A DNA stretch of 55,432 nt from assembly GCA_964434735.1 (NCBI GenBank), contig CAYSWK010000005.1, positions 1 to 55,432 on the forward strand, read 5' to 3'. Source of the DNA: Candidatus Micrarchaeota archaeon (GTDB taxonomy: Archaea; Micrarchaeota; Micrarchaeia; Anstonellales; Bilamarchaeaceae). Under the pieces are notes generated by a model. The model worked only from the letters and a program-made list of their open reading frames with translations, ran no database searches and was not told the DNA's origin. How positions within the stretch are numbered: position 1 is the stretch's first letter; the number at the start of each line of letters is the position of its first letter. Made by a program: the position numbers and the translations under genes. Positions 1-55,432 of this stretch are shown piece by piece.

Positions 1-179
1 CCCATACTCGCAAGGGTCTGAGTTCCGCCAATGACTGAAAGAATGCGTTGTTTTGACGTATTAAAGATGTCTGCAAGCTCCTCAACACCGTACGAGTGCC
101 TGTAATAAAGCATGCGAATTTCAAGCTCTTTTTTCGCATCTTCCATTCCGGATACATAAGCATAGGATGGTGCTTGCAT
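1..179 (-). CDS. Small helix-turn-helix protein, runs off the window edge (MQAPSYAYVSGMEDAKKELEIRMLYYRHSYGVEELADIFNTSKQRILSVIGG...)
   Basis: Hand translation from ATG at 179 (not in ORF track); ELADIFNTSKQRI is HTH-like; TTTATAAA about 25 nt upstream on the minus strand. Confidence 0.6.
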   Translation of the reverse strand, partial: MQAPSYAYVSGMEDAKKELEIRMLYYRHSYGVEELADIFNTSKQRILSVIGGTQTLASM

Positions 180-248
180 GTGTTTATATATGGTAGAAAA
201 GGTTTATAAAGAGTGGTATTAAGTGTTATTTAAAGAAATAATAAAAAA

Positions 249-1244
249 TTAATCCCATTCCAAGGATCCTGCCTTTTTGTACTCAGTAACGCGTGTCTCA
301 AAGAAGTTCTTTTCCTTTGGAAGGTCAACTGATTGCGACATCCAGGGGAAGGGGTTTTCGGTTCCAAACATTTTAGGTAAATCGATGCGTTCCAATCGCC
401 TGTCTGCAATGTATTCGACATATGCCGCAAACTGGTCTGCGTTGATTCCTAAAAGTCCTTTAGGACATGCGTCATAGGCGTATTTTTTCTCAAGCTCAAC
501 TGCTTTTCGAATGAGTCCTACAATCTCATCTTGGAATTCCTTAGTCCATATGGAAGGATTTTCCGTTTTGATCGTATTAATTAGGTCGCAACCAAATGCA
601 AGATGAATCGATTCGTCACGCATGATATATTCAAACTGTTCTCCGATTCCAACCATTTTATTCTGGCGTTTCATGGCAAGCATCATGGCAAATCCTGCGT
701 AGAAAAATATTCCTTCCATGATGACGTAAAATCCTATGAGGTCGCGTACGAACATGCGGATGTTATCATCTCCTTTTGTGTTGAAATTAGGGTTGAATAT
801 CGATTTGGTGAGCTCAACGACAAAATCGTCTTTTTCCTTGATTGAAGGGATGGTGAGATACATTTTGTATATCTCTTCAGGATCAAGGCCAAGCGTATCG
901 CAGCAATAGATGAACGTGTCAGTATGTATTGCCTCCTCAAACGCTTGCCTGAGCAGATATTGCCTGCTTTCGGGGTTTGAAACGTGGTTGTACACGGCCA
1001 AAACGATGTTGTTTGCAGTGAGCGATTCGGCAGTTGAGAAAAACCCAAGGTTCCATAATATGAGCCTTCGTTCTTCCGCATTGAGTGCATGGGGATTTTT
1101 CCATTGTTCAACATCGTTTTGCATTGAAATTTCTTCAGGAGTCCAATTGTTGTTTGTTCCTGTCTTGTAGTATTCTCGTGCCCATAAGTAGGTCATGGGC
1201 AGGATTTTGTTCGGGTCTGTTTTTGAGTTGTTGATTATTCCCAT
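249..1244 (-). CDS. nrdB: Ribonucleotide reductase class I beta subunit, class Ic (Mn/Fe)-type signature
   Basis: GFFSTAESL, EEAIHTDTF, MEGIFFYAGF, RDESIH, NFFETRVTEY motifs. Confidence 0.97.
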   Translation of the reverse strand: MGIINNSKTDPNKILPMTYLWAREYYKTGTNNNWTPEEISMQNDVEQWKNPHALNAEERRLILWNLGFFSTAESLTANNIVLAVYNHVSNPESRQYLLRQAFEEAIHTDTFIYCCDTLGLDPEEIYKMYLTIPSIKEKDDFVVELTKSIFNPNFNTKGDDNIRMFVRDLIGFYVIMEGIFFYAGFAMMLAMKRQNKMVGIGEQFEYIMRDESIHLAFGCDLINTIKTENPSIWTKEFQDEIVGLIRKAVELEKKYAYDACPKGLLGINADQFAAYVEYIADRRLERIDLPKMFGTENPFPWMSQSVDLPKEKNFFETRVTEYKKAGSLEWD

Positions 1245-1253
1245 AGTTTCACC

Positions 1254-4040
1254 TTATTGGCACGCTTCACACGTGTCTCCTCCACTTATAATGGTAGGTT
1301 GAAGGACGGGTGTCACCTGTTTTTCGGCTTCAGAAACAGGCGCTGTTTCAACTGAAGTATATTCTCGTTTTTGAGTAAATCCGTATTTGCTTGCATCAAG
1401 CGTTGATTTTTCAATCTGGCTTGCTGCAAGTGTTCGAAGGTAATAGGTCGTTTTAAGGCCCATCCTCCATGCAGATAGATATACGTCGCTCAATGTCTTT
1501 CCTGAAACTCCTTTAAGGAAAACGTTGTGTGATTGGCTTTGGTCTATCCATTTTGCACGGACTGCGGAATGCTTAAGGAATACAAAGGGGTCAATTTCAA
1601 ATGATGATTTGTATTTGTCCTTAAGTGCGCGCGGCACTGATGGAATCAATTCCAAGTCTCCATCATAGTATTTCATAAGCTCAAGCATTTCGTGATTCCA
1701 AAGTCCTGCCTTTTTGAGGTCATCGACCAAGTACTTGTTCACAACGGTAAATTCTCCGCTCATGTTTGATTTTACATAGATATTCTTGTACATCGGTTCA
1801 ATGCAAGGATAGCAATTGACGATGGTTGAAATCGTTGCGGTCGGTGCAATTGCCATGGTGTTTGAATTTCTCATTCCATACTGACGTATCTGGTTTCTTA
1901 CGAAGTTCCAGTCAAGACGGGCATCACGATTTACCTCAATCTTCATTCCTCGTTCTTGCTCAAGCAAATCTACCGTATCAAGAGGAAGTATTCCCCGGTC
2001 CCATTTGGAGCCTTTGAATGATTCATATGCGCCCTTTTCCTTTGCAAGTTCGCATGATGCAAGGATTGCATAGTACGAAACAAATTCCATGGTCGTATCT
2101 GAAAATATGATTGCATTTTCAGAATCAAACGTCAAATCAAGCATAAATAATGCGTCTTGCACTCCCATAATCCCTAGGCCGATGGGGCGGTGGCGCATGT
2201 TTGAATTCTTTGCCTCAACTGTCGGGTAGTAATTGATGTCAATTACGTTGTCAAGCATGCGGATTGCAATATGTACGGTGTTTGACAATAATTCTTCGTC
2301 AAGTTTTCCATCCTTTATATGCTTTGCAAGGTTGATTGAACCTAGGTTGCATACGGCAGTCTCATCCTTTGACGTATTGAGTGTAATTTCAGTACACAGG
2401 TTTGAGCTGTGAATGACTCCTACGTGGTCTTGTGGTGAGCGGATGTTGCACGGGTCTTTGAACGTAATCCAGGGATGTCCGGTCTCAAAGAGCATAGAGA
2501 GCATTTTTCTCCACAGTTTTTTTGCGGAAATGACCTTGTGTTTTTTCATCTTGCCGTTTCTTGATTTTTCCTCGTATTCAAGGTACTTCTTCTCAAATTT
2601 TCTTCCGTACGTGTGATGAAGTTCGGGCACTTCCTCGCTTGAGAACATGGTCCAGTTTTCATCTGCAATAACTCGCTTCATGAAAAGGTCTGGAATCCAG
2701 CTTGCCGTGTTCATGTCGTGTGTTCTTCTTCTTTCGTCCCCGGTGTTTTTCCTTAAGTCAAGGAAATCCTCATAATCCAAATGCCATACTTCAAGGTATG
2801 CGCACGTTGCCCCTCGTCTTTTTCCGCTTCGGTTTATTGCGGCAGTGACATCGTTTGCGATTTTAAGGAACGGGATGACACCTTGACTTTCAACATTAGT
2901 GCTTTTGATCCAGGAGCCGGTTGCACGAATATTAGTCCAGTCATTTCCAAGGCCTCCTGACCATTTAGAAAGCATGGCGTTGTCACTTAGGCATTTGAAG
3001 ATATGGCCTAAATCATCCTCAACAGTAGTAAGATAACACGAACTCAATTGCGGGTGCGGCGTTCCCGAGTGGAACAACGTTGGAGTTGAGGACATGAACC
3101 GAAATGATGAAAGTACCTCGTAGAATTCAATTGCCCGCAATTCCTTTTCCTTTTCACCTGCGGCAAGGCCCATTGCAACCCGCATCCAGAACCCTTGGGG
3201 TAACTCAATCCGCTTATTGTCGCGTTTTGCAAAATATCTTTCGTACAACGTGTGGATGCCCATATAATCGAACAATTCATCACGTTCAAGCTTGAGCCCC
3301 TTTGCAAGGACATTTAAATCAAATTGAAGGAGCATGGGGTCAAATAGACCCTCTTCAACGCCCTTTTTGATTCCTGCACGGAATGCCTCGCGGTACGCTT
3401 CCTCTTTTGTTTGTGCTTTTGTCGACCTGCCGATAACTTCCTTGCAGATTTTCTGCATGAAAAGCCGTGCCGCAACTTGTCCATACGCGGGATCCCGCTC
3501 GACAAAGGCAGTTGTTGCAAGTATGAGGGATTTTTCTATCTCATCAGAAGTTATGCCGTCAAAAATATTTTTTATGAACTCCTGGGATACCAATTCCGGC
3601 ACAACGACGCTTTCGTATCCGTATGATGCACGTGCAATAGTATCCTTGACTTTATTGATGTCAAACATGACTGTTCTTCCGTCACGTTTTTTGACGGTAA
3701 GTTTTCCTAAAAGTGATTTTTGGATCGTTTTCTTTCGTTCTTCTTCCCGTTCCTTCTGCCTGCTTGCACGGTAGAGAATGTATGCCTTTGCAATTTCGTA
3801 GTTCCCTCCCTTTACGAGGTGTTTTTCAACGATGTCTTGGACATTTTCGACGTTTGGATAAAATTCGCTGAATCGAACGGACAGCTCTTCAGTAATATCA
3901 TTTACCAATTGGTCAAGGATTTCGGTTGCCATTTCGCTTTGGCATGCGACAACTGCCTTGTGAATTGCATTTCTAATTCGTAATGGATCGAATTCGACGA
4001 CTTCCCCCGTTCTTTTCACTATCATGATGCTGTTTGACAT
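1254..4040 (-). CDS. nrdA: Ribonucleotide reductase class I alpha subunit with two N-terminal ATP-cones
   Basis: IVKRTG and VKKRDG cone starts, QLSSCYL, SSNLCTEI, AVCNLGS, APTATIS, TTYYLR, C-terminal CEAC. Confidence 0.98.
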   Translation of the reverse strand: MSNSIMIVKRTGEVVEFDPLRIRNAIHKAVVACQSEMATEILDQLVNDITEELSVRFSEFYPNVENVQDIVEKHLVKGGNYEIAKAYILYRASRQKEREEERKKTIQKSLLGKLTVKKRDGRTVMFDINKVKDTIARASYGYESVVVPELVSQEFIKNIFDGITSDEIEKSLILATTAFVERDPAYGQVAARLFMQKICKEVIGRSTKAQTKEEAYREAFRAGIKKGVEEGLFDPMLLQFDLNVLAKGLKLERDELFDYMGIHTLYERYFAKRDNKRIELPQGFWMRVAMGLAAGEKEKELRAIEFYEVLSSFRFMSSTPTLFHSGTPHPQLSSCYLTTVEDDLGHIFKCLSDNAMLSKWSGGLGNDWTNIRATGSWIKSTNVESQGVIPFLKIANDVTAAINRSGKRRGATCAYLEVWHLDYEDFLDLRKNTGDERRRTHDMNTASWIPDLFMKRVIADENWTMFSSEEVPELHHTYGRKFEKKYLEYEEKSRNGKMKKHKVISAKKLWRKMLSMLFETGHPWITFKDPCNIRSPQDHVGVIHSSNLCTEITLNTSKDETAVCNLGSINLAKHIKDGKLDEELLSNTVHIAIRMLDNVIDINYYPTVEAKNSNMRHRPIGLGIMGVQDALFMLDLTFDSENAIIFSDTTMEFVSYYAILASCELAKEKGAYESFKGSKWDRGILPLDTVDLLEQERGMKIEVNRDARLDWNFVRNQIRQYGMRNSNTMAIAPTATISTIVNCYPCIEPMYKNIYVKSNMSGEFTVVNKYLVDDLKKAGLWNHEMLELMKYYDGDLELIPSVPRALKDKYKSSFEIDPFVFLKHSAVRAKWIDQSQSHNVFLKGVSGKTLSDVYLSAWRMGLKTTYYLRTLAASQIEKSTLDASKYGFTQKREYTSVETAPVSEAEKQVTPVLQPTIISGGDTCEACQ

Positions 4041-4211
4041 GGTATTTCCCCCGATTGTATGAAAGCCTAATGGTAACTGACTTTATGTTTAAAAAGACAA
4101 AATCCTTCGTCGTAAAAATAATATTACTTTGAACCATCATTCATGACTAGTAATGGTAACCATTAAACAAAAATAACCTCACGAATTTTATAAAAGAAGA
4201 AAAAAGAAAAT

Positions 4212-4304
4212 CTATGCCCCTGTTTTGGTTTGACGGACTCCTAAATGCGCCATTCCTTCATAGAGCGCATACAAGCATTCCTTAGCCTGGAGGTATTCAT
4301 CCAT
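4212..4304 (-). CDS. Putative 30-aa small protein MDEYLQAKECLYALYEGMAHLGVRQTKTGA
   Basis: Hand translation; strong GGAGGT SD 5 nt before ATG; start overlaps the stop of the upstream HTH ORF. Confidence 0.45.
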   Translation of the reverse strand: MDEYLQAKECLYALYEGMAHLGVRQTKTGA

Positions 4305-4431
4305 AGGGTACCTCCTGGACTACACGCCAAATAGTCATACGTGATACGCCAAACATGTCAGCAAGCTTTCGCAAGCTAAAGGGCCTTGAATAATATACTT
4401 CAAGCAATTTCTGGACTGTTTCTTCGTCCAT
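4297..4431 (-). CDS. Small HTH protein MDEETVQKLLEVYYSRPFSLRKLADMFGVSRMTIWRVVQEVPYG (true start may lie upstream)
   Basis: Hand translation; SLRKLADMFGVSRMTIWR is a classic HTH; the frame stays open upstream and includes a GRP arm just before the ATG. Confidence 0.75.
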   Translation of the reverse strand: MDEETVQKLLEVYYSRPFSLRKLADMFGVSRMTIWRVVQEVPYG

Positions 4432-4883
4432 CACGTTTGGCCTGCCTGATTTTACAGGTTCTTGTTTTACAAAATTAGGTCTAATGTTTTCCTGATTTCT
4501 TCCAAAATTCTTTTTTACTTTTGTGTGCGAACTGGTTCCCTTACTGGATTTCGCACCACCCTTGTGTTCCGTTTCCCAAAAGACAATCCCTTCCGGTCAT
4601 TTTTTCATCCTCCATGTTTTTGTGTGCCTTTGTGGCACCGATTGCTATTGAGCCCCGTAATCTTTTTAAAGGAGCGTCACAGAACTGATCCAGTGACTCG
4701 TGATGCTCGTCACTAGCTCGTTAACTTTTTTGGAAGTTACCGGTCCGTGGATCGTTTCCAGTTCTCAGCAGCCAGTTTCGAGTCTTCGGCCTCGTTTATC
4801 GTTTCCGGTTTCCTGTTTCGGGTTATTTCTTTTTTCTAAACCAAATAAATACATTTTTAAACACTTTAATACGTAATAGACAT

Positions 4884-6716
4884 ATGTCATTCAGAACTTT
4901 TTGTTCAAGCGTAGCTAGAATGTGTACAAGAAATACTCAAAGAAAGGCAGCTATTGCGTTTGCTGCTGCAGCACTCACCACCGGATGCATTGCAAATCCT
5001 GTTGGAAGAGATAAGGATATTCCTGATACGGGTGTTGATGGAGGCCACATTTCTAATCTACCAAAACAGGATGCACGCATGGAACAAGATGCTGGCTTAC
5101 AAGATGCGACACCGGATACAGGAAACAGGAAACAGGATGCAGGGCACGCAATCCCAGATACTTCTGTGCCTGATGCTATTTTGCCTGATGCGGCTGTTTT
5201 ACCTCAAGCAACACAAAAAACGTTTTCCTTTTTGATCGGTGAACAACTTGATACGACTCTTGAAAATCGCACCTATTCTTGCCAAGAGGATTCACTTTCA
5301 CCAGACCAATTGCCCCAATCAGACGGTATTGGCGGTTTGATTCCAGTTAGTTCGCGCACCAGTTGGTACAAGGTTGAAGATCTCTTCGTACCTTCCTTCA
5401 CTGTTGGCTGTGACGATCAAAACTTAACTGCACATGAGGAGCTTTATATTGCCGGAGACTCAATGTGGCGTGACTCTGAAGATGCAGTTAATGTTCGTTT
5501 CAACGATTTTATGTATAAGGTTACGTTTGATCAGGCACCCCGAATTGAGCCTGATGGAATCGATTCACAGCAATGCGTTTTACGTGACGTCCAGTTCAAC
5601 GGTGAAAAATGGTTTATGGTAGGATTTGGGTTTCCTGAAACTGAGCCGTTAAATGAAAATCATATTGTTCGCGGAGGTTCAATTACGTTGATTAAGCACA
5701 TTCCAAACGGAGAGCCGAATGAAACTATCCGTCTTGTTGATGGCGCCGAACCGCAGATTGACGGCCAGAATGTTGATCTCCATGATGAGCATAAGGCCGG
5801 CTTTGTTTTCTGGAAAAAGGATGCGCAAGGTTGGCATTTGAATGCGTTTGGAATTTCATCAACTGCTCGTTCGGATTGGCTTTCACAAGGAGAGTCGTAC
5901 TCAGTATTTGCGGCAAAGCCAAACATCAAACTTACTTACAAAGGATTTGATCGGGATATTGAAAGTCCCCAAGAAATGGACTCGTTTGAATTGAATGTTG
6001 AACGTGATGGGGAAATTGGTGATTTAGCGCTTGTTCATCCTGAAGGCGAAAGGGGCGTGCTCGTGTTTAATGCAGCTTCGCTTTTGCGCGCCACCTCATT
6101 AAATGGTCTTTTCGCCGGTCATTATCATGAAATTCTGGTTCTTGTTGGCCCGCTTAATCCTCAATTGGAGTATACTCTTCATGATTCAGCAGGCAATGAG
6201 GTTTTAGTCAATAATTCTTTGGATGGTTTAGTATTTGCACGTGAACCGCTCACAGAATCGTATGTGTTTGAAGGGGCACTTGGAAATATGAGTAATCCCT
6301 TTAGTTATCCGACACCACAAGTGCCAAATGCCCTTTTCTTCATAGCTCCGGTTCATGCAAATTCTCCACTGGCGAATATTATTATGCAGTTTGATTTCAA
6401 TGCCGGAGGGCATCCAGAAATGTACGAGTCTCTCTCATTTAATTATTCTCTTGAATGGGAAAGTCTTAATCGGGATATGGGTGTTTTTGAAGCCGATACC
6501 ATCCGGTACGTCGGAATGGCACAATCACTTGTTGGATGTTTGAATGATCCCGAAAGGTCCAGGGCAATCAACCGTAAGCTTGGCATAGGTTCCGATGGAG
6601 GCATTCTTTTTGACTCAATGGATGATCATTCGGCTCAGTTACGTGTACCCCGAAACGGCCCGCTTAAGGTAGTCGTAAACGTTGACTACACTCCTGTCGT
6701 TGAACCTGAAAATTAG
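4884..6716 (+). CDS. Putative lipoprotein with acidic DAG/PDA low-complexity linker and a possible S-layer-like beta domain
   Basis: 610-aa ORF; AAALTTGC lipobox-like; repeated PDTG/QDAG/PDAA; the S-layer resemblance is from memory only. Confidence 0.6.
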   Translation: MSFRTFCSSVARMCTRNTQRKAAIAFAAAALTTGCIANPVGRDKDIPDTGVDGGHISNLPKQDARMEQDAGLQDATPDTGNRKQDAGHAIPDTSVPDAILPDAAVLPQATQKTFSFLIGEQLDTTLENRTYSCQEDSLSPDQLPQSDGIGGLIPVSSRTSWYKVEDLFVPSFTVGCDDQNLTAHEELYIAGDSMWRDSEDAVNVRFNDFMYKVTFDQAPRIEPDGIDSQQCVLRDVQFNGEKWFMVGFGFPETEPLNENHIVRGGSITLIKHIPNGEPNETIRLVDGAEPQIDGQNVDLHDEHKAGFVFWKKDAQGWHLNAFGISSTARSDWLSQGESYSVFAAKPNIKLTYKGFDRDIESPQEMDSFELNVERDGEIGDLALVHPEGERGVLVFNAASLLRATSLNGLFAGHYHEILVLVGPLNPQLEYTLHDSAGNEVLVNNSLDGLVFAREPLTESYVFEGALGNMSNPFSYPTPQVPNALFFIAPVHANSPLANIIMQFDFNAGGHPEMYESLSFNYSLEWESLNRDMGVFEADTIRYVGMAQSLVGCLNDPERSRAINRKLGIGSDGGILFDSMDDHSAQLRVPRNGPLKVVVNVDYTPVVEPEN

Positions 6717-7246
6717 TTTTCATCTTTTTTTATCTCAACAACGGTTATGCTTGCCTTAAGTGTTTTGTCCGCAAGCGGATGGTTGAAGTCAACTGTCACT
6801 TCATCCTTGTTTATTTCCGTAATGATCCCCTTCATTTTTCCTGAGTAGACAATGCCACCTACTTCTTTTTTGACTGTCAGGTCAAGCTGTTCTACGGGGA
6901 AAGTCATGATAAGGTTCGCATTTTTGATTCCATACCCTAATGCCGCAGGAATGGTAATTTCCTTTGTTTCATTTTCTTTCATTCCAATGAGTGCATCTTC
7001 AAAACCGCGTACAAATTGGTATTCTCCAACGATGAGTGTGAATGGGGCGAAGCTGTGAGAAACGCTTATTTTTGCGTTTGTTGCAACCTCTCGTGAAGTC
7101 GTGTCAAGCAGCGTTCCGTTTTCAAGCGAGATAGTATAATCGACGCGTACACGGTCGTCTTTTTCAACCATTTTTTCCGGAGTTTGAGGGGTCGTGCATC
7201 CAAATATAAAAAGCACAACAAGCAAAATAGCAATTATTTTTTTCAT
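6713..7246 (-). CDS. FKBP-type peptidyl-prolyl isomerase (long, insert-in-flap type) with lipoprotein signal
   Basis: VRVDYTISLENG, FVRGFEDALIGM, ITIPAALGYG, VTVDFNHPLA; N-terminal LFIFGC. Confidence 0.92.
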   Translation of the reverse strand: MKKIIAILLVVLFIFGCTTPQTPEKMVEKDDRVRVDYTISLENGTLLDTTSREVATNAKISVSHSFAPFTLIVGEYQFVRGFEDALIGMKENETKEITIPAALGYGIKNANLIMTFPVEQLDLTVKKEVGGIVYSGKMKGIITEINKDEVTVDFNHPLADKTLKASITVVEIKKDEN

Positions 7247-7258
7247 AGCATCAACTTT

Positions 7259-8053
7259 TTATTTGCGTTTTTGTGTTCGTCCGACAGTCACATACGGAGC
7301 ATCTTTCCATGCCCGCAAAATAGCCTTTGCCGCTTCAGTTAAATTAAGTTCCCCGCCCTTCATTTTCATATTCCGACGAAGTGCAATGCTTTCAAGTATC
7401 GAGTCGGGCGTTGGTTTTTCAGGAATTGCAACGTCAAATGTTTTTGAAACCCACCCAAGAAGCACCGGTTCCGTTGAGCATTTTACTAAAAGCGTGTGGG
7501 CGTCCCATTCAGGGTTGGTGCTTGAATCGACGTTTACTGCACCTTTTTGTAAAAGTTCATCCCGTTTTTCGTATTTGGGGAAAACCCCGGGCGAATCGGA
7601 AAGCACGATGTTTTCAGTTATTGAAACCCATTGGATGTTGTTGGTTGTTCCTGCAATGGGCGCTACACGTGCCGCCTTTCGTTTTGCAAGCACGTTTATC
7701 AAACTTGATTTCCCTACATTAGGGTAGCCTATAATTGCGACCTTAAGCGGGCGAGTCGTTTTCTTCTCTTCAATAATCTTAAATATAAAATCCCGTTCAG
7801 TTTTTGACCCTTCTTTTGCGCTTATGTATACGGCATTATCTCGTTTTTCAATATGCGTGGCAAGGTCTGCCTTGTTTGCGAGTATGATGAGCTTGTCTCG
7901 CCCTGCCCATTTTTCGACGCGGTGATTACGGGTCCCCCAGATGTCTCGCGCATCAACGAGCTCGATGACAATGTCACTTTCTTGTATGAGTTTCAAAAGC
8001 CACGGGCGTTTATCTGAATCGAATATCGGGTCTTTCTTTGTGACTTTCTGCAT
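7259..8053 (-). CDS. Circularly permuted GTPase, RbgA/YlqF family
   Basis: DARD, NKAD, SAK, then GYPNVGKSS, GTT, DSPG in permuted order. Confidence 0.9.
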   Translation of the reverse strand: MQKVTKKDPIFDSDKRPWLLKLIQESDIVIELVDARDIWGTRNHRVEKWAGRDKLIILANKADLATHIEKRDNAVYISAKEGSKTERDFIFKIIEEKKTTRPLKVAIIGYPNVGKSSLINVLAKRKAARVAPIAGTTNNIQWVSITENIVLSDSPGVFPKYEKRDELLQKGAVNVDSSTNPEWDAHTLLVKCSTEPVLLGWVSKTFDVAIPEKPTPDSILESIALRRNMKMKGGELNLTEAAKAILRAWKDAPYVTVGRTQKRK

Positions 8054-8104
8054 ATAATTACTTGCCAGCCAACGTTTTTATGACCAACTCTTTACTAGCA
8101 TTTC

Positions 8105-8395
8105 GTGAAGGAAGTTATCTACAAGGTTCCAAACGGAAAGCTCATCCGTCTTCGTGCGTGGTTTAGGCAGGATGGCTCTTTTCGTGATATCCAGATTTTA
8201 GGTGATTTCTTCGTTTATCCTGAGGATGCGCTTCAAAAGATAGAGCAGCTTATTGTTGGAGTAAAACATCTTGAGGAGGCGCAAGAGCATATTACGAGTT
8301 TTGTGCTTGATAATGATGTTATGCTTGTGGGGATTACTCCTGAGGCGATTGTGTACGTACTTTCTCTTGCACAAAAGGATGGTGTGATTCAATGA
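8105..8395 (+). CDS. Lipoate-protein ligase accessory (C-terminal) subunit, LplB-like
   Basis: KVPNGKLIR...IQILGDFFVYPED; GTG start; directly upstream of the LplA catalytic gene. Confidence 0.85.
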   Translation: MKEVIYKVPNGKLIRLRAWFRQDGSFRDIQILGDFFVYPEDALQKIEQLIVGVKHLEEAQEHITSFVLDNDVMLVGITPEAIVYVLSLAQKDGVIQ

Positions 8396-9138
8396 CTCGT
8401 TGGAGATTTCTTTCGTTTGACAATTATCCGGGTCCGCTCAACATGGGAATAGATGAGGCATTGATGGAGTCTGTTTCAAACGGCGGAATGCCCATTATCC
8501 GTTTGTACGGTTGGAATCCTTCCTGCGTTTCCATTGGTTGTTTTCAAAGCATGGATGCCGAAGTTGACCTTGCCTATTGCAAATCACATGATATTTCATA
8601 CGTTCGAAGGAAAACGGGCGGCGGCGCAGTATACCACGATTTCCAAAAGGAAGTTACTTATTCTGTTATTGCGCCCGTTTCGATGTTTTCACATGATATT
8701 ATCAAGTCGTACAAGGAGATTTGCGGCTGGGTTGAGCAGGGCCTTTTGCAGCTTGACTTGCGAACAGAGTTTCGCCCTATAAATGATATTGTTTTCAATG
8801 AGAGGAAAATTTCAGGCAATGCGCAAACCCGTCGTGACGGAGTGCTGCTTCAGCACGGCACTATCCTTTATGATTTGGATATTGAGGCAATGTTTACTGC
8901 ACTTAAGGTTCCTAAGGAAAAAATTTCAGACAAGATGATACAATCCGTCAAAGACAGGGTCACGTGCGTAAAAAACCATAGCTCTGCATCGTTTGATGAT
9001 CTTGTAAAGGCACTTGAATTTGGATTCACGTTTGAGAAAGATTTTGTGCGGGATTCGCTTACCCAAACCGAGCTTATGAGGGCAAAGGATATTGCGTCCT
9101 TTCGTTATTCCTCTAATGAGTGGAACTTAAGCCGTTAG
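8392..9138 (+). CDS. lplA: Lipoate-protein ligase A catalytic subunit
   Basis: NMGIDEAL, RRKTGGGAVYHD, KISGNAQ, LQHGT. Confidence 0.95.
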   Translation: MTRWRFLSFDNYPGPLNMGIDEALMESVSNGGMPIIRLYGWNPSCVSIGCFQSMDAEVDLAYCKSHDISYVRRKTGGGAVYHDFQKEVTYSVIAPVSMFSHDIIKSYKEICGWVEQGLLQLDLRTEFRPINDIVFNERKISGNAQTRRDGVLLQHGTILYDLDIEAMFTALKVPKEKISDKMIQSVKDRVTCVKNHSSASFDDLVKALEFGFTFEKDFVRDSLTQTELMRAKDIASFRYSSNEWNLSR

Positions 9139-10568
9139 GTTTTCTTTTTCTTTTCCTGGAATAAATGAATTGCTCTTCCAAGTGCAGTCTCGGCAGCCTC
9201 GGAAAGTGCTTCAGGAAACGTTGGATGGGGGTGTATCGTCAATGCTAAGTCCTCAAGCGTGAAACCCATTTCTAAGCCTAAAGAGGCTTCTGAAATCAAA
9301 TCAGATGCATGGGCGCCGACAATGTGAATGCCAAGTATCAAACCTTCTTTTGTTGAAATAATTTTTACAAACCCTGTTGATTTGTCAACGCTCACTGCGC
9401 GGCCAAGGGCCGTGAAGGGGAACTTTGCAACTTCAGGAAAATGCCCTTGCGCTATCGCTTCCTGTTCGCTTAATCCGACGGTTGCGATTTCAGGGTCTGA
9501 GAATATGACTGCAGGAACTGCATGCGGGTCATACGCAGACGGCATGCCGCATATCGCTTCTGCCGCAACTTTTGCTTCTAAAAATGCCTTGTGGGCAAGC
9601 ATTGGGTCTCCCGTAATGTCTCCGATTGCATAGATGTGCGGGTTTGACGTTTTTCGTTGCTGATCTACCATCACAAATCCTTTCTCGTTGATTTTTACGC
9701 CGCTTCTTTCCAGCTGTAGATTGTCCGTATTTGGTTTTCTTCCAATCGCAACAAGCAGTTTTTCAGCCTGGCAAACAGTGAATTCGCCTTTTTGATTTTT
9801 GAGCATTACCTCGACATTTCCCTTGGTTGTTTTGACTCGCTCAACCTGGGTTCCCTTATGGCTTGTAATATTCATTTCGTTCATACGGTCCTCAACCGCA
9901 TCAAGCAGGTCTGCGTCAACGTTGCGTGCGAAAACGCTTCGCGATACCATAGTAACCTTTGTCCCAAGTTTTGCGAACATGGCGGCGTTTTCAAGTGCGA
10001 TGAACCCTGCACCTATAATAATCATTGATTTTGGAACTGATTTGAGCTTGAGTGAGTCCGTAGAGTCTATTATTTCCTCATGGTCAAATGCCGCACCGTC
10101 ATAGTGTTTGGGGCGTGAACCTGTTGCAAGTACGCAATTCTTGAAGTCAAGCGTGACGAACCCTTCTTCCTTTTGGATATGGATTCGTGTTTGGGATTCA
10201 AAGGTAGCAGTTCCGTATATCACGTCTATATTGTGTTTTTTCAAAAGGAACTCAACGCCATTTCGAAGTTTTGCAACATTTGCGTTTTTCCATTCCATGA
10301 GCTTTTGAAAGTCAATTTTTGCACCTTGGACTGTTATTCCCATGTTTGAAAGTTTTGGTATCTGGGAATACTGGTTTGCAGCATAGATGAGCGCTTTGGT
10401 GGGTATGCATCCCCAGTTGAGACAAATTCCGCCGATTCCTTTTGGGTCTTTTTCTATGAGTACGACTTCTTTTCCAAGCTGGGCTAATCGAATGGCGGCA
10501 ACATATCCTCCTGGGCCGCCTCCAATAACGACGCATTCGACTCCGCGTGCAATATCTCCCATGACCAT
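9135..10568 (-). CDS. lpdA: Dihydrolipoyl dehydrogenase (E3)
   Basis: GGGPGGY, GGICLNWGCIPTK, IHPHPTFPE. Confidence 0.97.
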   Translation of the reverse strand: MVMGDIARGVECVVIGGGPGGYVAAIRLAQLGKEVVLIEKDPKGIGGICLNWGCIPTKALIYAANQYSQIPKLSNMGITVQGAKIDFQKLMEWKNANVAKLRNGVEFLLKKHNIDVIYGTATFESQTRIHIQKEEGFVTLDFKNCVLATGSRPKHYDGAAFDHEEIIDSTDSLKLKSVPKSMIIIGAGFIALENAAMFAKLGTKVTMVSRSVFARNVDADLLDAVEDRMNEMNITSHKGTQVERVKTTKGNVEVMLKNQKGEFTVCQAEKLLVAIGRKPNTDNLQLERSGVKINEKGFVMVDQQRKTSNPHIYAIGDITGDPMLAHKAFLEAKVAAEAICGMPSAYDPHAVPAVIFSDPEIATVGLSEQEAIAQGHFPEVAKFPFTALGRAVSVDKSTGFVKIISTKEGLILGIHIVGAHASDLISEASLGLEMGFTLEDLALTIHPHPTFPEALSEAAETALGRAIHLFQEKKKKT

Positions 10569-10585
10569 AGTTATTCCTTTGTAAA

Positions 10586-11887
10586 TTAATCAATCTCAAG
10601 CAAAAGCAAATTCGGATCTTCCAGGTGCTTTTTCACTTCATTTGCAAACCTGGCCGCATATGCGCCGTCTGCAATGCGATGGTCAAACGTGAGTGAAATG
10701 TTCATCATTTTTCGTATTACTATTTGACCCTCACGAACGACCGGCTTATCCTCTATTTTTGACATTCCAAGTATTGCGCATTCTGGATAATTTAAAATGG
10801 GCGTTGCAAACTCCCCGCCAATGCTTCCGATGTTTGTGATGCTGAACGTGCTTCCTCTCAATTCGTCAGGTTTGATTGACTGGTTTCGCGTTCGTGTTGC
10901 CAAATCCTCAATTTCTTTTGCAATAGTAAGTATACTTTTCCAATCAACATTTTTTACTACCGGAACTTTCAAGCCCTCTTCAGTATCAACCGCAATTCCT
11001 AAGTGATAATTTTTCTTAAGCACGATTTCCAGCCGTTCCTCATCAATCATGGCATTCATGTAGGGGAATTTCTTGAGCGCAATCTCGCAGGCACGTGCAA
11101 CAAACGGCAAGTAAGTGAGTTTTACTCCCTTTTCAAGCGCTTTAGGCTTCATTGCCTCGCGGATTTTCACCAGTTCAGTGATGTCGATCGAATCCATGTG
11201 AGTTACCATCACCGTTTTCAAGTGCGACATGACTAAATGGTCAGTGATTTTCTTTCGTATGCTTCGAAGCGGTACGCGCTCGTCATTTCCGGTGTTTTGA
11301 ATGGCTGTTTTTGGAAGTTCAGCAGGTTGTTTTTCAGGCATTGACATTTCAGCCTTTGGTTCCTCGCGTGAGGCTGTTTGTGCGTTTTCTTTCATTTTTC
11401 GTACGTCCTGCTCAGTTATTTTTCCAAGCTCTCCCGTTCCTTTGATTTTTGAAATATCTACTCCCAGTTCGCGTGCCACTTTTCGGACAAAGGGCGATGC
11501 AAGAACTGTTGAAGGTTGTGCGTTTTGATTTTGAGAATATGTTTCCTGTGCGGCGGGTTTTGTTTCAACAATTCCTTGTGCGCGCTCGGCTTCTTTTCGT
11601 TCCTCTTCTTTTATAGGTTCAACCTTTGGAACTGAGGGCTCTATTTCAGAATCCTCCTTGATGGTAATGATTGTCTGTCCGGTTTTTGCACGTGTTCCTT
11701 GCGGGACATTGATGGATACAACAAGCCCTTCTTTTGGCGTTGGAATTTCAACAACGGCCTTGTCCGTCTCCACTTCAGCAATTGCCTGGTTTTTTTGCAC
11801 CCGGTCGCCTGCTTTGACAAGCCATTTCTTTATCTCGCCTTCATGGATTCCTTCTCCAAGATCAGGAAGCTTGAATTCAAACGGCAT
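10586..11887 (-). CDS. pdhC: Dihydrolipoamide acyltransferase (E2), single lipoyl domain
   Basis: LPDLGEG, ETDKA lipoyl Lys, ASPFVRKVARE E3-binding domain, DHRIADG. Confidence 0.96.
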   Translation of the reverse strand: MPFEFKLPDLGEGIHEGEIKKWLVKAGDRVQKNQAIAEVETDKAVVEIPTPKEGLVVSINVPQGTRAKTGQTIITIKEDSEIEPSVPKVEPIKEEERKEAERAQGIVETKPAAQETYSQNQNAQPSTVLASPFVRKVARELGVDISKIKGTGELGKITEQDVRKMKENAQTASREEPKAEMSMPEKQPAELPKTAIQNTGNDERVPLRSIRKKITDHLVMSHLKTVMVTHMDSIDITELVKIREAMKPKALEKGVKLTYLPFVARACEIALKKFPYMNAMIDEERLEIVLKKNYHLGIAVDTEEGLKVPVVKNVDWKSILTIAKEIEDLATRTRNQSIKPDELRGSTFSITNIGSIGGEFATPILNYPECAILGMSKIEDKPVVREGQIVIRKMMNISLTFDHRIADGAYAARFANEVKKHLEDPNLLLLEID

Positions 11888-11938
11888 GCAAGACGCACGC
11901 AGTTCACTGTTTTAAATCTTGCTTGTTTTTTTGCAAGC

Positions 11939-12403
11939 ATGGAATCCCGTTTCATGCAGGCTGCCCTCAAGGCCGCGTATCGTGGAATTAAAAAAGGAAA
12001 TTCACCCTTCGGTGCCTGCATTGTGAAGAATGGGAAAATAGTCACTGCACTCCATAACGTCGTTTGGCAAACAACGGATATAACTGCACATGCAGAAATC
12101 CATGCGATTCGTGTTGCCTGCAAGCTGCTTAAAAAAATCAAGCTTGACGGCTGTGAGATTTATTCGACAACCGAACCCTGCCCCATGTGCTTTTCGGCAA
12201 TCCATTGGGCGGGAATTAAAACCATTTATTTTGGAACTTCGATTTCAGACGTCAAGAAGCTTGGGTTTTCTGAACTTACTCTTTCAAACAAGGAAATGAA
12301 AAAGAAGGGAAAATCAAGCGTGAAAATTGTTGAGGGTCTTGAACGCGACGCCTGCCTTGAGCTTCTTAAAACATGGAAAAAAGGCAAAGGGAAGACCTAT
12401 TAG
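11939..12403 (+). CDS. Nucleoside/guanine deaminase (CDA fold)
   Basis: PFGACIV, HAE, EPCPMC; start set at MESRFM (11939) rather than the overlapping longer ORF. Confidence 0.9.
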   Translation: MESRFMQAALKAAYRGIKKGNSPFGACIVKNGKIVTALHNVVWQTTDITAHAEIHAIRVACKLLKKIKLDGCEIYSTTEPCPMCFSAIHWAGIKTIYFGTSISDVKKLGFSELTLSNKEMKKKGKSSVKIVEGLERDACLELLKTWKKGKGKTY

Positions 12404-12447
12404 TTTAGTGACACCTTTTTATATAGTACCAGAAACAAACACATTTT

Positions 12448-12789
12448 ATGAACGCAATTCACGTACGCACGCAAAGAGGGCCTTCTCAGCCGCGAACTGA
12501 ACGCGTATCATTAGCTTGTTTTCTTTTAGTTGAACCTCGATCTGCACATAAAGACGTTCCGGAGTGGGTTAAACAAATTCCACTTCCGGTGATTGTTGAT
12601 AGGTTAAAACGCGATAAAGAACGTCGTCAACCCGAAGCCCCCCAACCCGAATTAAGGATTCCTCTTGAGGAACCTCGTCCACGAAGAGATCAGCGAGACG
12701 AGCCCGAAGAACCCCGTTCGAGAGTAGTCATTATCGCCCCCGATGAGGATGATTCAGAAGGTTCGGGAGTTAATATTATTCAGTTGTGA
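12448..12789 (+). CDS. Hypothetical protein, Pro/Arg/Glu-rich and probably disordered
   Basis: 113-aa ORF filling the gap; TTTTTATATA upstream. Confidence 0.55.
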   Translation: MNAIHVRTQRGPSQPRTERVSLACFLLVEPRSAHKDVPEWVKQIPLPVIVDRLKRDKERRQPEAPQPELRIPLEEPRPRRDQRDEPEEPRSRVVIIAPDEDDSEGSGVNIIQL

Positions 12790-12828
12790 CCTCTTCTTTT
12801 TTATTTCCCGCCTTATAGGGTAGTATGT

Positions 12829-13323
12829 ATGAGGGTTGCAAGTACACCACGTTTACTTACTCATGAATTGTTTCCTTTTGAGGGACGCCGTCCGCTTGTT
12901 GATTTGGCAAAGTTAAAACGGGTTGAGTTTGACGATGGTCTTTCTTTTTGGCTTACAGCTCCAGGAAATTCATTTGATCTTGCGTATCATGCATTAATTG
13001 CTCTTTTTGAACATCGTGCATTAGTTGTTGAACGGACTATTCTTACGGGTGCTTTAGATCAGTCCTTTGAACTGGCTCCCGATTTGTTCGGGTTTAAACC
13101 TGTTGAGTTTTTTAGAGTAGTAAGGGTGTTTTCTCCTTCGCCGGGATTTTCAAAGGAAGTTCAAGAAAAACAAGGAAAAATATTGCTTTACAAAGACGCG
13201 GAGGATATGCCGTCACTTCTTGTTTGTGTCCCACGATTTATGGAAGCAAGACGAACGATGGAAGATGCATTGAGCATCGTACTTAATCCATTGCGTTTTG
13301 ACTCGATTCCCCTCTATTCCTAG
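12829..13323 (+). CDS. Hypothetical protein
   Basis: 164-aa ORF converging on pdhB with overlapping stops. Confidence 0.6.
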   Translation: MRVASTPRLLTHELFPFEGRRPLVDLAKLKRVEFDDGLSFWLTAPGNSFDLAYHALIALFEHRALVVERTILTGALDQSFELAPDLFGFKPVEFFRVVRVFSPSPGFSKEVQEKQGKILLYKDAEDMPSLLVCVPRFMEARRTMEDALSIVLNPLRFDSIPLYS

Positions 13324-14297
13324 TTCTTCATGACTTCCTTGATTGCCATTTGTATTTTTGTTGAATTCGGCATGAAATAATCTTCAATCCTTGGTAGAGG
13401 CGTTGGAACGTCATATCCAGTTACGCGTTTTATCGGCGATTTAAGTGAAAATAAACTGGTGTCTGCAATGTATGCGGCGATTTCCGCGCCTATCCCCAGG
13501 TTGCGCGGTGCCTCATGCACGATGACCGCACGTCCTGTTTTCTCAACCGATTTTTTTATCGCAGCAAGATCAAGGGGCGCTACGGTTCGAAGGTCAACAA
13601 TTTCCATGTTAACTTCTTTCATTTCTTCTTGTGTTTTCAAACATTCGTGGACCATTGAGCCGTATGTAAATAGGGAGACATCCGTTCCTTCTTTCACTGT
13701 TTTTGCCTCGCCAATGGGCACCGTATAAAACTCATCAGGAACCTCTTCCTTGAATGCACGGTACAATTTTTTCGGTTCAAAGAAGACCACAGGATCATCT
13801 CCCGTTATTGCAGAAAGCAAAAGCCCTTTGGTATCATACGGATTGGATGGAATTACGACTTTAACTCCTGCAATGTGCGCGTAGAACGTTTCAGGCGCAT
13901 CGGAATGATGTTCAAGTGCGCGTACCCCTCCGCCATAAGGAGTTCTCATGACGAGCGGACAGGTAAATCTCCCTCGTGAGCGGTTTCGCATGCGTGCAAT
14001 ATGTGAAAGTACTTCATCAAATGCAGGAAAGGTAAATCCTTCAAACTGGATTTCAGCAACCGGGCGAAGGCCATACACCGCCATCCCAACCGAAGTGCCC
14101 ATTATTCCGCCTTCTGAAAGAGGAGTATCAATAACTCTCGTCTCTCCAAATGCCTGTAAGAGGCCTTGGGTTGCGCGAAAGACGCCGCCATCAACACCGA
14201 TGTCCTCACCAAGTATGACAACGTTTTCATCACGGGCCATTGCAACGCGTAATGCGGAATTGACTGCTTCGACCATATTGAGTTTTGCCATTGCCAT
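13320..14297 (-). CDS. pdhB: Pyruvate/2-oxoacid dehydrogenase E1 beta
   Basis: GEDIGVDGGVFRAT, DTPLSE, AEIQF, EHHS, FFEPK. Confidence 0.97.
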   Translation of the reverse strand: MAMAKLNMVEAVNSALRVAMARDENVVILGEDIGVDGGVFRATQGLLQAFGETRVIDTPLSEGGIMGTSVGMAVYGLRPVAEIQFEGFTFPAFDEVLSHIARMRNRSRGRFTCPLVMRTPYGGGVRALEHHSDAPETFYAHIAGVKVVIPSNPYDTKGLLLSAITGDDPVVFFEPKKLYRAFKEEVPDEFYTVPIGEAKTVKEGTDVSLFTYGSMVHECLKTQEEMKEVNMEIVDLRTVAPLDLAAIKKSVEKTGRAVIVHEAPRNLGIGAEIAAYIADTSLFSLKSPIKRVTGYDVPTPLPRIEDYFMPNSTKIQMAIKEVMKN

Positions 14298-15382
14298 TAC
14301 CTCGTGATTCCTTTAGATGCTGAAAGGTATTCATTGAATTCCTTCATTTCCTCAAAGAGGAGTTGCGTTGGTTTTGCGTATACGAAGTTGAACATATCAA
14401 GCGGGTCATCCTTGGAATTTTCCGCTTCCGAAATCGCTTTTTCAAGCTGCTCATCAATTGTCTTTGCGACTTTTGCCTCGAATCCTTCGGGCAGGTAACC
14501 TCTTCGCAATAAGTACATTTTGAATCGTTTTAATGGATCGCGGTCTTCCCAGTATTTTACTTCATCATTAGTACGATAGCGTGTAGGGTCATCTGCAGTT
14601 GTGTGCGGGCCCATCCGGTACGTGACTGCTTCAATGAGTGTTGGACCTTCGCCGTTTCGTGCTTTTTTGAGTGCATATTCGCATGCTGAATAAACGGCTA
14701 AAATGTCATTCCCGTCAACTTGGATCCCTTCAAATCCGTAGGCAAGCGCTTTTTGTGCAATGGTTTTTGAGGCCGTTTGTTTTTTGCGCGGAATTGAAAT
14801 TGCGTATTGATTATTTTGGCAGAAAAATACCAATCCCGGTTTGAAAACACCTGCAAAATTCATCGCCTCATGAAAGGCACCTTCAGAAGTTGCCCCGTCG
14901 CCAATGCATACCATTCCTGCGCACGGATCTTTTTTGATTTTTGCAGCCCACATGGTTCCTGCAGCATGCAGTGTTTGAGTTCCTAAATCGATAATGATGT
15001 TGTAATTTTTTTGGTCTTTTGGAAGATGTGCTCCCCATTCGGAGCCCATCCAGTACCTGAACAAAAGCGATGCGGGAACGCCGCGGTACATCAATGATCC
15101 GTTTTCTCTATACGTAGGGAAGAACCAATCTGTTTTTTCAAGCGCATGTACGCTTCCAATTTGTGATGCTTCTTGGCCTCGAAGCGGTGCAAAGGTAAGC
15201 ATCCTTCCCGAGCGTTGCAACTTCATTGCCTTTTCGTCGAATGCACGTGCAACAAGCATTCCAAGATACATTTTAATGAGCTCGTCCTTTGGAAGGTCAG
15301 GATCCATCCCAACGTCAGCATTGCCGTCCTTATCCAGGACCTGCATATAGCGTACCTTCCCTTCAAAGACGATTTCTTCCAT
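14297..15382 (-). CDS. pdhA: Pyruvate/2-oxoacid dehydrogenase E1 alpha
   Basis: GQEASQ, GDGATSEG...NNQYAIS TPP motif, YRMGPHTTADDPTRYR. Confidence 0.97.
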   Translation of the reverse strand: MEEIVFEGKVRYMQVLDKDGNADVGMDPDLPKDELIKMYLGMLVARAFDEKAMKLQRSGRMLTFAPLRGQEASQIGSVHALEKTDWFFPTYRENGSLMYRGVPASLLFRYWMGSEWGAHLPKDQKNYNIIIDLGTQTLHAAGTMWAAKIKKDPCAGMVCIGDGATSEGAFHEAMNFAGVFKPGLVFFCQNNQYAISIPRKKQTASKTIAQKALAYGFEGIQVDGNDILAVYSACEYALKKARNGEGPTLIEAVTYRMGPHTTADDPTRYRTNDEVKYWEDRDPLKRFKMYLLRRGYLPEGFEAKVAKTIDEQLEKAISEAENSKDDPLDMFNFVYAKPTQLLFEEMKEFNEYLSASKGITR

Positions 15383-15501
15383 GCGACAAGTAAGGAACTA
15401 AAAAATATAAACAATCGTTTTGATTTTCTTAAGGTTGCTTTGCAAAAAGTAATGCTCTTAAACTATTTACCACACTAGGTATTGCCGTAACGTGATGACT
15501 T

Positions 15502-16398
15502 ATGGCAACTCTTATACGTGCAGTTCCAGTATTAGACGATAAAGGAAAATCAAGGAAATTTTCATGGCAGCAGGCATTTGAAGCGGCAAAACTAGATGGA
15601 TTAGCAACGCCAAAAAAATGGGCTGATTTTATTTTTGGATTGTCCACTTCTCCTTCACTAGAAATGAATAGATATGGGTCTTTTTGGACCAACGTATGGG
15701 TCGTGAGTACAAGTTTTAGCAGGCGAAACAGGGACGACCCTATTGATGAGACTCATGAGGATTCAGATAGGGTTGCAAGGACGTATCGTTTAAGCGGTTC
15801 GGATACCACCCAGTTTGATCCTCAAAATACGAGAAAAACCATTTCAGTTTTTGCCGTTCAACCAAGACGTTTGGTCCCTAGAGACAGTTGTATTTACCTT
15901 GATCCTGCACATATTGAGATGATTACGCTTCCAAGGCTCGAGTCTCATTTGCGTAGTTTTGAAGTTGCAGTTGGTGTTTCTGGAGATATTGATGCGCACG
16001 GATTCCCGTACGAATTTGAAGCAAAAAAACGAAAACGTGGCGGTCAGGGAGATGCCTGTGCACAAATTATCTATCCTAATACAGGCACTTTTGTTCGCCC
16101 TATTATAGTAATGCCAGGTGCTGTGGGCGGAACTAGTTCGTCCGGTCATAGCGGATCTGAAAATATACGTTACCGTATTTCAGCAGTTTCCCCTTCAATG
16201 CAGGCATCGATTGCGCATTTTGAAAGTTATGATTCCGATTCGCGCGTAGTTCGATTGCATCAAATTCCTGATGGAATACATGATGCGGTTGAAGGAACGT
16301 TCTTGAAAGGAGTTTCACGTGAAGAGTTGGCACGGCTAGTTACCTTAGTGGAAGGAAACCCTCTTCAACTGCGGAAATTGCTTAATATTTTACAATAA
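15502..16398 (+). CDS. Hypothetical protein
   Basis: 298-aa ORF divergent from pdhA, followed by an oligo-T tract. Confidence 0.7.
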   Translation: MATLIRAVPVLDDKGKSRKFSWQQAFEAAKLDGLATPKKWADFIFGLSTSPSLEMNRYGSFWTNVWVVSTSFSRRNRDDPIDETHEDSDRVARTYRLSGSDTTQFDPQNTRKTISVFAVQPRRLVPRDSCIYLDPAHIEMITLPRLESHLRSFEVAVGVSGDIDAHGFPYEFEAKKRKRGGQGDACAQIIYPNTGTFVRPIIVMPGAVGGTSSSGHSGSENIRYRISAVSPSMQASIAHFESYDSDSRVVRLHQIPDGIHDAVEGTFLKGVSREELARLVTLVEGNPLQLRKLLNILQ

Positions 16399-16461
16399 CT
16401 TTTTTCTTTTTGTATTTTCTTAACGCTTTTATTCCTTCTTTTCCTAGTCTCTTTGATCTGT

Positions 16462-17697
16462 ATGAAAATCACTTCTGTTTATGCCAGGCAAATTCTTGAT
16501 TCACGGGGAAACCCGACTGTTGAAGCAGAAGTCACTGCCAAGGAAGGCGTATTCAGGGGCGTAGCTCCAAGCGGGGCATCAACTGGCATCCATGAGGCAA
16601 TCGAGCTTCGTGATCGTTTGGAAAAACCGTACAATGGAAAAGGCGTTTTGCAGGCGGTAAAAAACGTCAATGAAATCATCGCGCCCGCATTGAAAGGAAA
16701 AACGTTCAAGGCGCAATTTGAAATAGACCAGATTATGCTTGAGCTTGACGGGACGCCAAACAAGTCAAAATTGGGCGCAAACGCAACCGTTGCCGTAAGC
16801 ATGGCAGCAGCGCGAACGTTGGCCGCATCAGCAAAAAAACCCTATTGGCAGTATTTAGGCGGATCCTCAATCCCAAAACCGATGTTCAACATCGTAAACG
16901 GCGGAAAGCACGCAGGAGGAAAATTGGCAATCCAGGAATTTATGATCATGCCTCAAGGTAAAACGATGGCGGAATCATTACGGATGGCAGCGGAAATTTA
17001 TCACATTTTAGGAAAACGGCTTGAGAAAAAATGCGGCCCAAGCGCACGAAACGTCGGCGATGAAGGAGGGTTTGCGCCCCCCTTGGATACGACTGAAGAA
17101 GCACTTGTTGAAATTCTTGCAGCCTGCGAAGAGGCAGGCTATGGCCATTCGGTGCAACTTGCCATGGACTGTGCGGCAAGCTCGTTTTATGATTCATTAA
17201 GGCGCTCATACACTATTGATGGAAATCAGATTTCAACCGGGCAGCTTCATGCTTACTACTTGGATTTGGTAAAACGATTTCCTATCACAAGCATTGAGGA
17301 CCCGTTCCACGAGGATGATTTTGCAGCGCATGCGGAATTTACCAAAGCAGTAAAATCAAAGGTGCGCGTAGTTGGTGACGATTTATTGGTTACAAATCCC
17401 AAACGGATCGTGAGTGCCATCCAGTTCCAGGCATGTACTGCGTTGCTATTAAAAGTAAATCAAATCGGCACGGTTACTGAAAGCCTTGCTGCATCGGAAT
17501 TATGCAAGAAAAACAATATGGAAGTCATTGTTTCGCACCGAAGCGGGGAAACGGAAGATACGTTTATTGCTGATTTTGCAGTCGGCATCAATGCTCAAGG
17601 GATAAAGACCGGTGCTCCCGCGCGCGGAGAACGTACTGCAAAGTACAATCAGCTTTTGAGGATTGAAGAAGCACTTGCAAAGCCCGTAAAGAAATGA
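16462..17697 (+). CDS. eno: Enolase
   Basis: DSRGNPTVE, PSGASTG, GDEGG, VGDDL, SHRSGET, IKTGA; start set at MKITSV. Confidence 0.98.
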   Translation: MKITSVYARQILDSRGNPTVEAEVTAKEGVFRGVAPSGASTGIHEAIELRDRLEKPYNGKGVLQAVKNVNEIIAPALKGKTFKAQFEIDQIMLELDGTPNKSKLGANATVAVSMAAARTLAASAKKPYWQYLGGSSIPKPMFNIVNGGKHAGGKLAIQEFMIMPQGKTMAESLRMAAEIYHILGKRLEKKCGPSARNVGDEGGFAPPLDTTEEALVEILAACEEAGYGHSVQLAMDCAASSFYDSLRRSYTIDGNQISTGQLHAYYLDLVKRFPITSIEDPFHEDDFAAHAEFTKAVKSKVRVVGDDLLVTNPKRIVSAIQFQACTALLLKVNQIGTVTESLAASELCKKNNMEVIVSHRSGETEDTFIADFAVGINAQGIKTGAPARGERTAKYNQLLRIEEALAKPVKK

Positions 17698-17701
17698 TTC
17701 T

Positions 17702-18058
17702 ATGATTTTTGGACTTATTGCATTTGCAAGCGGCATACTAGGAGGCATCGGCAATATCATTGCCGTAATAGGTGCTTTTTCACATTCGCTTTTTTTCATG
17801 GTGCTTGGCGCCGTATTAGTCATCATGTCAGAATGTTTTTCACTCGTTGTTTTTTGGCACCAAGATGAGTTGCACAAGCGCGAGTTTAAGCGCAACCTTT
17901 TTGGCAACATCGGTTCTGCGCTTGCATTTCCTCTCCTTCTTGGACTTCTTGTTTTCATGTCGCCGCAAGGAAAGGACCTTTCATTTGCAGGAACAGTGGG
18001 GGTGCTCGCTCTTTTTAAAAGCGTTTCCATAGTAATAAAAGCAACTACGACGGATTGA
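17702..18058 (+). CDS. Small membrane protein (3-4 TM)
   Basis: Hydrophobic 118-aa ORF between eno and the AAA gene in a tightly packed run. Confidence 0.7.
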   Translation: MIFGLIAFASGILGGIGNIIAVIGAFSHSLFFMVLGAVLVIMSECFSLVVFWHQDELHKREFKRNLFGNIGSALAFPLLLGLLVFMSPQGKDLSFAGTVGVLALFKSVSIVIKATTTD

Positions 18059-18067
18059 GGATTCCTT

Positions 18068-19855
18068 ATGGTCGATTATCGCAAACCAAACCCGATTGAC
18101 GCAAAAACTTATTACCAGCTTGGTAACGATTACTACGAGAAAAGCGAGTTTGAGGATGCAATCAAGAATTACAATATGGCAATCCTCCTTAACCCCATTT
18201 TCTCAGAAGCATATTTCAACCGCGCACTTTCACAGTACCAATTGAAGAATTTTGACAAGAGCATTGCAGACTATACTAAAAGCGCCGAGCTCGACCCTCA
18301 GAACCCGATCATTTACAATAACAGGGGAGATGCATACTACCGAAAGCAGGACTACCAGTCAGCAGTGAAGGATTATGACAAGGCCATTTCACTTAATCCT
18401 AATTATTTGAAAGCATTTTACAACCGAGGTTTAAGCTACGCCTCAATCGAGGAATATGAAAAGGCGATTGAGGATTTTTCAAAAGTGGTTGAACTTAAAG
18501 CGGATTTTGCGGAAGCGTACCATTTGCGTGGGCTTGCATATGAATATGCGGGTGCCATTTCAAGCGCCATTGCCGATTACGAGAAGGCCCTTGAACTCAA
18601 TCCATCTTTGGCTGAGGCAAAGACCCACCTTGAAGGCGCAAAGGCAAAGGAAGGCCAATCAAGCGGTGGCGGAGGCGGTTCTGGAGGAGGCGACTCAAAG
18701 GATGGCAAGGCAGCAGACATCAAGCTCCTTTCAAAACCAAACATGAGCTTTGAAGATGTTGCAGGTATGCACAAGATGAAGGAGGAAATTCGCCAATCGG
18801 TCGTTTACCCTATGGCAGACCCCGAACTTGCCAGAAAATACGGAAAGCTTGGTGGCGGCGGTGTTTTGATGTACGGGCCTCCTGGTTGCGGTAAGACCTT
18901 TATCGTAAAGGCAGCAGCAGGCGAATGCAAATCCGGATTCATCAACGCAAAACTTTCTGATTTATTGGACATGTATGTAGGTAATACTGAAAAGAACATC
19001 CACAAAGTGTTTGAGCTTGCGCGAAAGAACACCCCCTGTATGCTCTTTTTCGATGAAGTTGACGCAATCGGTGGCCGCCGTGACCAGGGTGAAGGCGCAC
19101 AGTACATGAAAATGGCAGTTAACCAGATGCTTTACGAAATGGACGGCGTTGAGGCAAACAACCAGAATGTGTTGGTCATTGCCGCAACAAACGCACCATG
19201 GGATGTCGACCCCGCGCTTCGTCGCTCGGGCCGTTTCTCAAAAACCATTTTCACACCTGCACCCGACATGGAATCCCGTTATGAAATGTTCAAATTGCAT
19301 TCACGAAAGCGCCCCGTAGACAAGGGAATCCCCTATTGGGGTTTGGCAGCGGCAACGATGGAATATGCTGCGGCAGACATTAAGGCAATTTGCGATGAGG
19401 CAGCCACGTTCCCCTGGATGGAGGCATTCAAGGGAATTCAGGAAAAGACTGCCAACTACATTAAGCAAGGAATTGACCCAAAGGAAGCAGAGAACCGTGC
19501 GCGCACCGAAGTTAAGCAGCGAAACATATCCGTTGCCGATTACGTAAATGCAATTAGAAAGAAACGCTCATCACTCCCTCCTTGGTACGGCCAGGCGAAA
19601 AAGCAGATCGGAAAGCAGGAGGAAGTAACCATTGTTGACGGTAAGGAGCACAAGAAGGTCACTGAAAGCAAAATGGCGCAGGCTGAAAAAGAGGCGTTCC
19701 GCGACCTTTTGAAGGTCATAGATTCAAGGAACCAATGGCACTACAAGACCAGCGTTGAAATCGTCAAGCAGATTGCGCTTGTTATCCCTATGCTCGTTGG
19801 CCCCGTTGCTGCAGGATATGTTGGCGTAACGAATATGTTCAACAAGAAGAAATAA
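18068..19855 (+). CDS. TPR-repeat plus single AAA+ ATPase with a hydrophobic C-terminal tail
   Basis: About five TPR repeats, Gly-rich linker, GPPGCGKT, FFDEVD, AATNAPWDVDPALRRSGRF. Confidence 0.92.
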   Translation: MVDYRKPNPIDAKTYYQLGNDYYEKSEFEDAIKNYNMAILLNPIFSEAYFNRALSQYQLKNFDKSIADYTKSAELDPQNPIIYNNRGDAYYRKQDYQSAVKDYDKAISLNPNYLKAFYNRGLSYASIEEYEKAIEDFSKVVELKADFAEAYHLRGLAYEYAGAISSAIADYEKALELNPSLAEAKTHLEGAKAKEGQSSGGGGGSGGGDSKDGKAADIKLLSKPNMSFEDVAGMHKMKEEIRQSVVYPMADPELARKYGKLGGGGVLMYGPPGCGKTFIVKAAAGECKSGFINAKLSDLLDMYVGNTEKNIHKVFELARKNTPCMLFFDEVDAIGGRRDQGEGAQYMKMAVNQMLYEMDGVEANNQNVLVIAATNAPWDVDPALRRSGRFSKTIFTPAPDMESRYEMFKLHSRKRPVDKGIPYWGLAAATMEYAAADIKAICDEAATFPWMEAFKGIQEKTANYIKQGIDPKEAENRARTEVKQRNISVADYVNAIRKKRSSLPPWYGQAKKQIGKQEEVTIVDGKEHKKVTESKMAQAEKEAFRDLLKVIDSRNQWHYKTSVEIVKQIALVIPMLVGPVAAGYVGVTNMFNKKK

Positions 19856-19905
19856 TTTTTTTCTTTTACCCATATCCTTTATAATCTTCTTTGCACGAGT
19901 TTTTC

Positions 19906-21054
19906 ATGATACTCAAAAATGCCCGCGTTTTCATAAACGGGGAATTCATGGAAAAAGATATTACCATCGAGGATGGCCTTATTTCTGAAATTGGGACTGC
20001 AAAATCTTCCCGAGATGTTTTTGACTGCAAGGGGATGCACCTTCTCCCCGGGCTCATCGACCCTCATGTTCATTTGCGTGAGCCTGGAGATATGAAAAAG
20101 GAGGATTTTACAACGGGCACAAGCGCAGCTTTAGCAGGAGGGTTTACCAGCGTGTGCGACATGCCAAACAATCGAGTTCCCATAACTACGAAGGAACGTT
20201 ATCTTGAAAAGCAGGCACTGGTAAAAAAGAAGGCAAAGTGCAACGTATTTCTTTCCATGGCAGGGGTTGATGAAAATTATTCTGAAGTTAAGGATGCACA
20301 ACCTACGTTCCTTAAACTTTATTTAGGACATACGACTGGCGGTCTCATTATTGAAGATGAACGGGTTATTTCAAAACATTTTGGGAAGTTTGCAAAAGAC
20401 AAGCCATTGGTTGTTCATTCTGAAGACATTAAAATGACTCATCGACTCGTACGATATGCACGAACGTATGAGAATAGGATGCACCTTGCGCATGCCCATA
20501 CGGCCGACCAGGTACGTACGGTAAAAACCTTGCCGCGCGGCAGTGTTGAAGTTGCGCCGCATCATCTGTTCCTTGACAAGAAATACTGCCGTAAGCACAA
20601 GGAACTTTGTGAAGTGAAGCCGCCTTTGCAAAAACCTGAAGTCGCATCGGATTTGTGGACGGTGCTTCAAAAAGTAGATTGCATTGCAACTGATCACGCG
20701 CCCCATACGCTTGCTGATAAGAAGGAAGGCGCATTCGGGTTTCCCGGGCTTGAAACGTCATTAGCAGTGATGCTCAAAGGCTATTTTGAAGGCAAATACA
20801 CCTTTGAATGGCTTATTGATTGTATGAGCCGAAACCCTGCACGTATTTTCAACCTTGAAAAAAGGGGAATGATTGAAGTTGGAAACCATGCAGACCTTAC
20901 TCTCGTTGACTTGCATAAGGAATGGACCGTAAAGGGCGAAGAGTTGGAAACAAAATGCAAATGGTCTCCCTTTGAAGGCTGGACGTTGAAAGGAAAAGCG
21001 CATTCCGTATGGGTTGGCGGAAAACAAAAAATGGAAGAATTTGAGGTTTTCTAA
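19906..21054 (+). CDS. pyrC: Dihydroorotase (type I amidohydrolase)
   Basis: DPHVHLREPG, DMPN, EVAPHHL, ATDHAPH, GFPGLET. Confidence 0.9.
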   Translation: MILKNARVFINGEFMEKDITIEDGLISEIGTAKSSRDVFDCKGMHLLPGLIDPHVHLREPGDMKKEDFTTGTSAALAGGFTSVCDMPNNRVPITTKERYLEKQALVKKKAKCNVFLSMAGVDENYSEVKDAQPTFLKLYLGHTTGGLIIEDERVISKHFGKFAKDKPLVVHSEDIKMTHRLVRYARTYENRMHLAHAHTADQVRTVKTLPRGSVEVAPHHLFLDKKYCRKHKELCEVKPPLQKPEVASDLWTVLQKVDCIATDHAPHTLADKKEGAFGFPGLETSLAVMLKGYFEGKYTFEWLIDCMSRNPARIFNLEKRGMIEVGNHADLTLVDLHKEWTVKGEELETKCKWSPFEGWTLKGKAHSVWVGGKQKMEEFEVF

Positions 21055-21055
21055 A

Positions 21056-21511
21056 TTATTTCCTTGTAACTGAAACGGTTGGTGCGCCTTCTTCGTTTTC
21101 TTGTGCGATTACATCAAAGCGCGCGTACCCTTGAGCAGGAGCATCTATTGTTTCAAAGTTTACGGGGAAACGGACGGGTTTTACGAATTCGCTCAGTTTA
21201 TTGCCGTCGATTTTAACGCTGAAGATGATCTCTCCACCTGTTCGGGCCCCATTGGGTACAAAACGAATGCTTTGGGTGTTTTCAGGCACAAATACTTCAG
21301 CAGCAAGCATTGATCCGGCACCAAGGTTTCCAACGCTGTTTATGCTGCTTGCAAGTCGCGTTACTGCAAGTTCTGCTTGTAATACCTTCAATTCTTGGTT
21401 CGTTTCATTCGACTTGAAGTATACAGTAACAAGAATGGGGATGAATACTAAAAGTATGATCCCTACGATTACAAGCAGTTCTGTGCTTACTTGGCCTTTA
21501 GTGTGTCTCAT
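21056..21511 (-). CDS. Class III signal-peptide (type IV pilin-like) protein
   Basis: KGQVSTE followed by a hydrophobic helix, the archaeal prepilin peptidase motif. Confidence 0.85.
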   Translation of the reverse strand: MRHTKGQVSTELLVIVGIILLVFIPILVTVYFKSNETNQELKVLQAELAVTRLASSINSVGNLGAGSMLAAEVFVPENTQSIRFVPNGARTGGEIIFSVKIDGNKLSEFVKPVRFPVNFETIDAPAQGYARFDVIAQENEEGAPTVSVTRK

Positions 21512-22596
21512 TCTTCTTCACTGTGTATTTGTTTATTCGCCTTTTTATCCTTTTGCTTTGAGAGGATTACCTGCAATTCATGGGCAATTTGGGCTGCCAT
21601 CTCATGGTGCGTATGTGCTTCGCTTTCTACACTATGAGGGCGGTTGTCAAGTTCAAAGAAGAGTTTTCCTTGGAACACAGACTTATTCTTCTTTACATGG
21701 AGTGAAAGGTGCGTTACGAAAAGCGATTTTCCGTACTTTTCAAGCACGGGCTCGATCTCGTCACGAATTTCAGTTTCATACATTTCTTTTTCAGAAGCAT
21801 CAAGCCCGCTTATCGGGAAGGGGGGCTTTTTGTTCGAGAGAGTTATCATTTGCTTGAAAATATCCGTTGCGCTAATTATTCCTTTAGGTACGCCGCCGTC
21901 AGTTACGAGGAGCGAAGAAACCCGCGCCTTCACCATAAGTTGTGCCGCATCTTCTAATGATTTGGTTACTTCTATCGAGTTGACGCCTTCGCGTACAAAT
22001 TCGGATATTGCAAGTTTTTCAATGTTCGCAGCATCATCTCGGATCGTATCTCGTTTTCCTTTTGAAGGGTTCCCGATTCCGACAAGATCATAGGTCGAAA
22101 TAATCCCAAAGGGTACGCCGTTTCGCGTTGCAATTAGTTTTCGTGTGCCTTTTTCCCGCATTTGGTTTCGTGCTTCAGCAAGGCTTTGTTTTTGGTCAAT
22201 GGAATATACGGGCGTGTTCATAACTTCTTTCACGCCTTTTTTGGGCACGGTGCGTTCCTGAAGTAATTTTTCAATAAGGTCCGTACGTGTGCTTATTTCG
22301 CTTACACGCCCCTTTTGTACAGGAAGTGCCTTGAAGTGCCCCGCAAGAAATGACTGGCAGGCCTCAAGAACGCTTGAGTTTTCCATAAGAACCGGTGTTC
22401 GTATGACAATCGTTTCGCATTTGGTCTTGCTTACGTCCCCAAGTCCAAATCGCGCGTTTCTGTCATCAATTATCCCTGCAAATTGTCCTTCCTTCATAAT
22501 TATGACGGCGGGCGATTTTGAGAGGGCATCAAAAGCCTTAGATACTGGTTCTTGTGCATCAAGCACGGGTGCAGGGTGTGATTTCATACTCTTCAT
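21508..22596 (-). CDS. Four-CBS-domain protein with C-terminal HPF-like domain (candidate Hib-type ribosome hibernation factor)
   Basis: Two CBS pairs (KALPV, VMNTPVYSI, VSSLLV..GIISATDI) then about 95 aa with an HPF-like strand/helix pattern; start 22596 or 22587. Confidence 0.75.
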   Translation of the reverse strand: MKSMKSHPAPVLDAQEPVSKAFDALSKSPAVIIMKEGQFAGIIDDRNARFGLGDVSKTKCETIVIRTPVLMENSSVLEACQSFLAGHFKALPVQKGRVSEISTRTDLIEKLLQERTVPKKGVKEVMNTPVYSIDQKQSLAEARNQMREKGTRKLIATRNGVPFGIISTYDLVGIGNPSKGKRDTIRDDAANIEKLAISEFVREGVNSIEVTKSLEDAAQLMVKARVSSLLVTDGGVPKGIISATDIFKQMITLSNKKPPFPISGLDASEKEMYETEIRDEIEPVLEKYGKSLFVTHLSLHVKKNKSVFQGKLFFELDNRPHSVESEAHTHHEMAAQIAHELQVILSKQKDKKANKQIHSEEE

Positions 22597-22681
22597 CTCC
22601 AGAAAATCAGGTTTAACTGATACTGTTATAAAAACGAATATCTTAATAAAGTTCATGGAATCGGTTGTTAGTTTTGCATCC

Positions 22682-23371
22682 ATGGTTGAGAAACCGACGT
22701 GGAAGGAAATTCTTCTTGATGCAATTCATTCAAAAAAACTTGATCCTTGGAACATTGACCTTACGCAAGTTGCCGACGAGTTTATCTCAAGAATAAAGAA
22801 AATGGAAACGCTTGATTTTGTCATTCCTGCTAATGTCATTCTTGCAGCCTCCATTCTTCTTCGCTATAAAAGTGATTATTTCAGGGCGGCAGATGCGGCA
22901 GCGCAGCTTGCAGATTTTCCCATGGAGGAACCTTCCGTTGCTTTTGAGGAAGTGCCGACGCTTTCAATGGTTGCGCGCATTCCTCCAAAAAGCCCTATTA
23001 CGCTTGTTGATTTGGTCAAGGAGATGGAATCCATTATCCGATATGAGGGAGAGTATGTCCCCAAGCAAAAACGGCTTGTTGACGATTCTGTGCCGTTTGT
23101 TTTGCCCGTCCAATCTTTCGATATCGAGAAAAATATGGATGCGTTAGTTGAAGATTTGCACGTACAGGCCGACCCTGAAGGGTATGTCCTTTTTTCAAAA
23201 ATTATTGAAGGCAAGGCACCTCGTGAAATTATTTACTCCCTTCTTTCGCTTTTGCACCTTACTCAGAAGGAAAAAGTTGATTTGCGCCAGGACCAGATGT
23301 TCGGTGAAATTTTCATTCACGTAAGAAAAGAAGGTCAAAAATCAGAAAAAGAAACTGCAATCGAGCATTGA
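22682..23371 (+). CDS. scpA: Segregation and condensation protein A (kleisin)
   Basis: LDPWNIDL, A(N)VILAASILLRYKS, LLSLLHL, DLRQDQMFGEI. Confidence 0.9.
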   Translation: MVEKPTWKEILLDAIHSKKLDPWNIDLTQVADEFISRIKKMETLDFVIPANVILAASILLRYKSDYFRAADAAAQLADFPMEEPSVAFEEVPTLSMVARIPPKSPITLVDLVKEMESIIRYEGEYVPKQKRLVDDSVPFVLPVQSFDIEKNMDALVEDLHVQADPEGYVLFSKIIEGKAPREIIYSLLSLLHLTQKEKVDLRQDQMFGEIFIHVRKEGQKSEKETAIEH

Positions 23372-23408
23372 TTATTTTTAATAAATAGAAGAAAGAGAAA
23401 AGAAAAAA

Positions 23409-23780
23409 TTACAACATTTCCTTTGTTGGCTTTGGCTTGCTCTTGACAATTTTTACGTTGCCAGGTGCAAGAAGAATTTTTTCATTGGTTAAAAGTGCAA
23501 TGTCCCCATTTGTTTTCATGGTGTGTTGCTTGAGTTTGCCAATGATTGTCTTGAGCCTGTTTGGTTGCTTTGAGAGAGGCATCACATTAAGGATAATTAC
23601 GTTCTTTTGTGTGAGCTCGCGCATTGCAAGGTCTGCATCTCCTTCATTTCTAAGGTCTACTTGTTTGATATAGTAGTCTGCAGGAGGATTAATTGCATCT
23701 CCATCAGCGCCCATTACTTCTTCAAGATTAGGAACTTCTTGTTCTTGGTCTTTTCCAAATAGTTTGTCTAACAATCCCAT
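23409..23780 (-). CDS. sepF: Cell division protein SepF
   Basis: Amphipathic MGLLDKLFG, NVIILNV, GDIALL...ILLAPGNVKI. Confidence 0.88.
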   Translation of the reverse strand: MGLLDKLFGKDQEQEVPNLEEVMGADGDAINPPADYYIKQVDLRNEGDADLAMRELTQKNVIILNVMPLSKQPNRLKTIIGKLKQHTMKTNGDIALLTNEKILLAPGNVKIVKSKPKPTKEML

Positions 23781-23929
23781 TGTACCACCTGACGATTATT
23801 TTATGAGCACATTTGTGCCACGCGTCAGTAATTACAACGTGACTCTTTTTAAAGTGAAGTTCTTGGAGTTTGCGAGGAGGCCCTCATCTTGTTTAAATAG
23901 TTTTCCATCGAATTCCAATCGTTGATCAT

Positions 23930-24784
23930 ATGTTCTCAACACTCGCAGCATCAGCAAGGGCATTTGCCAGGAATCCTCTCAATTTCATTCTTCAGACATT
24001 TTATTGCGGCGTCTTTAACGTCGTAGCAGTGTTTGCTGGGCTTGGATTGTTCCTGTTTCTTTTGTATTTTGCTTTGCTTATTAGCGTACCTATGTCTCCA
24101 ACAGTTCTTGGAATGCTTCTTATTCCCGCACTATTTGTTTTTCTTCTTGTGTCTTCTGGTTTTCAAGGCTCGCTTGCACGAAGTTATTCTTCTGCGCTTA
24201 AAGGGGTTTGTATTCATTTTAGTGATTTTTTTGAGTTTGCCGTCAAAAGATCTTTCTCATTTTTTGGACTTTTCATCACATTCCTTTTTTTCAGCAGCCT
24301 TTCGATGATCCCTTTTGCAGTGACTCATTTTGTACTTGAGGACAGTTTCCCTTCCCTTTCAGTCCTTAAGACACTCTCGCTTGTGGCGTCTGCATTTGGC
24401 ATTTTATTTTCAATCGTACTTGTTTTCCCGATGCTTGTTTCAATGGGCGCTTTTAACGCCAATTTCAAATCTGCATTGGGCCATTCGATTAAGCTTGCAA
24501 AATCCCAGCACATTCTTGCCTTGATCATGTGCGTGCTTATCGTTATCTCAGGATTGCTTATTGTTGTTCCGTTTGCAAACATCTTGTCAATTCTTGTTTT
24601 CCTCCCTGTATTATATGGCGCGTATATTTTGAGTTATCAACGCACGGTATTTGGGACGACTTCCGTTTACCAGGAACCCCAGCCTTCATCTCGGCCCGCA
24701 GTTGCGCCAGTTCCTTCCAAACGCCCAAGCCAGCCCGCGCCATCGCGCCGCAAGTTCGGAAGGAAGCACGAAGGATTGATTTAA
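23930..24784 (+). CDS. Multi-pass membrane protein with basic Pro-rich tail
   Basis: 284-aa hydrophobic ORF. Confidence 0.75.
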   Translation: MFSTLAASARAFARNPLNFILQTFYCGVFNVVAVFAGLGLFLFLLYFALLISVPMSPTVLGMLLIPALFVFLLVSSGFQGSLARSYSSALKGVCIHFSDFFEFAVKRSFSFFGLFITFLFFSSLSMIPFAVTHFVLEDSFPSLSVLKTLSLVASAFGILFSIVLVFPMLVSMGAFNANFKSALGHSIKLAKSQHILALIMCVLIVISGLLIVVPFANILSILVFLPVLYGAYILSYQRTVFGTTSVYQEPQPSSRPAVAPVPSKRPSQPAPSRRKFGRKHEGLI

Positions 24785-24848
24785 TTTTTCTAGCCTGTTT
24801 TCTACGTAATGCCTTGATTTTTATTTTCTTCTTTTCCTTATTTCCCTT

Positions 24849-25163
24849 ATGAAAAGACTTTATTCGTGCGACTTGAAAGGGGGTAAGCCCGCATTGCTTA
24901 AGATTCTTGAGGCAGAGCCTTACGCGGATGATAGTTTTGCGCGTGTCGGCTATATCATGCGTGAAGGGAAAGTATTGGGTGAGGATGCTGCGAAATTGTA
25001 CGTGTTCATGAATGCTGCAGACGATTTTGTCAAAAAGGCTGATGAAAAGTTAAAGGGCGTTCTCTCACTTACTATCGTAAGCGGTGCCGATGAAATTCGC
25101 ATTATCACAAAAATTGAGGAAATGGAAAATAACGCTCAATCGGGTTTGAGTTTGTTTGATTAA
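24849..25163 (+). CDS. Hypothetical protein, probably conserved in archaea
   Basis: 104-aa ORF, FARVGYIMREG and terminal SGLSLFD. Confidence 0.75.
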   Translation: MKRLYSCDLKGGKPALLKILEAEPYADDSFARVGYIMREGKVLGEDAAKLYVFMNAADDFVKKADEKLKGVLSLTIVSGADEIRIITKIEEMENNAQSGLSLFD

Positions 25164-25213
25164 TTTTTTTTGCATTACATTTCATTTTTATTCCTTTACT
25201 GTATTGGTAAACC

Positions 25214-25777
25214 ATGCCTGAAGAAAACGAAGAAACAAGTGAAGACATACAGGAAACGACACACTCAACATTGAACACAAAGCCATCCATCGCTTCCCGT
25301 GGAGTCCCTGCAAAAGAAACTCTTTACCTTCCGGCATACAATTCTGAAGAGCTTCGTTCATTTCAGGATAAGGATGAAAACCCAACAAGAAATTTATGGA
25401 ATGCCGACGAGCTCGTTAATTTCGTATTTTCAAAAAAATACCAGGGAACGTATTATGCAGTTGCATCCGCATTTATTCAGCGCCTTTCAAAAGCAGGAGT
25501 GATGTCAGGAGATGAGACTGCGGAGTTTGTACGCACTAATTCCATTTCAAAAGCAACATTTTACAATCGAGTTCTTCCCCGTTTACGAAGAGTAGGTCTC
25601 ATTAAAATAGAACGAGATACGATTGTTGCACAAGAGTCAAAACGAAAATTCAGGCCGATGCGTATTTCGATTTCAAAAAGTTTTGGTAATTACCTGATGA
25701 AAATTGCGGATTCCTGGCTTGCCATCGTTGATGATGTCAGGAGCAAGGCAGAAAAGGAGAAGCAATTACGGCTTTAA
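25214..25777 (+). CDS. Putative winged-helix protein
   Basis: ISKATFYNRVLPRLRRVGLIKIER resembles a wHTH recognition helix and wing. Confidence 0.65.
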   Translation: MPEENEETSEDIQETTHSTLNTKPSIASRGVPAKETLYLPAYNSEELRSFQDKDENPTRNLWNADELVNFVFSKKYQGTYYAVASAFIQRLSKAGVMSGDETAEFVRTNSISKATFYNRVLPRLRRVGLIKIERDTIVAQESKRKFRPMRISISKSFGNYLMKIADSWLAIVDDVRSKAEKEKQLRL

Positions 25778-26235
25778 CCGCAGGTTACTATTAATGGGAA
25801 ACCTGTTTGCACGAGCCCTTCTGCGTTTCCTTTAGTATATTCTATTGTTATTCCCTTCACTGTTTTTGAAATGCCTGGAGATCCACACGGGCTTGGAAGG
25901 GTCAATACTATTAATTTTTCTTCACCAGATTCAAATAATACGGGTTGTCTACTGAGAATCCCTTCTTGAGATCCAAATGAGGTAAGCGTGATAGGGACTA
26001 AGTCATTATTTCTCATGCTAATTACAAGTGTTGTTTCACTTGCAGACGCGGCTTCGATTGAAAAGGGAACTGCACCAATCCATGCATTCTGGCTTTGGGA
26101 CCTTTGTGTTTGTTCGATGTTACTGCCGCTACTGCTTGTCAAGAAAACAGACGTTAATCCTGCAATGAATACGACTATGCCGCATATAGCCACTAGGCCG
26201 ACAATTGCTATGATAATGATGAGTTTATTGTCCAT
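25774..26235 (-). CDS. Membrane-anchored extracellular protein, pilin-like
   Basis: N-terminal TM helix, Ser-rich linker, beta-rich domain with two Cys. Confidence 0.65.
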   Translation of the reverse strand: MDNKLIIIIAIVGLVAICGIVVFIAGLTSVFLTSSSGSNIEQTQRSQSQNAWIGAVPFSIEAASASETTLVISMRNNDLVPITLTSFGSQEGILSRQPVLFESGEEKLIVLTLPSPCGSPGISKTVKGITIEYTKGNAEGLVQTGFPLIVTCG

Positions 26236-28083
26236 TTATTTTTTCCCCTTTTTATCCTTAGAGTCCTTTTTTGCGTCTTTGCGTTTTGCCTTTCTTTTTG
26301 CAAGCTCCTCTTCAAGGTTCATGCGCTCTTTTTGCTTGGTTTCAACAACCGACTGCATTTTCTTGACCGTTGTTTCTGCACGTTCCATTGTTTCCATATA
26401 GGGAGTATCCTTTACGTCTTTCCTGAGCCTGCGGATAAGGTCCCTACTTTCAGTAATAAGAACCCCTAGTTTTTCTTGTGAATCGTGAATCCTTCGATCT
26501 ATTGAGCTTTCCTGTGCCGTAATATTTTGTGTCTCTTCAGAGTACATCTCAGTGATGGTTTCAAGCTCGTCAAGGTAATTTTTGAGCTGTTCTATTTCGG
26601 CAGTTTCCTCAAGCGAAGCAAGTTCTTCCTTGCTTTCATTTACCATTGCGTGCAAATCATCAAGTTTTTTGTGATAATCCTTCACATAGTCCATGATCCA
26701 CTGTTCAACACTGCGAAGCTCGTCTATCTGGGTTGTAAGTCCTTGGATTTCCTCTTCGCGTGCGTCTATCGCGCTTTGGGTCTCCTGTGAAAGTGCCACC
26801 ACTTCTTCTTGCTTTCGTCGTGCAAGGGCAATATCATCTTCAAGGTTTTTCATAGATTGGAATAACTGATCTATGGTTCCTTGCGTTTCTTTTATGAGGG
26901 TTTCAACTTTTGCAACTTTGGTGCCTAATCCTTGCGCAATACCTTCCAGTTCGCCAAGGCGTTTTCGTTCATCCTCAAGTGCTGCAAGCCCTGAGGTCAT
27001 TTTTGAGTAGGCTTCAGCTTCTTTTTTCTTTATGCTTTCAAGCACGGAATCAATGCTTGTGCGTGCCTGGTCAAGTGAGTTTATTGCATTGTACTCTATT
27101 TTCTCAACACTCGATCGTAGTTTTTCAACTTCAGCATAGTGTGAAGGAAGCCTGACCATTCGGTCTTTAAGTGAAAGGATCTTTTCTTCCTTTTCAAGTA
27201 TTTTCTCACTGAATGTTATCGAAATGGTTTCGAATTTATTCTCAAGAGGAAGGAGTTTTTTACCGTACATCTCCTCCTTTTGTGCTTTTAGTTGTGCGAT
27301 TTGTTTTCGCTGCTCTGAAATTTCATTAAGATATTGGTTGATGTTTTCCCGTACTGCGTTTTGTTCGGGTTCATTGGCTTGGGAAGGCGTTTTTTGAGAT
27401 TCCGCAGCAATAATTTCGGGTTTTTCCTGTTTTTTTGAAGTTGGGGGTTCAACTTCTATTTTTGGAGTAGGAAGGGTGACTTCAAGCACAGGTGTTTTTG
27501 GTTTTTGTTCAGGCTCCTGAGTTGTTGTTTCCTGTATTGATTGTTTTTCCTCTTGCCAGTCCTTTTCCATTTCCTTAAGTATGTTGAATTTGATATCGTT
27601 TGAAGAAAGTACCTTGTTGATGGGGTTTGCCGTTTGCATCGATTCCCGTTTTAATTCTTCTTCAAGAAGCGAGGTTACTTCCTTTTTTTCTTGGGACTCA
27701 ACAAGTACGGGGATTTGAACTTCGGAAGGAGGAGTCTGGGTTGGTTGCAATTTTATCTCAGGATGAGTTATGGGCGCAGTTATGGGCGAGGGTATCGGCA
27801 CCTGCGTTTCTTGCTTTTCGTATTGGGGTGCGCTCGATGTTGTCCTTTGGGATCCCGTTTCCTGCTTTATCCAGGAAATTCTCATATTCGTAAGATTATA
27901 ATGAATTTGAATGTATCCTTCTTCTTCAAGAATGCGTAACCATTTTTCAACCGTTGCCTGGTCTATGTTGGTTTTTGCAGCGAGTTGAGGTACGTCAAGG
28001 TCTTTTTTGTATGCAATGGCTTTGATGAGAGTGTCTACGTCTGTTGAAATAAGTGGTTCGTCTACTGATATGTTCTCTACCAT
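26236..28083 (-). CDS. N-terminal winged-helix, Pro/Glu-rich linker and long coiled-coil protein
   Basis: VPQLAAKTNIDQATVEKWLRILEEEGYI then about 350 aa of heptad-rich sequence. Confidence 0.8.
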   Translation of the reverse strand: MVENISVDEPLISTDVDTLIKAIAYKKDLDVPQLAAKTNIDQATVEKWLRILEEEGYIQIHYNLTNMRISWIKQETGSQRTTSSAPQYEKQETQVPIPSPITAPITHPEIKLQPTQTPPSEVQIPVLVESQEKKEVTSLLEEELKRESMQTANPINKVLSSNDIKFNILKEMEKDWQEEKQSIQETTTQEPEQKPKTPVLEVTLPTPKIEVEPPTSKKQEKPEIIAAESQKTPSQANEPEQNAVRENINQYLNEISEQRKQIAQLKAQKEEMYGKKLLPLENKFETISITFSEKILEKEEKILSLKDRMVRLPSHYAEVEKLRSSVEKIEYNAINSLDQARTSIDSVLESIKKKEAEAYSKMTSGLAALEDERKRLGELEGIAQGLGTKVAKVETLIKETQGTIDQLFQSMKNLEDDIALARRKQEEVVALSQETQSAIDAREEEIQGLTTQIDELRSVEQWIMDYVKDYHKKLDDLHAMVNESKEELASLEETAEIEQLKNYLDELETITEMYSEETQNITAQESSIDRRIHDSQEKLGVLITESRDLIRRLRKDVKDTPYMETMERAETTVKKMQSVVETKQKERMNLEEELAKRKAKRKDAKKDSKDKKGKK

Positions 28084-28160
28084 AAGCTATTCGCCCCTCT
28101 ATGTTATATTTAATGATTAATCAGGTTTTTAAGGCCTTCCCTAGAAGGGTGAAAGCCCGC

Positions 28161-28676
28161 CTACTCGGCTATGACGCGGTAGGTTCCTGAGAGTTTGCGT
28201 TGTGCACGTGCAAATGCCTTCTTGATCGTATCTACATTTGCCTTGTAGGTATATACGGTGAAGAGATCTGTTTGTGCGTGAATTCTTGCAGCCTTGTGGG
28301 TTGGTCTGCCAAATGATTGCCTCATTCCTTTCTGGAGACGGTCTGCACCGGCCCCTGCAATCATTTTGTTTTCACGGACTACATGGTGAGGGAAAACCCT
28401 GACGACAAAGTAGTACATTCCGGCAATTGACTTTTCAAGGTGCTTGTTTGCACTTTGCCTGCTTGCTTCAAGGGTGTTGTCCCTTTCAACAACGGGGTTT
28501 ACTGCACGTAAGTGCAATACGCAATCAAAATCCTCTTTTTTTGAGCCCATCCTGAACACCTGAAGGTGCTGGTGGGGGACATTGGGGATAAAGTTCATTT
28601 TTTGATTGGTCTTTGAATGCCTTGTCCATGCGACTTTTGTCATCGAACGTACACATCGTGCTGGTCTGATTCCCAT
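28161..28676 (-). CDS. rpl10e: 50S ribosomal protein L10e (uL16)
   Basis: RPARC, LEASRQ, RVFPHHVVRENK, GADRLQKGMRQSFGRP. Confidence 0.97.
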   Translation of the reverse strand: MGIRPARCVRSMTKVAWTRHSKTNQKMNFIPNVPHQHLQVFRMGSKKEDFDCVLHLRAVNPVVERDNTLEASRQSANKHLEKSIAGMYYFVVRVFPHHVVRENKMIAGAGADRLQKGMRQSFGRPTHKAARIHAQTDLFTVYTYKANVDTIKKAFARAQRKLSGTYRVIAE

Positions 28677-28905
28677 GAATATTCACCTAATACAGTATAT
28701 CATCTAAACGTAGTTTGTCAATATTGATTCGATACTTTTATAAATCCACGGACGGTGCTGTCCTTTTTTGTGCAGATTGTGGGGTTTGGAAAGTCTTATT
28801 TGTGAATATATAATAAGGGGTAACTTAGACGGGGACAGTCGGTAGTTATTTAAATGTTTGTCTCCTTTGAAAATCGTATACCTGAAAAGGTTAGGTGATG
28901 TATTT

Positions 28906-29358
28906 ATGGCAAAAAAATCCATGGGTAACATGGAAAATGGAACGGGATCAAAAATGAGTAAAACCTCAGAAGAAATTGGTTCAAAATATGGAGCATACCT
29001 CTTTATTGCAGGGATTGTACTTGCGTTGGTTCTTGGAGCATTCAGCTCGATGGTACCCGCAAACTTCTTGCCTATCGGTGTTGCACTCCTTGCAGTACTT
29101 GGTTTTGCAGTTGGTTTGTTCAACATTTCAGAATCAGAAATGGACTCCTTCCTGATTGCAGCTGCAGCATTGCTTGTAGCGTCACAAGGGTTCGTTGGTA
29201 GCCTCGTAGGCCTTTCAGCACAAGTTGCTGGCGTCCCCTTGGTTGTTGACATCTTCAACATTGTCATCGGATTGGTACGAGAACTTCCATTCTTCGTTGC
29301 ACCTGCAGCTGGTTTGGTTGCAGTCAAATCCGTATGGAAGTTGGCAAAGGACAGGTAA
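28906..29358 (+). CDS. Small membrane protein of unknown function
   Basis: AGGTGA SD before ATG 28906; four hydrophobic segments; GLFNIS and FVAPAA. Confidence 0.8.
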   Translation: MAKKSMGNMENGTGSKMSKTSEEIGSKYGAYLFIAGIVLALVLGAFSSMVPANFLPIGVALLAVLGFAVGLFNISESEMDSFLIAAAALLVASQGFVGSLVGLSAQVAGVPLVVDIFNIVIGLVRELPFFVAPAAGLVAVKSVWKLAKDR

Positions 29359-29443
29359 TTTCCTTTTTCTTTTTTCTTTTATTTCAAAAAGTGCCTCTCT
29401 TTTTAACCTCTTGGATGCATCTTTATTTTGATTTGTGATTTTC

Positions 29444-31189
29444 ATGGCTAGTACCCGTATTGCAGTTATTGACCGCGAGCTTTGCATAAAGGAAAAATGC
29501 GGCTATGCGTGCGAGCATGTTTGCCCTCCCAACCGAATGGGTGAAGAGTGTATTACCATTGAAAAGGCAACAGATTTTCCAGTCATTTCAGAAGAATTAT
29601 GCATTGGCTGCGGCCTTTGCGTTAAAAAATGCCCTATGGATTGCATTACGATTATTAACATGACTCATGAATTGACCGATCCCGTTTACCAGTATGGCAT
29701 CAACGCGTTTCGGCTTTATGGTCTTCCCTTGCCCGCTAGTGGCTGTGTTTCATTGGTTGGTAAGAACGGTATTGGGAAAACAAGCGCATTGAAGCTGCTT
29801 TCCCGTTCGATGAATCCCAATTTTGCACAGTTCGATCGTGCATTGAGCGAGAAGGAGATTCTTGAGAAATTGCCCATTGAAACCCGAAGGTATTTCCAGG
29901 AGCTTGGTGAATCGGTTCGCATGGTAAGCATGAAACCTCAGTATGTTGATCGTATCAGGGATGCGTTCAAAGGCACCGTACGTCAGCTGCTTGAGACTGT
30001 TGCGGGAAAGGATGCTGCGGCACGGGGAGTTGAATTGTTTGACCTCTCTAAATTTCTTGACCGAACGCTTTCACAGCTTTCCGGCGGCGAGCTTCAAAAA
30101 ACTGCAATTGCGGTTTGCTATCTGAAGCAGGCAGACCTGTATTATTTTGATGAGTTCACCAATTATCTTGATATCGAAGAACGGCTTAAGGGCGCACTTA
30201 TTTTGAAGGATCTTTCATCACAAAAGCAAGTGATGCTCGCTGAGCACGATCTTACCATTCTTGATTACGTAAGCGATTACGTATATCTCTTTTACGGTGA
30301 GGAAAACACGTATGGCATCGTTTCACATATTCGCGCAGTTCGGGCGGGGATAAATGAGTATATTGACGGTTTCCTTGGAGATGAAAACGTCCGTTTTAGG
30401 GAGTACTCGCTTGCCTTTTCCTCATACTCAGAAACGGAAGTCAAGACAAAACCGAAAATTACGTATCCTTCGCTTTCAAAATCATTCAATTCATTTTCAT
30501 TTACTTCAGAAGGCGGAACTATCCGTGAAGGGGAAATCATCGGCCTGGTTGGCAAGAACGCACTGGGAAAATCAGTGTTCATGAAGATGCTTGCAGGAGT
30601 TGAGAAATCAGATGCAAAGCTTCCTGAGCTGAAGATTTCTTATAAACCGCAGTATATTCAACCCGAAGATTGTACGGCACTTGAACTGTTCATGCGCCAC
30701 TCGCTTAACAATGAAGTGCTTGAAGACTGCAAGCGACGATTAAATTTGCATACGTTGCTTGAGAAAAAGCTTACTGAACTATCCGGTGGTGAGTTGCAAC
30801 GGATTGCATTAACATTAGCGCTTTCGCAACCTGCTGATTTGTACCTCTTTGATGAGCCAACGGCATTTTTAGATATTGAGCAGCGTTTTGAATTTGCCTA
30901 CCTTTTACGAAAAGTAATCGGTGAAAGCACCCGTGCGGCATTTGTCATAGACCACGATGTGGTGTTTATGGATACGGTGGCAAGCAGGCTTATGGTGTTT
31001 GAAGGCGAGTCAAGCGTTATTGGAAAAACGTGCGCACCTTTGGCAAAACGGGAAGGGATGAACAAGTTCCTTAAAATTGTCGGCGTTACGATGCGCCGGG
31101 ACAAGGACTCAAAGCGTCCGCGAATCAACAAGCCGCTAAGTGCACTTGATACCGAGCAGAAAAAGAAGGGAGAATATTATTACGTTTAG
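29444..31189 (+). CDS. rli1: Ribosome recycling ATPase ABCE1/Rli1
   Basis: Two FeS motifs (CIKEKCGYACEHVCP, CIGCGLCVKKCP), two ABC domains with LSGGELQ, terminal YYY. Confidence 0.97.
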   Translation: MASTRIAVIDRELCIKEKCGYACEHVCPPNRMGEECITIEKATDFPVISEELCIGCGLCVKKCPMDCITIINMTHELTDPVYQYGINAFRLYGLPLPASGCVSLVGKNGIGKTSALKLLSRSMNPNFAQFDRALSEKEILEKLPIETRRYFQELGESVRMVSMKPQYVDRIRDAFKGTVRQLLETVAGKDAAARGVELFDLSKFLDRTLSQLSGGELQKTAIAVCYLKQADLYYFDEFTNYLDIEERLKGALILKDLSSQKQVMLAEHDLTILDYVSDYVYLFYGEENTYGIVSHIRAVRAGINEYIDGFLGDENVRFREYSLAFSSYSETEVKTKPKITYPSLSKSFNSFSFTSEGGTIREGEIIGLVGKNALGKSVFMKMLAGVEKSDAKLPELKISYKPQYIQPEDCTALELFMRHSLNNEVLEDCKRRLNLHTLLEKKLTELSGGELQRIALTLALSQPADLYLFDEPTAFLDIEQRFEFAYLLRKVIGESTRAAFVIDHDVVFMDTVASRLMVFEGESSVIGKTCAPLAKREGMNKFLKIVGVTMRRDKDSKRPRINKPLSALDTEQKKKGEYYYV

Positions 31190-31737
31190 CTGTCAGAAAG
31201 GGCTGCCTTAATATCTACGTATTCTACTTCTTCATTTTGTTTTCTTCCTTCAACCTGGGTAGGAGGCCCCGTAGTTATCTCGGGAGGTTCGTCCGTTGTT
31301 ATTCCAAGGAAAAACCTGCGTTTTGTTTTTGAATCAATTTCGTGTGTTTTCATATTGGCTGTCGCCACAATCATTTGTGCAGCATGAGTAGTGAGCCATT
31401 TAAGCTCATCAGAGTCATCGACTGGCAGTAATATGATCGGTTTTGACGGATCATTTTCATTAGTTCTTTTCCAGGGAATCATTCGACCGTGTTTATGAGC
31501 CAGTCTGTCTAATCGTGTGCATTGTTGTGCCGTGAGGATTTGAATATGTACTTCAGCATAAAATTTAACTTCAAGCTCCTTTTCCAATTCGAGAATCCGT
31601 AGGATAAAGCGTATAAACCCCCAGTCTCCTTTTAATGAGTCAAGCAAAAGTATTCTTCGATTTCCATTGACGTTTTCAGTATACTCCGTAGTAGTTACTT
31701 GCGTTGGAAGAAATTCGCGTAGAAGTTCCAATTGCAA
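31186..31737 (-). CDS. Hypothetical protein, possibly frameshifted from an ATG at 31853
   Basis: 183-aa ORF from TTG; frame open 18 more codons upstream without a start. Confidence 0.55.
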   Translation of the reverse strand: MQLELLREFLPTQVTTTEYTENVNGNRRILLLDSLKGDWGFIRFILRILELEKELEVKFYAEVHIQILTAQQCTRLDRLAHKHGRMIPWKRTNENDPSKPIILLPVDDSDELKWLTTHAAQMIVATANMKTHEIDSKTKRRFFLGITTDEPPEITTGPPTQVEGRKQNEEVEYVDIKAALSDS

Positions 31738-31905
31738 TGACTGCGGTATTTCGGTAACTGGGTCAGGCTCTATTTTCTTAATCGGATTATCCTTTCAAAT
31801 CGGCTGTCGTGTCTTGAAATAACTTCGCGGCTTGTCACTCCGAGTGTTGACATGCATTCAATATTCGTTCGTACTTTATATAAACGTTGCCTTCATAGTA
31901 TTTTT

Positions 31906-32454
31906 ATGGACCCAATTACCCGTTATTTCTTTGAATCAGGCGAACTCAAGCGCACTCAACGTTCAGGCTGGTGGACTGCACATGTGAAAGATCCTGAATC
32001 AGTTGCAGAACATTCATTTCGAACTGCAGTTATTGCATTTTTCCTCGCTGAATTGGAAGGAGAAGATCCTCATAAAGTTGCATCTGCAGCACTGTTCCAT
32101 GACGTGCACGAAGCACGCATTATGGATATCCATAAAATTGCAAACCGATACGTAAAAGTTGACCATAAGGAAGTTGAAAAGGAGCAAATTGCCGATTTGC
32201 CTTTAGAAATTCGTGAATCGCTTCATTATTTGCTTTTCAACCTTTCAGACAAGGAAAAAACCATACTTAAGGATGCGGATTTGCTTGAAATGGCCTTGCA
32301 GGCAAAGGAATACCAGGAGATTGGTTATCCAACTCAGAGTTGGATTGACGTCGTAAAAGAAAAATTAGTGACAAAAAGCGCAAAGAAAATCCTTGGTGAT
32401 GCCTTGAAATACAAAAGCACCGACTGGTGGAAGGACCTCAAAAGAATTGATTAG
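31906..32454 (+). CDS. HD-domain 5'-deoxynucleotidase, YfbR/HDDC2 family
   Basis: RSGW, ESVAEHSF, ALFHD, LKDADLLE; TTTATATAAA about 25 nt upstream. Confidence 0.9.
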   Translation: MDPITRYFFESGELKRTQRSGWWTAHVKDPESVAEHSFRTAVIAFFLAELEGEDPHKVASAALFHDVHEARIMDIHKIANRYVKVDHKEVEKEQIADLPLEIRESLHYLLFNLSDKEKTILKDADLLEMALQAKEYQEIGYPTQSWIDVVKEKLVTKSAKKILGDALKYKSTDWWKDLKRID

Positions 32455-32564
32455 ACGATTTTGAGAGATGATGGTGTAGTCCATCGGATCTTAAAAAGAT
32501 TGATTAGATGTTTTTGAGAGATGATGGGGCGTAAATACCATCTGATTTAAAGAAGATTGACTAG
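32434..32564 (+). repeat. Three recoded copies of the HD gene 3' end (DLK[R/K]ID-stop) separated by two related hairpin spacers
   Basis: Copies at 32434-32454, 32487-32507, 32544-32564; spacers share TTTTGAGAGATGATGG...CCATC. Confidence 0.85.
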
Positions 32565-32584
32565 GAATTATACTTGGTAGTATT

Positions 32585-33700
32585 ATGGACCTAGAGCGAA
32601 AAATAGATTTGGTAAAACGGCCTCCCACCGAGGAACTTGTCACTGAACAAGATTTACGTGAAATTTTCCAAACATACGCTCATCCACGTCATTATATCGG
32701 TTTTGAGATTTCAGGAATGGTTCATATCGGTTCTGGTCTTTGCACAACTCTTAAAATTCGTGATTTATTAGAAGCGGGCTGTAAACCAACTATTTTCCTT
32801 GCAGACTACCATGCGTGGATTAACGGCAAATTAGGCGGAGATCTTGCAATGATCAAAAAGGTCGGAGTTGGTTATTTCAAACATGCATTTATTTCATTGG
32901 GTTTGGATCCTTCGAAAGTCGATTATATTTTGGCAAGTGAATTATACCAAAAGCGCCCCGATTTTTGGGCAGACGTACTTCGAATTACTAAAGATACAAC
33001 CATGAAGAGGATGATGCGTTGCGTCACTATTATGGGAAGATCGGAAAGCGAAACGCTTTCTTCCGCAAGCATGGTGTACCCCGCCATGCAGGCAGCAGAC
33101 ATTTTCCATTTAGATGCACAGATTGCCCATGCAGGGATGGATCAGAGAAAAGTCCATATGCTTGCACGTGAATTGGCACCAAGTTTCAAGCACAAGTTTG
33201 TTGCGATGCATTCGCACTTGCTTCCTGGGTTGCAAGGCCCAGGTAGAATGAATGCGCCAAGTACGCAATCAACATCGAGCACTCGGCATTCTGACGTTGA
33301 CTCAAAAGTTGAAGCAGAAATGGATGTGAAAATGAGCAAGTCAAAACCTGACTCCGCAATATTTATTCATGATTCAGTTGAGGATATTCAAAGAAAAATA
33401 AAGAAAGCACATTGCCCTGAAAAAGTAGTTGAAGGAAACCCGATGATCGAATATGCTCAGTACCTTGTGCTTCGGGAAAAATCATTGAAAGTTGAACGGC
33501 CTGCTAAATTTGGCGGAGATGTTGAGTTTGCAACTCCAGAAGAGCTCAAAAGCACGTTCACTGAAGGAAAACTTCATCCAATGGACTTGAAAAATGCAGT
33601 TGCAAGGGAGTTAATTGAACTTCTGAAGCCAAGCCGTGAGTACTTTGACAAGCACAAGGAATACTTAGAGCAGATCAAGGGCGCAAGCATTACGCGTTGA
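32585..33700 (+). CDS. tyrS: Tyrosyl-tRNA synthetase, archaeal type
   Basis: YIGFEISGMVHIG, ADYHAWIN, YPAMQAAD, GMDQRK, KMSKS. Confidence 0.97.
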   Translation: MDLERKIDLVKRPPTEELVTEQDLREIFQTYAHPRHYIGFEISGMVHIGSGLCTTLKIRDLLEAGCKPTIFLADYHAWINGKLGGDLAMIKKVGVGYFKHAFISLGLDPSKVDYILASELYQKRPDFWADVLRITKDTTMKRMMRCVTIMGRSESETLSSASMVYPAMQAADIFHLDAQIAHAGMDQRKVHMLARELAPSFKHKFVAMHSHLLPGLQGPGRMNAPSTQSTSSTRHSDVDSKVEAEMDVKMSKSKPDSAIFIHDSVEDIQRKIKKAHCPEKVVEGNPMIEYAQYLVLREKSLKVERPAKFGGDVEFATPEELKSTFTEGKLHPMDLKNAVARELIELLKPSREYFDKHKEYLEQIKGASITR

Positions 33701-33704
33701 AAAG

Positions 33705-34286
33705 TTATTTGAATTCAAAGCTTTTTACAACTTGCCCAAGCTCTTCTTTTTCCTTTTCAGTTGCATCATTTGGTTTTACACTGGTGAATTGGAACACTTT
33801 TGCGTTTTTGCTAATTATGTAATCCGCTTGTTCGCCTTTGAATGCAACGGAGTTGACTTTACGTATTATTTCGATTGCAGGTTGTCCTGCAAACGTCATT
33901 TCTTTTCTTGAAATAAGCGTGTTGGTGCCTTGGGAATTTTCTATTGATTTCATTATTGAATTTTCAAGTTCAGGAATTGATTTCTCACTATATATTGTTG
34001 TCGTAAACCCGATGATTCCTTCCGTTTCCAACGGCACAAGTATGATTTCTGTTGAGGTTTCATATGCATCTTCAACATATTTCCAGGAACTTGGATATCC
34101 TATTGAGAAGAATTCATTTGCATACGTATTGGGTAATTTCATTGTTTCAACCTCTTTATCTTGCGTCGTTGTCATGTTTTGAACAGGTTGTTCTTTCTGT
34201 TCGATTTGCGGTGATTTTTGAGCCGTGCATCCAAAAACAAGGAGAAAAAGACAAAAAAATGTAGTGATTATATGAATATTTTTCAT
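33705..34286 (-). CDS. Lipoprotein, PsbP-like fold
   Basis: LLVFGC lipobox; FSIGYPSSW and FAGQPA typical of PsbP/DUF1795-like proteins. Confidence 0.7.
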   Translation of the reverse strand: MKNIHIITTFFCLFLLVFGCTAQKSPQIEQKEQPVQNMTTTQDKEVETMKLPNTYANEFFSIGYPSSWKYVEDAYETSTEIILVPLETEGIIGFTTTIYSEKSIPELENSIMKSIENSQGTNTLISRKEMTFAGQPAIEIIRKVNSVAFKGEQADYIISKNAKVFQFTSVKPNDATEKEKEELGQVVKSFEFK

Positions 34287-34320
34287 GTGGTGATTGAGGA
34301 TGGCACGTATTTAATCCTGA

Positions 34321-35277
34321 CTATTTTTCATACTCTATCGTATAGTCCTTGCCATCACTTGAAACAACGACTGTTTTTTCGTAAGTCATATACGTTGGGA
34401 TTGACTTGAGGTTTATGATATTGATTGTCCCGCTTCTTCCCGAGTCTGTTTTGATCGTATATTTCTTATCGTAGACTCCTCCTGAAATTACTACTGCCTG
34501 GGGATTTACTTCGTCTAAAAATAGTTTAAGCTGCGTGTTTGATTCGCTAAGTCCCGAATCGGGCACTTGCATAATGTCGCACGGGAGGTTTTCTTTTGCA
34601 TAATTGAGAAGGTATCTTTGTCCGCCCGTATTTATTCTTGAAGTGAGAAGTACGCATGTTTCGCCATAATCGACACGTATGACTGGGGCAAAATTGTTTT
34701 GGTCAGGATCAGTCTGCGAGATCACTGTTAGTTTTACGCCGTCATATGTTTTTGTAAGGCCCGGCATCATAGACACTACGGTTCCTGTTGATGATTGTGT
34801 TTTTAGCAATTGTTCATAGGTGGGACTTTGGTATGATTTTGCCTTAGGTCTCCATACTTCACCTATAATATAATTAGCAAGAACTGTTTTGAGTGCCCCG
34901 CTATATTCCTGATTTGAACTTGTCGTAATGACCAAGTCAAATCGGTCTATATCTTTTTTTGAGATAAATCTGTCGAATGCAGTATATGATTCAAAGCTTC
35001 CCGTATCAACTAAAATGTTTTTGTTTTTTGTCTGAATTACTATTGCTTGCGAATTATCATCCACCGTTGCAATGTCCATAAAATAGAGTGTGAGTCCTTT
35101 TGGTTTGGCAATTATTCCAGGTATTTCCTCTTGAGGCTCATCAGGCGTTTCAGTTACCGTGGTTGGTTTTTCCGTTGTTTTTGTAGTCGTGTTTGCCTGC
35201 TTTTGTTCAGGAAAAAGGGGACCTAAGCAACCAAAAAGAAGGAATGCTACAATAAGGACAATTATGATGTTTTTCAC
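34321..35277 (-). CDS. ComEC/Rec2-type metallo-beta-lactamase-fold lipoprotein lacking metal ligands
   Basis: LLFGC, ILVDTG, VRVDYGETCVLL, VNPQAVVISG; the HxHxDH position reads TSSNQEY. Confidence 0.8.
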   Translation of the reverse strand: MKNIIIVLIVAFLLFGCLGPLFPEQKQANTTTKTTEKPTTVTETPDEPQEEIPGIIAKPKGLTLYFMDIATVDDNSQAIVIQTKNKNILVDTGSFESYTAFDRFISKKDIDRFDLVITTSSNQEYSGALKTVLANYIIGEVWRPKAKSYQSPTYEQLLKTQSSTGTVVSMMPGLTKTYDGVKLTVISQTDPDQNNFAPVIRVDYGETCVLLTSRINTGGQRYLLNYAKENLPCDIMQVPDSGLSESNTQLKLFLDEVNPQAVVISGGVYDKKYTIKTDSGRSGTINIINLKSIPTYMTYEKTVVVSSDGKDYTIEYEK

Positions 35278-35318
35278 AAGCTCACCATACGTGCCAAGTC
35301 AGGGGTATTTTATAAATC

Positions 35319-35900
35319 TTATGTCGACGTAGTGAGGAAATTTTTGAGGATTGTCTCTCCGTGTTCCGTGTGCCATACCTCAGGGTGGAATTGGACAGAA
35401 TATATCTTTTTGGTTTCATGTTCCATCGATTCTATTTTGCAGGTGCTTGAATGGGCAAGAACCTTGAATTCCTTAGGTGCTTTTTTTGCCTCGTCAAAAT
35501 GAGAAACCCATGCCTTGAACTTTTTTGGCACGTTCTTGAAAAGTGTGCCTTCTTTGTCGACAGATATCTCAGAAATGCCGTATTCTGCCGCTGCACCTTT
35601 TGCAACCGTGCCTCCGAATACATGCGTAATGAGTTGATGCCCAAAGCAAATGCCAAGAAGCGGCTGGGTGAGTGTTCCTTCCTTATATTCCTTTACGATT
35701 TCCTCAGCCAAACCGTTGCTTTTTGCATATACTGAAGACGGCCCTCCTGAAAGTATGATTTTTTCGGCAGATTTTATCTGTTCCTTTACTTTCTCGTACG
35801 GCTCGCTGTTTTGGATGATTTCGGCCTCAAAATCCATATCCCTGCAGTTGCGTTTGATAAGATGCGTATACTGTGAGCCTATGTCAATGATGAGTATCAT
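35319..35900 (-). CDS. guaAA: GMP synthase glutamine amidotransferase subunit
   Basis: IDIGSQY, ILSGGP, LGICFGHQ, SHFDE, QFHPE; start set at MILIID. Confidence 0.95.
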   Translation of the reverse strand: MILIIDIGSQYTHLIKRNCRDMDFEAEIIQNSEPYEKVKEQIKSAEKIILSGGPSSVYAKSNGLAEEIVKEYKEGTLTQPLLGICFGHQLITHVFGGTVAKGAAAEYGISEISVDKEGTLFKNVPKKFKAWVSHFDEAKKAPKEFKVLAHSSTCKIESMEHETKKIYSVQFHPEVWHTEHGETILKNFLTTST

Positions 35901-35959
35901 AATTATGATAAACATCGGTATATTTTTATTATGCACGCGACCCTGTACTCTTGATAGTT

Positions 35960-36304
35960 ATGGCAAACGCACACGCTGAAATCCAAGCCGCTTTTATCGC
36001 AGGGGATTTTCAAAAGATCGCAAGCATCGCAAAGTATTCAACTTCAAAGGTAAGAAAGCGCGCAAAAGGAGCACTCGAAGCCGCAGTTCGTGAAATTGAC
36101 CGTACCATAAAGGGCAAGTCTCCAGGGAGCACAGTTACTTACCGAAGCAAACCTCGGGTTGTTTCTGAGCTTCTCCAGTCTCGCGTTTCGCTTATGAATC
36201 TCATTTCACAGGTGCCGTATGATCCTACACCTAACAGTGCAGCAATTAAGGCACGAAAAGACCAGATACTTAAAAAACTCGTGCAGGGTGAGCCTAAAGT
36301 CTAA
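35960..36304 (+). CDS. Hypothetical basic protein
   Basis: 114-aa ORF divergent from guaAA. Confidence 0.6.
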   Translation: MANAHAEIQAAFIAGDFQKIASIAKYSTSKVRKRAKGALEAAVREIDRTIKGKSPGSTVTYRSKPRVVSELLQSRVSLMNLISQVPYDPTPNSAAIKARKDQILKKLVQGEPKV

Positions 36305-36377
36305 TTGCAACACATAAAACTACAAAAACCAACATTTAAAAAGGGGATTTGTTATAGTATCTATTAACTGACAGAGA

Positions 36378-37181
36378 GTGGATACTATGCTAGATACTAC
36401 AAATTACCGTCCATCAGACTTAAACATATATTCGGCACTTGTGGGCAGATACGTGCGAATGCATGATCTTAATGGATTAGCATACTTATTAGATATTGCC
36501 GCAACTCCTCAGGCAACGGGTAAAAACATTGAGCAGATTGAAACGATAAAATCAAAAGCAGCATTTTCTGTTTTGCATCTTCTTAATCGTATTGATGATT
36601 TATCTGAACAATTACGTGGTGCGTATTTTGATCGTACTAGCCTTTCTAATTTTAAATTAACCCGTGCACTTTCCCATGCCCCCGCGGGTCTTGCATTTGT
36701 TTTGGATGTTGTACATAATTCGATGAATTTATTTACGGTTCCTGACGATGACGTAGGTGTTACATTTAAATCAGGCAGAGAGATTTTTTTCAATAAGCCT
36801 CAGTTAACTGCACTACAACTAAAAGTGAGGGCTCTTCTTGCACAGATGGATTCACAATTCCAAGTAGCCCCTCCCGTAGTTGTTTTGGAAGTTTCAACTG
36901 TTCCAGCGCCTTCTCCAAGAGTAGCTTCTTCTTCAAGAAACGTACAAACTATTTTTCATGATGATGATCGACGCCCAACTTTGGTTGAAAAAGGGCGCTC
37001 AGGACTTCAGCGTCCTGAACCCGGTTCAAGGATTGCGAGTCCTGCAGTTGAAGGACCGCGTGGAGTCGCGCACACAGAGGATCTTCCAAAAGGAACCCAA
37101 CTTCCCCAAGGTTCTAGACGTGGGTTTACGGATTTAGGAAGTATTCGTGCTCAAACAGGATTAAAACGCATGCGCTGGTAA
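36378..37181 (+). CDS. Hypothetical protein with disordered C-terminal half
   Basis: 267-aa ORF; TTTAAAAA upstream and oligo-T tract downstream. Confidence 0.7.
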   Translation: MDTMLDTTNYRPSDLNIYSALVGRYVRMHDLNGLAYLLDIAATPQATGKNIEQIETIKSKAAFSVLHLLNRIDDLSEQLRGAYFDRTSLSNFKLTRALSHAPAGLAFVLDVVHNSMNLFTVPDDDVGVTFKSGREIFFNKPQLTALQLKVRALLAQMDSQFQVAPPVVVLEVSTVPAPSPRVASSSRNVQTIFHDDDRRPTLVEKGRSGLQRPEPGSRIASPAVEGPRGVAHTEDLPKGTQLPQGSRRGFTDLGSIRAQTGLKRMRW

Positions 37182-37293
37182 TTTTTTTATTTTTTAATAG
37201 GTACGTCACTTCGTCAATTAACATATTTTTTTGCTTTTTGATACGCTCTTTTTTAAACATTCATTTATTCGTTTATTCTAAACAGGTGCATAT

Positions 37294-40200
37294 ATGAGAG
37301 GGAACTTATTCGTAACGACAGTATTATTATTGCTTCTTTTGTCAGGCATTTCATTTGCCCGTCCGTTTCCTATTGTAACAAACGATACTGTCGCACCTTT
37401 TGCCGACCAACCGGAGTTTTCAAGCATGAGCGATGCACAAATTCAGTTTTTTGCACAAAATTTTTATGGTACACAAAAATTATACGCAAACCAGATTTCC
37501 CAGCTTCGTGCGTATAATCCGAATTTTCTTATGCTTCATTATCGTTTGGGCCAGTCTGCAGGTTCTGCACCAGGCATTGCGCATGATGCGGATTCCGACG
37601 GTTCAGTAAACGGCAACGTATATTCTAGTGAAGAATGGACAAGCTATACACAAAACCAAGACTGGTACATTCTTGGCAGTGACGGACAACGACTTTACCA
37701 AACTCAATGGAATTGGTATCCGTTTGATCTTGGAAGAAGTCAAGTCGTTCGAAACCAGGTTGCTGATTACTGGGTAAGGCGTGCAACTGAAGAAGCGCGC
37801 GCAACAGGCAGTGACGGTATTTTTGCAGATTCTTCAGGCCAATTGTTTGGCCCGTGGCAGAATACAAACGCGCTTCCAAATTACGTTCCGGGTTCTCCAA
37901 CATTTACGGTTGCAAACGGCCAGAATTGGCTTTCAAATGCGTATGTTCCTTATTCTCTTCGCGTGTGGCAGGGCATGCAGGCACAAAATCTTTCCTATCT
38001 TCCAAACGTAGGCCAATTAATTACTAGTTGGGATTCGATTAACAATTATCTTAATTCTGACGGTGCGATGGTTGAAGGTTTTGCAGGATTTGGTTCAAGC
38101 ATTGCCGACGTAAACGATTGGCGCCTTGAAATGAATAATGTACTTACGTTGTCCCGGAACAACAAAATCGTAATCGCACAGACGTCTCTTGATGCTCAAA
38201 ATGACCTTACTCGAAGAAGTTTTATTGCAGGGAGTTATCTTCTTTCAAAAGGCCCAAAGAGCTACCTTTTCATGTATTCGGGCTCAACATTGGAGTGGTA
38301 TCCTGAATATGACCTTGATTTGGGCGCATATGTAGATATGCCTGCAAACGTAGATTCATTAGTATGGAACGGAGTTTATCGAAGAAATTTTGAAAAAGGA
38401 ATGGTGCTTGTTAATCCAAGCGGTTCAAATATGGTCGTAAATTTAGGTACCACCTATAATCTTGCCCAATTTCAAGGCGGAGGAGCCATTCCCGTAGACG
38501 GTTCACGTGCAGGTTCGATTACCTATCAATCGGTAAATCAAGTAACTATTCCTGCTCAAGGCGCAGTGTTTCTTTTGAATATTCAAGGTGCACCAATTGA
38601 CGCGGACCAGGACGGTTATACTTTTGCAGTTGATTGTAATGATAATAATGCACAAGTAAATCCGGGTCGAAACGAGGTTCCAGGGAATGGGGTTGACGAT
38701 GATTGCAACGTAAACACTCCCGATTCAATCCTTTCTCCTACAAACCAGACCGGCTTAATTGCAACAATTGGTTCGGATTCATCCATATATTATAATGAAC
38801 GTGATGCCGCAGTTACAGGTGCAACCCATTTCATCATTAATCCTGTTGTCGGGAATGGCTTGGGAACCCAACTTGCTGACAACCAAGGATTGTACATATA
38901 CACTCCTCGCGTAATGGGTCGTTTTTATTATCGTGTTGTCGCATCAAATGGGCAGGCAGTTGCAAATGTTGCAGCGTTCCATCGGTCAGGACAAACGTTC
39001 CTTACCTGGACGGAAAATGGCGCAGCATCATATGCTATTTATCGTGAATCTAATCAGCAGGCAGGAAGTGTCGCAGTTGATGAAACAAATGATCCAATAC
39101 AGCCTGTTCTTGTTTGGCAAGACAATGGTGCGCGAGTTTATACTCTTTTCTTACCTCAGGACTCTTGGAACCGTGAACTTTTCCGAGGCCAAGGGCTTAA
39201 TTTCTTCGTTGGCGTTCCTCAAGGGTATAATTATGCTTCCCCTTCAAGACTTCCAGTTGTAATTCACCAGGAAGGTCGCAGTTCACGATATACGAACAAC
39301 AATGCGCGTGTTGGAACAGGTGGCAGTCCTTATGATATTACTGCAGTGTATGTGCGTCTTGATGATCCTGACCTTCCAACCTATTCGCAAGGATGGTATT
39401 TTGGGCATTATTGCAATCCTCAAAATCCTCAAGAAGGCGTTTGCAATTATTTAGAAAATGCGTACATTGAATTTATTCTTGCATTGCAACGAAATGCCCA
39501 GTATAACATCGACCAGGATCGTATCTATGACTATGGTCACTCAATGGGTGGAACGGCAGCACTTCGATTTGGTATGCGTTACCCGGATATTTTTGCAGGA
39601 ATTTATGCCTCTGAACCTGTAACAAACTTTGATACGGTCGCAGATCTTGGCGGTACAAACTGGGAAGCAGATGTTGCAGATTCAAGAGGAACTTCTGCAC
39701 AAAACCTTCCGTTTCATCCGGTAGGCGTTTCAAGAAATTACTTGTTGAATTTAGACGGTCAAGGCGTTTGGACTGTTGAAAACATGATCGATTCTGTTTG
39801 CCGTAATCAAGGAAAAAATACAGCACTTATCACTCTTGCCCATGGAACTGCAGATGACAGTGTTGATACCGATACGCAAGGGTATTCCTTTTATCAAGCA
39901 GCTAATCGTTGTCATTTAGGTTTTCAGGCCCAAATTACAAGTGGAGGTCATAGTTGGCAAGGCTTTGCCGGCATGGGCCAGATGCTTGACATTTTTGGGA
40001 ATCATCAATTCAGAAAAGCAAGTTTCCCTGCATTTTCAAATGCTCAAAATTCGAAAGATCCTTCAACAACCGGAACAGGCTCATTTAACCAAGACCTTGT
40101 TTGGGCTTTACGACAAGACACTGCGACCGTGTGGGAATCGGAAATTCGTTCAACTACTACGGATCAGCAGGTAGACGTTACTCCAAGAAGATCACGCCTT

Positions 40201-42984
40201 GTGGTTTTACCCAATCAACAATTTTTCTGGGAACGAAGGAATACTCAAGGCACCGTACTTGCATCCGGTTCAGTGCAGGCAGACCCCTATGGAGTAGTTA
40301 CTGTCCCCCGATTCCTTGCAACTACCTCAGGGAGTGTTCTTGTGCTTACTGCTGGCCAGGTGGCGCCAGATATAACTCCGCCTGTCATTTCAGTTCCAAC
40401 GACGACTCCAGGAACAACAACTGCGCAAGTAGTATTCACTACTAATGAACTTTCAACGGTGCGTTTGGACTATGGGACCACACGTTCCTATGGACAGGTT
40501 ATGAATCTTCCTTCAAATACGCAGTTTAGTGTTAATCTTGTTTCACTTGCCCCTTCAACAACCTATTATTATCAGGTTACGGCAACGGATTCTGCAGGTA
40601 ATTCGCAAACGTTGAATGGCCAATTTACTACGTCTGCATTAGTTGTTGATGCGGATGGGGATGGATATAACTCAAATGCGGATTGCAACGATGCAAACGC
40701 GCAGGTAAATCCGGGCCATGCTGAAGTTCTTGGAAATGGCATTGATGATGATTGTAACTCAAGCACTCCTGATCAAGTTGTAAACGGATCTTTGCAAACC
40801 GTAACACTCGTATCTAGTGCAGATTCATACCTGTATCCATCATATTCAAATACGGGCAGACAAACAAACCTTAAGATGTATCAGGAAGGAAACACAGCAA
40901 GCCAAACACGCCTTCTTGTACGATTTAATATTTCCTTGATTCCAGCAGATGCAGTTATTACCAACGCGCAACTTAAATTGTATCATGTGGGGTCTTCCTT
41001 TGACACGGCAGCAAGAAACGTTGCCGTTTGTGCACTTTCCCAAAATTGGGTTGAAGGAACGGGTACGCATGAATTTGACGCAGGAGCAACGGGCGTTACG
41101 TGGACCTCAACGGGAACGGGTGTAAACTGGAATATAGCAGGCGGATCTTGCGGTGCAGATTTTGCAAGCGCCCCCGTACCTTACCGGGCAACGAGCATCT
41201 ACGATCCAGTACGCTTTGTCGTATTTGATGTGACCTCACAGGCGCGTAGTTCAAACGGATACCTGGTTCATTCAATAAGCGGCAACTGGAGGCAGGATGA
41301 TTTTGCTCCTCGTGAAGCTGCGGATCCAAATGTTCGACCTCAATTAGTTGTTACTTACTCCCTCCCCGTTCTTGACGTAGACGGGGATGGTTATGATGCG
41401 AACACAGATTGTAATGACCATAATACCCAAATCAACCCCAGCATGGCAGAAGTTTTGTACGACGGCATTGACAACGACTGTAACCCCAATACCTTGGATT
41501 ACGTAGACGTTGACCAAGACAGCTTTCGTTCCAATGTTGATTGTGACGACACTAATCCTCGCGTTAATCCTGGGGCTTTGGAAATTCTTTATGATCAAAT
41601 AGATAATGATTGCAATGTAAACACGCCAGACACCGTTGATGCGGATCAAGACACTTTCAACAGCAATGTTGACTGCAATGATACTAATACCCAAATCAAC
41701 CCCGGCATGGCAGAAGTTTTGTATGATGGAGTTGACAACGATTGCAATGTGCAGACTTTGGATTTCCAAGGATACTCTCATTTCTTCACAATTGAGGAAA
41801 TTCAAAATTATACATCTACAAATCTTGGGGATTCCCATATGTTTGACGTTAAAAATGAGTTTTCCTATTTTTCATTCCTCCCTCCCCAGGAAGGAGACTA
41901 TGAGTTTATTGTAACTCTTAAGAAAGAAGGAAATCCCTATTGGTTCCAGGTGAATGTTCGAAATGTGCTTGAGGGTCGCGTCACACACGATTTGGGAAAC
42001 ATATCTGATAATTCCTATTTCCAATACTCTACGCAGTTTCATATCCATCCCGTTTTGACGCAGGTTCGTTTGTATGGGGGAGCACGGGGAGGCTCAAAGC
42101 AGTATCTTCAATCTGTTGAGATTAGGCAAATCCCCCCTCGCATTGACGTAGATCAGGACGGATTTGTACGTGCTGTTGATTGTGATGATACTAATGCCCA
42201 AATCAACCCCGGCATGGCAGAAGTTTTGTACGATGGTGTTGATAACGATTGTAATGCCAACACCCCAGATATGGTTGATGCCGATGCAGATGGGTTTAAT
42301 TCAAACGTTGATTGTAATGATGCTGACGCACGCGTCAATCCGGGAGCCCAGGAAGTTCTTGGAAACGGAATTGATGATGATTGTACGTCTTTGACACCCG
42401 ATGTTTTGCAGACCTATAATCTGACACTGTATGCTGTTGAGGACGCATACGTATTCCCTTCGTACGGTAATACGGGAAAACAGGATATTCTCAAGATGTA
42501 TCGCGAGGCCGATGTAGCATCCTCAACTCATCTTATTGTCAAGTTTGATACGTCAAGTATCCCACAAGGTGCACGTGTTGTACGTGCGCGTCTTGAATTG
42601 TATCCTCTTGTTTCTCAATTTGATTCTGCCGTACGGGAGGCAAGTGTTTGTGCACTTTCCCAAAATTGGGTTGAAGGAACGGGTACGCATGAATTTGACG
42701 CAGGAGCAACGGGCGTTACGTGGACCTCAACGGGAACGGGTACAAATTGGAATACAGCAGGTGGATCTTGCGGACCGGTTATTTCGAGTGCTTTGGTTTC
42801 GTATGTTGCACAAGCCTCTTTTGACGAATCACGGTTTGTCGGTTTTGATGTTACGTCTCAGGCACGTTCATCCTATGGATTTATGATTTTACCCACAAGT
42901 GGCAATTGGAGACAGGATAATTTTGCCCCGCGGGAAACGCCGGATGCGCGTATGAGACCAAGACTCATTATCGAATACCAATAA
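37294..42984 (+). CDS. Giant secreted multidomain protein: putative glycoside hydrolase, alpha/beta hydrolase, FN3-like domain, 7 MopE-type metal-binding repeats and 2 DNRLRE-like domains
   Basis: Signal peptide; GIFADS and AMVEGF in a TIM-barrel-like region; GHSMGG, GTADDS, GGHSW; DxDxDG..DCND..NPG..E..DDDCN repeated 7 times; two domains ending RPQLVV and RPRLII. Confidence 0.85.
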   Translation: MRGNLFVTTVLLLLLLSGISFARPFPIVTNDTVAPFADQPEFSSMSDAQIQFFAQNFYGTQKLYANQISQLRAYNPNFLMLHYRLGQSAGSAPGIAHDADSDGSVNGNVYSSEEWTSYTQNQDWYILGSDGQRLYQTQWNWYPFDLGRSQVVRNQVADYWVRRATEEARATGSDGIFADSSGQLFGPWQNTNALPNYVPGSPTFTVANGQNWLSNAYVPYSLRVWQGMQAQNLSYLPNVGQLITSWDSINNYLNSDGAMVEGFAGFGSSIADVNDWRLEMNNVLTLSRNNKIVIAQTSLDAQNDLTRRSFIAGSYLLSKGPKSYLFMYSGSTLEWYPEYDLDLGAYVDMPANVDSLVWNGVYRRNFEKGMVLVNPSGSNMVVNLGTTYNLAQFQGGGAIPVDGSRAGSITYQSVNQVTIPAQGAVFLLNIQGAPIDADQDGYTFAVDCNDNNAQVNPGRNEVPGNGVDDDCNVNTPDSILSPTNQTGLIATIGSDSSIYYNERDAAVTGATHFIINPVVGNGLGTQLADNQGLYIYTPRVMGRFYYRVVASNGQAVANVAAFHRSGQTFLTWTENGAASYAIYRESNQQAGSVAVDETNDPIQPVLVWQDNGARVYTLFLPQDSWNRELFRGQGLNFFVGVPQGYNYASPSRLPVVIHQEGRSSRYTNNNARVGTGGSPYDITAVYVRLDDPDLPTYSQGWYFGHYCNPQNPQEGVCNYLENAYIEFILALQRNAQYNIDQDRIYDYGHSMGGTAALRFGMRYPDIFAGIYASEPVTNFDTVADLGGTNWEADVADSRGTSAQNLPFHPVGVSRNYLLNLDGQGVWTVENMIDSVCRNQGKNTALITLAHGTADDSVDTDTQGYSFYQAANRCHLGFQAQITSGGHSWQGFAGMGQMLDIFGNHQFRKASFPAFSNAQNSKDPSTTGTGSFNQDLVWALRQDTATVWESEIRSTTTDQQVDVTPRRSRLVVLPNQQFFWERRNTQGTVLASGSVQADPYGVVTVPRFLATTSGSVLVLTAGQVAPDITPPVISVPTTTPGTTTAQVVFTTNELSTVRLDYGTTRSYGQVMNLPSNTQFSVNLVSLAPSTTYYYQVTATDSAGNSQTLNGQFTTSALVVDADGDGYNSNADCNDANAQVNPGHAEVLGNGIDDDCNSSTPDQVVNGSLQTVTLVSSADSYLYPSYSNTGRQTNLKMYQEGNTASQTRLLVRFNISLIPADAVITNAQLKLYHVGSSFDTAARNVAVCALSQNWVEGTGTHEFDAGATGVTWTSTGTGVNWNIAGGSCGADFASAPVPYRATSIYDPVRFVVFDVTSQARSSNGYLVHSISGNWRQDDFAPREAADPNVRPQLVVTYSLPVLDVDGDGYDANTDCNDHNTQINPSMAEVLYDGIDNDCNPNTLDYVDVDQDSFRSNVDCDDTNPRVNPGALEILYDQIDNDCNVNTPDTVDADQDTFNSNVDCNDTNTQINPGMAEVLYDGVDNDCNVQTLDFQGYSHFFTIEEIQNYTSTNLGDSHMFDVKNEFSYFSFLPPQEGDYEFIVTLKKEGNPYWFQVNVRNVLEGRVTHDLGNISDNSYFQYSTQFHIHPVLTQVRLYGGARGGSKQYLQSVEIRQIPPRIDVDQDGFVRAVDCDDTNAQINPGMAEVLYDGVDNDCNANTPDMVDADADGFNSNVDCNDADARVNPGAQEVLGNGIDDDCTSLTPDVLQTYNLTLYAVEDAYVFPSYGNTGKQDILKMYREADVASSTHLIVKFDTSSIPQGARVVRARLELYPLVSQFDSAVREASVCALSQNWVEGTGTHEFDAGATGVTWTSTGTGTNWNTAGGSCGPVISSALVSYVAQASFDESRFVGFDVTSQARSSYGFMILPTSGNWRQDNFAPRETPDARMRPRLIIEYQ
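41026..41121 (+). repeat. 96-bp exact direct repeat, copy 1 (copy 2 at 42646-42741)
   Basis: Identical nucleotide run 1620 bp apart inside the two DNRLRE-like domains. Confidence 0.95.
42646..42741 (+). repeat. 96-bp exact direct repeat, copy 2
   Basis: Identical to 41026-41121. Confidence 0.95.
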
Positions 42985-42992
42985 TCTCTTTT

Positions 42993-43532
42993 TTATTCGC
43001 TTAATTCTTGTGCGATTATTTTTCCAAATTCCCGTGCAGAAAGGGGGCCATCGGCAGTGATAAGCGTTCCGTGTTTTGCGTCTTGAGTTTTGTCTATTTC
43101 AACGGGCTTTCCCGTGTATATTCCCTGTTTTTTGATTCCTTCAATATTTTCCTGATCTTGGTACGTGGTTGCCTTTCTTCCGCTTAACACGTTTGCACGA
43201 AGAAGGATTCGCGGTGCGATGCAAATAGCACACAATACTTTATCTGCAACATTGAATTCCTTGGCAATCCTTAGTACGTCATTATTTTCATGGAGTTTGT
43301 GCTCAATAACTCCTCCACCACCTACAAATACAACGGCATCAAAATCCTTTGCATGGACTTCTTTTACTTCAAGGGTTGCATGGGCATTTTTTCCCTTTCT
43401 GCCTTTGCACTCTCCTTTGTGGGTGCTTGCAATTGCACATTTGATTCCTTTTGCCTGAAGTTCTTCAAGCGTATGGAACAATTCCTCATCCCTAAAATCA
43501 GTAGGTGCAATGATAAAAACTGCGGATTTCAT
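42993..43532 (-). CDS. DJ-1/PfpI family protein
   Basis: FRDEEL, FVGGGG, AICIAP, ITADGP; start set at MKSAVF. Confidence 0.92.
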   Translation of the reverse strand: MKSAVFIIAPTDFRDEELFHTLEELQAKGIKCAIASTHKGECKGRKGKNAHATLEVKEVHAKDFDAVVFVGGGGVIEHKLHENNDVLRIAKEFNVADKVLCAICIAPRILLRANVLSGRKATTYQDQENIEGIKKQGIYTGKPVEIDKTQDAKHGTLITADGPLSAREFGKIIAQELSE

Positions 43533-43565
43533 ACTGTTCTTTTGATTGTTATATATAAAAAGAAT

Positions 43566-43586
43566 AAGGGGCACACATGCCCTTTT
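43566..43586 (-). terminator. Possible hairpin terminator after the Cys-rich ORF
   Basis: AAGGGGCA-CACA-TGCCCTTTT imperfect inverted repeat. Confidence 0.4.
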
Positions 43587-43605
43587 AAAATCGAAAACTG
43601 TTTAA

Positions 43606-43764
43606 CTACAATCCGCTCCAATTTGCAAAGTTTGTTCCGCACTTAGGACATTTTGCACTTTTCCAAAGTCCCTTGCAGTTGTTGCACAGCGTAAAGCTTG
43701 CGCTGCATTTTGAGCACTTCGTATTAACATTTGTAAACCCAGAGTTGCATTTTGCACATCCCAT
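43606..43764 (-). CDS. 52-aa protein with four CxxC motifs (double zinc ribbon or metal-binding mini-protein)
   Basis: Hand translation MGCAKCNSGFTNVNTKCSKCSASFTLCNNCKGLWKSAKCPKCGTNFANWSGL; GGTG upstream; below the ORF track cutoff. Confidence 0.8.
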   Translation of the reverse strand: MGCAKCNSGFTNVNTKCSKCSASFTLCNNCKGLWKSAKCPKCGTNFANWSGL

Positions 43765-43833
43765 AATTACACCGGATACCAAATTCTGCTGATGTTTATA
43801 TTCTTTAGCTTCTTTGCAATACTATCTGGTCCG

Positions 43834-44628
43834 TTAACTTTTTTTGAAGTTGCTTACCAGGAAAAAAACGCCAAGCATGAGGATGATTATTCCGCTTGGC
43901 GGCAGGTTCCATTCAAAGGAAAGCAGTGTTCCAAAAAGAACCGCAGCTCCTGCAATTGCTATGCTTATGAATACACTTTGCATAAAACTTTTTGACCGTT
44001 TGAGTGCGATGAGTGCAGGGATGACTAAAAGCCCGCCTACAAGAAGAATTCCTACTGCGCGCATAGCAATGACGATAGTGCCGGCTGTCAGCACCATAAG
44101 GGTCGTATGTATGAATTTTGTGTTTATCCGTTGGACTTGCGCAAGATCAGGATTGAATGTGCTTATGAGCAATTCTTTGTATTTGAACACGACAAATCCT
44201 ATTATGAGTGCAGTTAACCCTGCAAGAAGGTATATTTCTTCAGTGCTTACTGTTAAAATACTTCCAAAAATATAGCTGAAAAGGTTTGCATTGAACGCTT
44301 TTGCATACCCGAGTATTGTTATCGCAAGGCCCATCCCGACCGCAAGGATGACGGCTATTGCGGCATCCCCGTATATTTTTGTGCGTTCAATGAGTTTTTG
44401 CACACCAAGTGATCCTATAATCGCAGTTATGAGCGCAGTATATATTGGAGGTACGCCAATCAGGAATCCGAGTGCAACTCCTCCGAATGCAGCGTGTGCG
44501 ATGCCGTCTCCTATGAGTGAGAGCCTGCGTAAGTTGAGGTATATTCCAAGAATGCCGCAGCATATGGCAAGCAAGCCCCCTGTGATAAGTGCGTTCCATC
44601 CAAATTGGTATGAAAGGAGTTCTAGCAT
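43834..44628 (-). CDS. znuB: Metal ABC transporter permease, ZnuB family
   Basis: LIGDGIAHAAFGG, YIFGSILTV, VGILLV. Confidence 0.93.
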   Translation of the reverse strand: MLELLSYQFGWNALITGGLLAICCGILGIYLNLRRLSLIGDGIAHAAFGGVALGFLIGVPPIYTALITAIIGSLGVQKLIERTKIYGDAAIAVILAVGMGLAITILGYAKAFNANLFSYIFGSILTVSTEEIYLLAGLTALIIGFVVFKYKELLISTFNPDLAQVQRINTKFIHTTLMVLTAGTIVIAMRAVGILLVGGLLVIPALIALKRSKSFMQSVFISIAIAGAAVLFGTLLSFEWNLPPSGIIILMLGVFFLVSNFKKS

Positions 44629-45329
44629 GATTTTCCCTCATGGTGATGAATCACCATATTTTCCTTGCCATAGGTCTTTTTGAGGAGCATTCCTAATTCT
44701 GAAACCGATCCTTGGCATGAAAGGTTTTTGTTGACACACACTACGGTTTTTGCGTATTTTGAAACGAGGCCTATGTCATGAGTTATGATTATTATCGTTG
44801 TTTTATTTTTTTGGTTGATTCTTGCCAAGAAGGAAAAGAACTGTTCATTTGTTTCCATATCGACGCCTACAGATGGTTCGTCAAGTATCAATACCTTGGG
44901 GTGCTGTAAAAGCGCAAGCGCAGTCATTACTCGTTGTTTTTGGCCGCCTGAGAGCTCTATGAATTGTTTGTCCATAAGGTCATTGATTGCAAGGGCCGTC
45001 AATAATTCGCTTGAGTCGTGCCCGACTTCACATGCACTAAAAAGTTCATTGACCTTTGCAGGAAAGAGCCTGTCAAACGAGTAGGTTTGAGGAACATACC
45101 CTATTGTTTGTCTGCACGAATCATCTGCTGGAACGTGGGTCCGTATGGTTCCGGCAGTCGGTTTGAGCATTCCAAGAATAATTTTTGCAAGTGTTGTTTT
45201 GCCTGCACCGTTTGGCCCGATAAGTGCCACAAAGTCGCCGGCGTGAAACGAGATGCTGATACTTTTAAGTATCTCTTCTTTTTCGTAGGAAAAAGAAACG
45301 TTGTTGACTTCGATCACATGTTCATGCAT
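44622..45329 (-). CDS. znuC: Metal ABC transporter ATPase, ZnuC family
   Basis: GPNGAGKT, YVPQ, LSGGQKQR, LDEP, THD; start probably MHEHV. Confidence 0.93.
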   Translation of the reverse strand: MHEHVIEVNNVSFSYEKEEILKSISISFHAGDFVALIGPNGAGKTTLAKIILGMLKPTAGTIRTHVPADDSCRQTIGYVPQTYSFDRLFPAKVNELFSACEVGHDSSELLTALAINDLMDKQFIELSGGQKQRVMTALALLQHPKVLILDEPSVGVDMETNEQFFSFLARINQKNKTTIIIITHDIGLVSKYAKTVVCVNKNLSCQGSVSELGMLLKKTYGKENMVIHHHEGKSC

Positions 45330-45331
45330 AC

Positions 45332-46264
45332 TTATCCACATTCCATTGCAATTTTTATTCGTTCTAAATCCTCCCGTAAGATACTTATGAATGTTTCTTT
45401 TGCAGGGTCCTTAACTGATTCACCGTTGTTGAGCACCAGTGTTGTTGCACCCACTTCCCGTGCAATTGTTTGGGAAACTCGCGGGTCGACAAGCTCGTCA
45501 TAAAAAAGGTATTTTACTTCATATTGTCTTGCTTTTTGGACCATATCAATTATTTGGCGGGGAGTTGGTTCTGTTTCAGGTGATAGCCCAACGAGCGGAA
45601 TTTGAGTAAACGAATAATCCCTTGCCAGGTATGCAAATGCGTTATGTGTGGTTAAAACGACTGGTTTTTTACATGATTTAATCGCTGCTTCATATTCCTG
45701 GTCGAGCTGATCTAATTTCGTAACGTACTGTTGCGCGTTTAATTCATATTCTGCGTTGTGTTCAGGATCTGCCTTTATCAATCCATCCCGGATGTTTAAT
45801 GCGATTTTTTTTGCATTTTGCGGTGAAACCCAATAATGAGGGTCAACGGCGTTTCCAGTGTTCTGTTTTGAGTCCTGTGTTTCTTTAATCGCGTTTGGAA
45901 GTAGCTCGATACCTTCATGTGCCCGCAATACAGCGGTTTTCCCATCTAAACTTTCAACTGCCTGTTCTTCAAATGCGGCAAAATCGGCTCCCGTTACGAT
46001 GAAGACGTTTGCGTTTTCAAGCGCAATCCTATCTTTAGGAGTTAACTCAAAATCGTGCGGTTCGCTTCCCGGCGGTACGAGCACCGTTACTTCTGCCGCG
46101 TTGCCCGCAACATTTTTTGCTATGTCATAAAAAGGATAGAACGTTGCAACTACCTGGAGTTTTGAGTCCGGAAGAACGTTTTGGAGTTCTGCATTTTCAG
46201 GATTGTTTTGAATGCAGCCACTAAGCATTAATCCGCATAGAAGAAGAAAGGCTATTTTTCGCAT
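45332..46264 (-). CDS. znuA: Metal ABC transporter binding lipoprotein, ZnuA/TroA family
   Basis: LSGC, EPHDFE, DPHYWVSP, THNAFAYL. Confidence 0.93.
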   Translation of the reverse strand: MRKIAFLLLCGLMLSGCIQNNPENAELQNVLPDSKLQVVATFYPFYDIAKNVAGNAAEVTVLVPPGSEPHDFELTPKDRIALENANVFIVTGADFAAFEEQAVESLDGKTAVLRAHEGIELLPNAIKETQDSKQNTGNAVDPHYWVSPQNAKKIALNIRDGLIKADPEHNAEYELNAQQYVTKLDQLDQEYEAAIKSCKKPVVLTTHNAFAYLARDYSFTQIPLVGLSPETEPTPRQIIDMVQKARQYEVKYLFYDELVDPRVSQTIAREVGATTLVLNNGESVKDPAKETFISILREDLERIKIAMECG

Positions 46265-46278
46265 ACTTTTCTTGTGAA

Positions 46279-46340
46279 GTTATTAATATTTAAGTACTTT
46301 GTTATTAACTATTGAACATTGGTTTAAAAACAAGTTAATA
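46279..46340. promoter_or_regulatory. Divergent promoter region with candidate operator repeats
   Basis: GTTATTAA at 46279 and 46301; TATTAACT (46303) and AGTTAATA (46333) form a perfect inverted pair; TATA-like TTTAAAAA at 46323. Confidence 0.5.
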
Positions 46341-46350
46341 GGTGTCGACG

Positions 46351-46734
46351 ATGACCATCATAAGTATGTCAATAAATGATGAGCTGCTACAGGAGCTTGA
46401 TACGATCCAATCTGAGCTTGGTTTTTCAGGCAGGAGTGAAGTTATTCGCGCAGGCGTAAGGATGCTTCTTGATGATTCAAGGCAAAAGACGAAGTTGAAA
46501 GGGGCGCTTGATGCAATTTTACTGGTTATTCATTCTGATGCGCATTCGCACGCAACGTTTCATGCACGTCATGATTTTCAAAGCATTATCCGCACCCAGT
46601 TGCACAATCATTTGCAAAAGGAAAAATGCCTTGAAATATTCATTCTTCACGGGGATGCAAAACAGGTTCTTGAACTTGAGGAATCCTTTAAGACAAACAA
46701 AAAAATTGATTATGTTAAACTGATTGTTTCTTGA
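46351..46734 (+). CDS. NikR-family ribbon-helix-helix metalloregulator
   Basis: IISMSIN, GFSGRSEVIRAGVR, RHDF, LHNHL, KCLEIF. Confidence 0.92.
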   Translation: MTIISMSINDELLQELDTIQSELGFSGRSEVIRAGVRMLLDDSRQKTKLKGALDAILLVIHSDAHSHATFHARHDFQSIIRTQLHNHLQKEKCLEIFILHGDAKQVLELEESFKTNKKIDYVKLIVS

Positions 46735-46736
46735 AA

Positions 46737-47912
46737 TTAGTGTCGCGTACCATGTCTGAATTGCACTTTATGGCTGAGAATATAGCCTCGTGAAATCAAT
46801 ATAAATAATGCCATAAAGAGTGCGCAGAGTGCAAACGCAACTTGAAATCCGAAAGCAACAACGATAAACCCGGCAACTCCAAGACCTATAAATTCGGCAA
46901 AACGGTAAGGGACGTGGATCATCCCAATATCAAGGGAAACCCAACCGTCATTATCAATGGTGTGGAATACTACCTCTTCAAAAATGACTCCGCCTGCCCC
47001 AAGCCCTACGGCACAAAGGAACATGATGAACGGAAGGTAAGGCATAGGGACTAAGGGAAACGCAAGCAGCGAAAGTGCCGAGCAGCTGATCGCAATGAGA
47101 TATATGCTCTCATCTGAAAGTTTTAACCGTTTGCAACTTTGGACGGTAAGAATATATCCAAGGGAAAAGAGGATAAGTAGGCTGCCCATCTCTATCAGTT
47201 GTATTCCGCGCATTACACTTAGAAAAACAGGGATAAGGTATCCAAAAAGCGGTGCGTCAGGTATCGATGCGCATATCATAATCAGTGTGGGTGTAGTCCA
47301 GTATTGTGGTTTTGTGTATCGTTTGACTGCCTTTGCCAGTGAGATTTTTTTCTGAAGGGGTTTTCCGTCAGAAAGTACGTATGCAAGAAGTATGATGATT
47401 CCTCCAACTGCGCCAAGTATAAGAAATGCACTATCAAATGAAAGTGCGAATAATCCCATAGAGACTACGAACACGCGCCCCAATAAGCTTCCAGCACTGC
47501 GTACTGAAAGCATAAGAGACGCAAATTGTTCCTCGTTTCCTTTTTTTGCAACGCGGTATATTTGCGTTCGTACTACTGCCCAAAATCCGGACGTGCTTAC
47601 TCCTTGGGCCACACGCGCAACTCCAAAACCAAACGGCGTTGTGGAAATAAGGAAAATAAAGGGGGCGATAATTCCAAATATTCCATTGATGACAAATACG
47701 GTGCGCGTATTTATGATGTCTCCAACAACAGAGAGTATGAGTCTAACGAACATAAAAACAAACGGGAGAATGGCAAGAACAAATCCGATAGATTCAAGGG
47801 AAAATTGCTTTTGAATAAGGTATATCGGAATAATAAGTTCAAGTGCCGCCGTAAGGAAGTTATTGGCGATATTGATGCCTGCGAGGCTGTATACATCCGA
47901 TTTTTTTGTCAT
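46737..47912 (-). CDS. MFS transporter
   Basis: About 12 TM segments, GDIINTR motif-A-like, RVAQGV. Confidence 0.88.
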   Translation of the reverse strand: MTKKSDVYSLAGINIANNFLTAALELIIPIYLIQKQFSLESIGFVLAILPFVFMFVRLILSVVGDIINTRTVFVINGIFGIIAPFIFLISTTPFGFGVARVAQGVSTSGFWAVVRTQIYRVAKKGNEEQFASLMLSVRSAGSLLGRVFVVSMGLFALSFDSAFLILGAVGGIIILLAYVLSDGKPLQKKISLAKAVKRYTKPQYWTTPTLIMICASIPDAPLFGYLIPVFLSVMRGIQLIEMGSLLILFSLGYILTVQSCKRLKLSDESIYLIAISCSALSLLAFPLVPMPYLPFIMFLCAVGLGAGGVIFEEVVFHTIDNDGWVSLDIGMIHVPYRFAEFIGLGVAGFIVVAFGFQVAFALCALFMALFILISRGYILSHKVQFRHGTRH

Positions 47913-47913
47913 G

Positions 47914-48684
47914 CTACTTTTCCTTTTTCTTTTCCTTGCGGGGGTCCTTCATTTCAAAGGGAAGGTCGAATTTTTCGCTGAATTTTTCTTCTTTTTCCTC
48001 CTTAACCTCTTCCTTTGGCATTTCTTTCTCTTCTTCTTTAGGCGGAGTTGCGGGCGCCATCTTATTCAGTGCTTCCTTTGCAAGCTGTTTTATCCTCGCG
48101 CGCTCGCTTGCCTCGCGAATTTGCCTTCGTAGTTCCTCTTCCCTTTGGATTTCTTCAGGCGTTTTTATTTTTTCAGCATCTTGGGAAACTGTTTCCTGTA
48201 CAATCGGAGCTGCTATTGCCGGGGTTTCCTGAGCAGTCGGTTGTGTTTGCGTATCTCCTTTTTTCCAAATCCTAAAACCGAGGTATGCCCCAAGCATGAA
48301 CGAAGGGACGTTTAATGCGGCAATAATAATTGCGCCGATTACTACAAACGTTTTGAGTGCAGCTTCAATGTTACAAAGCCCCGAACTGAGTGCAATAGGA
48401 TCACAAAGCGATTGTATTGTTTTCTTGCCAAGGATTATCTCTGCAAAAAAAGTGGGGGCAATAAAATAGATTACAAACATGAGTATGCTTGCCAGTACCG
48501 CAATAGTTGCAAGTGGTCGTATCGCAGGAGGGAATGTACTTATTTCATTGTCCTGGTCACGAAAGAGTTGGGAATACGAAACAATTCCTGCAACTATTCC
48601 GCCCACAACAGGAAAAAAAGAGGTAATTGTAGAAAAAAGAACCAATCCGATTTGTTTTGGCTTGGTTATTTCCATGTTCGTCAT
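47914..48684 (-). CDS. Membrane protein with charged cytoplasmic tail
   Basis: Three to four TM segments then Glu/Lys-rich tail; ATGA overlap with rpl15e. Confidence 0.75.
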   Translation of the reverse strand: MTNMEITKPKQIGLVLFSTITSFFPVVGGIVAGIVSYSQLFRDQDNEISTFPPAIRPLATIAVLASILMFVIYFIAPTFFAEIILGKKTIQSLCDPIALSSGLCNIEAALKTFVVIGAIIIAALNVPSFMLGAYLGFRIWKKGDTQTQPTAQETPAIAAPIVQETVSQDAEKIKTPEEIQREEELRRQIREASERARIKQLAKEALNKMAPATPPKEEEKEMPKEEVKEEKEEKFSEKFDLPFEMKDPRKEKKKEK

Positions 48685-49205
48685 GCCTTAACATGCTTTT
48701 TTCCGAACTTATCCGAGGCACCACGCGATTTTCTTCCTTGAGACGTAAGTCCACGGAATGCTCTTCCTTTTCGTGCGGTTACTTTTGTGTCGACCGTCTT
48801 TTTGGTTGGATCGACTAATAACACTTCGAAGTATTTGTAATTTCCATCTTCCCCAATCCAGTACGAATTGAGAACTTCAAGGTTTTTGTAAATCCTGTTT
48901 ACACGCTGTTCTGCAATGAGTTGGTGGCTTTCCTGTGGCTGAACTACTACGTAGTTGTGCCTTGGTTTTCTTCCGCCCATAGGTACACGTCGTCTTCGTC
49001 TTCCTTTTCCGATTCGTGTCCTTACAACAACATATCCTTCCTTTGCCTTGTACCCGAGTCTTCGTGCACGTGCAATGTTTGTTGGCAATTCTACCCTATT
49101 GAAAACGGGTTCCCGTCTCCAGGAGTGGATTCGTTCAACATACGCACTTGAGCGTTCCTTGTATTCTTTTTGGAATGTCTCTTGAATGTACTTATAAGCA
49201 CCCAT
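48681..49205 (-). CDS. rpl15e: 50S ribosomal protein L15e
   Basis: MGAYKYI, RARRLGYKAK, NLEVLNSYW, YKYFEV. Confidence 0.98.
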   Translation of the reverse strand: MGAYKYIQETFQKEYKERSSAYVERIHSWRREPVFNRVELPTNIARARRLGYKAKEGYVVVRTRIGKGRRRRRVPMGGRKPRHNYVVVQPQESHQLIAEQRVNRIYKNLEVLNSYWIGEDGNYKYFEVLLVDPTKKTVDTKVTARKGRAFRGLTSQGRKSRGASDKFGKKHVKA

Positions 49206-49355
49206 AGTAACACCTAGCTGTTTGAAAATGCATCAATTATTCTATTTCGTAGGCTTTAAAAGCTTGCTACTTTGCAAAATGTGTTTTTACCAGTTGCCAA
49301 GCTTTTTATAATTGAGCGCCGAATACGCATCAAATCGTATTTAGGGTGGGGAAAT

Positions 49356-51731
49356 ATGAAAAACGTACTATGGTTTAGTGAGCTTACTAAAAAAAGCATC
49401 GGCGAGGCAGGGGGAAAAGGCGCAAATCTTGGTGAAATGACTCAAGCGGGATTTCCGGTTCCTCCTGGTTTTGTAGTTACAAGTGGCGCGTATTTCAAGC
49501 ATCTTACTGCAAACGGCCTTACAAACGTAATCGAGCAAGAACTCAAGGGTCTTGATGTGAATAATAACGATGCACTTAATGCCGCAAGCGAAAAGATAAA
49601 AAAACACATTCTCGATTCACGAATGCCGGACGATATTCGTCACGACATTATTGTTTCATACAAGCAATTGTGCGACCGCATTGGCCGTGAATTGTTTGTT
49701 GCCGTCCGTTCGAGTGCAACTGCCGAAGACCTGCCAACTGCAAGTTTTGCAGGTCAGCAATCGACATACCTTAACGTAAAGGGGCAAGATCATGTCGTCC
49801 ACATGGTTAAGGAATGCTGGGCATCGTTGTTTGAGCCTCGTGCAATTTACTATCGAGTGCAAAATCATTTTGAGCATATGAAAGTCGGTCTTGCGGCTGT
49901 CGTGCAGATGATGGTGCAATCCGAGCGTTCGGGTGTCATGTTTACGGTTGATCCTATTACTCAAAATCGTTCGCTTATTTCCATTGAAGCTGGATACGGG
50001 CTTGGTGAAACGGTTGTATCGGGCCAGATTACTCCCGATTCGTATCGTGTTGAAGCAAGCAATATGGCCATTGTCAAAAAGGACATCTGCCGTCAAACCT
50101 GGATGCTCGTAAAAATCGGCGAAAAGAACCAGCGTGCAGATATCAAGGATGAAATGCAAGACAAACAGAAACTTACTGATGCGGAAATTGTTGAGCTTGC
50201 AAAAGTTGGTTTAAACATCGAAAAGCACTATGGTTATCCTCAAGATATCGAGTATGCATTTGAACGGGGTAATTTGTACATTGTTCAATCAAGGCCCATA
50301 ACAACCTTGACTGATAAGAAGGGACTTGAAGGCGCAAGCCACACGGAGCCTGCAGTTGGACATACGGGTGAGATTATGGAAGAAAAATCAAAAATCGATA
50401 TTTCAAAAGCAAAAGTACTGGTAAAGGGTTTTGGTTCCTCACCTGGCGTTGGCACGGGCAAGGTAACGATCATCATGAGCCCAAAGGAAATTTCACGGAT
50501 GAATAAGGGAGACATTCTTGTTACGGACATGACGACTCCTGATTTTGTTCCCGCAATGAAAAAATCTGCAGCTATCGTAACCAATACGGGCGGAATGACT
50601 TCGCATGCAGCAATCGTTTCGCGTGAGCTTGGCATCCCTTGCATTGTCGGAACCCAGAACGCAACTACGGTTCTTAAGGAAGGAATGGATGTTACGGTCG
50701 ATGGAAGCCACGGCGTCGTATATGAAGGTATTGTCGCATTAGCAAAGGAAGATGATTCCTCAACAAAACCGGTTATGATGGCAGGTGAATCAGCACCTAT
50801 CACCGGGACAAAGATTTACGTGAATTTGGCAGAAGTTGAATTGGCTGAAAAAGTCTCAAAGCTTCCGGTTGACGGTGTCGGTCTTTTGCGTGCAGAATTT
50901 ATGATTGGCGATATTGGAGAACATCCAAGGCACATGCTTGAAACCGGTCGTTCCCAGGAGTTTGTTGATAAGTTGGCAGAAGGTTTGCGAAGGTTTGCGG
51001 CAGCATTCCACCCAAGACCCGTTGTTTATCGTGCAACGGATTTCAAGACAAATGAGTATAGGAATTTGACGGGCGGTGAAAAATACGAGCCACAGGAAGC
51101 AAACCCCATGATGGGTTACCGCGGCGCTGCAAGGTACATTCAGGAGCCCGAGTTGTTCAAGCTTGAGTTGCTTGCAATCAAGAAGGTGCGTGATGAATAC
51201 CATCTTCGAAACCTGTGGGTCATGATTCCGTTTGTTCGAAGGATCGGCGAGCTTCGCGCTATTAAGGAAATGATGCGCGCTGAAGGTTTGTTCCAGACGC
51301 GGGATTTCAAGCTCTGGATCATGGTTGAAGTCCCATCAACCGTTATTTTGATCGACCAGTTCTGTCAGGAAGGGATCGATGGCATTTCAATCGGCACCAA
51401 TGATCTTACTCAATTGACTTTGGGTATTGACCGTGACAATGCAACCTTAGCGGCAGGATTTGATGAGCGAAACGAGGCCGTTTTGCGTTCGCTTGAACGA
51501 GTCATTCGTGTATGCGGCAAATATGGCGTAACTACTTCTCTTTGCGGCCAGGCACCTTCCGTGTATCCTGAGTTTGCTGAGAAGCTGGTTGAATTTGGCG
51601 TTACTTCCATGTCGGTTAACCCCGATGCTGTTGAGCGCACGAGAAAGATTGTTGCAAGTGCAGAAAAGAGGATTATGCTTCGCAGGCTTGCCCAGCTTAC
51701 GGCGCCTAAAGGCGATGACCTTCTTTACTAA
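49356..51731 (+). CDS. ppsA: Phosphoenolpyruvate synthase
   Basis: GGKGANLGE, AVRSSATAED, SFAGQQ, GGMTSHAAIVSRELG, SIGTNDLTQ; start set at MKNVLW. Confidence 0.97.
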   Translation: MKNVLWFSELTKKSIGEAGGKGANLGEMTQAGFPVPPGFVVTSGAYFKHLTANGLTNVIEQELKGLDVNNNDALNAASEKIKKHILDSRMPDDIRHDIIVSYKQLCDRIGRELFVAVRSSATAEDLPTASFAGQQSTYLNVKGQDHVVHMVKECWASLFEPRAIYYRVQNHFEHMKVGLAAVVQMMVQSERSGVMFTVDPITQNRSLISIEAGYGLGETVVSGQITPDSYRVEASNMAIVKKDICRQTWMLVKIGEKNQRADIKDEMQDKQKLTDAEIVELAKVGLNIEKHYGYPQDIEYAFERGNLYIVQSRPITTLTDKKGLEGASHTEPAVGHTGEIMEEKSKIDISKAKVLVKGFGSSPGVGTGKVTIIMSPKEISRMNKGDILVTDMTTPDFVPAMKKSAAIVTNTGGMTSHAAIVSRELGIPCIVGTQNATTVLKEGMDVTVDGSHGVVYEGIVALAKEDDSSTKPVMMAGESAPITGTKIYVNLAEVELAEKVSKLPVDGVGLLRAEFMIGDIGEHPRHMLETGRSQEFVDKLAEGLRRFAAAFHPRPVVYRATDFKTNEYRNLTGGEKYEPQEANPMMGYRGAARYIQEPELFKLELLAIKKVRDEYHLRNLWVMIPFVRRIGELRAIKEMMRAEGLFQTRDFKLWIMVEVPSTVILIDQFCQEGIDGISIGTNDLTQLTLGIDRDNATLAAGFDERNEAVLRSLERVIRVCGKYGVTTSLCGQAPSVYPEFAEKLVEFGVTSMSVNPDAVERTRKIVASAEKRIMLRRLAQLTAPKGDDLLY

Positions 51732-51804
51732 TTTTTTCTTTTCTTTTAGCGTTTGAATAGATATATAAATTTCTCCATTTATTATCACTTTATTACGGAT
51801 TATT

Positions 51805-51888
51805 ATGAGAATACTTTTGCAGTTCCCCGATCTGCTTGAAACAAGTTTCAAGTTTCCAGAAATTGGATTACAAAAAGGTGAGATCTAA
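51805..51888 (+). other. 27-aa upstream ORF echoing the Dph2 N-terminus with recoded codons
   Basis: MRILLQFPDLLETSFKFPEIGLQKGEI-stop; TAATG overlap with dph2; internal inverted repeat at 51835-51852. Confidence 0.75.
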
Positions 51889-52799
51889 TGCGTATTTTAC
51901 TCCAATTTCCGGAAGGGCTCAAAAAAGAGGCTCTTAAATACCAGGAAAAATACGAAAAGGAAGGCCACGAGGTGTTCGTGGCGTGCGCCCCTTGCTATGG
52001 CGGATGCGATCTTCCAATTGATGAAGCGCGTTGGATCAAGGCAGATAAAATCGTTCATTTTGGCCATGAAAAGTTTGTGAAAAAAGATTTGGATGTTGAA
52101 ATTGAATATATCCCCTATTATCTTGACGTCAATCTTGATTCGGTTATGAAAACGTTTGAGCAATTGAAGCAATACAAAACCATTGCGCTTGGAACGACTA
52201 TCCAACACATTCACCAATACGAAAAAATGTGTGAACTTCTAAAGAGCAAGGGCCATGAAGTTGTTGCAGACAAGGGATACTGGGCAATCAAAACCGGACA
52301 AATTCTTGGCTGTGATTCCCTTTCATTGAAGCGCGTTGCATTCAAGGCCGATGCATGCGTTATTGTTGCAGATGGGATGTTCCATCCTTTGGCAATAGAT
52401 ATCGAAGATAAGCCCGTATTTGTTATTCATCCGCAAACGGGTGCAATGAACCAGATCAATGATGAAATTATTCGCTTACGAAAAAAGAGGCGTGCAAATA
52501 TCATTGCTGCAGTTGATGCAAAGACCTTTGGAATTCTTGTTTCAACAAAAGTTGGGCAGTTTTTGCTTGGACCTGCCGACCGCATCAAGAAGGAGCTTGA
52601 GGCAAGAGGCAGGAAAGCAATTATTTTAGTTGCAAACGAGCTTGAGCCGTTGCCTTTGCAGAACTTTATGTTGTTTGACTGCTATGTAAACACGGCCTGC
52701 CCAAGACTCGCAGACGATACTGATGAATTAGGCAAACCGTGTCTTAATTATGATCAGCTGAAGGAAGCATTCAAGATAATGGATGAGTTGAAAAAATAA
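51888..52799 (+). CDS. dph2: Diphthamide biosynthesis enzyme Dph2
   Basis: LLQFPEGL, CYGGCD, HFGH, QILGC, NTACPR. Confidence 0.96.
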   Translation: MRILLQFPEGLKKEALKYQEKYEKEGHEVFVACAPCYGGCDLPIDEARWIKADKIVHFGHEKFVKKDLDVEIEYIPYYLDVNLDSVMKTFEQLKQYKTIALGTTIQHIHQYEKMCELLKSKGHEVVADKGYWAIKTGQILGCDSLSLKRVAFKADACVIVADGMFHPLAIDIEDKPVFVIHPQTGAMNQINDEIIRLRKKRRANIIAAVDAKTFGILVSTKVGQFLLGPADRIKKELEARGRKAIILVANELEPLPLQNFMLFDCYVNTACPRLADDTDELGKPCLNYDQLKEAFKIMDELKK

Positions 52800-52844
52800 A
52801 TCGTTAGAACTCAATTGAAATGAATTGATTTTTTTGGGCGTATT

Positions 52845-53186
52845 TTATTTGAATTCTTGGATTTTTATTTGAGGTTTTGATTCGAGTATTTCTATTTCTC
52901 TTTTAATTGTTGGAGGTATGATAAATTCTCCATTTTTTACAAGGGAATTAAATCCGTTTTTTCTAGCATGGTCATATAATTTTTTAAGCAAGTTTTCCAT
53001 TTTTTCACTTGCACCTCCAAATTCTTCAACATATGCCGGGGCTTTTGATTGTTTAAATCTCTTTTGCATGTTTCTTAGGTTTCCAACCCTATCTGCCGTT
53101 TCATCAAAGTCAAACCGTTTTGTAAGCCACATCGAATCTTGTTTTCCAAATTCTATTTCTTTGGTCGCATATGCCATACTTACCAT
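52845..53186 (-). CDS. Hypothetical protein
   Basis: 113-aa ORF between convergent dph2 and divergent purC. Confidence 0.6.
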   Translation of the reverse strand: MVSMAYATKEIEFGKQDSMWLTKRFDFDETADRVGNLRNMQKRFKQSKAPAYVEEFGGASEKMENLLKKLYDHARKNGFNSLVKNGEFIIPPTIKREIEILESKPQIKIQEFK

Positions 53187-53258
53187 TTCCTTTGTTTCTT
53201 TTTATTCTTTTTTCTTTTTTTCAATAGCCTTAAAATCCCTTCAATCCGTATTCACTAT

Positions 53259-54122
53259 ATGAACGCCATTTATGAAACTCACCTTAGCTTGCCATTAGTT
53301 GGTCGTGGAAAAGTTCGGGATATTTATGATTTAGGCGAACATTTACTCTTAGTCTCAACTGATCGGTTAAGTGCGTTTGATGTTGTTTTTAAGGAGCCTA
53401 TTCCCCATAAGGGCGAAGTCCTTAATTCCATTTCAAAATTCTGGTTTGACCGGACAAAACATATTATCGAGAATCATTTGGTTTCAGATTCGGTTCCTTC
53501 AAGCCTTGGTGTTGATTCAAAACGCGCAATGGTCGTCAAGAAGGCAAAGCCCGTTATGCTTGAGTGTGTCGTAAGAGGATACTTGACCGGTTCAGGACTC
53601 AAGGAGTACAAGGAAAAGCAAAGCGTGTGCGGAATTCCACTTCCGTCAGGCCTTAAGGACGGTTCGGAATTGCATGAACCGTTGTTCACACCATCAACCA
53701 AGGCACCAAAGGGACAACACGACCAAAATATTACTTTGGATGAGGCAATCAAGATCATCGGCAAGGAAACGTTCGAGATCGTAAAACAAAAATCACTTGA
53801 ACTTTACAAATTCGGTAAGGCACACGCATTGAAATGCGGCCTTGTGCTTGCAGATACCAAATTTGAGTTTGGAGTCTACCAAGGAAAAGTTATTTTGATT
53901 GATGAAGCCCTCACTCCCGATTCATCTCGTTATTGGCTCAAATCGGAATATGAAAAAGGAAAACTCGTAAGTCTTGACAAGCAGTATGTGCGAGATTATT
54001 TGGAAAAATTGGGCTGGAACAAATCTCCTCCTCCGCCCGCATTGCCAGGGGATGTTATCGAGCATACTTCAAAACGCTATCTGGAAAGTTTTAGGATGCT
54101 TACGGGTCGTGACCTTGCATGA
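53259..54122 (+). CDS. purC: SAICAR synthetase
   Basis: GKVRDIY, TDRLSAFD, LECVVRGY, FTPSTK, DTKFEFG, DEALTPDSSR, DKQYVR. Confidence 0.97.
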   Translation: MNAIYETHLSLPLVGRGKVRDIYDLGEHLLLVSTDRLSAFDVVFKEPIPHKGEVLNSISKFWFDRTKHIIENHLVSDSVPSSLGVDSKRAMVVKKAKPVMLECVVRGYLTGSGLKEYKEKQSVCGIPLPSGLKDGSELHEPLFTPSTKAPKGQHDQNITLDEAIKIIGKETFEIVKQKSLELYKFGKAHALKCGLVLADTKFEFGVYQGKVILIDEALTPDSSRYWLKSEYEKGKLVSLDKQYVRDYLEKLGWNKSPPPPALPGDVIEHTSKRYLESFRMLTGRDLA

Positions 54123-55432
54123 CGTATACTTCAAAAAATCCCGCAACTAACCAGATATATGCCAGTTTTCAGCTTATAAGCGATGAGGAGGCAAAGTCTT
54201 GTGTTTCAAAAGCGCATGAGACGTTTTTGCATTGGAAGCAGTTTTCAGTACAACAAAGGGCAGAGATTGTTCGAAAGATAGGTGCCACACTCAAATCAAG
54301 AACCAAGGAATACGCAGAACTTATTACTCAGGAGATGGGAAAGCCTATCGGTCAGGCTATTTCAGAAGTTGAAAAATGCGCATTGATTTGCGATTATTAT
54401 GCAGACAACGCAGCTCAGTTTCTTGCACCGACCCATATCCAAACCAATCATGCTAAAAGTTTCATACGTTATGATCCGCTTGGAACTGTGCTTTTGATCA
54501 TGCCATGGAATTTCCCTTTTTGGCAGGTGATTCGTGCTGCAATTCCGGCAATTCTTGCAGGCAATATTGTCTTGCTTAAGCATTCACGAAATGTTCCCCG
54601 ATGTGCCCAGGAAATCGAGCAATTGTTCCTTGAAAGCTATCCTGCATATCCGTTGCTTATGAATCTTTTTGTTTCAGCAAAGCAAATTGAATCTCTTGTT
54701 TCCGGGGGTTTTATTCAGGGGATTTCACTCACCGGAAGCACTGAAGCAGGCATTCAGGTGGCGACATACGCTGGAAAACATTTGGTAAAGACTGTTCTTG
54801 AGCTTGGCGGAAGCGATCCCTTTATTGTGCTTGAGGATGCAGACCTTGAAAAAGCAGTTGAGATGGCTGTCATTGGAAGATTCCAAAATAATGGCCAAAG
54901 TTGCATTGCAGCAAAGCGCTTTATTCTTCATGAAAAAATTGCCAATAAGTTCATTGAGCAGTTTGTCAAGAAAGTGCAGACTCTCGTTGTTGGCGATCCG
55001 CTCAACCCTTCAACATACATTGGCCCTCTTTCGAGCGTTGAAGCCGCAAAGTTCATCCTTCTTCAACTTAAAGCCGCAAAAGACCAGGGTGCGCGTGTTT
55101 TGTGCGGCGGAGCGGCCCATTCGCGTGGAGGGGCCTACATTGAACCTACCGTTTTGCTTGTTAGACCTGAGATGCCTATAACTCAGGAGGAGTTCTTTGG
55201 TCCCGTTGCCCTGTTATTTGTTGTTTCGTCAACAGAGGAAGCAATTACGCTTGCAAACTCAACCAAATTTGGCCTTGGTGCAAGTATTTGGACTCGCAAT
55301 ATGAGTAAGGCTGAAACGCTTGCAAGCCAGCTTGATTCGGGAATGGTATTTATCAATTCCATCGTTAAGAGCGATCCTAAGCTTCCTTTTGGTTGAATAA
55401 AAAAATCCTGTATGGGGCGCGAAATGTCTTAA
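54119..55432 (+). pseudogene. NAD(P)-dependent aldehyde dehydrogenase (GabD/Sad-like) with a premature TGA at 55394-55396
   Basis: PWNFP, TGS, LELGG, GQSC, EEFFGP, LPFG-stop then IKKSCMGREMS, which matches the GGxKxSGxGRE motif. Confidence 0.8.

Follow-up and report, generated by a model that had tools for sequence, protein, structure and literature searches.

Tandem, differently spelled copies of a gene 3′ end ahead of tyrS in an uncultured Micrarchaeota archaeon

Results

Layout of the HD–tyrS locus

In an uncultured archaeon of the Micrarchaeota (DPANN), an HD-hydrolase gene has its last six codons and stop in three tandem copies, each with a different spelling. The locus lies in a stretch of 55,432 nucleotides, hereafter the window, and direct reading of the sequence bears out the three gene-end copies that had been predicted ahead of tyrS. 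The features, all on the plus strand, are as follows.

31906..32454, plus: HD-domain gene, YfbR-like 5′-deoxynucleotidase family (Pfam HD_3, 4.5e-22; YfbR-like, 7.8e-14)
32434..32454, plus: copy 1 (A1), the present coding end of the HD gene; GACCTCAAAAGAATTGATTAG, read as GAC CTC AAA AGA ATT GAT TAG, DLKRID-stop
32455..32486, plus: spacer B1, 32 nt; ACGA, TTTTGAGAGATGATGG, loop TGTAGT, CCATC, G
32466..32491, plus: hairpin 1; AGATGATGG against CCATC-GG-ATCT, 6-nt loop, 3′ foot within copy 2
32487..32507, plus: copy 2 (A2), non-coding; GATCTTAAAAAGATTGATTAG, read as GAT CTT AAA AAG ATT GAT TAG, DLKKID-stop
32508..32543, plus: spacer B2, 36 nt; ATGT, TTTTGAGAGATGATGG, loop GGCGTAAATA, CCATC, T
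32519..32548, plus: hairpin 2; AGATGATGG against CCATC-TG-ATTT, one G-U pair, 10-nt loop, 3′ foot within copy 3
32544..32564, plus: copy 3 (A3), now non-coding, the putative ancestral HD end; GATTTAAAGAAGATTGACTAG, read as GAT TTA AAG AAG ATT GAC TAG, DLKKID-stop
32565..32584, plus: spacer between copy 3 and tyrS, 20 nt; GAATTATACTTGGTAGTATT, with a weak SD-like GGTAG
32585..33700, plus: tyrS, archaeal-type tyrosyl-tRNA synthetase, 371 aa (Pfam tRNA-synt_1b, 6.6e-42), ATG at 32585

A longer ORF for the HD gene begins at 31852, and its C-terminus, WWKDLKRID-stop, fits the family consensus WWKGLK(K/R)(L/I)(D/E)-stop found for 120 homologues. The nearest relatives of tyrS are from Micrarchaeota, with 74% identity. 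The two genes are now separated by a 130-bp spacer, and the layout is A1-B1-A2-B2-A3, with direct repeats of the gene end flanking the inserts and A1 completing the HD ORF and supplying its stop. A repeat search picks up the three copies as one family, spaced by 53 and 57 nt, and further reports a 42-nt pair of 86% identity. Copy 3 also includes a TATA-like TTTAAAG, 33–39 nt ahead of the tyrS ATG.

The triple copy is not an assembly artefact, because the same locus sequence is contained in independent assemblies of at least three samples (2019 and 2025), among them a 151-nt unitig covering 32473–32623. Translation of copies 2 and 3, whether by read-through, frameshift, or bypass, could be dismissed by direct reading, as both frames are closed upstream: copy 2 lies in a frame different from that of HD, with no in-frame start and a TGA five codons upstream, and the frame of copy 3 is closed by a TAA three codons upstream. 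There is no conserved minus-strand ORF either, the frame being shifted by the difference in loop length between the two units.

Divergence between the gene-end copies

Copies 2 and 3 differ by C>T, T>A, A>G, and T>C, and all four changes are synonymous. Copies 1 and 2 are distinguished by two synonymous changes and an AGA/AAG exchange (R/K). Only the HD reading frame gives 0–1 amino-acid differences between copies, whereas the other five frames give 1–5. In simulations, four substitutions were all synonymous with the stop kept with a probability of 4e-4 to 1e-3 (copies 2/3), and four substitutions were conservative with a probability of ~0.01 (copies 1/2). The original prediction had noted the four synonymous differences and the retained stop, which we confirm, and it had suggested a codon test of a simple 55-bp tandem duplication; the synonymous pattern turns out not to be expected from such a duplication.

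Substitutions upstream of the shared core are likewise synonymous, and overall the repeats are 19% diverged in a codon-aware manner. The only stretch invariant across all three copies is ATTGA (5 nt), and the pairwise identical runs extend over 8 nt (A2/A3) and 10 nt (A1/A2). A casposon or IS insertion with a target-site duplication does not fit, as the repeats are not identical and no Cas1 or transposase is present in the window. All three copies share two residues that are rare among the 120 homologues, D (position −6) and I (position −2). Because the differences are only synonymous or conservative and every copy encodes the lineage-specific DLK(K/R)ID, each copy must have arisen as the genuine end of a gene, in a distinct but related lineage or DNA molecule.

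When a coding copy and a fossil copy were modelled with equal mutation rates, a non-coding copy carrying four differences kept DLKKID-stop with a probability of only ~0.001–0.002. In-situ duplication followed by drift is rejected because the non-coding copy retains DLKKID-stop with a probability of only ~0.002. Since a non-coding copy so seldom retains this peptide, the copies therefore diverged as coding sequence, in separate lineages or DNA molecules, and were joined recently.

The head-to-tail order and the similar periods (53 and 57 nt) are what slippage would give, and a plain in-situ tandem duplication of a ~55-bp unit, by slippage or unequal crossing-over and followed by neutral drift, would make the synonymous pattern a coincidence. 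We regard this as very improbable. Beyond the probabilities given above for both pairs and for the coding-versus-fossil model, the divergence within the spacers is very uneven (21/21 positions identical versus unrelated loops), the spacers are unrelated to the flanks, and the same synonymous bias is found in six further repeat pairs at other loci.

Spacers and hairpins

There are exactly two occurrences of the 16-mer TTTTGAGAGATGATGG in the window (positions 32459 and 32512), with no further match at up to three mismatches, and a degenerate 21-mer likewise matches in the window only at copies 2 and 3, where 0.05 matches are expected. The predicted folding of both spacers as hairpins was reproduced, at −10.8 kcal/mol for hairpin 1 (32463–32492) and −6.3 kcal/mol for hairpin 2 (32516–32549). 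Between B1 and B2, the stem and 5′ positions are identical (21/21), the loops are unrelated and of unequal length, and three of the five remaining aligned positions differ. Judged from the sequence, this uneven divergence is the pattern of related functional sequences, not of drifted duplicates. Both loops contain GUA, the tyrosine anticodon, which is a post-hoc observation.

Neither spacer resembles either flank (local alignment against shuffles, p>0.9), and A-B-A-B-A is therefore not derivable by duplicating the original junction. Alignments of the spacers to the tyrS 5′ or HD upstream region, as a duplication of the whole junction would require, are no better than shuffles. We also considered whether the spacers are the start of a donor's downstream gene, but the frame after the stop reads (T/M)(I/F)LRDDG(V/A), and such an N-terminus is found in no locus. 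An integron attC or cassette array is not compatible with the sequence, as there is no AAC/GTT triplet where RYYYAAC...GTTRRRY requires it on either strand of 32455–32564. The locus is the reverse of a CRISPR array, as its repeats differ and its spacers have 21 nt in common. A search for tRNAs and tRNA fragments was negative, and a tRNA-mimic or T-box-type leader of an aminoacyl-tRNA synthetase is absent from the ~90 upstream regions of Micrarchaeota tyrS genes and gives no Rfam match. The whole window has no Rfam match at the gathering threshold and only chance matches at E up to 10, among them one ahead of the hairpins to a model for a eukaryotic C/D snoRNA (E = 2.8).

The 176-nt region folds better than 200 of 200 shuffles (z = −3.8), which could reflect a selected structured RNA between HD and tyrS, acting either as a tyrS leader or operator or as an HD 3′-UTR element. 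Its stem-loops might be bound by a protein, candidates being L7Ae via a box C/D-like K-turn and TyrRS via the GUA in both loops, or alternative long-range pairings might control termination or translation of tyrS, with the gene-end copies kept as parts of stems. The identical stems with variable loops, in which one C>T change still pairs as G-U, are in line with this. In addition, the units can be drawn as stem I (UUUUGAGA/UCUUAAAA) with a 3-nt bulge and tandem G.A pairs, and direct reading finds AUGAUGG and an exact CUGA in unit 2. L7Ae-mRNA regulation (PMC5539422) and C/D sRNA genes that overlap the 3′ ends of other genes (PMC6009581) are known from archaea. A structured RNA would, however, leave the three-base periodicity of the differences and the retained stops unexplained, and neither a stem-loop structure before tyrS nor one after HD was seen in any relative examined. 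The contigs from RNA runs at the locus cover the tyrS body only. We consider such an element quite improbable as the origin of the arrangement, and the structured tyrS leader that the original prediction offered as an alternative finds no support among relatives or in Rfam.

Genes for C/D sRNAs are frequently found next to the 3′ end of another gene or overlapping it, and they can be mobile (PMC6009581); AUGAUGG, matching 6/7 of RUGAUGA, is present in both units. Two small box C/D sRNA genes or half-mers in the intergenic region are nevertheless scarcely credible: C′/D′ boxes are lacking, the guides are spaced by 10 and 14 nt rather than ~12, the D box is exact in unit 2 only (CUGA) and reads CGGA in unit 1, no Rfam C/D match falls on the hairpins, and folding into a simple Watson-Crick hairpin is more stable.

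Ancestral junction in relatives

At locus L085, the HD stop is followed by 20 nt and then tyrS without interruption, and at six further loci (L086–L091) the HD stop and tyrS are only 5 nt apart. The distance from the stop of copy 3 to the tyrS ATG is exactly 20 nt, as in L085. Because copy 3 thus keeps the tight HD–tyrS junction of the relatives, we infer that it is the ancestral end. The HD proteins of these empty-site relatives are only 52–56% identical to that of the window, and the closest relatives in protein collections reach 57% for HD and 74% for TyrRS; the empty site is accordingly inferred across a long evolutionary distance. That the last copy is the original one, as had been predicted, is borne out both by the spacing in L085 and by the two analogous loci with known empty sites (see below), where the downstream copy is ancestral. 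Neither HD remnants nor remnants of the genes inserted in relatives were found near the locus. Synteny with the relatives is likewise missing for the gene upstream of HD.

Recoded gene ends at other Micrarchaeota genes

A peptide-level scan for terminal repeats in ~2000 ORFs gave four real loci, and none in a scrambled control. In L069, the tyrS 3′ end has 100 extra nt compared to the empty site in L066, consisting of a 36-nt recoded end and a 64-nt hairpin spacer, in which the hairpin is followed by a T-run. The downstream copy is closer to L066 (29/36) than the other copy is (25/36). In an Ogg-like gene (L004), the eight differences comprise six synonymous changes, one V/I exchange, and one TAA>TGA. 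In a DUF2070 gene (L063), a 504-bp ParE cassette lies between 27-nt repeats, and the corresponding empty site in L067 equals the downstream copy. The same cassette is found in L098–L101, from another species, where a second, MNT/HepT cassette has accreted next to tyrS. Toxin-antitoxin cassettes flanked in this way were found in L063, L102–L105, and L098–L101; their cargo is ParE with an antitoxin-like ORF, and MNT/HepT, and there is no integrase. The proximal 15–24 nt of the L063 and L098 repeats are identical and lineage-specific in both copies, and the distal codons alone differ.

The window itself holds a 5′ counterpart, as a recoded copy of the first eight codons of the diphthamide synthase gene lies 83 nt upstream of it, and the two copies share no identical run longer than 3 nt. 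Over seven repeat pairs, 34 of the 40 differing nucleotides are synonymous or stop-to-stop, and the remaining six make up four conservative replacements. Insertions with a recoded replacement end, accreting in tandem, exist in Micrarchaeota. Donor lineages for the inserts in L069, L004, and L063 were not found among the fetched loci.

These cases also bear on the possibility that the HD gene, in whole or in its 3′ part, was replaced by DNA of a related species. This DNA would have brought along a gene end with its native hairpin flank and have been joined to the resident gene by illegitimate recombination directly ahead of the last codons, either twice or once with subsequent unequal crossing-over. 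No mobile module would be involved. Such allele import would account for both gene ends being affected, including the diphthamide synthase 5′ copy with no identical run above 3 nt, and for spacers that resemble the 3′ flank of a gene, with a hairpin and, in the case of L069, a T-run after it; it also fits the lack of a recombinase anywhere searched and the non-syntenic gene upstream of HD. On the other hand, the identical, lineage-specific proximal nucleotides in L063 and L098 make the foreign part the tip rather than the body of the gene, the left-over ends are always short (21–36 nt), and the same junction positions in the two window modules are not expected for illegitimate joins. On balance, we find this import unlikely.

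Search for a mobile element

No integrase, transposase, or Cas1 is encoded in the 55-kb window, and Pfam annotation, which covered most ORFs of at least 110 aa, gave housekeeping genes only. Neither the rest of the window nor ~100 related loci contain a further copy of the module unit, and searches gave no match in IMG/VR, one chance match inside an ORF in the JGI metagenomes, and nothing relevant in phage and plasmid collections, which argues against a dispersed repeat or MITE. The HD 3′ end was also sought as an attP on viral contigs, and the degenerate pattern WWKGLKKLD-stop gave no match in IMG/VR. In low-depth contigs from public runs, no strain with one or two copies, and no joints or indels, were seen. 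Inserts of 32–36 nt are much below the size of an element, cannot be autonomous, and cannot circularise as duplex DNA.

The scars of repeated integration that the original prediction had proposed are hence supported in part: the coding-type divergence and the accreting recoded-end insertions in the phylum speak for them, whereas the link to a recombinase or a recognisable element does not hold. Neither of the signs that it had suggested looking for, a unit beside a recombinase and copy-number variation between HD and tyrS, was found in the window, IMG/VR, and JGI searches or in the public-run contigs, respectively.

Discussion

We favor, with slightly better than even confidence, the view that the HD–tyrS spacer is a stack of three alternative HD 3′ ends left by recombination. 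Most probably, the gene-end copies are remains of very small insertions, each of which supplied a substitute end for the gene. The starting state would have been a tight, operon-like junction with the HD stop, ~20 nt, and the tyrS ATG. Two short modules (53 bp and 57 bp), each made up of six replacement codons and a TAG followed by the conserved hairpin, would then have been placed ahead of the ancestral last six codons, making first copy 3 and later copy 2 non-coding. The most likely route would be Campbell-type recombination at a 20–30-nt gene-end mimic on a small module, in two events or in one event and an unequal crossing-over with a diverged allele. Such recombination leaves a gene end at either side of the insert without disrupting the gene. 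The present modules have the hairpin only and no cargo. Because the changes on the upstream side are synonymous and the 5′ analogue has no core, homologous recombination between diverged alleles seems preferable to a fixed-site integrase. The junctions of both modules are at the same nucleotide positions, which requires either unequal crossing-over as a further step or an enzyme with site specificity. In the RNA of the HD–tyrS region, the hairpins probably serve as stem-loops for ending or stabilising the transcript.

A broader and distinctly tentative proposal is that DPANN archaea harbour integrase-less mini-cassettes ranging from a ~35-nt bare hairpin up to toxin-antitoxin pairs. Each would carry a 20–35-nt mimic of a host gene terminus, at which it would loop out and in between related genomes, by homologous recombination or by a recombinase acting in trans. 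The recoded copy would always replace the displaced codons, allowing the target gene to survive. The tyrS region would be a preferred landing site, with two members of the class, both lacking cargo, side by side in the window.

Integrative elements classically leave duplicated, recoded gene ends behind, and here such ends occur without an element or recombinase and with inserts down to the size of a hairpin. This footprint recurs at both gene ends and in several Micrarchaeota, once with toxin-antitoxin cargo and a second cassette. Mobile modules, if that is what they are, would offer a route for toxin-antitoxin-type cassettes through streamlined DPANN genomes without an integrase of their own, and codon-aware terminal repeats would be a simple signature for finding them. 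If they are instead scars of allele replacement, they would document that diverged lineages have often recombined, in organisms that are not yet genetically tractable. With either reading, the hairpins now separate former operon genes and may have altered the expression of an essential synthetase gene.

Comparison with known systems

One parallel is at the 3′ end of icd in E. coli, where prophage e14 and phage 21 carry an alternative gene 3′ end with mostly synonymous differences. The icd gene is kept intact, and the original end persists as a non-coding copy downstream. The window shares the mostly synonymous replacement end and the non-coding original end downstream, but the icd case has one duplication, of ~165 bp, made by a large, integrase-bearing prophage, rather than stacked, cargo-less mini-modules. 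Recombination genes are also absent from the CIMEs of Streptococcus thermophilus, integrase-less elements beside ICEs at the 3′ end of fda that are bounded by att repeats of the gene end and form arrays by repeated use of one site. They are, however, kilobase-sized deletion derivatives with a known cognate ICE integrase, and nothing comparable was found at the window locus. In-situ gene displacement by a xenologous or orthologous copy, a concept reportedly put forward by Omelchenko et al. in 2003, explains synonymously diverged terminal fragments beside an intact gene and fits the diphthamide synthase 5′ case, but predicts neither conserved junction positions nor related hairpin spacers.

Among archaeal iMGEs, integration in the 3′-distal parts of protein genes, stop codons supplied by the element, and tandem re-use of a site are documented (PMC6563490). 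The Thaumarchaeota iMGEs described there resemble the window locus in their gene-end direct repeats, the end and stop supplied by the element, tandem re-use, and short att repeats. They differ in being kilobases long with integrases or Cas1, whereas the window inserts amount to a 32–36-nt hairpin, with no recombinase in 55 kb and no free or second copy found.

Further counterparts are the Micrarchaeota toxin-antitoxin cassettes described above (L063, L102–L105, and L098–L101). They carry cargo (ParE with an antitoxin-like ORF, and MNT/HepT) where the window insert is a hairpin only, and their repeats have a 15–24-nt identical core with distal differences alone, whereas the differences in the window are spread. 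Yet they belong to the same phylum, use the same hotspot directly upstream of tyrS, have no integrase, and show the same order of a coding recoded end, an insert, and the original end, with a second cassette accreted.

Results

Three recoded gene ends between HD and tyrS

Direct reading bears out the original prediction that the HD-domain gene ends three times over before the tyrosyl-tRNA synthetase gene (tyrS), the recoded ends alternating with short spacers:

31906-32454 (+), HD gene, Pfam HD_3 and YfbR-like
32434-32454, copy 1, the present HD end, GAC CTC AAA AGA ATT GAT TAG (DLKRID-stop)
32455-32486, spacer 1, 32 nt
32487-32507, copy 2, GAT CTT AAA AAG ATT GAT TAG (DLKKID-stop)
32508-32543, spacer 2, 36 nt
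32544-32564, copy 3, GAT TTA AAG AAG ATT GAC TAG (DLKKID-stop)
32585 (+), tyrS start

A direct-repeat search of the window recovered this three-copy family, spaced at 53 and 57 nt, as the sole intergenic local direct repeat of its type; a single other family lies within a large ORF. At 41581-41750, a 38-nt direct repeat (76% identity, spacing 132 nt) within the 1896-aa ORF 37294-42984 is probably an internal protein repeat. The triplicated region is real DNA, because samples from 2019 and 2025, assembled independently, contain the same sequence, one instance being a 151-nt unitig that covers spacer 1 through tyrS. Copies 2 and 3 cannot be translated: neither has a start codon, both lie outside the HD frame, and each is closed by a stop 3-5 codons upstream.

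Spacer divergence is patchy. The 16-mer TTTTGAGAGATGATGG and CCATC match at all 21 positions, the loops show no relationship and are of unequal length, and three of the five other positions differ. The 16-mer occurs twice in the window and nowhere else in it even with 3 mismatches allowed, and no similarity was found between the spacers and either flank of the locus. The A-B-A-B-A order, in which B is foreign, does not represent a duplicated original junction.

The copies diverged under coding constraint

The HD frame is the only one in which the copies differ by just 0-1 amino acids; the remaining five give 1-5. The predicted purely synonymous divergence of copies 2 and 3, with the stop kept, held up: in simulation, four random substitutions in a 21-mer preserve peptide and stop with P = 4e-4 to 1e-3, and are all conservative with P ~0.01. 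A simple tandem duplication of ~55 bp was simulated by letting the coding copy take synonymous changes only while the second copy drifted at an equal mutation rate; among cases with four differences, just 0.1-0.2% retained DLKKID-stop in the non-coding copy, which argues against this source of the pattern. In the same frame, the CCATC(G/T) ahead of copies 2 and 3 encodes Pro-Ser, its single difference again being synonymous. The HD family otherwise has a very conserved end, WWKGLK(K/R)(L/I)(D/E)-stop, and D at -6 and I at -2, both rare in the family, are common to all three copies, which therefore derive from closely related HD genes. The copies are thus homologous gene ends whose divergence was constrained by coding, and the observation is both genuine and statistically robust.

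Ancestral junction and neighborhood

No close relative of the organism, a Micrarchaeota (DPANN) archaeon, was found in any collection searched, the best protein identities being 74% for TyrRS and 57% for HD. In most of 80 reference genomes HD lies away from tyrS. In nearer lineages it immediately precedes it, with the HD stop and tyrS ATG separated by 20 nt in comparison locus L085 and by 5 nt in L086-L091; other lineages have unrelated genes in between, with the HD-end repeat absent. From the copy 3 stop to the tyrS ATG there are exactly 20 nt, the L085 spacing. Judged by this spacing, the simplest history has copy 3 as the ancestral HD end, with 110 nt added ahead of it. On the left flank, relatives have a co-directional ~182-aa gene before HD, whereas the window (31186-31905) has an unrelated 183-aa opposite-strand ORF and 168 nt of non-coding DNA; this flank has therefore been rearranged too.

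The other large ORFs of the window, as far as Pfam recognizes them, are nearly all housekeeping (for example, ribonucleotide reductase, 2-oxoacid dehydrogenase complex, enolase, L10e, L15e, ABCE1, SepF, ScpA, PEP synthase, Dph2, and PurC), with no integrase, transposase, or Cas1 among them, and no tRNAs were found in the window. The repeat unit had no match in IMG/VR or in collections of phages and plasmids; JGI metagenomes gave a single match, inside a 1087-aa ORF, and a degenerate pattern of the HD-family C-terminus had zero matches in IMG/VR. No copy-number variants were seen in public runs, which offered low-depth contigs only, and RNA contigs there were confined to the tyrS body, none reaching the spacer. 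One low-depth contig (runs X2/X10) matches tyrS on both sides of 33128-33348 with 171 nt swapped for 120 other letters; it probably comes from a co-occurring diverged strain or species rather than from a variant of this locus.

The same architecture at other genes

The window and the collected Micrarchaeota loci (759 kb, ~2000 ORFs of at least 100 aa) were scanned for last six residues plus stop recurring within 600 nt downstream. Besides HD, three more genuine cases emerged, with 0 among scrambled tails; the artefacts were one N-gap and one tandem array. The L013 locus (~200-420, minus), a source of false match, has a perfect 68-nt tandem duplication and more copies of the motif ATTTGAAAACCC, and may be a repeat array.

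In Micrarchaeota LFW-35 (L069, 5024-5159), tyrS ends FEKHKELLVQI-stop and, after 64 nt, FEKHKELLTQI-stop, 11 codons plus stop whose five differences comprise three synonymous changes and V/T. A related genome with 79.6% nucleotide identity in tyrS (L066) has a single end, an empty site at ~2560-2600. Relative to it, L069 is longer by 100 nt, accounted for by a recoded end plus a spacer that contains a GC hairpin and a T-run. L066 matches the downstream copy at 29/36 positions and the upstream copy at 25/36; on this comparison the downstream end is the ancestral one. An Ogg-like DNA glycosylase gene (L004, 8420-8613, minus) ends WYMKTGKVLK (TAA) and, 128 nt on, WYMKTGKILK (TGA); the eight differences comprise six synonymous changes, a V/I replacement, and a stop-to-stop change. 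Orthologues include both the V and the I variant. The spacer has two perfect 7-bp hairpins, and the downstream copy adjoins the stop of a convergent gene.

The third case carries genes. In L063 (3406-3963) a 504-bp insert coding a ParE-like toxin and a 59-aa partner sits in the 3' end of a DUF2070 membrane-protein gene directly before tyrS, flanked by 27-nt repeats consisting of GTTTTTTATATTGTT followed by TCAACATTATAA in the coding copy or TCCACCCTCTAA in the downstream copy; the empty site in L067 (3937-3963) equals the latter. The ParE cassette also occurs in L102-L105 and, at the same site in another species, in L098-L101 (2741-3297; ParE 85% identical to L063), where 24 nt are identical between the repeats and the difference is CTA TGA vs TTA TAG. 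A second cassette (MNT/HepT) lies there between the downstream repeat and tyrS. No integrase accompanies either cassette.

A 5' mirror case lies in the window. The diphthamide synthase gene at 51888 (Pfam 9.6e-65) starts ATG CGT ATT TTA CTC CAA TTT CCG GAA (MRILLQFP, then E), and 83 nt upstream, at 51805, stands ATG AGA ATA CTT TTG CAG TTC CCC GAT. The first eight residues are equal with all degenerate codons respelt, D replaces E at the ninth, and 11/27 nt differ. The upstream copy, preceded by a TATA-like ATATATAAAT, is the start of an ORF of 27 codons; the TAA of this ORF overlaps the real ATG (TAATG), which has its own GGTGA Shine-Dalgarno.

Pooling seven repeat pairs gives 40 differing nucleotides, 34 of them synonymous or stop-to-stop; the other six make four conservative replacements. 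Of the four 3' cases, three lie in or next to tyrS. In many Micrarchaeota (L011, L014, L019-L021, L026, L030, L034, L040, and others) a divergent tRNA gene (minus) lies ~40-200 nt upstream of tyrS, and wherever ARAGORN detects the gene it is tRNA-Thr(TGT); long intron-like insertions split it in many loci, where ARAGORN misses it.

RNA folding of the spacers

Both hairpins drawn in the original prediction fold (-10.8 and -6.3 kcal/mol for hairpins 1 and 2), and the 176-nt region has z = -3.8 vs shuffles. Pairing is also possible around the stop codons of copy 1 (CTCAAAA/TTTTGAG, 32437-43 with 32459-65) and copy 2 (CUUAAAAA/UUUUUGAG, 32490-97 with 32511-18), and 32456-32559 can fold as a single long imperfect hairpin centered on the copy 2 stop. 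From its sequence, each unit can be drawn as a box C/D-like K-turn (stem I UUUUGAGA/UCUUAAAA, bulge GAU, tandem G.A pairs), unit 2 having AUGAUGG and an exact CUGA, and both loops read GUA, the tyrosine anticodon. The hairpins may plausibly have an RNA role at present. The codon periodicity of the copies is explained by none of these readings, be it long-range pairings, K-turn, or GUA loops. The alternative of a structured tyrS leader was not borne out, as the region did not match aaRS leaders, and Rfam gave nothing at the gathering threshold and chance matches only at E up to 10. Nor did it match C/D sRNAs, attC sites, CRISPR, or casposon/TSD structures.

Discussion

The downstream copy is the ancestral one, and the added DNA brings a replacement end first, then a hairpin. 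At one extreme such an addition is no more than a hairpin, at the other it is a toxin-antitoxin pair, and additions can accrete. Of the predicted history, repeated scars with the last copy original, the scars and the ancestry of copy 3 stand, and integration by a recognizable element is not supported; no recombinase accompanies any of the gene-end additions found.

We propose that modules would enter through Campbell-type recombination at a short gene-end mimic, duplicating the end around the insert. In both L063 and L098 the proximal part of the repeats is identical and lineage-specific and differences fall in distal codons only, which fits a crossover inside the mimic. The changes upstream of the common ATTGA in the window copies are likewise synonymous. 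With a fixed-site integrase the mimic upstream of ATTGA would never be translated; it therefore probably descends from genuine gene ends of previous hosts, acquired there, probably, by loop-out/loop-in through homologous recombination. Unequal crossing-over between diverged alleles may have given the three-copy state. The rival view is that a diverged allele was imported along with its own 3' flank; this may hold at the HD locus, with lower probability, and suits the 5' diphthamide synthase case better. Homologous recombination, and not an integrase, may have left the scars.

On its own the HD locus would be a curiosity; recurrence at 5' and 3' gene ends, a toxin cassette, and accretion near tyrS make a tractable lead. 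The region has the repeats, restored gene, and empty site of 3'-end integrated elements and lacks their recombinase, cargo, and second copy; it is not a demonstrated member, though it looks like a footprint of one. At E. coli icd, e14 and phage 21 integrate 3'-distally, supply the end, and re-use the site, and ICE/CIME accretion at fda of Streptococcus thermophilus likewise combines 3'-distal integration with site re-use. Archaeal elements integrate in the 3'-distal part of protein genes, supply their own stop codons, and re-use the site in tandem (PMC6563490).

Follow-up and report, generated by a model that had tools for sequence, protein, structure and literature searches.

A candidate translated leader unit upstream of dph2 in Micrarchaeia, built from a direct and an inverted copy of the start of the gene

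The dph2 locus and its upstream region

The window (the whole stretch of 55,432 nucleotides analysed here, from a Candidatus Micrarchaeota archaeon) includes dph2, a gene whose product matches the Pfam family Diphthamide_syn (PF01866) at 9.6e-65 and the Dph2 of PDB entry 3lzc at 1.4e-44, and has 2340 homologues, the closest named ones being from Micrarchaeota. The gene is preceded by a short upstream open reading frame (uORF) and by a series of other elements, which are all found on the forward strand:

51762..51769, +: TATA-like box TATATAAA, read from the sequence, within the promoter block TATAAATTTCnCCATTTATTAT
51805..51888, +: uORF of 27 codons, MRILLQFPDLLETSFKFPEIGLQKGEI and a stop, the TAA of which shares one base with the ATG of dph2
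51805..51832, +: head of the uORF, consisting of the ATG, eight codons encoding a copy of the N-terminus of Dph2, and the invariant GAT-C
51835..51852, +: hairpin H, an inverted repeat CTTGAAAC-AA-GTTTCAAG, which RNAalifold predicts unaided
51854..51867, +: anti-motif B, TTCCAGAAATTGGA, 14 nt complementary, with one mismatch, to dph2 nt 14-27
51877..51881, +: Shine-Dalgarno-like (SD) GGTGA, read from the sequence, 6 nt before the dph2 ATG
51886..51890, +: stop/start overlap TAATG, read from the sequence
51888..52799, +: dph2, 2-(3-amino-3-carboxypropyl)histidine synthase, 303 aa, which starts MRILLQFPEGLKK
51901..51914, +: A', codons 5-9 of dph2, TCCAATTTCCGGAA, the pairing partner of B

The inverted repeat, the GGTGA, the TAATG, and the TATA-like box had been described in an earlier sequence-only reading of this DNA, and all of them were located when the coordinates were checked. 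The possibility of a chimeric assembly, which had also been raised in that reading, was examined through the contigs of three runs from two independent studies, which have zero differences between positions 51600 and 52100, and an independent Logan contig (L002), which is identical to the window. Given this, a misassembly of the junction between the promoter, the uORF, and dph2 is excluded.

Transcription is predicted to start after the TATA-like box, and the promoter block also directly precedes dph2 in L001, a 95%-identical relative that has no such uORF. The gene found upstream of dph2 is not the same in the window and in L001. Two metatranscriptome runs cover only the 3' end of ppsA. This archaeon is a member of sludge or wastewater communities.

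Recurrence of the unit and constraint on its parts

A unit of 83-110 nt is found upstream of dph2, in one or two tandem copies, in seven lineages of the Micrarchaeia, with its parts arranged in the order head, hairpin H, anti-motif B, purine-rich spacer with an SD, and the next ATG. The bearers are the window (identical to L002), L005 (=L087), L004 and L020 (two units each), L006, L212 (a truncated unit together with a full one), and L214 (=L215), and the Dph2 of these lineages is 49-76% identical to that of the window. The sample comprises nine full units from the seven lineages, which are not mutually independent. The sequence-only reading had envisaged that relatives might have no uORF, or only a randomly decayed one, and homologous uORFs are present in all six of the other lineages, with no random decay. 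Every unit-bearing lineage nevertheless has a close sister with no unit, including L001, which indicates that the unit is dispensable, and the unit of the window must have been either gained or lost since its split from L001.

The unit appears to be confined to this position. A covariance model (R1) matched only regions upstream of dph2 in 355 kb from 93 sources, with a single match in the 55-kb window, and a dispersed palindromic repeat or MITE was rejected, given that this model finds no copy elsewhere in the 355 kb. No Rfam 15 family matched any part of the window at or above the gathering threshold, and a permissive scan of positions 51700-51960 returned only miRNA-hairpin noise (26.8 bits vs a threshold of 79). 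In viral contigs, the pattern GATC-N-TCTCMRGAAWTTG returned only chance matches, none of them with a head.

The uORF had been said to repeat the N-terminus of Dph2 in protein but not in DNA, and this was borne out. The head and the start of dph2 are identical at 16 of 27 nt, and all seven of codons 2-8 differ synonymously, through 10 nucleotide changes and no amino-acid change. In 100,000 trials in which 10 substitutions were placed randomly in codons 2-8, the peptide never remained intact (P<1e-5), and a scan of the whole window for upstream mimics of gene N-termini recovered dph2 only, apart from one internal domain repeat, so that a chance origin of the likeness is excluded. When seven units are compared with the dph2 head of their own genome, the differences fall on the first, second, and third codon positions in the ratio 8/1/26, affecting 25 codons synonymously and four non-synonymously. 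In L020, the simulated probability is 2e-5 when the first unit is set against dph2, and 1e-5 when its two tandem heads are compared with each other. The fact that the head codons have diverged almost only synonymously makes it very probable that the uORF is translated and that its N-terminal peptide is constrained, and this codon pattern indicates that purifying selection acts on the head peptide itself.

Eight of the nine full uORFs stay open until at most 12 nt separate them from the next ATG, where the chance of an open frame is 0.22-0.52 per uORF, with a product of approximately 2e-4 if the uORFs are independent. An SD-like GTGAT, GGTGG, or AGGATGAT is found upstream of most of the 5'-most heads. 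In the loci where gene calls were inspected, the uORFs had not been called by gene callers.

At the downstream end of the unit, the place of the GGTGA of the window is taken by GAGGT, AGGTG, or GGTGA in the other units, and five other junctions have an ATGA overlap, which means that the stop of the uORF overlaps the next ATG by 1 or 4 nt at 6 of the 10 junctions. At the remaining four, the stop precedes the next ATG by 9-24 nt in three cases, and in the other it lies 26 nt inside dph2. The excess of overlaps (P about 0.08) is only suggestive, and the distance from the unit ATG to the next ATG, modulo 3, is 2, 2, 1, 1, 2, 2, 0, 2, 2, and 0. Termination-reinitiation at stop/start overlaps has been demonstrated experimentally in archaea (PMC6728339, PMC10666635).

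The two inverted parts of the unit are also conserved, at the level of their pairing. In each of the nine full units, hairpin H begins at nt 31, with changes on both sides at five of its eight pairs and 90% of cells paired, while its loop varies from 2 to approximately 30 nt. Anti-motif B follows one or two nt after H, and has the general form TCTCNNGAAATTG, complementary to codons 5-9 of dph2; its partner is codons 5-9 of the next start region, which may be the head of the following unit or dph2 itself. In the window, this stretch had been read as a peptide, FPEIGLQK, echoing the FPEGLKK of Dph2, although it is in fact the reverse complement of dph2 codons 5-9, which reads F-P-E in the frame of the uORF because TTCCGGAA is self-complementary. 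In other lineages, the anti-motif is read in other frames, as VSGNC, NLRKL, KSQEF, or ISRNC.

Complements of dph2 nt 10-33 were sought upstream of 68 dph2 loci by an ungapped test, used instead of RNA duplex folding, which lacked stringency and was confounded by GC content. Complements of 11-14 nt were found only in the unit-bearing loci, all of which, as defined by the units known at that point, ranked top. Three of the pairs between B and A' covary with synonymous sites of dph2 through double changes. For H plus B:A', 87% of cells are paired, and the covariation score is 0.296, against 0.091 in shuffles (reached by 0 of 500) and a maximum of 0.106 in slid controls; RNAalifold also recovers the two helices together, unaided. 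For each of the five leaders then known, the minimum free energy (MFE) fold pairs a B with the A' of dph2. Covariation, RNAalifold, and these five folds agree in a B:A' helix that encloses the SD and the AUG of dph2. This pairing was absent from the sequence-only reading.

In five of seven units, the downstream start is a better match to anti-motif B than the head of the same unit is (-17.2 kcal/mol vs -6.5 kcal/mol in the window), and B covaries with the synonymous sites of the downstream start, not with those of its own head. In the alternative helix, between the head and B, 82% of cells could pair, with only 2/9 and 4/9 cells paired at the variable columns, and no covariation support. In the MFE fold of the window, the GGTGA pairs with dph2 nt 7-15, and the energy of this leader is not exceptional (z = -0.89). 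Template-switch correction can also keep perfect inverted repeats at the DNA level, in the absence of selection on the RNA.

A masking and re-initiation model and its alternatives

Because this building block recurs in seven related lineages, the unit resembles a translational control device of a hitherto undescribed kind more than it does a scar. The sequence-only reading had offered two interpretations, a translated leader that couples the translation of dph2 and a relic of a diverged dph2 allele, and the first of these gained comparative support from the SD-led ATGs, the codon-periodic conservation, and the stop/start overlaps. There is about an even chance that this stretch is a single copy of a modular leader, conserved and translated, which is confined to dph2 in one clade of the Micrarchaeia, and that this leader masks the initiation region of dph2, which is then re-opened by the translation of the uORF and termination-reinitiation.

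In the resting mRNA, B would pair with A', enclosing the SD and the AUG of dph2 (in the window, the SD would also be paired), so that free ribosomes would initiate poorly on dph2. Ribosomes would instead enter at the 5'-most head, which is unmasked, and melt H and the B:A' helix as they translate the uORF, before terminating on or beside the AUG of dph2 and re-initiating there. The synthesis of Dph2 would then be strictly dependent on the translation of the leader, and attenuated by it, and tandem units would chain one masking and re-initiation step after another. Coupling alone leaves the need for the Dph2 N-terminus in the head unexplained. The purifying selection that appears to act on the head peptide suggests that this peptide, with H at a fixed distance, may modulate the progress of the ribosome and act as a sensor.

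A more specific version of this sensor, in which the masking model is refined along the lines of the bacterial erm and cat leaders, is possible, though unlikely. The peptide M(R/K)ILLQFPD would arrest or slow the ribosome near codon 9, just before H, in response to a small molecule (SAM, for example, the co-substrate of Dph2) or to the state of EF2, and the position of the ribosome would decide whether B is free to mask the start of dph2. The constraint at the peptide level is confined to exactly the first 9-11 codons, the remainder of the uORF being read in differing frames, while the ninth codon is always GAT, followed by C, with an invariant Asp9, and H always begins at nt 31, all of which is consistent with a stall of this kind. 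The 5'-most heads of L020 and the window use synonymous codons that weaken the pairing with B but preserve the peptide. Bacterial arrest leaders stall at codons 5-10, which matches the proposed position. The stalling is purely a prediction, however, and we know of no arrest peptide of this kind in archaea. In addition, the enzyme itself begins with this peptide, and its synthesis has to proceed without arrest, and the only consistent differences from Dph2 are D9 in place of E9 and the downstream hairpin, while the head:B helix, which an erm-like switch needs, is the one that covariation fails to support. It is also improbable that the unit monitors the translation apparatus as a feedback sensor, setting the synthesis of Dph2 either from the efficiency with which ribosomes and EF2 move through structured RNA, a property dependent on the diphthamide state of EF2, or from the availability of SAM, by an arrest of the nascent chain.

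It is unlikely that the unit lacks a regulatory role and is a structurally selfish or neutral module produced by tandem duplication, derived from an ancestral fold-back and duplication of the 5' end of dph2. Such a module would persist by carrying its own start, expand and contract through recombination between heads, and have heads that look coding through exchange with, or descent from, real dph2 heads, possibly those of other lineages. This would account for the patchy distribution, with unit-less sisters, copy numbers of 0, 1, or 2, and the gain or loss of the window unit since the split from L001. It would also fit the exact 21-nt duplication and microhomology deletion derivative in L212, the relic of a unit tail in L016, and the Lys2 codon that the L020 units share with their own dph2. 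However, between heads of the same genome there are differences at 5-8 of 21 nt (10 of 21 between the window head and its own dph2), almost without amino-acid change, so that no recent exchange has taken place and yet the peptide is kept. B also follows the dph2 of its own locus at three synonymous sites. Compensatory changes maintain the hairpin despite its variable loop, the reading frame stays open, and no copies exist elsewhere in the 355 kb.

It is very improbable that the head peptide becomes the N-terminus of Dph2, with the unit being skipped by translational bypassing or by the splicing of a bulge-helix-bulge (BHB) intron, although this would explain directly why the head must encode MRILLQFP. 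Joining head codon 8 or 9 to dph2 codon 9 gives exactly Dph2, the heads are constrained at the peptide level, and the hairpin lies immediately past the would-be take-off site; a broad-specificity splicing endonuclease has also been reported for the Micrarchaeota. An in-frame BHB junction with a consistent 4/4 central helix and flanking helix is not found across the units, and bypassing is opposed by Pro8 codons that differ from that of dph2 in six of nine heads, by the lack of a stop after the take-off codon, by gaps of 83-201 nt, and by the fact that dph2 has, in every lineage, an SD, an ATG, and a complete N-terminus of its own. A -1 frameshift fusion, which had been considered blocked by a TGA at 51879, was also rejected: this TGA is present in the frame of dph2, no head has an X_XXY_YYZ heptamer (by inspection), and the frame relation between the two ATGs varies.

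A solitary remnant of a divergent dph2 allele, left behind when the gene was replaced or an element integrated, is hardly credible, even though the head and dph2 of the window differ at every synonymous site, like two diverged alleles, and the upstream gene differs between the window and L001, given that the unit recurs with its hairpin, anti-motif, SD, and GATC in six other lineages, that neither an integrase, an att-like structure, nor an element lies between repeats only 83 nt apart, and that the window and L001 have the promoter block in common. The idea of a neutral scar was thus not upheld, in view of the architecture shared by seven lineages, the compensatory changes in the hairpin, the anti-motif that tracks the local dph2, the open frame, and tandem heads that differ near-synonymously. 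An element acting on transcription at the DNA level, as dimeric transcription-factor operators or a cruciform, would fit the inverted half-sites (YTTGRNC...GNYCAAR; CAATTTCC...GGAAATTG) near the promoter, but has scarcely any likelihood, since the spacing of the H half-sites is incompatible with an operator of fixed geometry, tandem arrays place the elements 30-200 nt downstream of the TATA box, and the codon-periodic conservation and open frame point to translation.

Significance and comparison with known systems

The cis-acting control of translation by leader peptides is a textbook mechanism in bacteria, and few cases have, to our knowledge, been documented in archaea; literature searches found no such control for DPANN archaea or for the synthesis of diphthamide. 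We know of no work on the regulation of diphthamide synthesis in archaea. The diphthamide on EF2 safeguards the maintenance of the reading frame (PMC6143161). If the unit were a feedback sensor, it would have no described predecessor among leader-peptide attenuators of DPANN archaea, nor any known one among regulatory circuits for diphthamide synthesis. The proposed leader is a compact element of approximately 85 nt, in which the invariant start of the regulated gene is copied twice, once at the peptide level and once as inverted RNA. It is also a clear case, found in nature, of the synonymous recoding of a duplicated coding start. In addition, it is a caution for gene callers and annotators, who may meet tandem “false starts” upstream of dph2 in the Micrarchaeia.

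Bypass elements, such as that of T4 gene 60 and the byps of Magnusiomyces mitochondria, are hairpin-forming inserts of some tens of nucleotides in or near the 5' coding region. Like the dph2 unit, they have codons repeated on both sides and vary in number between relatives. The dph2 unit, by contrast, has no stop after the take-off codon, its take-off and landing codons often differ, and its downstream copy retains a complete SD and ATG. In the case of yeast GCN4, reinitiating ribosomes traverse a series of short uORFs, and the output is set by their competence for reinitiation, which resembles the proposed passage of reinitiating ribosomes across tandem dph2 units, although GCN4 involves eukaryotic scanning, uORFs unrelated to the main ORF, and no masking helix.

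The unmasking of a structured downstream start by the ribosome is known from the coat gene of MS2, with respect to replicase and lysis, and from many ribosomal-protein operons. A related coupling between uORFs and riboswitches has been described in mycobacteria (PMC11260477; bioRxiv 10.1101/834739). In these systems, as proposed for dph2, ribosomes that translate an upstream ORF open a long-range helix over the downstream start, and short 5' ORFs attenuate expression. The dph2 unit differs in that its helix is formed by an inverted copy of the invariant codons of the gene itself, and in that its upstream ORF opens with a direct copy of those same codons. The unit also resembles the pairs of genes coupled by termination-reinitiation at ATGA, TGATG, or TAATG (PMC6728339, PMC10666635), in its 1-nt or 4-nt overlaps at 6 of 10 junctions and an SD located nearby upstream. 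The coupled pairs described so far are nevertheless two real genes, which often encode subunits of one complex, whereas the partner of dph2 is a leader of 12-58 codons with no conserved C-terminus, and its coupling would be combined with the structural masking of the downstream start.

The translational attenuation leaders of bacterial resistance genes (ermC, ermB, cat, and cmlA) have in common with the dph2 unit, as modelled here, an SD-led leader ORF of 8-30 codons, in which the first nine or so residues are conserved, and an RNA helix that sequesters the downstream initiation region, to which access is set by the position of the ribosome on the leader. The second, anti-sequestering helix of the dph2 unit, unlike theirs, has no covariation support, and it is codons 5-9 of the gene, not the SD, that its masking helix engages. 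The dph2 unit is also distinct in being archaeal (DPANN), modular, and tandem, and in having a leader peptide that copies the N-terminus of the very protein that it would regulate.

The leader ORF and its recurrence upstream of dph2

In the window, a short leader ORF (uORF) stands directly before dph2:

uORF: 51805-51888, + strand; ATG start, 27 codons, product MRILLQFPDLLETSFKFPEIGLQKGEI followed by the stop
dph2: 51888-52799, + strand; 303 aa, Pfam Diphthamide_syn (9.6e-65), PDB Dph2 3lzc (1.4e-44)

The TAA of the uORF and the ATG of dph2 have one base in common, and the inverted repeat, GGTGA, TAATG, TATATAAA and in-frame TGA described in an earlier, sequence-only reading all lie where it placed them. 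The chimeric assembly considered there is excluded, given that three runs from two studies and an independent contig agree across the junction: region 51600-52100 shows zero differences in the Logan contigs of two sludge runs (one study) and one wastewater run (another study), and the leader of the contig (L002) is identical. A variant of approximately 96% identity, extending into the start of the uORF, is found in a groundwater run. The closest named Dph2 homologues belong to Candidatus Micrarchaeota, and among genomes the closest match is a MAG of the Bilamarchaeaceae (class Micrarchaeia, within the DPANN archaea).

The dph2 loci (L-handles) were gathered from genome contigs, metagenome contigs and look-ups of the closest homologues, and were screened for Dph2-like peptide starts before inspection of the sequences. 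A unit of like kind was found 5' of dph2 in seven distinct lineages, which contradicts a one-off scar of gene replacement, and with it the relic of a diverged allele offered as one option by the sequence-only reading.

Units 5' of dph2, with the identity of each Dph2 to that of the window

Window (= L002): reference; one unit
L005 (= L087): 76%; one unit
L004: 70%; two tandem units
L212: 66%; one truncated mini-unit and one full unit, with a 21-nt spacer exactly duplicated
L214 (= L215): 61%; one unit
L006: 55%; one long unit with four additional hairpins
L020: 49%; two tandem units

The unit is absent from eleven close relatives, among them L001 (95% identical) and L086 (81% identical), and from 78 of the 80 metagenome loci at greater distance. 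A neighbour-joining tree of 74 Dph2 sequences places all carriers within one clade, and every carrier has a sister lacking the unit. No upstream copy of a gene's own N-terminus was found for other genes in the 55-kb window, except for one internal domain repeat: MAEVLYDG occurs twice (41443 and 41707, 264 nt or 88 aa apart) within a + strand ORF (37294..42984), as a tandem domain repeat of a giant 1896-aa protein, and is not a uORF mimic.

The promoter block TATAAATTTCnCCATTTATTAT is common to the window (51762-51790) and L001 (1217-1245), where it lies directly before the dph2 ATG. The upstream genes are not the same, namely ppsA in the window and, in this 95%-identical relative, an unannotated ORF of 185 aa, and the neighbourhood was thus rearranged with the promoter retained. 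Downstream of dph2 in the window are purC and an aldehyde dehydrogenase, with a 113-aa ORF (52845..53186, - strand, without a Pfam match) separating dph2 from purC; the two genes directly adjoin in L088, L089, L210, L213 and L214. The mechanical ppsA ORF (49272..51731, + strand) has a TTG start codon, and, since PPDK_N, PEP-utilizers and PEP-utilizers_C are all complete from the downstream ATG at 49353 (MKNVLWFSEL...), the latter is probably the true start.

Anatomy and constraint of the unit

The anatomy was read from alignments A3 and A4. The head comprises ATG, A(G/A)A ATH YTN NTN CAR/CGA TTY CCN and an invariant GAT-C, encoding M(R/K)I(L/I)(L/I/M)(Q/R)FPD. Hairpin H (YTTGRNC...GNYCAAR, loop from 2 nt to ~30 nt) starts at unit nt 31 in every case, after two variable nucleotides, and is followed, one or two nucleotides 3', by anti-motif B, TCTC(A/C)(G/A)GAAATTG. 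A spacer of 21-27 nt ends in GAGGT, AGGTG or GGTGA, 5-9 nt ahead of the next ATG. In reverse complement, motif B corresponds to dph2 codons 5-9 (A'; C CAA TTT CCN GA); in the window, the 14 nt at 51854-51867 can pair with 51901-51914, save for one mismatch. A test of 68 loci found such a complement 5' of dph2 only in the unit-bearing loci known at that stage.

The B nucleotides are read in differing frames in other lineages (VSGNC, NLRKL, KSQEF or ISRNC), and are therefore conserved as RNA or DNA rather than as peptide. The second peptide echo of the sequence-only reading, FPEIG in the window, is a by-product of the core TTCCGGAA, which is its own reverse complement.

In the head, the peptide is retained. 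In the window, uORF and dph2 share 16 of 27 nt over codons 1-9, and codons 2-8 have 10 nucleotide differences and no amino-acid difference; in a simulation on this head, 10 random substitutions left the peptide intact in 0 of 100,000 trials. Over all heads compared with their own dph2, differences number 8, 1 and 26 at codon positions 1, 2 and 3, with 25 synonymous and four non-synonymous codons. Inheritance from two real dph2 alleles is insufficient here, because tandem heads within one genome behave alike: the L020 pair shows 8 nucleotide differences and a single, conservative replacement (P = 1e-5), the L004 pair 5 nucleotide differences and one replacement (P = 0.017). In eight of the nine full uORFs, the frame stays free of stops across H, B and the spacer, at least as far as 12 nt before the next ATG (chance 0.22-0.52 per uORF; product ~2e-4 if independent). 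At 6 of 10 junctions, stop codon and next ATG overlap (as ATGA or TAATG), an excess over one third that is only suggestive (P ~0.08). Sequence comparison shows an SD-led leader ORF with a constrained N-terminal peptide, and indicates that it is very probably translated.

The H plus B:A' structure has 87% of its cells paired, with a covariation score of 0.296 against 0.091 in column shuffles (0/500 as high) and at most 0.106 in slid controls. Double-sided changes affect five of eight H pairs and three B:A' pairs, the latter at synonymous dph2 positions:

Pro8 wobble: codon CCT, matching B TCAGG
Pro8 wobble: codon CCG, matching B TCCAG
Phe7 wobble (L214): codon TTC, matching B GGAATTG
Leu5 wobble: codon varies, B varies in step

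Against its own upstream head, B is paired in only 2/9 and 4/9 cells of the variable columns, and duplex energies favor the downstream start in five of seven units (-17.2 versus -6.5 kcal/mol in the window). Unguided RNAalifold returns H and B:A'. When five leaders are folded singly, the MFE structures pair a B with the start of dph2, and in the window the SD is paired too. A caveat is that the window leader folds with an unremarkable MFE (z = -0.89). By sequence comparison, two structures are conserved: a hairpin H at a fixed distance from the leader ATG, and a helix between B and dph2 codons 5-9 that encloses the SD and the AUG.

Several loci depart from this plan. In L212 (52-196), the mini-unit MRILLGKHEATT, ending in a stop, joins head codons 1-5 to the spacer at a CTG/TTG microhomology, the duplicated spacer is GGGAAAACATGAGGCAACTAC, and both uORF stops still overlap the next ATG; the mini-unit and duplicate point to recent duplication and deletion. 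At 1470-1500, L016 has AAATTGCCTGCG, the same sequence as the B-tail of unit 1 in L020, with no head, overlapped by a TATA box and followed by AAGGTGA and the dph2 ATG; it matches the covariance model of the unit, R1, at 37.7 bits and may be a headless tail relic. The four additional hairpins of L006 (95-200), all perfect, lie between a degenerate anti-motif TCTCCAATTG and an intact one, GGTCTGGAAATTG, and two of the four (GAACGACG.ATCGTTC) are similar to hairpin H in unit 2 of L020. In the -1 frame, a TGA occurs at the first bases of H (from YTTGA) in five of nine units, at 51837-51839 in the window and at the corresponding position (unit nt 33) in L005, L004 unit 2, L020 unit 2 and L006; in L212 it lies at nt 24. 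A ribosome slipping by -1 in the head would therefore terminate before the masking helix opens.

Proposed gating of dph2 and rival readings

The B:A' helix would mask the dph2 initiation region, and ribosomes initiating on the unmasked 5'-most head would open both H and B:A', end translation at or beside the dph2 AUG and re-initiate there. Re-initiation at overlapping gene pairs is experimentally established in archaea (PMC6728339, PMC10666635). Tandem units would repeat this step, and the synthesis of Dph2 would be attenuated and tied to leader translation. We give about an even chance to the unit functioning as a translated leader by which the translation of dph2 is gated. The coupling leader peptide proposed in the sequence-only reading draws support from the constrained, SD-led uORF and its stop/start overlaps.

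Coupling leaves unexplained the need for a Dph2 N-terminal peptide in the head. In the window and L020, the 5'-most heads carry synonymous choices (CAG TTC CCC) that weaken the pairing with B, so RNA mimicry cannot be why these heads retain the peptide. The most natural extension, a speculation, would have the nascent peptide act as a sensor by modulating ribosome progress, together with Asp9 and the nt-31 hairpin.

A neutral or selfish duplication module was also considered. It fits the patchiness of the distribution, the differences in copy number and the recent L212 rearrangements. It does not account for the conserved peptide of heads that diverged long ago, for the way B follows synonymous sites of the local dph2, or for the compensatory changes in the hairpin and the open frame. 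A DNA operator is unlikely because the loop length of H varies. BHB splicing, gene-60-like bypass and -1 frameshifting would each elegantly account for the peptide constraint, but their defining sequence features are absent. A dispersed repeat is excluded within 355 kb.

Relation to known systems

Full-text literature searches turned up no account of any dph2 leader, no report on Micrarchaeota uORFs and no case of a leader peptide copying the N-terminus of its own gene. The unit is not assigned to any named family, since it has no Rfam match, and since an erm-type switch needs an alternative helix, which in the dph2 unit is without covariation support. On the comparative evidence, the unit appears to be a control element specific to dph2 in one clade of the Micrarchaeia, and the closest parallel to its proposed working would be a bacterial translational-attenuation or coupling leader combined with archaeal termination-reinitiation.
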